From: Eledone cirrhosa
Taxonomy: Eukaryota
Direction of reading: 5' to 3'
Assembly (NCBI GenBank): GCA_964016885.1
Contig: OZ024742.1
Span: 253,332,001 to 253,396,000 of the forward strand
DNA length: 64,000 nt
The translations under genes were made by a program, and so were the position numbers. The stretch's first letter is position 1. Every line of letters begins with the position of its first letter. Of the stretch, positions 1 to 64,000 are shown one piece after another. The notes below the pieces were generated by a model. The model was not told where the DNA came from. It was given only the letters and a program-made list of their open reading frames with translations, and did no database searches.

Positions 1-843
1 AACATAAAAAAGAAGATCTATAGAGAATTAAGTCATCAAGAAAAACAAAAGCGTAACCTAATACAAGAAATAGCTAAAATAACCACACCAACAGAAAAAC
101 TAATATTTATAAGCCTTATACGCCCCGAAGAACAGTACATTACTCAAGAATGTGATAAGCACTTTAACAGAAAACTAAAGTGGCTTAAACAGGCAAAGCT
201 AAATCGGGATACTATAGAGTATATCAATAGATATCCCGACAAAATTGACGGTATCAACATGGCCGACACCCCATTATCAGAAGAGTTCAACAACGAAAAT
301 ACCAACATTTATGGAAACACGGAAATAGATAATAATGAAATGTCTGTGTTATGTCTGCCACCCAAATTTGCGACATTCAAGAAGGTAAATATGATTAGTG
401 GTCTGTCAGAAATAGAAAAATCATTTACAAAACTACGCTGGAGCATCAAGAACAAAAGCAACAATATACGCACACACATATACAACACACATCCCAACAA
501 CAACAGACACACAGACACAAACAACAATAACAACAACACACACATCAACAACAAAAACAATAGCAACATACCCAGATACAACAACAACAGACACGCAGAC
601 ACAAACAACAATAACAACACACACAACAACGATAACACACACGGAGACAACAATAACAACAACACATACATCAACAACAACAACAATAGCAACATACCCA
701 GATACAACAACAACAGACACGCAGACACAAACAACAATAACAACACACACAACAACGATAACACACACGGAGACAACAACAACACACATCAACAACAACA
801 ACACACACGCATTCAATGCCTCTCACCACCACCACAATCTTAA
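1..843 (+). CDS. N-terminal part of PLE protein with Asn/Thr/His-rich tandem insert; frameshifted relative to RT ORF
   Basis: Frame 1 is open from base 1 to 843; EMSVLCLPPKF...EIEKSFTKLRW resembles the PLE N-terminal LxxGxxF/LRW region; the same Asn-rich peptide is in frame with RT in copy 2. Confidence 0.7.
   Translation, partial: NIKKKIYRELSHQEKQKRNLIQEIAKITTPTEKLIFISLIRPEEQYITQECDKHFNRKLKWLKQAKLNRDTIEYINRYPDKIDGINMADTPLSEEFNNENTNIYGNTEIDNNEMSVLCLPPKFATFKKVNMISGLSEIEKSFTKLRWSIKNKSNNIRTHIYNTHPNNNRHTDTNNNNNNTHINNKNNSNIPRYNNNRHADTNNNNNTHNNDNTHGDNNNNNTYINNNNNSNIPRYNNNRHADTNNNNNTHNNDNTHGDNNNTHQQQQHTRIQCLSPPPQS
497..800 (+). repeat. ~126-bp (AAC/AC-rich) coding tandem repeat inside PLE ORF
   Basis: TAGCAACATACCCAGATAC at 561 and 687 (126 apart). 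Confidence 0.85.
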
Positions 844-3524
844 CAAACACACAGACACAGAAAACAAGTAATGACAGTAGCATAGAAATCAGAGAAATAA
901 GAGAAAGTAATAGGATTAAAAGGAAAAGGAGATGGGAGACTAAGGACAAAGAGAATAACCAAGACGAACACACAGACACACAAAATAGGGTAGATAACAA
1001 CATTGAGCCAGTGGAAAGAGACAGGAGTAATTATGAGAGACATAGAAACAACCATGAGGCTGAGGCTGTTGGTGGAAATAGAAATAGAAACAACACAACT
1101 AACAATAATAATAGCACTAGTACACATAAAGCAGCAGCCTGGAACTCTCCGTTTTATAACCCATCCGATAAATCATTCGACCTACGACGAGTCCACGCCA
1201 CGACTCTGCCATTTAACAAACGCACGCAGTTGCCGTCGCAGGTCGATGAACAAACAGAAGCACAATTTAGTATAGCTAAATCCGAACTTAGAAATATTAT
1301 AGAACAGTATAGCAAGAAGCATAATAGAATAGAGGCCCAGCAACTGGGAGAAAAATCTGCAAATGGCTTGCGTAAGCTCATGCAGCGCTCGCGTAATGGA
1401 GAGATAGCATGTTTTCCAACAGACAAGTCTGGCAGAATGTCGGTTGACAGCCTGCCAAACTACATCCAGGCAATGCAACCCCACATCACTAACACAAGAG
1501 AGGTAACACCACAGGAGCATGAGGATAGAGAAAAAGCCCTCAATGCCCATATGGTGATGTGGACGAATATAATGCAGCCCAACAAAAGGACTGCCAACAA
1601 CTTCCAGGCCTGGAACAATGACGTGCCGGCGTTGTATGGGCTTCGAAATGACCATAAAACGGGCTGGGACCCTGTCGCGGGACCACCAACACGGCCAGTC
1701 TGTGGGGCTAACATTGCTAGTAACTACAGACTGTCCTACTTCCTCTCCCTGATCATACGCCCCATCATTGAGATGTCCCCAGATGTGTGTGACAGCACGG
1801 AGGACCTCCTCAGCAGAATCGGCGCGAGTAACCGATCTGGGGACCTAACAAACTGCATAATAGGCAGTATGGATGTTGTGTCCCTGTATCCATCTATTGA
1901 CGTGGATTTTGCTGTGGAGAAATGCGTAGAAATGATCAGCGAGAGCAAGGTTGAGTTCCGTGGGATTGATACCAGTGAGCTGGGACTTCTACTTAAGCTT
2001 ACCCATAGTAATAGTTACCTAGACACTTATGACCTTAGCAACCTGTTCCCTACAAGACCAGCAAGAGGCAGACCACCTACCATTACCTCAATGGCCAAGA
2101 AAACCCACACAGATAGATGGAACGGGTGGACCAGAGCCATATGGACACCCGAAAACCACGATGAACTGAAGAAAATGATTGCACATGTGGTAGGGGCCAG
2201 CATAAAATTAACCCTTAAGGAACATATGTTCAAATTTAATGGTAAAACATATGCCCAAGAGGAAGGAGCAGCCATTGGTGTTAGCATTGCAGGCGACATA
2301 GCTAACTTATTCATGGTATGGTGGGACAGTAGACTTAAACAAAAACTTAAAGAACAATTAGAAGACAGCTTAACCCTGATAATGTACTCCCGCTACGTAG
2401 ATGATATAAACATCGTAGTTAAGACATCCCCACTAAAGAACAGTCAGGAACTAGAGAAAAACACAATGGAAAGCATCCAGCAAATAGCAAACTCCATCCA
2501 CCAGAGCATTAGAGTTACTATATACTACCCAAGTAGACACCCCAACCATCGATTACCTGTACTAGACACAGAGCTCTGGTTAGATACCATTAACAACCAA
2601 AAACAAATCCTCCATTCCCATTATGCCAAACCCATGACTTCCAAACATCTGATCCACCGAAATTCGGCCATTTCGGACCATACCAAAATCAACATACTGA
2701 TTGCGGATTTGGTACGGGTGATGAGAAATGTGTCCCGCATGTGCAACCCCGAAGAACTAGAGAGACACACACAACACTTCATCCACCGTATGCAGTTCTC
2801 TGGCTACAATCAGAGAGATAGAATCAGAGTGTATAAAGGAGCCAGAACCAAATGGGAAAAAATGGTAAATAATGACATAAATGGGACCTGCCCCTTGTAT
2901 AGGAGCAAATTTTGGAATAGAATAGAAAGAACTAGGAACAAGGCCAATAGAATAAACTCATGGTATGATAGCAATAAATACCAGAGTGTAATGTTCATCA
3001 ATACAACCCCTAGAGGCGAACTAGCCTACAAATTTAGAAGGGCCCTAAATAAACATAATCTCAATATTAAGATAGTAGAAAGACCAGGTACCTCCGTAAA
3101 AACACTTATTAGCAAGACATACCCGTTCCAAAGACCCTCATGTATAGATAAGAAATGTATAACCTGTAAAATAAGCCCCCATATTAACTGTAAAACTAGA
3201 AATGTAGTGTATAGCATAAGATGTACAGAAGGACAATGTAGAAACAAAAATATAGTGTACATAGGTGAGACAGATCGTAGTATAGGGGAACGAATAAATG
3301 AACACTGGCGAGACCTCCAAGATAATAAAGAATCATCTGTGCTCTACCAACATGCTAAGATAGAACACAGGGATAGACTAGAGAACATAGAAATAAAAAT
3401 AGAATCCACACACAGAAAAGACGCAATGTTTAGGCAAATTACAGAGGCAGTAAGCATAAAAGAATTAAAACCAAAATTAAATAGAAAATATGAGTGGAAC
3501 AGCAACATCACAACTTACAATTAA
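816..3524 (+). CDS. PLE reverse transcriptase + C-terminal GIY-YIG endonuclease (902 aa)
   Basis: PTDKSG, PTRPV, SMDVVSLYPSI, GAAIG, YSRYVDD, LPVLD, Cys-rich linker CxxxxCxxC, NVVYSI...YIGET..R...EH, RQITEA...KLN. Confidence 0.93.
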   Translation: MPLTTTTILTNTQTQKTSNDSSIEIREIRESNRIKRKRRWETKDKENNQDEHTDTQNRVDNNIEPVERDRSNYERHRNNHEAEAVGGNRNRNNTTNNNNSTSTHKAAAWNSPFYNPSDKSFDLRRVHATTLPFNKRTQLPSQVDEQTEAQFSIAKSELRNIIEQYSKKHNRIEAQQLGEKSANGLRKLMQRSRNGEIACFPTDKSGRMSVDSLPNYIQAMQPHITNTREVTPQEHEDREKALNAHMVMWTNIMQPNKRTANNFQAWNNDVPALYGLRNDHKTGWDPVAGPPTRPVCGANIASNYRLSYFLSLIIRPIIEMSPDVCDSTEDLLSRIGASNRSGDLTNCIIGSMDVVSLYPSIDVDFAVEKCVEMISESKVEFRGIDTSELGLLLKLTHSNSYLDTYDLSNLFPTRPARGRPPTITSMAKKTHTDRWNGWTRAIWTPENHDELKKMIAHVVGASIKLTLKEHMFKFNGKTYAQEEGAAIGVSIAGDIANLFMVWWDSRLKQKLKEQLEDSLTLIMYSRYVDDINIVVKTSPLKNSQELEKNTMESIQQIANSIHQSIRVTIYYPSRHPNHRLPVLDTELWLDTINNQKQILHSHYAKPMTSKHLIHRNSAISDHTKINILIADLVRVMRNVSRMCNPEELERHTQHFIHRMQFSGYNQRDRIRVYKGARTKWEKMVNNDINGTCPLYRSKFWNRIERTRNKANRINSWYDSNKYQSVMFINTTPRGELAYKFRRALNKHNLNIKIVERPGTSVKTLISKTYPFQRPSCIDKKCITCKISPHINCKTRNVVYSIRCTEGQCRNKNIVYIGETDRSIGERINEHWRDLQDNKESSVLYQHAKIEHRDRLENIEIKIESTHRKDAMFRQITEAVSIKELKPKLNRKYEWNSNITTYN

Positions 3525-3826
3525 GGACAAAATGAAAACACACACAGGACAAAATGAAAACACACACACACATAGAACAAACAACTTACAATTAAGGACA
3601 AAATGAAAACACACACAGGACAAAATGAAAACACACACACACATAGAACAAACAACCAACCAACAATAAATAAATAAATAAATAAACAAATAGATAAATG
3701 AACACAAACACACACAGACACCCGGATGTGGCACATGCGCAACCTGAGCACACAACACACACACAGAAACAAAATGGCGTAGGATAGAAGAAAGGAAAGG
3801 CACAGAAACAAAGGAAAGGAATCCCC

Positions 3827-3871
3827 AGTCACTGAAGAGGTCACAGAGTGTGTGACGAAAGGACTATGACT
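3827..3871 (+). ncRNA. Minimal type I hammerhead ribozyme, family A
   Basis: AGTCA-CTGAAGA-g-GTCACA gagtg TGTGAC-GAAA-ggac-TA-TGACT. Confidence 0.85.
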
Positions 3872-4030
3872 ATATATAAACAAATATCTGGTTGTGGAAC
3901 CAACCAACCAGAAATTTATAAGTTTGTAAATTTGTAAATTTATAAATTTATAAATATATAATAAATTGAAGTGAAAGCAACTGGTGCGTGTGTTTCTTAT
4001 TGGCAACATGACCCTCCCAAAGTATAACAA

Positions 4031-4068
<38 letters not shown>

Positions 4069-4073
<5 letters not shown>

Positions 4074-4571
4074 ATACTTTGGGAGGGCCCAGTCGCTTTC
4101 ACTTCAATTTATTATATATTTATAAATTTATAAATTTACAAATTTACAGACTTATAAATTTCTGGTTGGTTGGTTCCACAACCATAAAGTTGTTTATATA
4201 TAGTCATAGTCCTTTCGTCACACACTCTGTGACCTCTTCAGTGACTGGGGATTCCTTTCCTTTGTTTCTGTGCCTTTCCTTTCTTCTATCCTACGCCATT
4301 TTGTTTCTGTGTGTGTGTTGTGTGCTCAGTTTGCGCATGCGCCACATCCGGGTGTCTGTGTGTGTTTGTGTTCATTTATCTATTTGTTTATTTATTTATT
4401 TTTTTATTGTTGGTTGTTTGTTTGTTCTATGTGTGTGTGTGTTTTCATTTTGTCCTGTGTGTGTTTTCATTTTGTCCTTAATTGTAAGTTGTGATGTTGC
4501 TGTTCCACTCATATTTTCTATTTAATTTTGGTTTTAATTCTTTTATCCTTACTGCCTCTGTAATTTGCCTA

Positions 4572-4575
<4 letters not shown>
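4069..4575 (-). mobile_element. Inverted 3'-end fragment of PLE family A
   Basis: Reverse complement of ~3427-4030 with small deletions; flanked by (TA)n on both sides. Confidence 0.9.
4202..4246 (-). ncRNA. Hammerhead ribozyme, family A
   Basis: Reverse complement of 3827-3871. Confidence 0.85.
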
Positions 4576-4631
<56 letters not shown>

Positions 4632-4635
<4 letters not shown>

Positions 4636-4768
4636 GAAATCAAGCCAAATCAGTTCCTGTATGACCAAGGCATGGTCAGCCGACCAGACACTGCCCACAA
4701 CAGGACAACCCGTCTAACCCATGCTAGCGTGGAAGAACGGACGTAAAACGGTGATGATGATGATGATA
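4632..4768 (+). mobile_element. 3' terminus of RTE-type LINE/SINE with (GAT)n tail (mirror at 8981-9118)
   Basis: AACCCATGCTAGCGTGGAAGAACGGACGT...(GAT)n matches the 3' end of the RTE at 44188. Confidence 0.65.
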
Positions 4769-4792
4769 TATATATATATATATATAAAAATG

Positions 4793-6369
<1,577 letters not shown>

Positions 6370-6383
6370 AGGCATCATATATA

Positions 6384-6594
6384 TAGGAACGAGTAGGACC
6401 CCGACGGCTGAGCTCGAGCCGTTTCTACAGCTAATTCTGGACTAAAATCCTTTTAGTCCAGAATTAGGCGTCAAAACGGCTTGAGCTCAGCCGTCGGGGT
6501 CCTACTCGTTCCTATTACCCACTCTACTACCCTAAGTATTGAGTATTTTGGTGCGTTATGGTCCATCTGGTTCCTTACCATATTTCCTTCGTTA
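6384..6594 (+). repeat. ~210-bp hairpin element containing inverted half-hammerheads (also 7167-7377 and 10943-11153)
   Basis: ~63-bp arms; GAAA-CGGCT tgagctc AGCCG-TC motif; all copies bordered by (TA)n. Confidence 0.8.
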
Positions 6595-6624
6595 TATATA
6601 TATATATATGTATATAAATATATG

Positions 6625-6702
<78 letters not shown>

Positions 6703-6805
6703 TCTACCAAAAGTTTACGGTAGTGTCCAATCCGTATGAAGAACTCAATGTAATCCGGATATCATGAAAAGAGAAGATGCATTCAAAAACTACTTTCGGT
6801 GAAAA

Positions 6806-6881
<76 letters not shown>

Positions 6882-7041
6882 TAAAAAAATAATGAATAAA
6901 CAAAGAAACAGTTCCTTATCTTAACTCTGTTTTCCGCTTATTTTTCACCGAAAGTAGCTTTTGAATGCATCTTCTCTTTTCATGATATCCGGATTACATT
7001 GAGTTCTTCATACGGATTGGACACTACCGTAAACTTTTGGT

Positions 7042-7136
<95 letters not shown>

Positions 7137-7391
7137 CATATATTTATATACATATATATATATATATAACGAAGGAAATATGGTAAGGAACCAGATGGAC
7201 CATAACGCACCAAAATACTCAATACTTAGGGTAGTAGAGTGGGTAATAGGAACGAGTAGGACCCCGACGGCTGAGCTCAAGCCGTTTTGACGCCTAATTC
7301 TGGACTAAAAGGATTTTAGTCCAGAATTAGCTGTAGAAACGGCTCGAGCTCAGCCGTCGGGGTCCTACTCGTTCCTATATATATGATGCCT

Positions 7392-7460
<69 letters not shown>

Positions 7461-7472
7461 ATATACATATAT

Positions 7473-7517
<45 letters not shown>

Positions 7518-7526
7518 TACATATAT

Positions 7527-7732
<206 letters not shown>

Positions 7733-7762
7733 AGATCAAAAGATGGTTAAAAGAGTTCCATG

Positions 7763-7831
7763 TATTTTATTATGCGCATTTCAAAAACAAATATCATCAT
7801 GCAATAACATTTGTTTTCATCAGATAAAATA
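7763..7831 (-). ncRNA. Hammerhead, family B
   Basis: Reverse complement of 5896-5964. Confidence 0.85.
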
Positions 7832-8933
7832 GGAAGACATGATATGGAGGTTAAAAAACACTTGTGAATAGTGCAGTTTTAAATCAACATATGAAAAGTA
7901 GTTTTAGATTGATGTGTGATATTGGGAAACAATTTTTTTGAGGGGGGGGGGGGTGGAAAGGATGAAAAAGAGGAGGAGATGTGAGTAAAAAGTGGAGGTG
8001 GAGGAGTATAATGAGTAAGGATGAGATAGGAGGAGAGATGGGTGATAGAGAGAGAGAGAGATAGCTTTTATAACTGAGAAAAATATATTGTTTTACATAG
8101 AGAGGTTGAAAAACCGTTGGAAGATAATATATAAATTAAAAGAATTTGAAAATTAACGAAGAGAAAAATAATGTTAAGTTAAGGTTTGTATATTGAAGGG
8201 TTTAATAATATGTGCGATGGAAAGAAAATATTAATATGTATTAAGAATAATATTTAAGGGTTTAATAATATGTGCGATGGAAAGAAAATGTTGATATGTA
8301 TTATTTAAAAAACAATAGTAACGTAAGTAAGGATATATTAGATGAGCATGAAAGGCAGAAAAAAATAATGAATTGAGGATGAATAATCTAACGTCAAAAA
8401 AATGTTTATGTTTACGAAGGATTTTTTCAAGGTGATATAAAGTAAGAATATATTGTACTGTGTAATAATTCTTTCTATGTTAGGCACAATGAGAAAAGGT
8501 ACAGATTAGGGGTTAGACATTAAAAGGAAAAGAAAAGGAAAAGGAAGAAAGGGAAGTGATAAATAGGAGTGATATAGAATGAGTAACTAGTATCATATAA
8601 TGTATAATAAATAACTTTGAAATAAGGTAGAAGGATGGGTATATTTTTAAAGAAGTATATATATATATATGTGCCTTTGAGAAAAGGATTTTAAATTGAT
8701 AATGTATTAGATATTAGTTGTATACTTTATGGAATGTTCTGTGGATTTATGCAAGCAGAGAGAAAACAAGTCAGTGCGTCTATTTATTATAGAATCTAAA
8801 TTAGATATAATGGTAAATTTTTCATTTAAACAGAGATTGCAAGTCTTGGATAGAGAACTGTTCAAATATTGGAAAGCAGAAGAAACCTTTTTCCAAGAGA
8901 TGTTATATTTAATATTTTTGTCTTTCAAGGACC

Positions 8934-8983
<50 letters not shown>

Positions 8984-9121
8984 TCATCATCATCATCACC
9001 GTTTTACGTCCGTTCTTCCACGCTAGCATGGGTTAGACGGGTTGTCCTGTTGTGGGCAGTGTCTGGTCGGCTGACCATGCCTTGGTCATACAGGAACTGA
9101 TTTGGCTTGATTTCTACATAC

Positions 9122-10920
<1,799 letters not shown>

Positions 10921-11151
10921 TATATATATACATATATATATATAACGAAGGAAATATGGTAAGGAACCAGATGGATCATAACGCACCAAAGTACTCAATA
11001 CTTAGGGTAGTAGAGCGGGTAATAGGAACGAGTAGGACCCCGACGGCTGAGCTCAAGCCGTTTCGACGGCTAATTCTGGACTAAAAGGATTTTAGTCCAG
11101 AATTAGCCGTAGAAACGGCTTGAGCTCAACCGTCGGGGTCCTACTCGTTCC

Positions 11152-11197
<46 letters not shown>

Positions 11198-11203
11198 TGT
11201 ATA

Positions 11204-11314
<111 letters not shown>

Positions 11315-11599
11315 TTGTTCAACAACAGTTTGTAAACCATCCGCAAGGACAAGTGTTTCACCTTGCAGATTTTCAACTCGAGTAATGGTAAAGCTGAAAA
11401 TGGAAGTTTCTATGAAGTTGGCCGATCATGAGCAAGCTCATCGACAAGGGTGACAACTCCAATTAATCTGATGAAAGGGAGAGTATTGAGATCATTCTGG
11501 ATGAAATAAGTCTGGGTACTTGTAGTTACATAATAAGTACTTGGTAGTATGCTGACATAGGTTATAGAAATCGGATTTTGTATTTAGACAGGTACTGTT

Positions 11600-12005
11600 A
11601 CGTAATCTCTGCAAGTATTTATTCATTCCTCGATGCACAGCTCACAAGACAAATTTCCATTTCTGTATGGCTTAGATTTTGCCAGAACTTTCCATTGAAT
11701 GGAGTAATCCATGTCTGCAACTTTAAGTGACCATATGTGGCTTGCAAGCTTCATGGACAATCATTTATCTGAGTGTCTAAACGTCACCAGATGGTTAAAG
11801 AAGCATTCTTTAAACCAGTCCTCCACCATACCTACATATATTTTGACCTCCTGTTGTTGGTTTGGTCGAGTAGAAGTAATTTCAGCTTCATAAACTAAAG
11901 TGGGTGTGTTACACTGTTGTTGAAGGGGGAATATTTCTGGCTTCCTGCAAGAGCATCCAGGTGGCATTGAACTCTTGAGGTTGATGAAGATGTGGGCTTT
12001 CATAG
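11600..12005 (-). pseudogene. Decayed PLE GIY-YIG fragment (family B-like)
   Basis: CSCR...PL...C....LVYEAEI...IYVG.....FK....NH..TFRH. Confidence 0.7.
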
Positions 12006-12065
12006 TATACCAACTTGCTGTTTTACAATAAGATCTGGAGTTATTATTGTATCAACTGGCATTGT

Positions 12066-12248
12066 GGATTGGCAGTATCGGTAGAGGGTCGGATGGCATG
12101 CTTTCCAGCATAGTTACATCCCTTTACGATCTGAGTTCAAATCCCGCCAAGGTTGACTTTGCCTTTCATCCTTACGGGGTCGATAAAATAAAGTACCAGT
12201 AATGCAATGGGTAATTGCTGGCCTTGTGCCTAAAGTAGAAACAATTAT
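12066..12248 (+). mobile_element. tRNA-derived SINE with Meta-like central domain
   Basis: A box TGGCAGTATCGG, B box GAGTTCAAATCC, GCCTTTCATCCTTACGGGGTCGATAAAATAAAGTACCAG. Confidence 0.8.
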
Positions 12249-12589
12249 TGTATCAACTTGCTGTTTTATAATAAGATCTAGAGTTATTGTATCAACTTGC
12301 TATTTTACAATAGGATCAGGCGTTATTATACCAACCTGCTGTTTTAATTGTTTCAGATTTATTTTTACTTTTCCTATCCACTCTACCTCCCTATTGTTGC
12401 TAACTTTCGTGCTCTATAAATTCCTCCAAAACGTTTTGCTTCTCTCTGTGTCTGGTACTTCATTGCTGTCGTTCTACTCCTGTCACTTTCTCAAATAATC
12501 TCTTCTGATTATTCTGGAACAAACTCTTCTGCTGGAACAGTTCTATTCTACTATATAGACTAGCTAAGCAAATGAAGGGATTGATAATT

Positions 12590-12740
12590 ATGTCATTTTA
12601 ACTACTTCAATTACTTTATCTATCCTTTTTTCAGCTAGTACAAGGCTTACTCCACCTACCCCATCAACATTTCCCACACAGAAAAGCTTATACCTTTGTT
12701 GTTTCCCTGTATGCATCCCAATGTGAAGTGGAAAGAAAAG
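12590..12740 (-). pseudogene. RTE LINE apurinic endonuclease fragment
   Basis: YKLFCVGNVDGVGGVSLVLAEKRIDKVIEV. Confidence 0.55.
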
Positions 12741-13598
12741 TATCAACCTTAATGCACTGAAATTATAGTGGTTTTCAGAGGTTGACTGGGGAGAAGGGAC
12801 TGTCTGGTTTTCCATTATCTTTTCCCATTGTCTTTATCCTCTGTGCACCCCACGTTTTTTTTTATTCATATTCAATAAAGTCTTAGCCACGTAGGAATTT
12901 TAACACCTATGAAAAAAAAAAAAAAAGACTTTACACTGCCTGATGCCTGTCTTCCCATTTCCTCCTTTTAATTTTCTTTGTCTGTTCATAAGATAATAGT
13001 CCCAATACTTTTTCTATTTTCTATTTTTCTCCATTCTATTTTTTCTTTTTTTTGGCTAAGCTACGTTTCTATCTCTCTCTCTCTTCCTTTTCAGTTGAAG
13101 CACTATGGTTTGTAGCATTTTCTTTTCATCTTTATTTGTTTAATTTGTCAAAAGGCACAACTTGTCCTGTGTCTACCTGTTTTGTTTCATTCCAATGTGC
13201 ACTGAATTGGTACTAATACGAAAGTGATTTCCAGAGGCTGACTGAGGAAAAATCACTGTCCATTTTGCTCTTTCTTTTTCCATTGTTTTTGTCTTGTGTG
13301 CTCCCCTTTTTTGATAATTTATATATGGAAAATAATAAAGAATTGAAGATGTAATGTGTTTTATATATATAAATACTTGCAAATTTACAGTACACAATGC
13401 AGAGAAATAAATCCATACAAAATAAATTGTCTATTTTTTTAAATGTTGGTTTGCAAAAATAATCATGGTTATCTGAATTGTTTTTATGCTGATTGTATTC
13501 ACCTATGGGTAACTTTTCAAAGTTTAATTTTCAGGGTTACATTTCTGCTGGTGCGCTGTTTTTTTACCTGGTGTTGTTATATATACCACTTACATCCA

Positions 13599-13684
<86 letters not shown>

Positions 13685-13689
13685 TACAT

Positions 13690-14140
13690 TTGAAGGCTAA
13701 GATCTTTGATATTTACATCCTGCCAGTTGTGTTATATGGTCTTGACTGTGTTAATTGGATGACAAGGTCACTTCAGAAGCTCTCTACATTCCAGAACCAC
13801 ATCATGAGACTTATGACTGGCAGTGGCTCAGCGACCGTATCTGTATCAGTGAGCTGCTCAACATTACCAAACTTAGACCAATTACATCAATTGTCAAGTC
13901 AAGAGTACTCAAACTATACAGCCATATAAAAAGATCAACTCACGGTGTGAGTAGGTTATGCCTGGAAGGAAGGTTGGCTGGTAGGAGAAACAGAGGGTGG
14001 CAGCCGGCAGCCAAGATGGTGGCTCATTAATGTCAACTTATGGACTGGACTTGATCTTTGAACTCTGCTGCTGGTGACTGAACTTTGTGAAGAGAGATAT
14101 CACATGTTAATGCGCAGTCTGGAACTGGCGAAGTTTAGTG
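13690..14140 (+). pseudogene. RTE-type LINE C-terminal fragment
   Basis: KAKIFDIYILPVVLYGLDCVNW...FQNHIMR; after a frameshift LKLYSHIKR...EGRLAGRRNRG. Confidence 0.7.
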
Positions 14141-14284
14141 TTACAAGAAGATATAATACAATAACTTAAAGGTAAGAAATTGTCTAGACAAATGCATCAA
14201 CATAAGATGTGTTTGTACAATTTTATAGGCACAATGACATAAGAGATCTGTGAGTAAAGTTGTTAGAAAATTAATTCTTACCAT

Positions 14285-14351
<67 letters not shown>

Positions 14352-14425
14352 TGCATTGCCAAAGAAAAATCGGATAGCAAGTCAAAGAACTTACTTCAAT
14401 ATAGTAAAATTCCGAAATTTCAATA

Positions 14426-14508
14426 TTTCTATACAGCTGTTTCATGAGTGGAAAAGAAATGATAAATAGAAAGCACCATAAGATGGACCACTCAATCATC
14501 AGTAGAAA
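14426..14508 (-). ncRNA. Type I hammerhead with intact core (single-copy family)
   Basis: Minus: TTTCTA-CTGATGA-t-TGAGTGG...CCACTCA-t-GAAA-CAGCTG-TA-TAGAAA; palindrome ACAGCTGT. Confidence 0.85.
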
Positions 14509-14599
14509 ATTCATCTTACTGAATGCATTATAGACGACCAGTCAACATAGTTTCAAAAGAGGATCTGAATGTACACGCTGAGGAACATACAAATCAACA

Positions 14600-14975
14600 A
14601 CATCATTACTGTTTAACATCCATTTTTCCACATTGGTATGGATTAGATGAGTTATTCAGTTGAGAGCAAGGACAGGTAAGGTGGTTATATCTTGCTCATA
14701 CAGAACTGGTTTTGGCTTGGTTTCTACAGCTGGCTCTCCTTCCTAGCACCAATTTCATTTACAGCAAGTACTGGGTGCTTTTTGTCATGATGCCTAAATG
14801 ACCACTTTACAGTGTGGACTGGGTGCTTTTTGTTGTGACACCTACACAACCACTTTACAGTGTGTGCTGGGTGCCTTTTGTCGTGTTGACATCATGGCCA
14901 CTTTACAGTGTGGGTTGGAGGCTTCACTGGATGTATAGTTCAGCTTGTCCTCATGGTAGTGGGTGGGATGGGATG
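14600..14975 (-). mobile_element. Diverged RTE 3' UTR/derived SINE with internal ~38-bp repeats
   Basis: Similar to 44188-44520 (CCACTTTACAGTGTGGACTGGG repeats). Confidence 0.55.
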
Positions 14976-16080
14976 GTGCATGTTATATATATATATACTT
15001 CAGCTTTGGCATATATATATGTATGTATATATGTATATAAATAAACACATATATATATGTATAACATCAGTAGTATCATCATCGTTTATATATATATATA
15101 TGCGTGTCTGATGGTAGCTAAGATGCTTCCATAGGCAGTATGCCGGTTGTGCACTTTATGCTCTTAGAGAGCAGAGTATGATAGAGTGAGAGAATATGCT
15201 CTGAAATCATTAGACGTGTCTGCCGAACCTGCGGGTCCAGAATCAAACAGATCCACACAATGATCACGTCTCGAGCTGTCTGGCGGCGAAACAATTGTAA
15301 CACAATAAATTGAGTTCAGATGCATCACTGATTTTTCGTTTTCTCTCTCTCTCTCTATATATATATACTTGTTTGCTTTTCCATTATTCAATTACAGTTG
15401 TCCATATTTTGATGTCAGTTAGATGTAATTGTTAAAAAGAAAGTAAAAAAGATAAAAATTTTGATGAGATATTTTACAGTTAATAGATAATTTCTATTAT
15501 TTTCTTAGATTCATTAATTTACTTCATATGGTGTCAAGATTGTGAAAACTATATTTTATCAACCTCTCTGTTCTTTTTACACCCTCACACATAGAAAATA
15601 GAAAGGTGGATATAGAAACGATGATGATGATATATATATGTATATGTATCTATGTGTGTGTATATATAAATAAATAAATATATATATATATATATATACA
15701 TAGACTTTGTTAGTTTCAGAAGATCCCGTTAAGGGTGAAAGCAGCGATTCTTTGCTTAAACTTTAATCTGTTATTTTAATAAATATTTGCTCTACGGTTC
15801 TTATATATTTGATATATATTTATTCTTATCGAGCCCTCTTTGGATTTTAGTCTTCAAATTTATTATTATTACTATATATATATTATATATATAGTTGTTA
15901 TATAGTAAGGTGTCTTATTGGTTGTGTAAAACAGTCCAATAAATTTATGTTAGCAATATTAAGTTCTCCACGCTTTTGTATATCGCCAATTCCATTCAAG
16001 GGAACAGCTAGATGATGTAAAACGGAGTATAAGTATCAAAATGAAAATCTGAAGGCAAGGTAAAATTCCAATCATTTTAA

Positions 16081-16144
16081 TCACAACACATGTTTCAATA
16101 AGAGATAGATCGATCGATCAATTATCACTGATCTCATCAGGTGA
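16081..16144 (-). ncRNA. Hammerhead candidate, family C
   Basis: Minus: TCAC-CTGATGA-imperfect stem II-GAAA-CATGTG-TT-GTGA. Confidence 0.6.
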
Positions 16145-16427
16145 AAATGAATTGTCTTCAAATTCTTGATATGAGGGAGAAAATTAGCAATATTCACTCA
16201 CAGAGTGTATTCCCTCATATGAAGATCCAGTAGTCAGAAATACGGTGACTGCTATCAGCTTCAGTTAGGGTCATAAAACTGTCAAATCTCCATAGCTGCA
16301 AAGGACGCAGGAAATTAATCAGATCTGTAGAAATACAGTCGGTCACAGTTAATGTGAGTGGGTACACACACACTCAACACCCATACACACCGGCTCGAGG
16401 TCAAAGAAAACAAAATATATATATTTC

Positions 16428-17102
16428 TGATTTTTGCGTTTCGCTTCGCTTTTCCTGCCCGCCGAAAATGCGATTCTCGCTGAATCTTTATTTGTATTAA
16501 TCTCCCGTGTCTTACAATTAACTTGTTAATAATTTCTATTGACAGGTTAATTGCATAAGTTTATTTTAAATTACTCGGTTGAGAACTTATTCGCTTTGTG
16601 CTATTTATGCTATTTTTCGCATGATTTACACCAACTGAATTACTTTGCCAAAATCTGGAGTTATTCCCCTTGTGATTTTCACACGTGGTTTAACTTACCA
16701 CCGTGTCATTCACTTATTTGGTACTGAGCGAAATACCTGTTGATAACGTGATATTCCTTGTTCGATCATTATACCCAAAGCTTATATTTTTAAGCAGACT
16801 TTATTTGATTTAGGTGTCACAGAAACTCTACATCGGATTTTAACAGCAATTCCGAGAGTCCAGGTCTGGTTATCACTTATTTTTTATCATTTATTTTGTT
16901 TTGACCTGTTTAGCTTGATTTGGTTTTTGGCTTGGGTGGTTAATGCTTTTTTGACCACCTTTTCAGTTTTGTATGGCTTCTTAACACATTGTTTAGCTCT
17001 GGTTTTTAACTATTGAGCACTTTGCCAGTATCATTTCTAATTTTTGCGTTTCGCTTCGCTTTTCTTGCCCGCCGAAAATGCGATTCTCGCTGAATCTTTA
17101 TT

Positions 17103-17107
<5 letters not shown>
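16428..17107. repeat. ~610-bp unit with ~66-bp terminal direct repeat
   Basis: TTTTTGCGTTTCGCTTCGCTTTTC...GAATCTTTATTTGTAT at ~16431 and ~17041. Confidence 0.8.
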
Positions 17108-17153
<46 letters not shown>

Positions 17154-18050
17154 CAACACAGCATCAAACCTGTAGAACTATAGAAGGTCACAATTAGTGT
17201 GAGTGAGTACACACACACCGAAGCGATGTCATAGAAAAAAAACAACAAATATAAGAATAAGAATATACCAACACAGCATTCACCGAAAGTTCGTTTACAA
17301 AACAACAAATGCTACATTGGTCAAATCTCAATTTGACGATGTAAAGTGGAAATATTGGGTTAACCGCAGCCCCATACACATACACATACACACACAAGCA
17401 AGTAAGTTCAGTTCAGTGTTCTGTTATACATGTATAGATTGAATTGTAACATCCGTATCTTCAAATGTATGTTATGGTATATACACATCCGTATCGTCCG
17501 AAAAAGTGTATGTCAGGTATATACACATCCATGTGAAAAGAAAGCAATCAGCTCATATCGAACTCAGTATGTACCGCTGTCCCATTGAGAGTCTGAATCA
17601 CCAAAACCGTGCGTGCAAGCAAACGCATTGTAGGCCAGTAAGGGGCTCCGTGTAGGGTTGGGTATTTGGGTTAATGTGTCAGTAAGTGCGATTTCCGGTC
17701 AAAAGCGCCCTTGGGCTTTTAAGATAGGTGTTTGAGTGGTGGAGGTATGTTATCCAACACAAAAGGTAAAGTAAATAACAAAGGATAGCAAAACCCAGAG
17801 GATATGTGTAGGCCCATTAATGGTGTGTAAGTATTATTGTTCAATCTGTAACTGTGAGCACTCTATGGTTAGATGATCACGGATCAAAACCTAGTGTAGT
17901 GTTCAATCGGTAGGAACGTGACCAGTCGCAACTGTGGGAACTCAATGTCTAAAGCTGATAGCAGTCACCGTATTTCTGACTACTGGATCTTCTGTGAGTG
18001 AACATTGCTAATTTTCTCCCTCATATCAAGAATTTGAAGACAATTCATTT

Positions 18051-18124
18051 TCATCTGATGAGATCAGTGATAATTGATCATGGCTTTACGATCGATTTAT
18101 CTCTTATTGAAACATGTGTCGTGA
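18051..18124 (+). ncRNA. Hammerhead candidate, family C
   Basis: TCAT-CTGATGA...GAAA-CATGTG-TC-GTGA; inverted copy of the 16081 unit. Confidence 0.6.
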
Positions 18125-18404
18125 TTAAAATGATTGGAATTTTACCTTGCCCTCAGATTTTCATTTTGATATATATATATACATATATATATTATAATTG
18201 AATATAAAAGGAGACTATTTTGAGTTATAACTCAATATATACCTTTGATTGTTGAACTAATTCAATTGTCGAATAAACCTGGCTGCTATTTTTAGTGGTG
18301 TAAGTTTGTGAGATGCGCTAAGTTCAGATATCATGTGCGTTATTATATATACGTACACTGTTCAGTTTTTTAATATACTTAGAAGTGTCTAGGATACTAA
18401 TTCT

Positions 18405-18485
18405 TCACCCACTGATGAGCAAGAATTGGCATTTCTATTCACAATTAATATTGCAAAACAGCATTACTAAAAGCTGTCTGGGTGA
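18405..18485 (+). ncRNA. Type I hammerhead with full stem III, core G12>A (probably inactive)
   Basis: TCACCCA-CTGATGA-GCAA...TTGC-AAAA-CAGC attactaaaa GCTG-TC-TGGGTGA. Confidence 0.72.
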
Positions 18486-18744
18486 TTGCTAGTTACCACA
18501 ATTCCGGTTTGTATTTATTTTCTTGATTTATTCTTAAATTGAGTAAGGCAAACCCTATTGTCTATAGTTAGTATTCTTTTCACCTTAGCGAATCTAGTCC
18601 CTTACGATTTGAACACATATATATATATCTGTGTTCGTTTTTCTTTTATATTCAATTATAATATACGGCTCGGAAAAATGTCTTTCCTAGAGCTATTTTA
18701 TTGTAGGAGACTATTTTGAGTTTCTAACTCAATATATACCTTTG

Positions 18745-18787
<43 letters not shown>

Positions 18788-18969
18788 TTAGAGCAAACAT
18801 CACGGGCGCTCTATCTTAAAATTATTTTGAAAAGCATTAGAAATGCGCAACCGGTAAAAACTTAAAACTAAAACTGAATGCTAACCAATACTTATTACTA
18901 ATTTATACTTATTCCTAAATAAACTATTTTTCACTGGGAAAAATTTGTCAGCATTTTCTTTTCCTTTTA

Positions 18970-19049
<80 letters not shown>

Positions 19050-19291
19050 GGTATCCACTTGCTTATGATATGGCCAATAACGTTGTTAGAATTCCATGCA
19101 GACTTAAAAGATGAATTCAATGAGATCATGCTGTGAGAGCTCTAACTTTTGTGGTAAGCTTTCAGTGCATAATGTTCCATCAAAGATTCTAATTGATTTA
19201 CACAGCCATATATATATAAATATATTTATATGCACACATACACATATATATATGTTTACATACCCATCTCATATATATATATATATGTATG

Positions 19292-19370
<79 letters not shown>

Positions 19371-19559
19371 ATTTAGGTTTGGTGGTTCACCACTGGATAG
19401 AACTGGTTCCGTATGGTTAACCTTGATGTAATATTAGGGAGAGCACTCGACGTAATGCAACTCACCCGTCTTCGTTTGTGTTGTTGGTGGTGCGAGTACG
19501 GAGTTAATTATTATAAAATAACAGGAGCCTGGACTGGTGTAATTCCTTAAAGGTTTATT

Positions 19560-19617
19560 ATACTATAAACATTTCAATGACTGGGTTCAGTATGAATCTA
19601 GTGATATCATCAGGTAT
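19560..19617 (-). ncRNA. Hammerhead candidate
   Basis: Minus: ATAC-CTGATGA-long imperfect stem II-GAAA-tgttta-TA-GTAT. Confidence 0.55.
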
Positions 19618-19737
19618 TCGAAATTTAACAAAGGAACATAATTCATGGGGCTGAAAAGGGAGAGAGACAAGAAGGCGGCCACACATTTAGCAGTTTCTAG
19701 TTCGGTCGGCCGCCTTCAAGTATATAATATATATATA

Positions 19738-20298
19738 TATAACAAATAGAAATTGATTAACATATAAATAAACATGAATAATCACAGGAGATAATTTTTA
19801 CAAGTGTGTAAGCACACACAGCTAGGTAGATAACTAAATAAAGTTAACTAGAACTTCAAAAATAGATACCTTATAATATGATTAATCTTCCCTGCATATA
19901 TTCCATTAAGGAATATATTTCACCAATTAATCGAATGCCGGTACTTGGATTTTCAACAAGGAAGAAGTCCAGCGGTCTATGTTTACGCATTAAGTTCAAA
20001 TCAGCGCCTGGCCAGTTACACATGACACACATCATACCAGCTTCGTCCCAATGGCGTGAATAGGGTTATCGACAAGTAGAAACAGCAGTCAAGTACCGGC
20101 ATTCGATTAATTGGTGAAATATATTCCTTAATGGAATATATACAGGGAAGATTAATCATATTATAAGGTATCTATTTTTGAAGTTCTAGTTAACTTTATT
20201 TAGTTACCTACCTAGATGTGTGTGCTTACACACTTGTAAAAATTATCTCCTGTGATTATTCATGTTTATTTATATGTTAATCAATTTCTAGTTGTTAT
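19738..20298. repeat. Inverted repeat, ~210-bp arms, ~140-bp spacer
   Basis: 19738-19948 is the reverse complement of 20090-20298. Confidence 0.9.
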
Positions 20299-20536
20299 AA
20301 AATGCTCGGACCTATTCATTAGAATCTTAGAGCTTATTTTGCGGGTGATATGGCGCATGCCTTTCTGGCATGACACCCATAATTTTGATTTAGATTAAAT
20401 TCATTTTGATTTATCTTAATTTTGGATAGATATATAGATATATATATATATTATATATATATATTATATATATATATATATAATATATATTATATATAAT
20501 ATATATAGTTATGTAATAAACAACATAAGATAATTA

Positions 20537-20595
20537 TTTCATTTACCAGTGGTTTCTTGAAACAAACAAATTTGATTTCAGTCATCAGAATGAAA
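20537..20595 (-). ncRNA. Hammerhead, family F
   Basis: Reverse complement of the 29892 motif with a stem II variant. Confidence 0.75.
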
Positions 20596-20729
20596 AAATC
20601 CTGGTGGATTTGAAAAACAAAAATATAATATATATGAAAGTGAGGCTGGAGGAAGAAGAGGGAAAGGAGAAAAAGAATAATAAATAAAAAAGTAGATAAA
20701 CACACACGCACACACACACATATATATAT

Positions 20730-20765
<36 letters not shown>

Positions 20766-20789
20766 CCATACATACACATAAATACACAA

Positions 20790-20858
<69 letters not shown>

Positions 20859-21301
20859 TAAAAGGAAAAGAAAATGCTGACAAATTGTTCCCAGTGAAAA
20901 ATAGTTTAATTAAGAATAAGTAAAAATCAGTAATAGTATTGGTTAGTATTCAGTTTTGGTTTTAAGTTTTACCGGTTGCGCATTTCTAATGCTTTTCAAA
21001 AATAATTTTGAGATAGAGCGCCCGTGATGTTTGCTCTAATCTGATTAGTTTTGGAAATTCTACCTGTTTTATGTAAAAAAAGTGGCTCCAGATGTATGAA
21101 AAAATTCTTGTGGTCAAAACAATTTTGATTGGTCGGTAGAGGTCATGTGAATGTTAGAAATTGATATATATACATATATATATACATATATATATATATG
21201 TAGGAGGTGAGTTTTATTGTAGAACAATAAAGCAATGCAGATATGTTGATCTAAAACTGAACTATTCACAAGTGTTTTTTAACCTTCATATCATGTCTTC
21301 C

Positions 21302-21372
21302 TATTTTATCTGATGAAAACACAAATATTATTGCATGATGATATTTGTTTTTGAAATGCGCATAATAAAATA
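21302..21372 (+). ncRNA. Hammerhead, family B
   Basis: TATTTTAT-CTGATGA...GAAA-TGCGCA-TA-ATAAAATA. Confidence 0.85.
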
Positions 21373-21400
21373 CATGGAACTCTTTTAACCATCTTTTGAT

Positions 21401-21482
<82 letters not shown>

Positions 21483-21639
21483 CATACACACACTTACATA
21501 CACACATATACACACATACATACGCACACACACATAATTATAAGAATAAATAAAAATCAATGAACAACCAAATACTGAATTAGGCCGTCACATACAAATG
21601 AAAAAATAAAAAATAATAATTAAGAAAATAGAATTATTA

Positions 21640-22340
21640 TTAAATGTAAGTATGTATACGTACATACATATATGTATACAGACGTACAGTAGTATGTATA
21701 TATATACATACATGCACACATATATATATGCACGTATCGGTTTACCGAACATTTATTATAATGCTCGGTTTGTATGTTTATAAACAAACAAACATCCCGA
21801 ATTACGCCGTACAGTGTTTAGGCAACCACGTCACCTTTTTGTTCAACACTGACACAGGAACGATGTACTAGTTTCAAGCATATTAGCTATCGTCAGCATC
21901 GTATATCTTCCTGCCAGATGGTTGAACGCCTGAAAGTATATACTTTCCTTATGCATATTAACGGCTGAGCAGCCTAATTTGCATATCAAGTGAGTTCCTG
22001 TACATCGTTCCTGTGTCAGTGTTGAACAAAAAGGTGACGTGGTTGCCTAAACACGGTACGGCGTAATTCGGGCTGTTTGTTTGTTTACAAACAAACAAAC
22101 CGAGCATTATAATAAATGTTCGGTAAACCGATACGTGCATATATATATGTGTGCATGTATGTATATATATATACATACTACTATACGTCTGTATACATAT
22201 ATGTATGTACGTATACATACATACTTACTTACATTTAAGTAAGTGCTGTACTAAGAGTGAGAAATGAAATTTCGTTTCATTCTATTCTATTTATCGTTTT
22301 CGGTGTGCCCGGCCGACTGAACTCACTCGATATGCAAATT
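21640..22340. mobile_element. Non-coding HHR repeat unit (family N) with inverted partial copy
   Basis: Homologous to 37065-38190; 22000-22240 inverts 21640-21868. Confidence 0.8.
21860..21902 (-). ncRNA. Minimal hammerhead, family N
   Basis: Minus: ACGATG-CTGACGA-tAGCtaatatGCTt-GAAA-CTAG-TA-CATCGT; palindrome ACTAGT. Confidence 0.82.
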
Positions 22341-22511
22341 TACTTGCAAACCGCCAGAGATTCGATTTTACTGATTTCCAATTATATATATATTTATGTA
22401 GTTATATATATATGTATGTATATTTATATATTATATATATGTGTGTGTGTATATATGTGTGTGTATATATATATGTGTGTGTGTGTATATGTGTGTGTAT
22501 ATATATATATA

Positions 22512-22546
<35 letters not shown>

Positions 22547-22655
22547 GTATGTGCGTGCGTATGTATGTGTACGTACTTATGCTTATGTGTGTATGTATGT
22601 GTATCTTTATATATAGGTTTTTTTTATATATAGGTTTTTTATGAGTAAAATTGTT

Positions 22656-22689
<34 letters not shown>

Positions 22690-22717
22690 ATCAAAAGATG
22701 GTTAAAAGAGTTCCAAG

Positions 22718-22788
22718 TATTTTATTATGCGCATTTCAAAAACAAACATCGTCATGGGATGATATCTGCGTTTTCATCAGATAAAATA
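22718..22788 (-). ncRNA. Hammerhead, family B (within PLE-B 3' fragment 22687-23280)
   Basis: Core and ATGCGCAT intact; stem II diverged. Confidence 0.75.
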
Positions 22789-23604
22789 GGGATACTTGAT
22801 ATGAAGCTTAAAAACACTTGTGAATAGTGAAGTTTTAAATCAACATATGAAAAATAATTTAACATTGATGTATGAGATTGGGAAAAAGTGAGGGGAGGGG
22901 GGTTGGAAAAGGTAAGGAAGAGGAGGAGATGAGAGTAAAGAATGGTGGGGGAGGAGTATAAGAAGGAAGGATGAGAGGGGAGGAGAGATGGGTGATAGAG
23001 AGAGAGAGATAGCCTTTACAACTGAGAAAAAAATATATATTGTCTCACAGAGAGAAGTTAAAAAGCCGTTGGAAGATAATAGATAATTTTAAAGTATTTG
23101 AAATTAAAAGTTAATGATGTTTATGCATGAAGAGAAAAAGGGATTTTTGCATTGCTTTATTGTGCTACAATATTATTGTGAAAAAGGGATATTTGCATTC
23201 CTTTATTGTGCTACAATATTATTGTGAAAAAGGGATATTTGCATTGCTTTATTGTGCTACAATAAAACTCACCTCCTACTTTATATATACATATATATAT
23301 ATGGGTGTGTGTGTGTGGTTGTATGTATATTTTTCCTCATGCATATGTGTACGTGAATGTATTTATATGTTTCTATGTATATTCACCTACATTTATATAT
23401 ATGTTCCTATTCGTGTGATTGTGAGTATATGCATGCATATCAATGCGTATGAATATGGTTTATATATGTGTGTATATATGTGTATGTATGTTTTTTATAT
23501 ATATATATATATATGTGTGTGTATATGTATATGTATATATGTATGTGTGTATATGTACATATATATATATATATAGTTATGTAATAAACACCATAAGAAT
23601 ATTA

Positions 23605-23664
23605 TGTCATTTACCAGTGGTTTCTTGAAAGCAACCAAAATTGCTTCCATTCATCAGAATGAAA
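23605..23664 (-). ncRNA. Hammerhead, family F
   Basis: CTGATGA...GAAACCACTGGTA on minus strand. Confidence 0.75.
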
Positions 23665-23931
23665 GAATCCTGGTGTCTTTATTGACAGTGGATTTGAAAA
23701 AAAAATATAATAGATATGAAAGTGAGGTGGAGGAAAAACGGGGGGGGGGAGAATAATAAATAAGATTATATAACAACACACACGTACACACACACACACG
23801 CACACACACTCACATATACACACATATACATATATATATATACATACACGCATATATACACATATATATGCACAGACACTTATACACACACATACATGTA
23901 TATATATATATATCCATACATAAATACACCA

Positions 23932-23980
<49 letters not shown>

Positions 23981-24102
23981 CATGCACACACATACATTTA
24001 TTGTAGCACAATAAAGCAATGCAAATATCGGATAAATAACACTCTACAGTTTGTAGGACTGGAGTATAAATAATAGATCAAAAGATGGTTAAAAGTTCCA
24101 AG

Positions 24103-24173
24103 TATTTTATTATGCGCATTTCAAAAACAAATATCATCATGGGATGATATCTGCGTTCTAATCAGATAAAATA
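24103..24173 (-). ncRNA. Hammerhead, family B, mutated core (CTGATTA)
   Basis: Homology to 5896; core substitution. Confidence 0.6.
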
Positions 24174-24553
24174 GGGAGACATGATATGAAGCTTAAAAAA
24201 CACTTGTGAGCAGTGAAGTTTTAAATAAACATATGAAAAATAAATAAGGATACATATGCACACACACAAATAAGAAAAGAAAAAATATAAATATATATAA
24301 ATATGTATAAAAGTAATATATATGAGTAATATATATGATGAAACAGATACCAACATATCTGTATTTATATTGCAAAAGAAAGTTAGCCAGACTGAAGAAT
24401 ATTAATTATTTTACCACAGTTCGTCCACATCGATTTAAAATAATAATAATAATAAATCGACAAAAACTAGCTGTGCTGCCAAATGGCTATGATGTTTATA
24501 CATATTTAAATTTCAAAGTCAAACCTGTTCAGTAGATAAGTTTAAACCTCAAA

Positions 24554-24624
24554 ATCCAAACATGTTTCGAGATGGATAAGTGTATAAGTGTAGGAATATC
24601 TTGCCACTGCTCTCCTCAGTAAAC
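24554..24624 (-). ncRNA. Hammerhead candidate
   Basis: Minus: GTTTA-CTGAGGA-GAG...CTC-GAAA-CATG-TT-TGGAT; palindrome AACATGTT; stem I is wobble-rich. Confidence 0.55.
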
Positions 24625-24774
24625 ATCCAGAGACAATTGATAAGCTTCACTTCTAAATAATTTAAAAGACTGTGTGACGCACATGGGTTCACAGATTCAG
24701 GCTAGTCTCATAACCGTACTGCTAGAAATAACAGTCGTATATATGAGGCGAACTTTAGCTCGACGAAGAGCCGT

Positions 24775-24962
24775 TATATTAAGTGTAAGGAATTCTTTTA
24801 CAATGGAAATAGCTCGAAAGGAAATATTCCTGAGCCGTGTATAAAAGTAATATATATGTTTCATCATATATATTACTCATATATATTACTTTTATACACG
24901 GCTCAGGAATATTTCCTTTCGAGCTAATTCCATTGTAAAAGAATTCCTTACACTTAATATAA
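24775..24962. repeat. Fold-back palindrome, ~85-bp arms
   Basis: AAGTGTAAGGAATTC...GTAATATATATG mirrored. Confidence 0.88.
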
Positions 24963-25440
24963 ATATGTATATATATATATAAACAATAAAAATGAAAATT
25001 GAAACAATGAAAAATCCCCCAATAAGGGGGAAACCTCGGAGGGTTACTCGTGGCGAAAACCACACAAAAGACCACGGCCACCCTGACCACACATATTTTG
25101 CTTACAGTGCGGTAAGTCACCGTCCGTAGCAGCTGGTCCTTGAAAAAATCGGGTGGAGGTTTCAGGGAGACTCTTTTGGCGCTTCTTGTCACCATGGCCC
25201 TTGCGACTGCCATCTCCTCCTCTGTGACTAACACTGTCTCGATATTTCGGGCGACACCTGCAAAAGAAATGGTCCCTTTTTCAGCGGCACCACTATTGCT
25301 GCCGCTACTGATCTTACTGGTGGTGCTGAGATCGCTGTTACATGTATCGATGTTATTGTTGATGTTTTCGTTGGTACAGTTGTTGGTGTTGTTGTTACTG
25401 GAGGCGGGAGTGAAGTGGCAAACGGTCTGCCACAAAAAAC
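24955..25440 (-). mobile_element. Putative Tx1/L1 ORF1 5' fragment joined to Tx1 3' UTR
   Basis: 24955-25093 is the reverse complement of ~26495-26615; upstream peptide has a low-complexity N-terminus and SFAGVA motif. Confidence 0.5.
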
Positions 25441-25569
25441 AAAAACAAAAAACAAAAAAACCCTTAGATTCACGCTCCAAAAGCGAAGGCACACAAAGAG
25501 GAGTAAAGGCATCAAGGAAACTTGCAGCAACACCACCACCATCACCATCACCAACAACAACCACACCAC

Positions 25570-26763
25570 CACTGCTGTCAACACCCGTTGCGTGAAGGAC
25601 TGAGCATGCCATGGCTGATGATGCGCAAACATGCGCTGAGGCTGCGACATCTCTGGTGCTTCCTTGATGGTGAACAGGTGTGGTCGCCGTTCGCAAGGCA
25701 CGTTTTCCCACAGCTCGTCTCCTTGACGGAGCTGCAGTCCTGGGTCAGAAAAAGACCGAGGGATAGCGCTTGGAAACTGGAACGTCTCCAGGCGCTCACT
25801 GCCCTCTGCCAGTTGGGCACCAGTATCGGTGGAACATCCACCTCGGCCTTCTATAGAGGACTAGTGGAGGGGAAGAGCGACGACATTCTCGGAGAGATCC
25901 TGGGCGTCGAAGAAGATCAGCTGTTTGCTCTCTTCCGGAGAACTTTCAGCCCGGGGCCTATGGATAACTTCCAAAAATCCCTGCCCTGGCAGTGCTACCG
26001 GGGAGTGCTGCCAGTTCGAGATAAGCTCTACAGGCACGGAAGTGTCGTCAGCCGAGCCTGTCCGAGATGCGCGCAGAGCGACGAAACCGTCGTGCACGCT
26101 CACGTTCAGTTCCCGAGCATTGCTGACCCGTGGAGCTATGTCGAACAGTTGTTGTCGCGTGTGGGACTGATCCGGTTGTCGACTGAGTCCATTGTGCATT
26201 GACGAGGAGGAAGGGCAGGCGGTTTTCATCTGCCTGGTGGCCATGGCGAAAGAGATTGTGTGGTGGACAAGGTTAAAAGGGTTAAAGACAGAGACTTTCC
26301 TCTTCGGTGAATCCCTGATTAACTTTTTCAAGTTTCACTTGAAGAGGACAATCAGGGTGGAGAGGCAAGTGCTGCCTTCTAGCAAGTTTGTTGAAAGGTG
26401 GGTGAATGTAGCGAGAATGGTCCGAGTGACTATACACTCTGAATATACGTCTGTAGTTTGAGAGATGGAAAAATTGAGAGAGGGCGCTTGCCCTGGTGGT
26501 CTGGGTGGCCGTGGTCTTTTGTGTGGTTTTCGCCACGAGTAACCCTCCGAGGTTTCCCCTCTATTGGGGAATTTTTCATTGTTTCAATTTTCATTTTTAT
26601 TGTTTATATATATATATGTTTCTATGTCCTTTTTTTCTTTTCTTATTTAAATAATAAAAATATTTTCACGCACAAACCCACATCGTACCGTCCTGTGCCG
26701 TCTGTAATGTTTTTCTTTATGTCAGCCGTTGTGGCCAATAAAGAAATCATTATTATTATTATT
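25570..26763 (+). mobile_element. 5'-truncated Tx1/L1-clade LINE (zf-RVT region + 3' UTR, (ATT)n tail)
   Basis: WQCYRGVLPVRDKL...CPRCAQSDETVVHA; AATAAA then (ATT)n. Confidence 0.8.
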
Positions 26764-26769
26764 AGTGGT

Positions 26770-27665
26770 GGGCAAGTGCGATGACGCACTCGGAGAAGCT
26801 TTGGGCCTCGACGAAGTCGAACTGACCAGTCTGTACCGGAGGACTTTTGAGCCGGGGACGATGGACAATTTCCAGAAATCCCTCGCTTGGCAGTGCTACC
26901 GGGGGGCACTGCCGGTTCGGGATAAACTCTACAGGCACGGAAGTGCTGTCAGACGAAACTGCCCAAGATGCGCACAGAACGACGAAACCGTTCTTCACGC
27001 ACTTGTCCAATGTCCGTGCATTACTGACTTGTGGAGTTATGTCGAACAGCTACTGTCGCGTATGGAACGAATCCGGCTATCGGCCGAGTCCATAGTGAAG
27101 ATCGACCCACCGCCTTCCTTAAGTCAGGAAGAGCAGGAAATTTTCCTGTCTGGTGGCAGTTGTGAAAGAGGTTATATGGTGGACCAGGTTAAAAGGACTG
27201 AAGACAGACACTTTTCTCTTCGGCCAATCCCTCATCAACTTCTTCAAGTTTCATCTGGAAAGAAAGGTGAGGGTGGAGAGAGAAGTGCTGCCCCCAGTAC
27301 ATTTGCTAAAAGGTGGGTGAATGTGGCGAGAATGGCTCGTTGAATGGGCCTACTCTGACCATGCGCCTATAGGCTAGCTAACTTGAGGAGAGGGGTGCTC
27401 TCCCTGGGTGCACTAGAAGCGCAGGGTGGTTCAGGATTGGTAGGGTACCCGAGTCACCCCAGCGTCGTCCACCCCCTATCGGGGAATTTATTTTGTTATA
27501 TTTATGCATAGTTTATTTTATATTTTTATATTTTCATTGTTAAATTAGTCTTGCCATTGTGCACTTTTACTCGACCTTATAGTAAGCCCCACTGTCCCTG
27601 TCTTTGTATTGTCCTCTACATGTCGGCCCTTGTGGCTAATAAATGAAATCATTATTATTATTATT
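26770..27665 (+). mobile_element. Second Tx1/L1-clade 3' fragment (related subfamily)
   Basis: WQCYRGALPVRDKL...CPRCAQNDETVLHALVQC; AATAAA + (ATT)n. Confidence 0.82.
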
Positions 27666-29835
27666 ACTCTTTGAGTCTCAGTCATTGATGTTAGTTAACT
27701 GGAAAGTTTGTTGAAATGAATATCAAGCCACTACCTGCAGCCTCAGATATTCAGGACGTATCGGAGGGTTCTTGCTGTTCCCAGCAAGCATGCCTTTGGA
27801 AGCTTTCCAAAAAGCGTGAAGGAGCCAATTTTCTTTAACCATCCCTGGAAACTTTTTGAGATAGTCCCTAGTGCGCCTATGACAATCGGGATCACTTTGA
27901 CTTCATGGCAGTTCCAAATCCTTTTTACCTCCCACTTTAAGTCCTGGTATCGGTTAATTTTCTCCCTCTCCTTCTCTCGTGTCGAATGGGCAGGCCACAT
28001 CCAAAATCAGGCACGATCTTTTTTCTTTGTCCACAACCACCAGGTCACGTCTATTGTGTTCCAGTTTCTTGTCCGTCTGTATCCTAAAATCCCACAGCAC
28101 CTTCACCTGATCGTTTTCTATCACCGACTCTGGCTTATGCTCATACCACTTCTCAGAATGTGGTAAATTGTTTACTTTGCATAGGTGCCAGTGGATCACC
28201 CTGCCCATCACACCATGTCTCCAGCTCTTATAGTGAGTCTGGGCTAGGTGTTTACATTCGGATACAATGTGAGCCACAGTCTCCTCTCTCTCTCCACAGA
28301 TCCTGCACAGTGGGCTAGCTTCCTCCTTGTAAATATGGTGTTTCAACCACTTCGTTTTGAGGGCCTGCTCCTGCGCAGCCATTAACATTCCTTCTGTAGC
28401 TTTTTTAAGGTCTCCTCTGTTCAACCAGTTCTATGTCTGTGGATCTGTGAATTCAGTTTTCTCAAAGAAGGTACTATGAAGGGATTTTTCCTGAAGGCTG
28501 CTCTTTCTCCTTGATGTTATTTCCTCCTTGGACATCCCTTGGCCTATTGTCCCCTCCTTCAGTACTGTTCTGAGCATTAGCTCCTTACTATCAGTCACGT
28601 ATTTGTGTAGGTTGTTTTTCTCCATCTGAACACAGTCCTCTATGCTGATAAGACCTCTTCCACCTTCAGATCTCCTTAAGTAGAGTCTATCGACATCACT
28701 CCTCTTGTGGAACATGTTGTAGATAGTCAATAGCTTCCTAGTCTTCCTATCCATTTCTTTTTGTTCAGCAACATTCCATCTCAGAATTCCAGCACTGTAC
28801 CTAATAATAGACACAGCTCGGGAATTTACTGCACTTATGGCATTCCTACTGTTCAGATGTGACTTTAATACGCTCCTTACTCTCCGAATGTATTCAGTTC
28901 TTATCAATTCCTTATTTTTTTTGTTCTTGATGTCATCAGCCTCCAGAACACCCAAATACTTGTATCCTTCTTCAGAGTCAATTTCCTTTATCATCTCACC
29001 TGTTGGTACCTGGATTCCGTTACTTCTGCTCAATTTACCCCTCTTCATCACAATGACTCCACACTTACTAATACCAAATTGCATACATATATCATTGCTG
29101 AAAATACGGACAGTGTCAACAAGCACATCCAAGTCCTTCTCACTCTTCCCGAAGAGCTTAAGATCGTCCATGAAGAGGAGGTGATTGATGGTAAGCCCTC
29201 CCTTTCCCAACCTGTATCTTGCTCTCACTTTTCGCAGTACACTGGTCAGGGGCATCAGGGCAAGGACAAAAAACAGAGGGGACAGACTATGTCCCTGGAA
29301 GATACCTCTCTTGATTCTCACGCTTCCCAAGGATTCTCCAGTTGATGTTAACTCTGTTTCCCAGGACTTCATACTTTTGCCCAACAACTGTCTGATGTTA
29401 TCTGCCACCCTGAAGATCTCCAGGCTTTTGGTGATCCAAGAATGAGGCACCATGTCAAATGCCTTTTTGTAGTCTATCCATCCCATGGCAAGACCAGTGT
29501 GTCTCCTCTTGCAATTCCTCATTACCATCTTATCAATAAGTAACTGGTCCTTTGTACCACAGGACTTCTTTCGGAATCCTTTCTGTTTGTCCGGTAACAA
29601 GTTGTTTGTGTGGAGGAGATGGTAGATTTCCTCAGACACAATGCTTGTCAACAGTTTCCACATTACGGACAGACATGTGATAGGTCTATAGTTGGTAACA
29701 TCATTACCCTTGTTTCGGTCTTTCATTACCAGAACTGTGGTACCTTTTGTCAACCACTCTGGTACCTCACCTGACATCAAGCAGTCATTGAACATGGTTG
29801 TCAGTTTCGGGTGGAGGGATGTTATATTTTTAATC
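27666..29835 (-). mobile_element. 5'-truncated Dong/R4-clade non-LTR retrotransposon (RT + CCHC + RLE), pseudogenised
   Basis: YRPITCL, WIDYKKAFD, GIFQG.SLSP, HLLFMDDLKL, YKYLG; CRICGEREETVAHIVSEC; RH, DLVVVD..D, EKINRY, PIVIGALG; stop at 28431 and frameshifts. Confidence 0.9.
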
Positions 29836-29891
29836 CATATCTGTTATATTTTTATTTTTCAAATCCACTGTCAATAAAGACACCAGGATTT

Positions 29892-29951
29892 TTTCATTCT
29901 GATGAATGAAAGCAATTTTGGTTGCTTTCAAGAAACCACTGGTAAATGAAA
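29892..29951 (+). ncRNA. Type I hammerhead, family F
   Basis: TTTCATT-CTGATGA-a-TGAAAGCAA ttttgg TTGCTTTCA-a-GAAA-CCACTGG-TA-AATGAAA. Confidence 0.85.
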
Positions 29952-30907
29952 TAATTATCTTATGTTGTTTATTACATGTAACCTACATAGAGCACTCTTT
30001 TTTCCTGGACCTTTCCGACGGAATCACTTCATATATATATATATGCAGAGGTTATATTTAATTTGTTGGGATTCAACAAGCTTAAACATTTTTATAACTG
30101 ATATAAAGCACTCAACCGATTAGTGGAGTAAATACACAATATATTAATAAATGGAAACTATATATATATGTATAATAAAATAAATATGGTTTTATAAATA
30201 TAGTTTCCATTTATTAATATATTGTATATATATATATATATTTTATCTTGTGCATTTGCTTACCACGTGTGTTTGTTTATTTATTTTTATTTATGTTTTC
30301 CTTTCTGTATCGCTGTCAACTTAATAATAATTCTTATTTTCTTAATTCTTATTTTTTATTTTTTCATTTGTATGTGACGGCCTAATTCTGTATTTGGTTG
30401 TTCATTGATTTTTATTTATTCTTATAATTATATGTGTGTGTGCGTATGTAGGTATATATATCTATATATGTGTGTGCGTATGAATGTGTGTATATGTGTA
30501 TGTATGTGTGTGTATGTATGTGTTTATATATATATATGTATATATATATATGTGTGTTTGTATATTTATGTTTATGTGTATGTATGGATATATATATATA
30601 TATATATATGTAAAAGTTCTATTTAAATTGTTGGGATACAACAAGCAAATTTTTATAACTGATATAAAGCACTCAACAAATATTTGGAGTAAAAATACGA
30701 TATTAGCAAATGGAAACTATATTCATAAAATCATATTTATTTCATTATACATATTTGAAGGACACCAAGTTAAATTATGGTGTGCTTTCATCAGATAAAA
30801 TATAATATAGATCAGTTTTATAGATAAATATTGACACACCCTTAAAAAATGCAACAGTAATGGTTTAAGGGTATGTCAATATTTATCTATAAAACTGATC
30901 TATATTA

Positions 30908-30972
30908 TATTTTATCTGATGAAAGCACACCATAATTTAACTTGGTGTCCTTCAAATATGTATAATGAAATA
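30908..30972 (+). ncRNA. Degenerate hammerhead (GAAA>CAAA), family G; inverted twin at ~30738-30802
   Basis: TATTTTAT-CTGATGA-AAGCACACCA...TGGTGTCCTT-CAAA-tatgta-TA-ATGAAATA in a fold-back repeat 30710-31000. Confidence 0.55.
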
Positions 30973-31501
30973 AATATGGTTTTATAAATATAGTTTGCAT
31001 TTGTTAATTCGTATATATCCTCACCCGATCCTCACGCCTCCTGATGCGCAACTCCATCCGCGCCTCCCGTTCCACCCTCCGCCTACTTGACCACCAACTG
31101 ACCCCCCCCCCCTCCTCCGCCTTTACTCCACCTGCCACCCCCTCTTCGCCCAAGCCATCCTCTCCTTCATCCACAACCTCAACCACAACCTCTTCTCGTT
31201 CCTCAGCTCCACCAAAGCCCGCAAGCTACACTCACTGCCCCCCCCCCCCATCCACCACCACCCGCCATCCCCATACGCCCACCACTCTCCACCTCTCCCT
31301 CGACCCACACCCCTACCCAATCTCCCCCCTCCACCTCCCCCTCACCCCCCAAACACCCAAACCCCACCCCTTGTTGTCACCATACCCCCTGACCTCCCCC
31401 TCTCCGCACCTGAGCGCTCACTCCTTAGTAGAGGCCTTCGCTTCATACCCCACACTCCGCACAGCGACGAGTTCCGCACCCGAACGGAAGTCGAGCGATT
31501 C

Positions 31502-32737
31502 GTGCGACGCACTAAGCTACAGGCACATTTCGGCCGAACGCCAGCGGCTCCGGACGCCCCAGACCCGTTTCTCGCCCTGGGCCGACGACCATCTTCTTGG
31601 ACGCCGGCCCCAGGGCAATTTAGCACCCTGGACGCCTTCGTCGATGCCAGCCGTAGCGCAGTAAATCGTTTCGACTTCCGCCACCGTTCCAAACGGCACA
31701 ATATCTCACGGGGCGAACTCCTCGCTCTCCGCTCCCTCCGTAGCCGAGATGACATCGTCATCAAACCGGCGGACAAGGGAGGCGCCGTAGTGGTATGGCG
31801 CGCGGACCTCTACACGGCCGAAGCCCTCAGGCAGCTCTGTAACCCCCTCTTTTACCGCCCTCTACCCTCCGATCCCACCCCCCTCTACCAACAACAAGTC
31901 TCCTCCACCATCAAAGATCTTATCGCCTCCTCCCTCCTCCCCCCCACCGCTTCCCACCTCATCGTCCGCACCCCCCGCACCCCCACCATGTACTTCCTCC
32001 CCAAACTCCACAAACCCGACAACCCCGGCCGCCCCATCGTCTCCGCTTGCAACTGCCCCACCGAACTCATCTCCGCCTTTCTCGACTCCCTCCTCGCCCC
32101 CCTTGTCACCACCCTCCCCTCCCACATCTCCGACACCAACCACGCCCTGCGCCTTTTCGACTCCTTCACCTACCTACCCGGCCCACAGCCCTTCCTCTTC
32201 ACCCTAGACATCAAGTCCCTCTATACAGTCATCCCCCACGCCGACGGCCTTCGTGCCCTCAAACACTACCTCGACCTTCGCCCCTCCCCCATTCCCTCCA
32301 CCCCCACTCTCCTTCGCCTCGCCAAGCTGGTCCTCACCCTAAATTGTTTCTCCTTCTCGGGTGAGTTTTACCAACAGGTCACGGGGGTAGCCATGGGCAC
32401 AAGAATGGGCCCGAACTATGCCAACCTTTTTGTTGGCCATGTTGAGGCCCAAATCTTTGCCAAGTACACCGGCCTCACGCCCGAACTGTACGGTCGTTAC
32501 ATTGACGACTGTATCGGAGCCACGACCCTCACCCGAGAACAGCTCGACTCCTTTCTCTCCTTCTTCTGCTCCTTCCACCCCTCCTTCCACTTCACCACCT
32601 CTATCTCCACCACCCACGTCCACTTCTTAGACATCTCCGTCGCCTTCGACCCCTCCCACCACTCCCTCGTCACCTCCGCCTTCTTCAAACCCACCGACTC
32701 CCACTCTTACCTCGACTTCCTACCCCACCCACACTAA
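31502..32737 (+). pseudogene. PLE reverse transcriptase core
   Basis: 411-aa frame with RT motifs; frameshifts on both sides. Confidence 0.88.
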
Positions 32738-34746
32738 ACACTCCATTCCCTACTCCCAACTTCTCAGGATCCGCCGCCTCTGTAGCCGTGATGCTGACTT
32801 CGAATCCCAGGCCCTTTCCCTAGTCAGCCATTTCATCCGCAGAGGTTACCCTCCTCTCTCGTCTACACCGCTCTCACCCGCGCCCGTGCTATCCCCCGCT
32901 CCACCACCCTCACCCCACGCCACCGCACACCCACCCACCGTCTCCCCTTCCCCATCACCTACCACCCATCCACCTTACCCCTCCACCGCACCATCCGCCG
33001 CCTCTTCCGACGCCTCCAGTCCGACCCCTCCACCTCCCACATCTTCCCAACCCCACCACTCCCCTCCTTCAAACGCGCACGCAATCTCCGCACCCTCCTC
33101 GTCCACAGCTCCCTACTCCCCAACCCACGCTCTGTTTCCCCCCCGGTTCCTTTCCCTGTTCTAGGCCCCGCTGCAACACCTGTCCCCACATCACCAACAC
33201 CACCACCTTCCAGGGTCCCAACGGCCACCCTCTCTCGGTCCGGCATGCCTTCCGCTGCACCTCCTCCAACCTAGTCTACGGACTTCGCTTATGTCGGACA
33301 GACGAGACGTCGCCTGGCGGACCGAGTCACGGAGCACCTCCGGGATATTCGTCTCGGGGGCAGTTCCCCCATCGCCCGCCACTTTGGTGGCCCTGGACAC
33401 TCCGCACGCCATCTCACAGTCTGTGGCCTACTCCAGTGCCACGGAACACCCGCCCATCGCCTTACGGTCGAACAACGAACTATCTTCATCTTACAGACCC
33501 ATACTCCCCCCGGCCTGATCTCCCCACCCTTATTCCTTTAGCGTTCGACCGCCCCCTCCCCCCACACTTATCCCCCACTAACACCACTAACACACCCCTC
33601 CTTTTCACCGCCCACCCCACACTAACAATACTAACACCTCCACTCCACCCCTCATCTGACCACCCTTCCCCAACTAACATACTAACATCCCTTCCTTCCC
33701 CTCTTCTCCTCCTCCCCCTCCTTATCACACGCACACACGCACCCACTTACACCTCCCACCCCACACGCAACTAACACCACTAACACCCCCCAACCCCACG
33801 CACACGTACCCACACACCCTCGTACACCACCAACTCTACACACCCTACCACCACTAACCCCCACTCACACCTGCATTCAACCCCTCCCCACCTCCCGTAT
33901 ACTAACACCCACTAACACATCTTCACCAAACTACACACACACCAGTACACCACACTCCCTCCATAGAACCACACACACCCTTCTCTCCCCGCTCCACCCA
34001 CACCCCCGCTCCACACTCACTCATCCGATTAACACCCCTACTAATACACACACACACACACACACCCTCCTCACTCCAACTTTCACACCTACCCATCCTC
34101 GCCCCCTTAGCATTCCACCGACTGCTGCTATGCCCTTCTGACCACCTCCCAGCACCAACAGACCACAGCACTCCCACTGCTGACCACTTCCTGTTGCGCG
34201 CGCACCCCACATCTCTCCTCTTCCGACCACCGCTTCATGGATTACCCACACGCAGAAATTGACTTATAACCAATCCTCCTAACATCCTTGGAACTTACCA
34301 ACTTTTCAACCATCCCCTATCCACACACGCACAGACACTCCGACCCACAAAAACACCCCCCACACACACCTCTTCCTGAACATGCAACCCCGTTCTTCCC
34401 CCAACACTTACTTTCACATACACACACACACACACACACGCACACCTACACACACACACCACCTTCAGCCCTCCCCGCTCGGACACCCCGTCTCCCTCTC
34501 CCCACTCCACCCGCCACCACCCCTACTCACCCTACACCCTTCCACCACCTGTTTACCCCCCTTTTAATTTCAGTTTATTTTGATCATGCCTTTATTTTTA
34601 AATTTTCTCATTCCTTGTATTTTGATCATGCTTTATTTTTATTTTTTATCTTTATTTGTTAATTTTTCATTCGCACCGTTTCCTTTCGCTATATGTCTCT
34701 CCACCACTCCCCTACACACCTTTTGAACTCTGTTCCCACACACTTC

Positions 34747-34782
34747 TCACCTGAGGAAGGGCTTATGCCCGAAACGTCGTCC
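34747..34782 (+). ncRNA. Minimal hammerhead of the Neptune-like PLE
   Basis: AC-CTGAGGA-a-GGGC ttat GCCC-GAAA-CG-TC-GT; palindrome ACGT. Confidence 0.8.
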
Positions 34783-34868
34783 CCCACCTACCTCCCACTC
34801 TCCTGAGCGTGAAATTAATAAACATTTATTGTACTGCCTCTCTGTTTTGTCCCTGTTCAAATTTTTCC

Positions 34869-34910
<42 letters not shown>

Positions 34911-34950
34911 CATATATATATATATATATGTATGTGTATATATATATATA

Positions 34951-35023
<73 letters not shown>

Positions 35024-35166
35024 GTGTGTGTGCGTATGCGTGTGTGTTTATCTACTTTTATATTTATTATTCTTTTTCTCCTTTCCCTCTTCTTCCTCCA
35101 GCCTCACTTTCATATATATTATATTTTTGTTTTTCAAATCCACTGTCAATAAATACACCAGGATTT

Positions 35167-35226
35167 TTTCATTCTGATGACTGAAAGCAAATTTGTTTGC
35201 TTTCAAGAAACCACTGGTAAATGAAA
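35167..35226 (+). ncRNA. Hammerhead, family F
   Basis: Same fold as 29892. Confidence 0.82.
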
Positions 35227-35326
35227 TAATTATCTTATGCGTTTATTACATAACTAATAAGCTCTGTAACCTACATAGAGCACTCTTTTTTCCTGTACCT
35301 TTCTGACGGAATTACTTCATTTACAG

Positions 35327-35398
<72 letters not shown>

Positions 35399-35427
35399 GG
35401 AAAAATTTGAACAATATATATATATAT

Positions 35428-35940
35428 ATTGTTATACTTAAGGATGGTCATGCTGCCAATAAAAACACATGCACCTGTTGGTTTTCACTTTAATTTATTA
35501 TAACTTTCCAGTTGGTTGGTTGGTTCGATAACTGGGACGTTGTTAATATATTGTCAAAGCTCTTTTGTCACACATTCTGTGACCTCCTTAGTGACTAGGT
35601 TTTTATTTTGTGTCTCTTCTTTGTTCTTTGCTAAACCATCTTGTTTTTGTTTGTTGTGTGTTGTGTGCTTAGTTTGCACATGCATTACATCCAGGTGTGT
35701 GTGTTTTTATTTATTTAATTATGTGTTTATTTACTTGTCATTAGTTGGTTATTTGTTCTGTGTGTGTCCGATTTGTCTTGTTAGTTTGGTTTATGTGTGT
35801 GTCTGTATGTCTTAATTTTGTCCTTAATTACTAGTTATGATGTTGCTATTCCACTCATGTTTTCTGTTTAATTTGATTGGAGTTCATTTATATTTGTCGC
35901 CTCTGTGATTTGTCTGAGAATTGCACCTTTTCTGTATAGT
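35428..35940 (-). mobile_element. Diverged 3' end of a family-A-related PLE with decayed HHR
   Basis: Encodes RQITEA...NRKHEWNSNI; terminus ...AAGTATAACAA before (TA)n. Confidence 0.8.
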
Positions 35941-36323
35941 TTTCAAACAAAATTTTCACAGCAGTATAGTGGTTTGTAGTGACTGATAGATGTAAAACTG
36001 ACTCATCAAACGAAACTTACACAGCAGTACAGTGGTTAGCAGTGACTGATAAATGTAAAACTGACTTGTCATGGTACTGCAGGGATTGCAGAGAGTGGGG
36101 CATGCTTCACAAAATAAGAGTTATTTTATTCTCTGTATTTGTTGTTTTTGTGGGAGAGAAGTGGTTAAGACAAAAGCAGTAATATTTATCAATCTTTAGA
36201 GTGCAACTGAGTAAAATTTAGTAGATAGGAACAGTTTGGAAACCCATCAGATGGATTGTAATTCTAAAAGCCAGTCTTGTCACACAGTGTGTCATACTGA
36301 ATTTCAATGAAGAACATCATTAA

Positions 36324-36531
36324 CCCTTTAGCATTTAGATTACTCTATATGTACTATTTCTTTTTCATGGTAAACACTTCACCTCACATGATATCAAATC
36401 TATGAGATATTGATATTAATCATTTTGAGAACAATAACTTAACATCAGTATTAGTGGCTAGTTATGGCCGGTTTGAACTGAAAGATATAAGAGAATTTTT
36501 GGTGGATATGGCTGGTATAAATGCTAAAGGG
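36324..36531. mobile_element. piggyBac-type MITE
   Basis: TIR CCCTTTAGCATTTA / TAAATGCTAAAGGG with TTAA on both sides. Confidence 0.75.
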
Positions 36532-37328
36532 TTAATGGTACATATAATCACTGGAATGCTCAGCCACTTGATAGCTACTTTAACATATAGTCTGTTTGGT
36601 TATATAAACAACTGGATCACTTATTGTCAAAACTGACATAAGTTGTATATTAATACTAGCTGAGGTACCTGGCTTCACCCGGGAGAACAGAGAAAACGAC
36701 TGTATATGATGTGTTGTCAGGTTTGAGGTGAAACCATAATGTGTGTGTGTGAGAGAGAGAGAGACATAAAAAAACAATCATAAAACTTCCTTATTAGACT
36801 TGGGGAGTAAACTGCCGATTAAATGGTAGCATTCGCCTTGGATTTTAAATGCTTGAAATAACCATAGTCAGTATGATCTTTTTCAGCTACAAAGGACGTC
36901 ATCTGCAACACAGCAATATACCGCATAACATTGCTTCTGAAGTGTTGCTTCGTTAGTATGGTCTGTAAATAGTATATGGATAAAAGCTGAAGGGTAGATT
37001 AATTTCAAATGGCATCAATTTTTCTTTGTTCTGTAAAATCGAAGACTAAAATGACTTTATAAAAGGAAAAGAATGAAACGAAATTTCATTTCTCACTCTT
37101 AGTACGGCTGTTACTTAAATATAAGTATGTATACGTACATATATATATGTATACAGACGTACAGTAGTATGTATATATATATACATACAGGCACGCATAT
37201 ATATATGTACGTATGGATTCACCGAACGTTTATTATAATGCTCGGTGTGTTTGTAAACAAACATCCCGAATTAAGCCGTACAGTGTCTAGCAACCATCGT
37301 TGCTCATTTGTTCAACACTGACAAAGGA

Positions 37329-37371
37329 ACACTGTACTAGTTTCAAGCTTATTAGCTATCGTCAGCAACGT
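37329..37371 (-). ncRNA. Minimal hammerhead, family N
   Basis: Minus: ACGTTG-CTGACGA-tAGCTaataAGCTt-GAAA-CTAG-TA-CAGTGT. Confidence 0.82.
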
Positions 37372-37754
37372 ATACCTTCCTGCCAGATGATTAAACGTCT
37401 GAAAGTATATACTTTCCTTATGCATATTAACGGCTGAGCAGCCTAATTTGCATATCGAGTGAGTTAATCGGCCGGGCGCACCGAAAACGATAAACGGAAA
37501 AAGTGAAACGAAATTTGATTTCTCACTCTTAGTACGGCTGTTACTTAAATATAAGTATGTATACATACATATATGTATACAGACGTACAGTAGTATGTAT
37601 ATATATATACATACAGGGACACATATATATATGTACGTATGGATTCACCGAACATTTATTATAATGCTCAGTGTGTTTGTAAACAAACATCCCGAATTAA
37701 GCCGTACAGTGTCTAGCAACCATCGTTGCTCATTTGTTCAACACTGACAAAGGA

Positions 37755-37797
37755 ACACTGTACTAGTTTCAAGCTTATTAGCTATCGTCAGCAACGT
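37755..37797 (-). ncRNA. Minimal hammerhead, family N
   Basis: Identical to 37329, 426 bp downstream. Confidence 0.82.
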
Positions 37798-38392
37798 ATA
37801 CCTTCCTGCCAGATGATTAAACGTCTGAAAGTATATACTTTCCTTATGCATATTAACGGCTGAGCAGCCTAATTTGCATATCGAATGAGTTAATCGGCCG
37901 GGCACACCGAAAACGATAAACGGAAAAAATGAAACGAAATTTCATTTCTCACTCTTAGTACGGCTGTTACTTAAATATAAGTATGTATACGTACATACAT
38001 ATATGTATACAGACGTACAGTAGTATGTATTTATATATACATACATGCACACATATATATATATATGTGTGCATTTAAATGTTCGGTGAATCCATACGTA
38101 CATATATATATGTGTGCATGTATGTATATATATATACATACTACTGTACGTGTGTATACATATATGTTTATACGTATACATACTTATACTTTATAAAAGC
38201 TAACGCAATATTGTTGAACCTTCCTATAGATCAAAGAATCTATAGTTTAAGCCGTTCTAGACTTTTGTAGGATATTACTCTCTCTGAATATCTAACACTT
38301 TTATTGTATCTCTCTCTGTATAACGGCCTATCTCTCTCTTTCTGCCTCTCCGTCTGTGTGTGTCTCTCTCTCTTTAGACATGTGTGTATATA

Positions 38393-38467
<75 letters not shown>

Positions 38468-39149
38468 ATTTGTGTGTGTGTGTGTGTATGTGTAGATTTC
38501 ATGTGATTCAACCAACCAACTAATAAACATTTTTCTTTTATATTATATATAGATATAGAATATTTGTATCCATTTTGTCTGTGGAATACTCAACCACTTG
38601 AGTGTTACTTGAACATATAATCTGTTTGCTTAACTAAACAACTGAATCGCTTATCGTAAAAACTAACATAAGTTGTATGGAAGTTGTATCTTCACTTTGT
38701 CTGTGGAATACTCAGCCACATTGACCTTAATTTAAAGTCCAGGCTGTTTAGTTGACCAAACAACTGGAACACGCATCGTCAAAAGAGATGCAAGTATATT
38801 TATGGTAGTTTGTTTGAGTTTTGCCTATTCTTGTATATATATACATATATATATACAATAAAGAATGTCCATAGAATCATTTGATAAAATATATACATTA
38901 TTTCCTCTCCCACTCAGCATAATCAACCACACAGAAAACCAATTAGACAAGGCTATAAGATAGAAAGGCACCTATGAAGAAATACTAGATAAATAAACGA
39001 CAGCTATCTATCCGCGATCAACAGCTATATAATATTTACCCAGCATTTCTAATAGCACGTGGAAATCGATTAAATATATCGTCAACCATACACAATTAGG
39101 TATAAAATAAAAGTTAGAAGAAAAAAAGTATATAAGCATACCAAAATTA

Positions 39150-39234
39150 TGTTTCTACCCCATGAGGTATCATTCGCTTTTTGGAAATATCCGATCAAGG
39201 ATAAATTTACGAGTTTCGAAATCATCAGGAAACA
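39150..39234 (-). ncRNA. Degenerate hammerhead candidate (GAAA>GATA)
   Basis: Minus: TGTTTC-CTGATGA-tTTCG...CGAAt-GATA-CCTcatGGG-TA-GAAACA. Confidence 0.45.
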
Positions 39235-39265
39235 AACTCACTTGGACGAAGATATATATATATAT

Positions 39266-39429
<164 letters not shown>

Positions 39430-39464
39430 ATATTGAAGTTTGCTTGAAGCATTGTGGAATAATA

Positions 39465-39724
39465 AAAATTTTGTCGTTTTGGAAGCTTCAACAATGCAGA
39501 TGGATAAAAATCCGGATAACAGAATCCGGTGGTGAAGAGAGAGATGTAAGAGGAAATGTAAAATGAGACGTATAGTGTGTAGAGAAACGTAGGAAAGAGC
39601 GTAAAAAAAATAACATGAGATAGAGTTACCTTGGGAGATATTTAATTGTCCCTATATTTCGGATTCTGTTACCCGGAGATTTACCCATCTGCATTGTTGA
39701 GGCTTGCAAAACGACCAAATTTTT
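39465..39724. repeat. MITE-like unit with ~62-bp imperfect inverted repeats
   Basis: AAAATTTTGTCGTTTTG...AACAGAATCCG vs CGGATTCTGTT...CAAAACGACCAAATTTT. Confidence 0.65.
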
Positions 39725-40026
39725 AATATATATATATATATATGTTATATATATGTGTATATGTTATATATATATGTTTTATATATATATATATATATAT
39801 ATTTCGTTTCTGAATTTGTTTAGCAAGATTCTTTATCTGAAATCGTGTGTTGAAACCGATATTGTTATACTTTGGGAGGGTCATGTTTCCAATAAGAAAC
39901 ACACGCACCAGTTGCTTTCACTTCAATTTATTATAAATTTATAAATTTACAAATTAACAAATTTACAAACTTATAAATTTCTGGTTGGTTGGTTGGTTCC
40001 ACAACCAGATAGTTGTTTATATATAT

Positions 40027-40071
40027 AGTCATAGTCCTTTCGTCACACACTCTGTGACCTCTTCAGTGACT
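40027..40071 (-). ncRNA. Hammerhead, family A
   Basis: Reverse complement of 3827-3871. Confidence 0.85.
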
Positions 40072-40189
40072 GGGGATTCCTTTCTTCGTTTCTGTGCCTT
40101 TCCTTTCTTCTATCCTACGCCATTTTGTTTCTGTGTGTGTGTTGTGTGCTCAGTTTGCGCATGCGCCACATCCGGGTGTCTGTGTGTGT

Positions 40190-43047
40190 TCAACAACAAC
40201 AACAATAGCAACATACCCAGATACAACAACAACAGACACACAGACACAAACAACAATAACAACACACACAACAACGATAACACACACACACGGAGACAAC
40301 AACAACACACATCAACAACAACAACACACACGCATTCAATGCCTCTCACCACCACCACAATCTTAACAAACACACAGACACAGAAAACAAGTAATGACAG
40401 TAGCACAGAAATCAGAGAAATAAGAGAAAGTAATAGGATTAAAAGGAAAAGGAGATGGGAGACTAAGGACAAAGAGAATAACCAAGACGAACACACAGAC
40501 ACACAAAATAGGGTAGATAACAACATTGAGCCAGTGGAAAGAGACAGGAGTAATTATGAGAGACATAGAAACAACCATGAAGCTGAGGCTGCTGGTGGAA
40601 ATAGAAATAGAAACAACACAACTAACAATAATAATAGCACTAGTACACATAAAGCAGCAGCCTGGAACTCTCCGTTTTATAACCCCTCCGATAAATCATT
40701 CGACCTACGACGAGTCCACGCCACGACTTTGCCATTTAACAAACGCACGCAGTTGCCGTCGCAGGTCGATGAACAAACAGAAGCACAATTTAGTATAGCT
40801 AAATCCGAACTTAGAAATATTATAGAACAGTATAGCAAGAAGCATAATAGAATAGAGGCCCAGCAACTGGGAGAAGAATCTGCAAATGGCTTGCGTAAGC
40901 TCATGCAGCGCTCGCGTAATGGAGAGATAGCATGTTTTCCAACAGACAAGTCTGGCAGAATGTCGGTTGACAGCCTGCCAAACTACATCCAGGCAATGCA
41001 ACCCCACATCACTAACACAAGAGAGGTAACACCACAGGAGCATGAGGATAGAGAAAAAGCCCTCAATGCCCATATGGTGATGTGGACGAATGTAATGCAG
41101 CCCAACAAAAGGACTGCCAACAACTTCCAGGCCTGGAACAATGACGTGCCGGCGTTGTATGGGCTTCGAAAAGACCATAACACGGGCTGGGACCCTGTCG
41201 CGGGACCACCAACACGGCCAGTCTGTGGGGCTAACATTGCTAGTAACTACAGACTGTCCTACTTCCTCTCCCTGATCATACGCCCCATCGTTGAGATGTC
41301 CCCAGATGTGTGTGACAGCACGGAGGACCTCCTCAGCAGAATCGGCGCGAGTAACCGATCTGGGGACCTAACAAACTGCATAATAGGCAGTATGGATGTT
41401 GTGTCCCTGTATCCATCTATTGACGTGGATTTTGCTGTGGAGAAATGCGTAGAAATGATCAGCGAGAGCAAGGTTGAGTTCCGTGGGATTGATACCAGTG
41501 AGCTGGGACTTCTACTTAAGCTTACCCATAGTAATAGTTACCTAGACACTTATGACCTTAGCAACCTGTGCCCTACAAGACCAGCAAGAGGCAGACCACC
41601 TACCATTACCTCAATGGCCAAGAAAACCCACACAGATAGATGGAACGGGTGGACCAGAGCCATACGGACACCCGAAAACCACGATGAACTGAAGAAAATG
41701 ATTGCACATGCGGTAGGGGCCAGCATAAAATTAACCCTTAAGGAACATATGTTCAAATTTAATGGTAAAACATATGCCCAAGAGGAAGGAGCAGCCATTG
41801 GTGTTAGCATTGCAGGCGACATAGCTAACTTATTCATGGTATGGTGGGACAGTAGACTTAAACAAAAACTTAATGAACAATTAGAAGACAGCTTAACCCT
41901 GATAATGTACTCCCGCTACGTAGATGATATAAACATCGTAGTTAAGACACCCCCACTAAAGAACAGTCAAGAACTAGAGAAAAACACAATGGAAAGCATC
42001 CAGCAAATAGCAAACTCCATCCACCAGAGCATTAGAGTTACTATAGACTACCCAAGTAGACACCCCAACCATTGATTACCTGTACTAGACACAGAGCTCT
42101 GGTTAGATACCATTAACAACCCAAAACAAATCCTCCATTCCCATTATGCCAAACCCATGACTTCCAAACATCTGATCCACCGAAACTCGGCCATTTCGGA
42201 CCATACCAAAATCAACATACTGATTGCGGATTTGGTACGGGTGATGAGAAATGTGTCCCGCATGTGCAACCCCGAAGAACTAGAGAGACACATACAACAC
42301 TTCATCCACCGTATGCAGTTCTCTGGCTACAATCAGAGAGATAGAAGCAGAGTGTATAAAGGAGCCAGAACCAAATGGGAAAAAATGGTAAATAATGACA
42401 TAAATGGGACCTGCCCCTTGTATAGGAGCAAATTTTGGAATAGAATAGAAAGAACTAGGAACAAGGCCAATAGAATAAACTCATGGTATGATAGCAATAA
42501 ATACCAGAGTGTAATGTTCATCAATACAACCCCTAGAGGCGAACTAGCCTACAAATTTAGAAGGGCCCTAAATAAACATAATCTCAATATTAAGATAGTA
42601 GAAAGACCTGGTACCTCCGTAAAAACACTTATTAGCAAGACATACCCGTTCCAAAGACCCTCATGTATAGATAAGAAATGTATAACCTGTAAAATAAGCC
42701 CCCATATTAACTGTAAAACTAGAAATGTAGTGTATAGCATAAGATGTACAGAAGGACAATGTAGAAACAAAAATATAGTGTACATAGGTGAGACAGCTCG
42801 TAGTATAGGGGAACGAATAAATGAACACTGGCGAGACCTCCAAGATAATAAAGAATCATCTGTGCTCTACCAACATGCTAAGATAGAACACAGGGGTAGA
42901 TTAGAGAGCATAGAAATAAAAATAGAATCCACACACTGAAAAGACGCAATGTTTAGGCAAATTACAGAGGCAGTAAGCATAAGAGAATTAAAACCAAAAT
43001 TAAATAGAAAATATGAGTGGAACAGCAACATCACAACTTACAACTAA
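40190..43047 (+). pseudogene. PLE RT/GIY-YIG with two nonsense mutations
   Basis: CGA>TGA at 42073 and AGA>TGA at 42937 relative to copy 1. Confidence 0.9.
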
Positions 43048-43354
43048 GGACAAAATGAAAACACACACACACATAGAACAAACAACTTACAATTGAAAAC
43101 ACACACAAAATGAAAACACACACAGGACAAAATGAAAACACACACACACATAGAACAAACAACCAACCAACAATAAATAAATAAATAAATAAACAAATAG
43201 AAAAATATAAATAGAAAAATAGAAAAATGAACACAAACACACACAGACACCCGGATGTGGCGCATGCGCAAACTGAGCACACAACACACACACAGAAACA
43301 AAATGGCGTAGGATAGAAGAAAGGAAAGGCACAGAAACGAAGAAAGGAATCCCC

Positions 43355-43399
43355 AGTCACTGAAGAGGTCACAGAGTGTGTGACGAAAGGACTATGACT
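43355..43399 (+). ncRNA. Hammerhead, family A
   Basis: Identical to 3827-3871. Confidence 0.85.
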
Positions 43400-44187
43400 A
43401 TATATATAAACAACTATCTGGTTGTGGAACCAACCAACCAACCAGAAATTTATAAGTTTGTAAATTTGTAAATTTGTAAATTTATAAATATATAATAAAT
43501 TGAAGTGAAAGCAACTGGTGCGTGTGTTTCTTATTGGCAACATGACCCTCCCAAAGTATAACAATATATATATATATATTATTATATATATATATATATC
43601 TTCTACTTTTCTTTTTTTTTGCATTTCTTTTTCACTTCTGAATATTTGCCTCTGGTTATCAGCATCAACTCTGTCGATAACGGTGACATCCGTCTCTAGG
43701 GAATATAACATACCAAGAACTTTCTAGTAGATCTATCACTTGTGCACGTATAACTAGATGAAAGCTACAGATGTTTACATATTGATTCTATTAATTGTTT
43801 CTTGTAGACACACACAATGTATGTATATATGTGTGGATGTATGTGTGTATGTGTATATATGTGTGTGTATGTATGTGTGGATGTTTGTGTGGATGTGTGT
43901 TCATGTTTATGTGTATGTATCTATATGTGTATGTGTGTATGTATGTATGTGTGTATGTATGTGTTATGTGTGTGTATGTGTGTCTGTATATATGTATGTA
44001 TGTGTTTGTATGTATGTGTATTTGTATGTGTCTCTATGTGTGTACTATCATTTCACTTGCCTCAAGTGATCCCCGATACAGTACTACAGACGATATTCTC
44101 TCCTTCTCTCTAGACTGAGACTGGTCAATAGAAAATACCTACACTTCTTGCGTTCATCAATATCATATATATATATAAATATATATA

Positions 44188-45895
44188 TCATCATCATCAT
44201 CATCATCATCGTATAACGTCCATCTTCCACGCTTGCATGGGTTTGGACGGGAGTTTTCCCACTTGAGGCAAGATTTGTTGTCCTGCTCGTATAGGACTGT
44301 CTGGCGGGTTTTCTACGACTGGATGCCCTTCCTAACACCAACCACGTTTACAGTGTGGACTGGGAGGTTTTTACCATGTTGCCTACACGGCCACATTACA
44401 GCGTGGACTGTGTGTTTTTTTTGTCGTGACAACTACACGACCTCATTTGCTTCGGACTGGATGTTGTGGTACCAACATAACTTCACATTTAAGGGGGTGG
44501 TATGGATGGGGTGGGGTAGTGGGACGGGGGTATATTTTGTTAGAGGTGCTTACTAACCGTAGGTTTCGCTTTGTACTTAGGCAAGGCGGGTCTTCTGTAT
44601 GACCGTGTAGCGCCAAAGATCTCGGTACAGTGACATTGTCTTGGAGACGTGTAAGTGTGTGAGGTCGTAATTTATCAAGTCGTCCCAGGTTTTTCTGGGT
44701 CTGCCTACTCCGTGGCTACCGTCTATTTTTATCACCCTGCACTTTTTTATACAGCTGTCGTCTTTCATGCGCATCACGTGACCATGCCAACGTAGTCTTC
44801 TCTCGAGTAAACAACATCTGATCCCTCTTATTCCTAATTTCTCCCTTAGTTCGTTTATGCTTTGCCGCTCACGTATGTTACTATTACACATCCAGCGGAG
44901 CATGCAAGCTTCATTTCTCTCCAGTCTGCGTATATCCTCTGCACACAATGCCCAGGTCTCACTGCCATGTAACATTGCTGCTCGTATGCAGGCATCATAC
45001 AGCCTGCCTTTCATTTTTAGAGAGAGCCCTTTAGCGGCCAATAGTGGTATAAGCTCTCTGAACTTTTTCCATCCCGTTCTGACTCTAGCTACTGTACTTT
45101 CAGAGCACCCTCCCCCACTGTTGATTTTGTCACCACGGAAGGTGTCCACTATTTCTATAGAATCATCTGTGCAATTGAAAGAGCTAGTATTTTGTGGGCA
45201 CTTGCTGCTACTTATTGCACCAGAGCACCGGCCACATATAAAATCTATATTCTTAGTTAGCTTACCTGTGATCCCACTACATCTTTTATGCACCCATACT
45301 CTGCATTTGGGACATAAAATGGAGTTTCTGCCTCCTCCTTTCCTACACACTGAGCATGGCCATTTCCCAGATGGGACCGGTGCCCTATTTTCTTTCCTAC
45401 AAACTAGAACTTTAGTCTTAGACAAGTTAACTTTAAGGCCTTTTGATTCTAGGTCATGCTTCCATGTTTGGAATTTCTTCTCTAGTTCAGCCATTGATTC
45501 AGCTATGAGCATTAGATCATCTGGATATAGGAGTTCCCATGGTCAGCCAGTCTTGAACTCCTCTCTTATAGCCGGAAGGGCAATAATAAATAGTAGGGGG
45601 CTAAGAACGGAGCCCTGATGAACACCAACGTTTACGCTAAACTCTTCACTATATTCGTTGTTAATTCTAACCTTACTGACTGTTTCTTTATACATGGCTT
45701 GTATAGCTCTCGCAAGCCATTCATCAACACCTAGTTTTCTAAGCGCCCACCAGATAATGGTGGTCAACAAAAGCTAAGTATAGGGGTTTACTTTTAGCTA
45801 GATACTTCTCCTGTAGTTGTACAATGAAAAGAGCGTCTGTGGTACTTTTGCCTGACACAAACCCGAACTGCATTTCATCTAGATCAATTTTTTCT
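44188..45895 (-). mobile_element. 5'-truncated RTE-clade LINE with Cys-rich (PHD-like) insert and (GAT)n tail
   Basis: GVHQGSVLSPLLF, GLKVNLSKTKV, WPCSVC...C..C..WVHKRC, MLHGSETW, RRLRWHGHV, GRPRKTW. Confidence 0.9.
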
Positions 45896-45901
45896 CTGAT
45901 A

Positions 45902-47328
<1,427 letters not shown>

Positions 47329-47344
47329 TATATATATATATATA

Positions 47345-47700
47345 TCATCATCATCATCATCATCATCATCATTACCATCATTGTTGTTTAACATCTATTT
47401 TTCCATGCTTGCATGAGTTAGTTGGGTTGACACGTTGTGAGGTAAATCAGGACAGGTGAACATTTGTTGCTCACACAGATCTGTATTTTGGCTCGGCTTC
47501 TACAGCTGGATGCCCTTCCAACCACGTTACAGTGTGTCCTGGGTACATTATATCATGGTATCAATACAACAATCTAACAGCGTGGACTGGGTGTGTTTTT
47601 TTTTGTTATGTCACCATCACAACCACCTTACAGGGGAGCATACTTCCATAGAAAACCGAACAAATAATCAGGAGGACTTTTCAGATGTCTCAAAGTCATG
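47345..47700 (-). mobile_element. Diverged RTE 3' UTR/SINE-like copy
   Basis: (CAT)n + TTTCCATGCTTGCATG...CTGGATGCCCTTCC similar to 44188-44400. Confidence 0.6.
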
Positions 47701-48300
47701 ACAACTTCTCTAGTGCATGGGATTATATGTAAGCAAATAGCAGGCTGCCAGCCTTGTCTGAGGATGTCGTAGATAACAGGATCATACATAAGTGAGGTAC
47801 AGGCTCCCAGAATACCAGCCTGGTTTGCTGATGACCCATCCAACCTTTACTAGTAAAGCAGACGTTGAAGGATGATGGTGTTGAAGGATGATGATGGAGC
47901 AGAAGGATGACAGTAATAATGATGATGATGGCAGTGATTATAAAGATGAGGATGATGATGACGATGATGATGATAACTGATGTTGATGTCAATTATATTG
48001 ATGATGATGATGGCAATGATGATGAGATGGTGAAGATGATGAAGATGATAAAAATGATGATGATGATGATGTTAATAAAGGCCTTTAGCAGATTCTGTCT
48101 ACTGAATTTCTCTCATTCATATAAACTAAATCTCTTCAAATTCTTCATTATTTTCCAAATGGTTTGAAGAACATAGACAGTTTTTAAAAATAAGAAATAT
48201 GGTATTTAATGGGTTAAAATGACTCTATTTATCTAAAAATTCCTTTCATCATAATTTTATGTATGAAAATTTGTTGAGTTATGTTCCAAAAACAAGTTTG

Positions 48301-48539
48301 TTATATTACTAAATCTTCCAAATTTATTATATTACTAAGTCCTTCCAAATTTATTATATTACTAATTCCTTCCAAATTTATTATATTACTGAATCCTTCC
48401 ACATTTATTATATTACTAAATCCTTCCAAATTTATTATATTACTAAATCCTTCCAAATTTATTATATTACTAAATCCTTCCAAATTTATTATATTACTAA
48501 ATCCTTCCAAATTTATTATATTACTAAATCCTTCCAAAT
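48301..48539. repeat. 27-bp minisatellite (~9 units)
   Basis: TACTAAATCCTTCCAAATTTATTATAT repeats. Confidence 0.95.
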
Positions 48540-48844
48540 CTTTATTTTCAAAATTTAGACACCATAGACAATGTATTTCATCACAGGAATGGAAGTAAGG
48601 AAAAGATATGCTGGTGGACGATCAGATGTATGCCTGTGGAGTTTTGCAGCTTAGGTTTTGTAGCTTGTTCTCTTGTGTAAAGCCTACAGAACTCAGGTCA
48701 TTATGAGATCAAGCTGGTAGATTGACACCAAAAAAGAGTGTAGAAAAAGCAGAGAGGGCATGGCTGAAGGGAAATGATTGGTTATCTCAGTAATATGTAT
48801 GCCACGTGGACACTTACTGTGGTTGATCAGCCTCGGTTAGGTCT

Positions 48845-49168
48845 CCTGGGTGAGTCTGATTATGTTGTAAGACCTGCAGCATCCACTACCTCCAGCATAC
48901 AACACTGATGATGTATCCTGTAGTTGGGTCACCTGGATGAGGGTGACTATGTAGTAAGACCTGAATTACCCAGTAACTCCAGGATACAACACCGATAATA
49001 TATCCTGTAGTCAGGTCACACCGGGATGAATGTGACTATGCTGTAAGACCTGAATTACCCAGTAGCCCCAGGATACAACACAGATGATAGTTATATCACC
49101 TGGATGCAGGTAACTATGCTGTAAGACCTGATATACTCAGTATCTCTAGAATACAACATTGATGATGT
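48845..49168. repeat. Diverged ~80-90-bp tandem repeat (~4 units)
   Basis: GACTATGCTGTAAGACCTG...CAGGATACAACAC recurs. Confidence 0.8.
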
Positions 49169-49465
49169 GTTGAAGGTTTTGCACCTGTGGATGTGTGAAA
49201 AACAATAAGAAATCTTGTAAGAAAAAGGGTAAACCTATTGTGGGTTATTGTTATTGCTCATGTAATGCAATTGAAGCATCTTTAACAAAGATTCCTGTAC
49301 TGATGGTAAGAAAGGTATGACTACCAGCCTGCTATTGTATGAAACCATTTTCAAATTAACAGTAGTTTACTTGTCACTAGTATATAATGATAAGCGGTGA
49401 CTGTTCATTCTAAACGAATAAACAGGTTTGATAAATTAATAGATAACGACAAGATGAAAATGAGA

Positions 49466-49525
<60 letters not shown>

Positions 49526-50119
49526 AAGAGAGAGAGAAAGAAAGAGAGAGAGAGATTGAGAGAGTGGGGGTAAAGGTGGTGGTGATGGTAGCTATGGGGG
49601 AGAGAAGAAAACTGGAATATAAAAGATATTTGAATAGAGAGGTGGAGAGAGGGTGAGAGAGAAAGACAGAAAGAATGATGAAGAGAAGGAAAAATGGGGG
49701 TGTAGAAAAACGAAAGATAAAAGATCTTTGTAAAGAGAGAGATAAAGAGAGACGGAGAGAGAGAGAGAGAAAATATGTGGGGAGAGGAACATGTAATATA
49801 GGAAAGAAGGATAGAAACAGAGGGAAAACAGAGAGACAGAGAGGGGCAGACAGACATTCAGAAAATGAAAGAGTTATATAGGGAGGGAAGGAGAGAGAGA
49901 GAGAGATATGTAGACAGAGAGTGAATAGTTGATTGACAAAAGAGGAAGAGGAGGAGGATGGAGAGAATCGTGAAGGTGTGGTAAGAGATAAAAGAATACA
50001 TAAAATGGCCACCAATCAAATTAGGATAAGATTTGAAATATCACGCACAGAAACTGAACATTTCCCATTTGCAAGGAAATGACGTGTGATGTCCTCAATG
50101 TGAAAACAACAACAACAAC

Positions 50120-50480
50120 AGCAATAATAATAATAATGAAAATTTCTTTATTAACCACAAGGGTTTATAAAAAAGATTGAATAATAATAATAATAATAAT
50201 AATAATGCTTTCTTTATTAACCACAAGGGGTTACACAAAGTAGACATTAAGGACAGTACAGGACAATACAGGACGGTACAAATGGGCATTTCTGCGTGTA
50301 AAAAAACAAAAAATAGAGGATGTAATAAAAGAACAATGAAAAATTCCGCAATAGGGGGGAGACTTCCGAGAGCCATTGTGGAGAAAGCCCATTAAAAAAG
50401 CCACAGTGACCCTGACCACCAGGGCAAGTGTCCTCTCCCAGTTTTCCACCTTCAATTTACAGGCATATACTCAGTAGGTC
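50120..50480 (-). mobile_element. Tx1-type 3' UTR fragment with (ATT)n tail
   Basis: Similar to reverse complement of 26460-26763. Confidence 0.65.
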
Positions 50481-50481
50481 C

Positions 50482-50528
<47 letters not shown>

Positions 50529-50542
50529 TGTAAAAATAATAA

Positions 50543-50975
50543 CTGTTTCTACTTTAGGCACAAGGCCAGCAGCTCTGGGGGAGGGGAAAGTCGACCCCAG
50601 TGCATTACTGGTACTTTATTTTATCGACGCTGTAAGGATGAAAGGCAAAGCTAACCTTGGCGGGATTTGAACTCAGTTCATAAAGGGCTGTAACTCTATA
50701 CTGCAAAGCATGGCGTCCGACCCTCTACCAATACTGCCAATCCACCGCCTTAAATAATAATGGTTTCTTTTATAGGCACAAGGCCAGCAAAATTTGGGGA
50801 GGGGAAAATCGATTAAATCGACCCCAGTACGTTACTGGTGCTTTATTTTATCGACCCCGTAAGGATGAAAGGAAAAGTTAACCTCAACGGGATTTGAACT
50901 CAGAATGGAAAGCGCCGTAACTCTATACTGCAAAGCATGGTGTCTGATGCTCTACCGATACTGCCAATCCACCAT
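50543..50975 (-). mobile_element. Two tandem Meta-like tRNA SINE copies (50543-50750, 50761-50975)
   Basis: GGATTTGAACTC (B box) and TTATCGACCCCGTAAGGATGAAAGG; match 12066-12248. Confidence 0.82.
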
Positions 50976-51129
50976 AATAATAATAATAACAATAATAATA
51001 ACAATAATAATAACAATGACCAAAACAAAAGAAAAAAAGCCCCCACAGACAGACATCACAAACAAAAGCTGAAGAAATACAAGCATGAATTACTCTTCTA
51101 TGTAGGTATGGTGGCTGTTATGGAAATAA

Positions 51130-52150
51130 TTATGATGATGGTGGTGGTGTTGGTGGTATTAGGGTGATGACGGTGATTGTGGTGTTAGTGATGAGTGGTG
51201 ATAGTGGTAGGGTGATAATGGTGGTGAGGTCGTAGGGTGCTTATGATGGTGGTGATGGTGATGGTGATGATGATGGTCGTGTGGTGTTTGTGGTGGTGAT
51301 GGTGATGATGATGATGGTCGTGTGGTGTTTGTGGTGGTGATGGTGGTGATTGTGGTGTTAGTGGGGAGTGGTGATGGTGGTCGGGTGGTAATGATGGTGG
51401 GTGGTAATGATGGTGGTAGGGTGGTTACAATGGTGGTGATGGTGATGGTGGTGATGATGATCGTGTGGTGTTTGTGGTGGTGATGGTGGAATAGTGATGA
51501 TGTAGGCGAGGTGGTAATGATGGTGGTAGGGTGGTAGGGTGGTAGGGTGGTTACGATGGTGATGGAGGTGATGATGATGGTCATCTGGTGTTTGTTTGTG
51601 GTGATCATGGTGTTTGTTGTGGTGGTGGTGGTGGAATACTTATGATGTAGCTGAGGTGGTGATGGTGGTGGTGGTGAGGTGGTGATGGTGGTGATGGTGG
51701 TGAGGTGGTGATGGTGGTGATGGTGGTGACGTGGTGATGGTGGTGTTGGTGGTGAGGTGATGATGGTGGTGTTGATAGTGAGGTGGTGATGGTGGGTCAT
51801 TAAGATGTTGGTTGGTGGTGATAATGGCGGTATGATGACCGACGTATTTGTGATGATGGTGGTGATGATGTTCTAGCAGCAACAACAAAATCAGCTACAA
51901 CAGCAGCAGCACCAACAAACAACAATAACAACAACAGCGAAAATAACAACAATAATAACAACAACATCAATAACACTAACAACAGCGGCAGCAGCAATAG
52001 ACAAAAACAGCAACACAACAACAAAAACAACAAAAACAACAATGCAACAACAACAAGAACAGCAGCAACAACAACAACAACAACAGCAGCAACGAATCAC
52101 CACAAACAAAAACAATAACAACCACAGCAACAATAACAACAAAAAAAAGT
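51130..52150. repeat. Low-complexity (GGT/GAT)n and (AAC)n tracts
   Basis: Direct reading. Confidence 0.9.
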
Positions 52151-52179
52151 TATCATAAATGACAAATGATATCATTATA

Positions 52180-54595
52180 TCATGTACATGATCATGAAAA
52201 TTGTCGGCACATCATTAACCATCACCATCACTATTACCATCACCCTCATCAGCATCAATATCATCATCATCACCATCATTATCATCACCATCATTATCAT
52301 CATCATCAATATCAACATCACCATTAACATCATCACCATTAACATCACCATCATTATCATCACCATCATTATCATCAACATTATCATCATCATCATTATC
52401 ATCAACATCATTATCATCACCATCATTATCATCATCATTATCATCAACATCATTATCATCACCATCATTATCATCACCATCATTATCATCATCATTATCA
52501 CCAACATCATTATCATCACCATCATTATCATCATCATTATCATCAACATCATTATCATCACCATCATTATCATCACCATCATTATCATCATGATTATCAC
52601 CAACATCATTATCATCAACATCATTATCATCATCATTATCATCAACATCATTATCATCACCATCAATATCATCACCATCATTATCATCACCATCATTATC
52701 ATCAACATCATTATCATCAACATCATTATCATCATCATCATTATCATCACCATCATTATCATCAACATCATTATCATCAACATCATTATCATCACCATCA
52801 TTATCATCACCATCATTATCATCATCATTATCACCAACATCATTATCATCAACATCATTATCATCATCATTATCATCAACATCATTATCATCATCATTAT
52901 CATCAACAACATTATCATCACCATCAATATCATCACCATCATTATCATCAACATCATTATCATCAACATCATTATCATCAACATCATTATCATCATCATC
53001 ATTATCATCACCATCATTATCATCACCATCATTATCATCAACATCATTATCATCACCATCATTATCATCACCATCATTATCATCAACATCATTATCATCA
53101 CCATCATTATCATCATCATTATCATCACCATCATTATCATCACCATCATTATCATCACCCTCATCATCATCATCACCATCATTATCATCACCATCATTAT
53201 CAACATCATTATCATCAACATCATTATCATCATCATCATTATCATCATCATCATTATCATCACCATCATTATCATCAACATCATTATCATCACCATCATT
53301 ATCATCACCATCATTATCATCAACATCATTATCATCACCATCATTATCATCATCATTATCATCACCATCATTATCATCACCATCATTATCATCATCATCA
53401 TTATCATCACCATCATTATCATCACCATCAGCATCACCATCATTATCATCACCATCATTATCATCACCATCATTATCATCACCATCATTATCATCACCAT
53501 CATTATCATCATCATTATCACCAACATCATTATCATCAACATCATTATCATCATCATTATCATCAACATCATTATCATCATCATTATCATCAACAACATT
53601 ATCATCACCATCAATATCATCACCATCATTATGATCAACATCATTATCATCAACATCATTATCATCAACATCATCACCATCATTATCATTATCATCACCA
53701 TCATTATCATCACCATCATTATCATCACCATCAGCATCACCATCATTATCATCACCATCATTATCATCACCATCATTATCATCACCATCATTATCATCAC
53801 CATCAGCATCACCATCATTATCATCATCATCATTATCATCATCATCATTATCATCAACATCATTATCATCACCATCATTATCATCACCATCAGCATCACC
53901 ATCATTATCATCATCACCATCAGCATCACCATCATTATCATCATCATCATTATCATCACCATCATTATCACCACCATCATTATCATCACCATCATTATCA
54001 CCACCATCATTATCATCACCATCATTATCATCACCATCATTATCACCACCATCATTATCATCACCATCATTATCATCACCATCATTATCATCACCATCAT
54101 TATCATCACCATCATTATCATCATCATTATCATCACCATCATTATCATCACCATCATTATCATCATTATCATCATTATCATTATCATCACCATCATTATC
54201 ATAACCATCATTATCAACATCATTATCATCACCATCATTATCATCAACATCATTATCATCTTCAACATTATCATCATCATCACAATCATCATCACCACCA
54301 CCATGATCATCATTATCATCAACATCATCACCATCATCATTACCATCATCATTATCGCCATAATCATCATCATCCTCACCAGCACTGGCATCATCATCAT
54401 CATCACAAAGATCATCCATATTATTATCACAATCACCATCACCACCATCATCACCATCATTATCATCATTAAAATATCATCATCAATAACAACATAACCA
54501 TCATCATCATTTTCTTTATCATCCTCAATATATACATTATCATCATCATAACAATCATCATCATCATCAATATAATCATCATCATCATTGTCATC
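52180..54595. repeat. (ATC)-derived 12/15-bp higher-order minisatellite
   Basis: ATCATTATCATCACC / ATCATTATCATCAAC units. Confidence 0.95.
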
Positions 54596-54599
54596 AGCA

Positions 54600-54742
54600 A
54601 AGAGTTACGGCCCTTTATGTTCTGAGTTCAAATTCCGCCGAGGTTAACTTTGCCTTTCGTCCTTATTTTATCATAAAATAAAGTACCAGTAATACACTGG
54701 TGGCCTTGTGCTGGCCTTGTACCAAAAGTAGAAACAATTATT
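54600..54742 (+). mobile_element. 5'-truncated Meta-like SINE
   Basis: GAGTTCAAATTCCGCCGAGGTTAACTTTGCCTTTC...AAAGTACCAG. Confidence 0.7.
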
Positions 54743-55229
54743 ATCATCATCAGCATCAATATCATCAACAATGCATTCATTATCACCATCATCACCATTG
54801 CAAACAGGATCATCATCAATAGCATTGGCAGTGGTGTTGTTGTTGTTGGTGGTGTTGTTGTTGTTGGTGGTGATAGTGATGTCATTGTTGTTGTTGTTGT
54901 CGTTGGTGGAGTCATTATCGTTGTTGTTGGTAGTGGTTTCAATGTTGTTGGTGTTGATTTCATAGCATTTGTATGTTTGTGTGTATCAGTGTCTGTATGG
55001 CTGTGTGTATGTGTGTGTGTGGGGGGGCTCACTTATGTCTGTGTCTGTGTACCTGTGTCTGTGTGTGTCTACCTTTATCTATCTGTGTGTGTGTCTTCTT
55101 GCATGTGTGCGTCTACCAGTGTCTCTATGTGTGTGTATATGTATATGTTTGTCTATCTGTGTCTATGTATGTATGTGTGTATATGTCTACCTGTGTCTGT
55201 GTCTGTGGGTCTTTGGGTGTGTCTACATA

Positions 55230-55264
<35 letters not shown>

Positions 55265-55269
55265 ACCAG

Positions 55270-58200
55270 CATCTCTGTGTCTGTGAGTGTCTGCCAGCGT
55301 CTGTGTGTCTCCCAACACCTGTATGTCTGTGAGTGTCTGTCTGCCAGCGTCTGTGTGACTCCCAACACCTGTATGTCTGTGAGTGTCTGTCTGCCAGCGT
55401 CTGTGTGACTCCCAACACCTGTATGTCTGTGAGTGTCTGTCTGCCAGCGTCTGTGTGACTCCCAACACCTGTATGTCTGTGAGTGTCTGTCTGCCAGTGT
55501 CTGTGTGTCTCCCAACACCTGTATGTCTGTGAGTGTCTGTCTGCCAGCGTCTGTGTGACTCCCAACACCTGTATGTCTGTGAGTGTCTGTCTGCCAGCGT
55601 CTGTGTGTCTCCCAACACCTGTATGTCTGTGAGTGTCTGTCTGCCAGTGTCTGTGTGTCTCCCAACACCTGTATGTCTGTGAGTGTCTGTCTGCCAGTGT
55701 CTGTGTGTCTCCCAACACCTGTATGTCTGTGAGCGTCTGTCTGCCAGCGTCTGTGCGTCTCCCAACACCTGTATGTCTGTGAGTGTCTGTCTGCCAGTGT
55801 CTGTGTGTCTCCCAACACCTGTATGTCTGTGAGTGTCTGTCTGCCAGCGTCTGTGTGTCTCCCAACACCTGTATGTCTGTGAGTGTCTGTCTGCCAGCGT
55901 CTGTGTGTCTCCCCACACCTGTATGTCTGTGAGTGTCTGTCTGCCAGCGTCTGTGTCTCCCAACACCTGTATGTCTGTGAGTGTCTGTCTGCCAGTGTCT
56001 GTGTGTCTCCCAACACCTGTATGTCTGTGAGTGTCTGTCTGCCAGCGTCTGTGTCTCCCAACACCTGTACGTCTGTGAGTGTCTGTCTGCCAGTGTCTGT
56101 GTGTCTCCCAACACCTGTATGTCTGTGAGTGTCTGTCTTCCAGTGTCTGTGTGTCTCCCCACACCTGTATGTCTGTGAGTGTCTGTCTGCCAGCGTCTGT
56201 GTCTCCCAACACCTGTATGTTTGTGAGTGTCTGTCTGCCAGCGTCTGTGTGTCTCCCAACACCTGTATGTCTGTGAGTGTCTGTCTGCCAGCGTCTGTGT
56301 GTCTCCCAACACCTGTATGTCTGTGAGTGTCTGTCTGCCAGTGTCTGTGTGTCTCCCAACACCTGTATGTCTGTGAGTGTCTGTCTGCCAGCGTCTGTGT
56401 CTCCCAACACCTGTACGTCTGTGAGTGTCTGTCTGCCAGTGTCTGTGTGTCTCCCAACACCTGTATGTCTGTGAGTGTCTGTCTTCCAGTGTCTGTGTGT
56501 CTCCCCACACCTGTATGTCTGTGAGTGTCTGTCTGCCAGCGTCTGTGTCTCCCAACACCTGTATGTTTGTGAGTGTCTGTCTGCCAGCGTCTGTGTGTCT
56601 CCCCACACCTGTATGTCTGTGAGTGTCTGTCTGCCAGCGTCTGTGTGTCTCCCCACACCCGTATGTCTGTGAGTGTCTGTCTGCCAGCGTCTGTGTGTCT
56701 CCCAACACCTGTATGTTTGTGAGTGTCTGTCTGCCAGCGTCTGTGTCTCCCAACACCTGTATGTTTGTGAGTGTCTGTCTGCCAGTGTATGTGTGTCTCC
56801 CCACACCTGTATGTCTGTGAGTGTCTGTCTGCCAGCGTCTGTGTCTCCCAACACCTGTATGTTTGTGAGTGTCTGTCTGCCAGTGTCTGAGTGTCTCCCA
56901 ACACCTGTATGTCTGTGAGTATCTGTCTGCCAGCGTCTGTGTGTCTCCCAACACCTGTATGTCTGTGAGTATCTGTGTGTCTCCCAACACCTGTATGTTT
57001 GTGAGTGTCTGTCTGCCAGCGTCTGTGTCTCCCAACACCTGTATGTCTGTGAGTGTCTGTGTGTCTCCCAACACCTGTATGTTTGTGAGTGTCTGTCTGC
57101 CAGCGTCTGTGTGTCTCCCAACACCTGTATGTCTGTGAGTGTCTGTCTGCCAGCATCTGTGTGTCTGCCAACACCTGTATGTCTGTGAGTGTCTGTCTGC
57201 CAGTGTCTGTGTGTCTCCCAACACCTGTATGTCTGTGAGTGTCTGTCTGCCAGTGTCTGTGTGTCTCCCAACACCTGTATGTATGTGAGTGTCTGTCTGC
57301 CAGTGTCTGTGTGTCTTCCAACACCTGTATGTCTGTGAGTGTCTGTCTGCCAGCATCTGTGTGTCTCCCAACACCTGTATGTTTGTGAGTGTCTGTCTTC
57401 CAGTGTCTGTGTGTCTTCCAACACCTGTATGTCTGTGAGTGTCTGTCTGCCAGCGTCTGTGTGTCTCCCAACACCTGTATGTTTGTGAGTGTCTGTCTTC
57501 CAGTGTCTGTGTGTCTCCCAACACCTGTTTGTCTGTGAGTGTCTGTCTGCCAGTGTCTGTGTGTCTTCCAACACCTGTATGTCTGTGAGTGTCTGTCTGC
57601 CAGTGTCTGTGTGTCTCCCAACACCTGTATGTTTGTGAGTGTCTGTCTTCCAGTGTCTGTGTGTCTTCCAACACCTGTATGTCTGTGAGTGTCTGTCTGC
57701 CAGCGTCTGTGTGTCTCCCAACACCTGTATGTTTGTGAGTGTCTGTCTTCCAGTGTCTGTGTGTCTCCCAACACCTGTATGTCTGTGAGTGTCTGTCTGC
57801 CACTGTCTGTGTGTCTCCCAACACCTGTATGTCTGTGAGTGTGTGTCTGCCAGCATCTGTGTCTCCCAACACTTGTATATCTGTGAGTGTCTGTCTGCCA
57901 GTGTCTGTGTGTCTCCCAACACCTCTATGTTTGTGAGTGTCTGTCTGCCAGCGTCTGTGTGTCTCCCAACACCTGTATGTCTGTGAGTGTCTGTCTGCCA
58001 GTGTCTGTGTGTCTCCCAACACCTGTATGTTTGTGAGTGTCTGTCTGCCAGCGTCTGTGTCTCCCAACACCTGTATGTCTGTGAGTGTCTGTCTGCCAGC
58101 GTCTGTGTGTCTCCCAACACCTGTACGTCTGTGAATGTCTGGCTGCCAGCGTCTGTGTGTCTCCCAAAACCTGTATGTCTGTGAGTGTCTGTCTGCCAGT

Positions 58201-58659
58201 GTCTGTGTGTCTCCCAAAACCTGTATGTCTGTGAGTGTCTGTCTGCCAGTGTCTGTGTGTCTCCCAAAACCTGTATGTCTGTGAGTATCTGTCTGCCAGT
58301 GTCTGTGTGTCTCCCAAAACCTGTATGTCTGTGAGCGTCTGTGTATCTCCTAACACCTGTATGTTTGTGAGTATCTGTCTGCCAGTGTCTGTGTGTCTCC
58401 CAACACCTGTATGTCTGTGAGTGTCTGTCTGCCAGCGTCTGTGTGTCTCCCAACACCTGTATGTCTGTGAGTATCTGTCTGCCAGTGTCTGTGTGTCTCC
58501 CAACACCTGTATGTCTGTGAGTGTCTGTCTGCCAGCGTCTGTGTGTCTCCCAACACCTGTATGTCTGTGAGCGTCTGTCTGCCAGCGTCTGTGTGTCTCC
58601 CAACACCTGTATGTCTGTGAGCGTCTGTCTGCCAGCGTCTGTGTGTCTCCCAACACCCT
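55270..58659. repeat. 50-bp minisatellite (~3.4 kb; 48- and 34-bp variants)
   Basis: GTCTGTGTGTCTCCCAACACCTGTATGTCTGTGAGTGTCTGTCTGCCAGC. Confidence 0.97.
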
Positions 58660-58663
58660 GAAA

Positions 58664-58850
58664 TAATGGTTTCTTATTTAGGCACAAAGCGAACTATTTT
58701 TTAGGAGACGGAAAATTCGATTAAATCAACCTCAGTGTGTTACTGGTACTTTATTTTATTGACACCGTAAGGATGAAAGGCATAAATAACCACAGTGGAA
58801 TTTGAAATCAGAACGTAAAGTGTTGTAATTCCCATTTTCAAATCTGTCAA
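58664..58850 (-). mobile_element. Diverged Meta-like SINE
   Basis: TTTAGGCACAA...ACTGGTACTTTATTTTATTGACACCGTAAGGATGAAAGGC. Confidence 0.65.
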
Positions 58851-59963
58851 CCACTAAAACCCAAATGGAGCATACCATAAAAAAATGTCCCAAAACGGGG
58901 AGAAATGAGGCAAAATGGGGAGATTTTACATAATGAAAGCTATACGCGTTTTCAGAAGACAAGACATCTTTCACCCACACCAAAGTGGATGGGAGATTTC
59001 CCCATCCGATGGGGAAAATTGACAGGTCTGTGTTTTCAGGATGAGATTCGTTCCTCGTTCTCACATTCTTGTTTCCATATTTCAGAAGTTCTCAGTCGAA
59101 TGTTTTGGAGATTTCGATTTTCATTTGTTTATTAATGCCTGTGTATTTTTGTTCATTTGTGCTTGCTCTTAATTTCATTCGTTCAATTTCATTTCATTTT
59201 TTTTTCCCTGCGACAGCTTTTGTAGTAGTGTTTGGGTTCTGGTTCCTTATTGATTGTTTTTTTTTTCGGCAATATGAGTGGGGTTGGATTTATCCTGTGT
59301 TCGTAAATCTCAGCCTTGTTTTTTTTAGCATGTTCCAGAATGCGTATTTTCTGAGGCTGAGGTTTTTATTCCATATATCACCTATTCGGGTTTTTATAAA
59401 GGAAGGCTTTATAAGTGATGGGCTTTTCTCTATTTGTTTTGTTTGAACGATCATTTCTATCTTTTTACATAGTTTTTCTGTGTTTTTGTTTATTTGTCTG
59501 TCACCATCTTTTGTTGTATGTGTTTACTGAGTTCATGAAATCTATCCAATTTTTCTGTTAAAGTGGACAGTTGTGTGCTAATTTCTGTTAGTTGATTCCG
59601 GCTTTCTTCATTTATGTTGATATCCAATTTTTCTATTTTAGGTGGCATTTTCAGGATTTTGTATAGTGTTTGATAGAGAAAATAATCAAATTGCTTAAGA
59701 TTAAGGATTTCTATATGATCTTGTTACATAGGGAAAATGATAAATATCTAAAAAAGGCTCCTAATGTGTTTTTATTTTATATACATGCCACATGTATAGT
59801 GCACAAGGAAAAAATTATATATATACTCAATTCAGAATACCAAGGTAGCTATTGAATTTCAATCATTTATTTCTACAATCGTTCCTATAAGGATAGATGT
59901 AGTAGCAATCATTTACACACACACACTCTCTCTCTCTCGCTTTATATATATATATATATATAT

Positions 59964-60001
<38 letters not shown>

Positions 60002-60025
60002 GTGGGTGTGCATACATCTGATAAG

Positions 60026-60065
<40 letters not shown>

Positions 60066-60069
<4 letters not shown>

Positions 60070-61556
60070 GAATAAACGTGCTGCGTGGTTGCAAATGGGT
60101 TACATATGAATAAAGTGGTCCTTCATCAGTGATCTTCCAACCATCATCGGTATTTCTTCGCTTTAAAGACCATATACCTCCGGTTGGTGCGAGCAACGGC
60201 TAAAGAAAGTCGTTGGGACACGTAAATAAAGGGAGCAGCGAGAGTGTAAACAAACAAAGATGGTAAAGCAACGAAAAGTGAGGAAGAACGAGTCAAGTCC
60301 CAAATTTCCATGAATATAAGTTCGGTGAAATCGTGAACGAGAGAGAATAAAGACCATCAAACCTGGTTGAAATGTGAGCAAGGAAGGAATTCCGCACAGG
60401 TCAAACGGGAGGAAGAAGGAGTCTAGTCTGTGAATTCGGTGAACATAAGTTCTGTGAAATCGTAGACGAGAGAGAGAAAAAAGGGGAACCGGCCTGGTCA
60501 AGCGTGCGAAAGAAAAGAATTACGCACAGGTCAAACGGGAAGAAGGAGGAGGAGGTGAGGTAGTAACAGAGAGTGAGTGAGTGCACAGAACTTATGTTCA
60601 CCGAATTCACAGACTAGACTCCTTCTTCCTCCCGTTTGACCTGTGCGGAATTCCTTCCTTGCTCAGATTTCAACCAGGTTTGATGGTCTTTATTTCACCG
60701 AACTTATATTCATGGAAATTTGGGACTTGACTCGTTCTTCCTCACTTTTCGTTGCTTTACCATCTTTGTTTGTTTACACTCTCGCTGTTCCCTTTATTTA
60801 CGTGTCCCAACGACTTTCTTTAGCCGTTGCTCGCACCAACCGGAGGTATATGGTCTTTAAAGCGAAGTAATACCGATGATGGTTGGAAGATCACTGACGA
60901 AGGACCACTTTATTCATATGTAACCCATTTGCAACCACGCAGCACGTTTATTCTCATATTTACACATATATTTTCCCCCCGCTGTGACCCGTCTATTTCG
61001 TTCTTACTGCTTCCTCTTTCTCTGTATCTTTACCCTCTCTAACAGTCACTCTCTCTGGTAGCCTCTTCCTCACCCTTCACTCACTCACTCTCTGTTACTA
61101 CCTCTCCTCCTCCTCCTTCTTCCCGTTTGACCTGTGCGTAATTCTTTTCTTTCGCACGCTTGGCCAGGCCGGTTCCCCTTTTTCTCTCTCTCTCGTCTAC
61201 GATTTCACAGAACTTATGTTCACCTAATTCACAGACTAGACTCCTTCTTCCTCCCGTTTGATCTGTGCGGAATTCCTTCCTTGCTCACATTTCAACCAGG
61301 CTTGATGGTCTTTATTCTCTCTCGTTCACGATTTCACCGAACATATATTCATGGAAATTTGGGACTTGACTCGCTCTTCCTCACTTTTCGTTGCTTTACC
61401 ATCTTTGTTTGTTTACACTCTCGCTGTTCCCTTTATTTACGTGACCCAACGACTTTCTTTAGCCGTTGCTCGACCCACCGGAGGTATATGGTCTTTAAAG
61501 CGAAGGAATACCGATGATGGTTGGAAGATCACTGATGAAGGACCACTTTATTCATA
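60066..61556. repeat. Non-coding ~620-bp unit: one inverted copy (60066-60582) + ~1.6 direct copies (60583-61556)
   Basis: CACAGAACTTATGTTCACC at 60584 and 61206; flanked by (TA)n. Confidence 0.88.
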
Positions 61557-61682
61557 TATATATATATATAGTTCAAGATATACAAAGCAGTTTTGTTTTT
61601 GTATTTGTTTTACAAGATTTCTTTTAATCTGAAAACGTGTGATGTTTAAACAGAAATCCTTTTTAGGGGGAGAGGGGGATTA

Positions 61683-62025
61683 TGCACCTGTTGGGTTTCA
61701 CTTCATTTGATTATTATAATAATTTCTTAATCAGTTAGTTTAATAACCAGGTGGTTGTTTAGTTGTTGATTGTCATCAAAGCTCTTTTGTCACACATTCT
61801 AACAAAATAGCAACAAAAGCAGTCACTGAGGAGGTCACAGTTTGTGTGCCGAAAGAGCGTTGGTGACAATCAACTAAACAACCATTCATCTAAACAGCAA
61901 TCAACTAAACAACCATTCGATTATTAAACTAACCGACTGAGAAATTAATATAATTATAAATTGAAATGAAACCCATCAGGTGCTTGAGTGTTTTATTGGC
62001 AGAATGACCTTCCCAAAGTATAACG
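61683..62025. mobile_element. Head-to-head pair of family-A-related pLTR fragments; HHR-like motif at 61821-61868
   Basis: AGTCA-CTGAGGA-GGTCACAG...GTGTGCC-GAAA; terminus TGACCTTCCCAAAGTATAAC. Confidence 0.7.
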
Positions 62026-62039
62026 GAAAAAAAAAAGAA

Positions 62040-62810
62040 AGGAATTTATTCAATCCATGTAACAATTACCATTTTGTTCTAGCATCTTCTGCTATCTCAT
62101 GGGAATATCCATCACAATTTCCTGTCTTTACTGCAAAAAACTCTTCTAGATGAATTCTGAAGGTTGAAGGTCTGTCTGTTCAATGATCTTTGAAGAGACC
62201 AAAACAGGTGAAAATCTGAAAGTGCAAATCAGGTGAATATGGAGGGTGTGGCAAAAAATTCCCAACCAAGCCCTTCTGCTGTATCTTTAAAGAAAGGTGT
62301 GATCTGGCATTGTCATGAGGAAAGACAATGCCCTTACGATTAGCAAATACTGAACACATCTGGTGGATTGCTGCATCAAATGTGTCCAGCTGGTCACAGT
62401 ACACATTTGAATTGATGGTCTTGTCCATGGGAAGAAGCTCATAGAAGACAATACCTTTCCAATCCCACCAAATTGAAATCATAACCTTCTTTAGAGGAAG
62501 CCCTGTTTTGGAGGTTTTTGTGGTTGTTTGCTGTTCTTCCCTTATGATTGTTTGCACTCCACATTATTATAGAGGATCCATTTTTCGCACCCTGTCACCA
62601 TTCTCTTTAGAAAAGAATTGTTTTTGTCACATTTCTGCAATGAATCACAGATGGAAATCAGTTAGGTGAGGTTATCCTCCTTCAATTGATATGGGACCCA
62701 AACATTAAGCCTACTGACAAAACCAGTTTGATGTAGATGATTTTCAACACTCAATTTATATACTTAGAGAATATCTGTAATCATTCTGGTCATATAACAC
62801 TTGTGATGAT
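62040..62810 (-). pseudogene. mariner (DD34D-type) transposase remnant
   Basis: KVMISIWWDWKGIVFYELL, TINS.VYC.QL, HDNARSH, PHPPYSPDL. Confidence 0.85.
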
Positions 62811-63499
62811 GTCCGTAGAGATCTCCAACTGAAACAAACACTCTCCTCCTCCTTTTTTGTATGTGTGAACGTAGGTGATGCATATGTTTTTATATATGTG
62901 GATATACATAACCCTCCTGTGGTGTAGGGAAAGCTGTGTGCTCTTCTAATATATTATATACATGTACATTTCCCTCTCCACACTCACTCACTAGAGTAAA
63001 TGCTATACTAGATAGACCAGAAATCAAGGGTAGCTTATGCAAATTTCAATGGACCTAGTGACTGGTGGTGACAACATCTGAGCAACAACACAATACAGTA
63101 CATGAAAGAACCTAACATGCATGTTAATCCTTTGATTATCATCAAGCTGTGACACAGTACTTCTATCCTTCAAACTCAGGAAAATTGCAAGACTCTCATG
63201 CAGCTCCCTTTTCAAGTATCAAATTTCAGATTTGCTACCATGAATGTCAGAACAATGAAAAGTAAGTGAGGTGTGACTGGGGAGAAGCTAGAGTGGAGAC
63301 AAGTAGATATGTACTATGTGTAAAAAGGAAAGTTAGAGCAGTGCTTCGGCCAGATTCACCACAGGAAAGGAAAATCAGTACAAATTCTTCTGGGTGAGTT
63401 GCAATAATGGGGTGGGTGGGGTTTAAATAGTACTAGCTGACAGCCACTATACTATCCATATATACCCAACAAGCTCAACTTGTAGATGAGCAGGAAAAC

Positions 63500-64000
63500 C
63501 ACTTCTATGAGGTCTGCTGCAGACTACTCAATGACAAATGACAGTGATCTCATTATTGCAGCTAGTGACTTCAATTGACATGTTGGGAAACATCATGATA
63601 ACTTTACCAGTGTGCATGGACGCTATGGGTATGGTATAACAAATAAGGAGGAGGTTAGCTTTCTGTAGTTCTGTGATGCTTTCAACCTTACCAGCCACAA
63701 TACAAACTTCAGAAAATGAGCCAGCCACTTGAATGCCTACCAATCAGGAAGGTATACAAGCCAAATAGACTTAGTTTTTACAAGGAAATGAGACAGGAAA
63801 ATGATTGTAAATGCCACGTCCCTTCTTGTATAAGAATGTACATCCCTATATAGATTAACTGTCAGTGATCTTAGAATAAGGGTTAGAAGGACCAAGAGAA
63901 AAAAGTCAGTCTAGAGAAGAAAGACATGGACGTTGAGGGAACCATTTGCAGGTACCAACTTCAGAGAAATCCTACTTGGTGCCTAAACTAGTAAGAAAGA
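63500..64000 (+). pseudogene. Decayed RTE LINE endonuclease fragment
   Basis: SDFN*HVG, HGRYGYG, TNFRK, YQSG..SQID remnants across frames. Confidence 0.6.

Follow-up and report, generated by a model that had tools for sequence, protein, structure and literature searches.

A young, high-copy Penelope-style retrozyme of Eledone cirrhosa with a putative U6-type promoter block

Two points about animal retrozymes are open, namely what transcribes them and what copies them back into the genome. Both are raised by a tandem array of 426-bp units in a 64,000-nt stretch of the Eledone cirrhosa genome (G000:C3:253332001-253396000; the window, that is, the whole stretch of DNA analysed), and the family to which these units belong offers testable answers. 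The array is a real, young and very abundant retrozyme of a known class, the animal non-LTR retrozymes, mobilised in the Penelope style. The reading that we favour, with moderate confidence, is that the locus is a high-copy retrozyme insertion, likely pasted in by a Penelope-type enzyme and likely transcribed from a U6-type promoter element present in each unit.

The array comprises 2.35 units of 426 bp and is non-coding, with no ORF of 120 aa over it. TRF recovered it at 37059-38062 with a period of 426, 2.3 copies and 95% matches, in agreement with the original prediction of about 2.3 near-identical tandem units, and the short inversion proposed to close it was located by BLAST (Table 1). 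One intact hammerhead per unit had also been proposed; this holds for units 1 and 2, but not for the partial third unit or the inverted arm. The diverged copy previously seen at 21640 was recovered with the same hammerhead. A feature absent from that earlier description is the 12-bp TSD found on both sides of the array. The TSD site is present once, with the sequence continuing uninterrupted, in 10 of 11 fetched paralogues of the flanking repeat, and empty-site joints also occur among three sets of DNA contigs; the 1,122 bp therefore entered inside one duplication. Both window units share minority alleles, for example an A at 37393 and 37819 where G accounts for >99% of contig depth. The insertion host is a dispersed repeat (window about 36655-37053 and 38200-38510; 1,127 first-look candidates) starting TACTAGCTGAGGTACC, which we take to be reminiscent of non-autonomous Helitron-type elements. 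TRF also reported long tandem arrays of 15 bp (163 copies, 52210-54596) and 27 bp (9 copies, 48293-48539) in the window.

Table 1. Features of the 426-bp array and of its diverged copy, in window coordinates
Feature	Position	Strand	Remarks
Left TSD copy ACTTTATAAAAG	37054-37065		Last bases overlap the element's tail end
Unit 1	37060-37490	-	96.5% to unit 2 (BLAST); 3' (tail) end of the insertion lies at its low end
Tail of unit 1	about 37060-37114	-	
Minimal type I hammerhead 1	37329-37371	-	Predicted cut 37335/37334; palindrome ACUAGU; U.U at stem II base
Predicted 426-nt monomer, cut site to cut site	37335-37760	-	Predicted circle; prediction only
Palindrome GAAAGTATATACTTTC, unit 1	37401-37416	-	Holds TATATAC (37411-37405), a TATA-like box
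12-mer TATGCAAATTAG, unit 1	37443-37454	-	12-mer of host U6-type promoters; octamer ATTTGCAT within CTAATTTGCATA
Unit 2	37491-37916	-	TRF, BLAST
T5 run in unit 2 tail	37498-37502	-	First T>=4 run past hammerhead 2; may stop Pol III
Minimal type I hammerhead 2	37755-37797	-	Predicted cut 37761/37760
Palindrome GAAAGTATATACTTTC, unit 2	37827-37842	-	Holds TATATAC (37837-37831)
12-mer TATGCAAATTAG, unit 2	37869-37880	-	Upstream of both hammerheads; octamer ATTTGCAT within CTAATTTGCATA
Third unit, partial	37917-38075	-	5'-truncated, without hammerhead (BLAST)
Inverted arm	38076-38187	+	5'-truncated, to the second fixed ('no-tail') end; without hammerhead (BLAST)
Right TSD copy ACTTTATAAAAG	38188-38199		
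Diverged sister-subfamily copy	21640-22340		Independent head-to-head insertion, 88%
Hammerhead of diverged copy	21860-21902	-	Stem I fully paired
12-mer of diverged copy	21974-21985	-	

The minus-strand hammerhead reads CUGACGA-U-AGCU-AAUA-AGCU-U-GAAA-CUAG-UA. Its core begins at 37365 and 37791 in the array; that of the diverged copy begins at 21896. An Rfam scan of the window gave no match at gathering scores, so the motif scores below the curated hammerhead models. The core motif is not a chance occurrence, since its pattern has 26,127 exact matches in the 3.0-Gb genome against none for the reversed control. Among 214 motifs (175 of the first type and 39 of the sister type), stems I and II vary in pairs between subfamilies; these motifs were chosen at <=1 core mismatch and <=2 mismatches in GAAACTAGT, so that core conservation is partly built in. 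When stems I and II and one long-range helix were followed through 15 monomers, 95.8% of cells were paired, compared with 20-43% in slid controls, and both-sided changes were seen in 9 of the 19 pairs. This covariation consists of a few events shared by descent and indicates a kept structure, not a probability. Stem I of the window copy has a minority G.U.

Predicted circles of six monomers each folded below all 40 shuffles, with z from -5.9 (window copy) to -9.9, and their helix order is the same across the 426-bp family and a sister family described below. The opposite strand also folds well (z -3.7 vs -5.1), and part of the predicted fold is therefore DNA palindrome. The isolated hammerhead folds no better than shuffles (z -1.3 to +0.6), with the core at only -3.8 kcal/mol. 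Stem III amounts to two pairs around a 2-nt loop, which a monomer cannot close. A forced active dimer reached -147.8 kcal/mol, 15.6 kcal/mol better than two forced monomers (-132.2); for the two-hammerhead RNA the best predicted fold (-160.6), 12.8 kcal/mol below the forced dimer, is an inactive one, and the probability of the ACUAGU duplex is about 0 in the predicted ensemble. Dimer-only cleavage, as modelled, fits a 2-bp stem III with a palindrome. In the available text of the respective reports, minimal hammerheads act as dimers with low activity in vitro (PMC4209133), dimerisation improves cutting by axolotl motifs with U.U at the base of stem II (PMC7229834) and, among Xenopus hammerhead dimers, 8 of 9 gave no product (bioRxiv 10.64898/2026.07.22.740005).

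Genome-wide, the 426-bp family is accompanied by a sister family of 465-468-bp units that is 64.5% identical to it and has 5,451 matches to a pattern excluding the 426-bp family (control 15); intact cores exceed 31,000 over the two. The sister family (L161-L215) has G-C at the stem II base, two stem II variants, long head-to-head arrays and many copies that are 99-100% identical, and it is probably younger than the 426-bp family; one of its copies lies just left of the window (L248:3704-4148). A third, older hammerhead family (L365-L376, L380, L384, L385-L409; e.g. G000:C3:41160573-41160606), with 42 exact core matches, differs in its palindrome (AUCGAU) and is not similar to the 426-bp unit by BLAST. 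Taken in genome order, the first 100 cores fall into 60 insertions, 40 of them with a single intact core and 14 with same-strand tandems. Within three young insertions the units diverge by 0.3-0.9% outside the microsatellite, also across the inversion, against 7.8% between loci. Internal divergence reaches 7-9% in two old arrays; since these long arrays are also partly tree-structured, DNA-level duplication acts as well. One 16-kb array of the 426-bp family (L082-L083, G000:C1:118080066-118096418) has about 40 units some 9% apart, with internal inversions and block duplications, and resembles satellite-like growth from a retrozyme.

The insertion footprint was analysed at 85 non-redundant loci; 68 had been fetched as best hits or as neighbours and 17 came from the genome-ordered list, and overlapping ids and three long arrays that run off their loci were excluded. 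Head-to-head arrangements were found at 58 of them: 38 have one tail end and one no-tail end, two have two no-tail ends and none has two tails. Opposite-strand neighbours were likewise head-to-head in all 10 cases among the first 100 genome-ordered matches. Sense 3' ends (n=143) fall at the tail end in 64 cases, at a site 55 nt earlier in 59 and elsewhere in 20, and (TA)n adjoins 89 of the 123 fixed ends. The two fixed ends fall inside the unit, at a distance of 220-275 nt from the cut site, and the sister family has its ends at homologous places; coding PLE families of this genome likewise have two end sites. PLEs are reported to insert as partial tandems with an inverted 5'-truncated copy and with a tail at one end (PMC8557442), and the insertion features tested here (these three plus a microsatellite target) were all found. 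The Penelope-type mobilisation suggested in the original prediction thus gains support, as the ends match the PLE tail and inversion pattern, and a Penelope-like element likely supplied the enzyme that inserted the retrozyme.

This footprint bears on the reading of the family as a DNA-level satellite, or a rolling-circle DNA element, in which the hammerhead-like sequence is incidental. Arrays of about 40 units with internal duplications would suit such an origin, as would the large share of the fold that comes from palindromes and the good folding of the opposite strand (z -3.7). However, the copies are dispersed and 5'-truncated, their 3' ends are fixed and have a tail on one side only, and there are a TSD and a strand-specific conservation of the catalytic core; all this speaks against such an origin, which we find most improbable.

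Neither end lies at the cut site, from which we infer a template longer than one cut-to-cut piece, either a circle or a multimer. If it were a linear read-through multimer, the element would be the same Penelope passenger, its hammerheads would trim the RNA or rarely cut it, and a circle would be unneeded. Read-through of a homogeneous tandem would also yield near-identical units and internal ends, and the inactive lowest-energy fold and the weak cleavage reported for minimal motifs (PMC4209133; bioRxiv 10.64898/2026.07.22.740005) point the same way. Yet the core and palindrome are kept while the stems covary across families, insertions of 5-8 units that are near-identical or of equal age exceed what a short source array could provide, and circles are reported for coral, mussel and axolotl retrozymes (PMC7229834). 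We therefore regard the linear template as unlikely and keep the circle in the preferred reading.

Retrozyme units might also be leftover pLTRs of a coding Penelope-like element, with no independent life. The insertion anatomy is the same as that of coding PLEs, 5'-truncated PLEs often keep only the terminal repeat according to the available text of a recent preprint (bioRxiv 10.64898/2026.07.22.740005), and coding PLEs of this genome carry similar minimal hammerheads. Against this, the units run head-to-tail into further units without any ORF, as the retrozyme identity originally proposed implies, and the case in which the unit is always the pLTR of a coding PLE did not hold in the sampled loci, to which the exclusion applies. 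With 10 PLE protein queries, matches near the unit occurred at only 8 places among 113 locus ids, representing five families, and the inspected junctions are separate insertions. Foreign DNA upstream of the promoter block gave 142 pattern matches, and the 30 that were fetched were truncations or rearrangements, none joined to an ORF. A further search for a coding partner of the GIY-YIG family, in which 150 of 10,596 candidates were scored and 30 loci and 17 longer stretches inspected, found the unit near an ORF in opposite orientation at L045/L084 and, at L096, beyond that element's own end and (TA)n tract. No RT + GIY-YIG ORF, the feature of autonomous EN+ PLEs, was found in or attached to the unit. 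The 12-mer described below precedes the hammerhead in none of seven coding families. Taken together, these observations leave the pLTR origin very unlikely, and we retain an independent retrozyme.

The one 2.7-kb same-strand gap among 100 matches proved to be two separate insertions. At L190:1008-1198 a sister-family copy abuts, at its 5' end and with no microsatellite in between, 271 bp from the end of a PLE ORF in reversed orientation; a template switch may have made this junction. The locus has the look of a chimeric insertion, but the PLE fragment stops short and, of 29 further loci of this PLE, just one had a unit nearby.

The window itself holds three coding PLE copies, which have other hammerheads and no similarity to the 426-bp unit. 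Two copies of one family lie on the plus strand at 762-3524, with a 920-aa open frame, and at 39958-42939, where the frame is split by a stop; this family has inverted terminal copies and a hammerhead with a longer stem II, found at 3832 (+), 4241 (-), 40066 (-) and 43360 (+). An RT + GIY-YIG element broken into frames occupies 31091-33774 (+), with a minimal GAAACGUC hammerhead-like motif at 34751. Hammerhead variants with a U3-A8 core, also reported for Schistosoma (PMC4209133), occur in the coding PLE families L022, L086, L091, L085 and L410-L421. The young L091 family has CAA in place of the expected GAA, and a terminal piece of it lies in the window at 20860-21160 (-). In protein searches, relatives of PLE proteins occurred in mollusc-associated data.

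Concerning the enzyme, one young coding PLE family (L410-L421) with many intact 784-aa frames provides a lead to the helper, drawn from sequence likeness. The end motifs at issue are TTCTATTCCGTTTA in this family and TTCTATTCCRTTTA in the retrozyme: the family ends TTCTATTCCGTTTACCAA before (TA)n, while the tail end of the retrozyme is TTCTATTCCATTTA in the 21640 subfamily and TTTTTTTCCGTTTA in the main one. The two end sites are alike at 13 of 14 bases, a low-complexity likeness in a setting where other families also end in pyrimidine runs, and no longer homology between candidate helper and unit was found beyond the end site. The linker of the candidate has a CX4CxxC pattern, which the literature, as far as its available text goes, ties to Neptune elements and to microsatellite targeting.

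We then turn to what could transcribe the units. The longest identical run between the 426-bp and sister families is the 12-mer TATGCAAATTAG. The octamer inside it and the TATATA hairpin, both reported in the original prediction as simple extras, are indeed present, but they are not mere curiosities, as they match the U6-type promoter elements of this genome. Host small-RNA genes were located by Rfam searches and the 12-mer was scored at <=2 mismatches, with a background of 29 matches in 385,700 nt. Four of seven U6 loci, representing three distinct promoters, have the 12-mer at -77 to -80 and a TATA at -30 or -31; of the remaining loci, one has an insertion behind it and two are pseudogene-like. 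The 12-mer and TATA occupy the same intervals in one of five U6atac genes (the best-scoring), the only MRP gene and both tRNA-Sec genes, and the 12-mer was found in none of the U1 (6), U2 (3), SRP (3), RNase P (1) and 7SK (1, a weak match) genes. The match to the unit's 12-mer is 12 of 12 at U6 locus L303 and at tRNA-Sec loci L339 and L340, and the unit shows the host-type TATGCAAAT(T/G)AG-like 12-mer upstream. A U1/U2-type proximal element formed by ACTCAC and the octamer was also considered and rejected, because U1 and U2 have TCAGT near -57 and no 12-mer. The TCAGT element of U1/U2, in place of the 12-mer, also occurs in the RNase P RNA gene (L338, G000:C24:12936134-12936474) and the weak 7SK match (L349); the SRP genes have neither element.

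Downstream of its 12-mer the unit has a TATA box, GTATATAC, that resembles the host RGTATA(T/A)A boxes. From 12-mer to TATA, each of the 64 monomers (of 70) that carry the motif measures 42-43 nt and the host genes measure 47-49 nt, so that the 426-bp family falls about 5 bp short of the defining spacing. The search for the 12-mer outside the 426-bp and sister families led to the third family. Among 25 of its copies chosen on the hammerhead alone, 10 have the 12-mer about 106 nt upstream, with a TATA 46-48 nt past it in seven of these 10, a U6-like spacing, and 19 of the 25 have a T-run about 40 nt past the core. To judge from these motifs, the third family looks like a small Pol III unit ending just past the ribozyme. 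Within 300 nt before the hammerhead the 12-mer, at <=2 mismatches, was found in 0 of 7 coding PLE families, and it is absent from 12 copies of the candidate helper.

These data must be weighed against the reading that the array is a retrozyme whose 12-mer is no working promoter but a hairpin arm or a relic, the RNA coming from Pol II or from host read-through; this reading bears on the promoter step alone, and in part it coincides with the others. An RNA hairpin is predicted in which the 12-mer makes up one arm, and this role could account for the conservation of the 12-mer; its spacing is about 5 bp below that of every host gene. Internal T-runs fit as well. Past the core, the first run of T>=4 comes after about 290 nt, within the tail and next to its end; the 426-bp family has T5-T7 runs there and the sister family two T5 runs, the T5 of the window copy being T6 in most relatives. 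Such runs would stop most Pol III transcripts before hammerhead 2, and a full unit would thus need read-through or another polymerase; newt satellite 2 is reported to be transcribed by Pol II from an snRNA promoter (PMC2220036). On the other hand, the 12-mer arm is fixed whereas its partner arm varies, the TATA stands at a constant distance in the 426-bp and sister families, an unrelated-looking third family has U6-like geometry, and the U1/U2 promoters of this genome lack the 12-mer. A non-promoter role is, in our judgement, a serious possibility that stays short of probable, and with one failed spacing test the promoter stays a candidate. The 12-mer matches the host U6-type element in at least two independent-looking families. 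This match of a conserved block to a host U6-type promoter is what is new here; searches of mostly open-access literature gave no report of a U6-class element in a retrozyme.

Under the preferred reading, a retrozyme with a U6-type promoter in each unit, the locus offers the least that a monomer would require, two hammerheads with a promoter block upstream of both. If the U6 geometry from the TATA (30 nt) holds, transcription would start about 16 nt before the core, at window position about 37807. The promoter of the upstream unit would fire before its hammerhead, many transcripts would stop at the tail T-run and those reading through would reach the next hammerhead. The two hammerheads could then pair through ACUAGU and cut, and the resulting 426-nt piece, now holding the promoter sequence, would be closed into a circle. 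A Penelope-type RT-endonuclease would nick AT-rich DNA on both strands and prime at the two fixed internal sites 55 nt apart, and copying more than once round would give head-to-head arms of near-identical units. Since the promoter lies upstream of its own start, only a more-than-unit copy would regenerate an expressible element. Expression, cutting, ligation and helper are all inferred in this model.

As a tentative extension, hammerhead retrozymes of this animal lineage may have captured an external U6-type Pol III promoter more than once. An ordinary retrocopy loses such a promoter, and cleavage, circularisation and more-than-unit copying by a Penelope enzyme would regenerate it; the 5-bp shorter spacing of the youngest families would then reflect a retuned or switched polymerase, and the helper would be the young coding family ending TTCTATTCCGTTTA. 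The promoter block can be compared base for base with host U6-class genes and comes with a predicted start, terminator and cut site, while the footprint (two fixed ends, one tail and a verified TSD), together with the young coding PLE family as candidate helper, bears on how the units are copied back. The intact cores of the 426-bp and sister families, more than 31,000 in total, would also give a single genome a large stock of potential small-RNA promoters; if the reading is true, the dispersed copies that could serve as U6-class transcription units number in the tens of thousands.

Compared with known systems, the array shows every testable feature of a non-LTR retrozyme: non-coding tandems of about 150-500 bp, one type I hammerhead per unit, covarying stems, dispersal and mobility, a TSD >4 bp and, in the sampled loci, a unit that is not the terminal repeat of a coding element; self-cleavage and circular monomers are predicted by the model. 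Metazoan non-LTR retrozymes as described in the available text of Cervera and de la Pena 2020 (PMC7229834), with units of 350-390 bp in mussel and 330/350 bp in axolotl and also known from coral, are alike in being non-coding tandems of a few hundred bp with one type I hammerhead each, GC <50% (0.37 here), a TSD >4 bp, a strong predicted circular fold and a palindromic stem III that needs a dimer. The U.U at the stem II base is shared with axolotl HHR_Amex2 (PMC7229834). Two-ended head-to-head insertions with a tail and the U6-type element are undescribed in that text; the present family was analysed as DNA sequence. The giant squid genome paper, in its available text, only counts 235 hammerhead matches. 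A plant LTR retrozyme (type III hammerhead, LTRs, PBS/PPT and a 4-bp TSD) was rejected, as the motif is type I, there is no LTR layout and the TSD has 12 bp.

The retrozymes of Li, Clavereau and Pollet 2026 (bioRxiv 10.64898/2026.07.22.740005, available text) likewise co-occur with coding PLEs, and the array has the two consecutive complete-motif units of their 'putatively active' definition, except for an isolated core at -3.8 kcal/mol. These authors favour local tandem growth from one pLTR and found pLTR homology, whereas here near-identical units and inverted arms lie within one TSD and a homologous pLTR was not found. EN+ PLEs with minimal hammerheads (PMC4209133; PMC8557442, available text) share the partial tandems, the inverted 5'-truncated copy, the one-end tail, the microsatellite targets and the palindromic minimal hammerhead, but the retrozyme has no ORF and its tail measures 55 nt instead of 30-40. 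Only the missing ORF separates the array from the autonomous PLEs. The promoter block of the retrozyme is unlike the seven coding PLE families of this genome.

The Pol III promoter of Schistosoma Sm-alpha is of the tRNA type. Newt satellite 2 (PMC2220036) and Sm-alpha (PMC6765202), as far as the available text of both reports goes, are like the present family in being hammerhead repeats with their own small-RNA-gene promoter. The Schistosoma repeats are reported to use Pol III, and cleavage leaves the Sm-alpha promoter at the 3' end of the RNA, which makes tandems necessary (PMC6765202). Unlike the snRNA promoter of newt satellite 2, used by Pol II (PMC2220036), the retrozyme element matches the TATA-containing class of U6, U6atac, MRP and tRNA-Sec genes and not the U1/U2 class.
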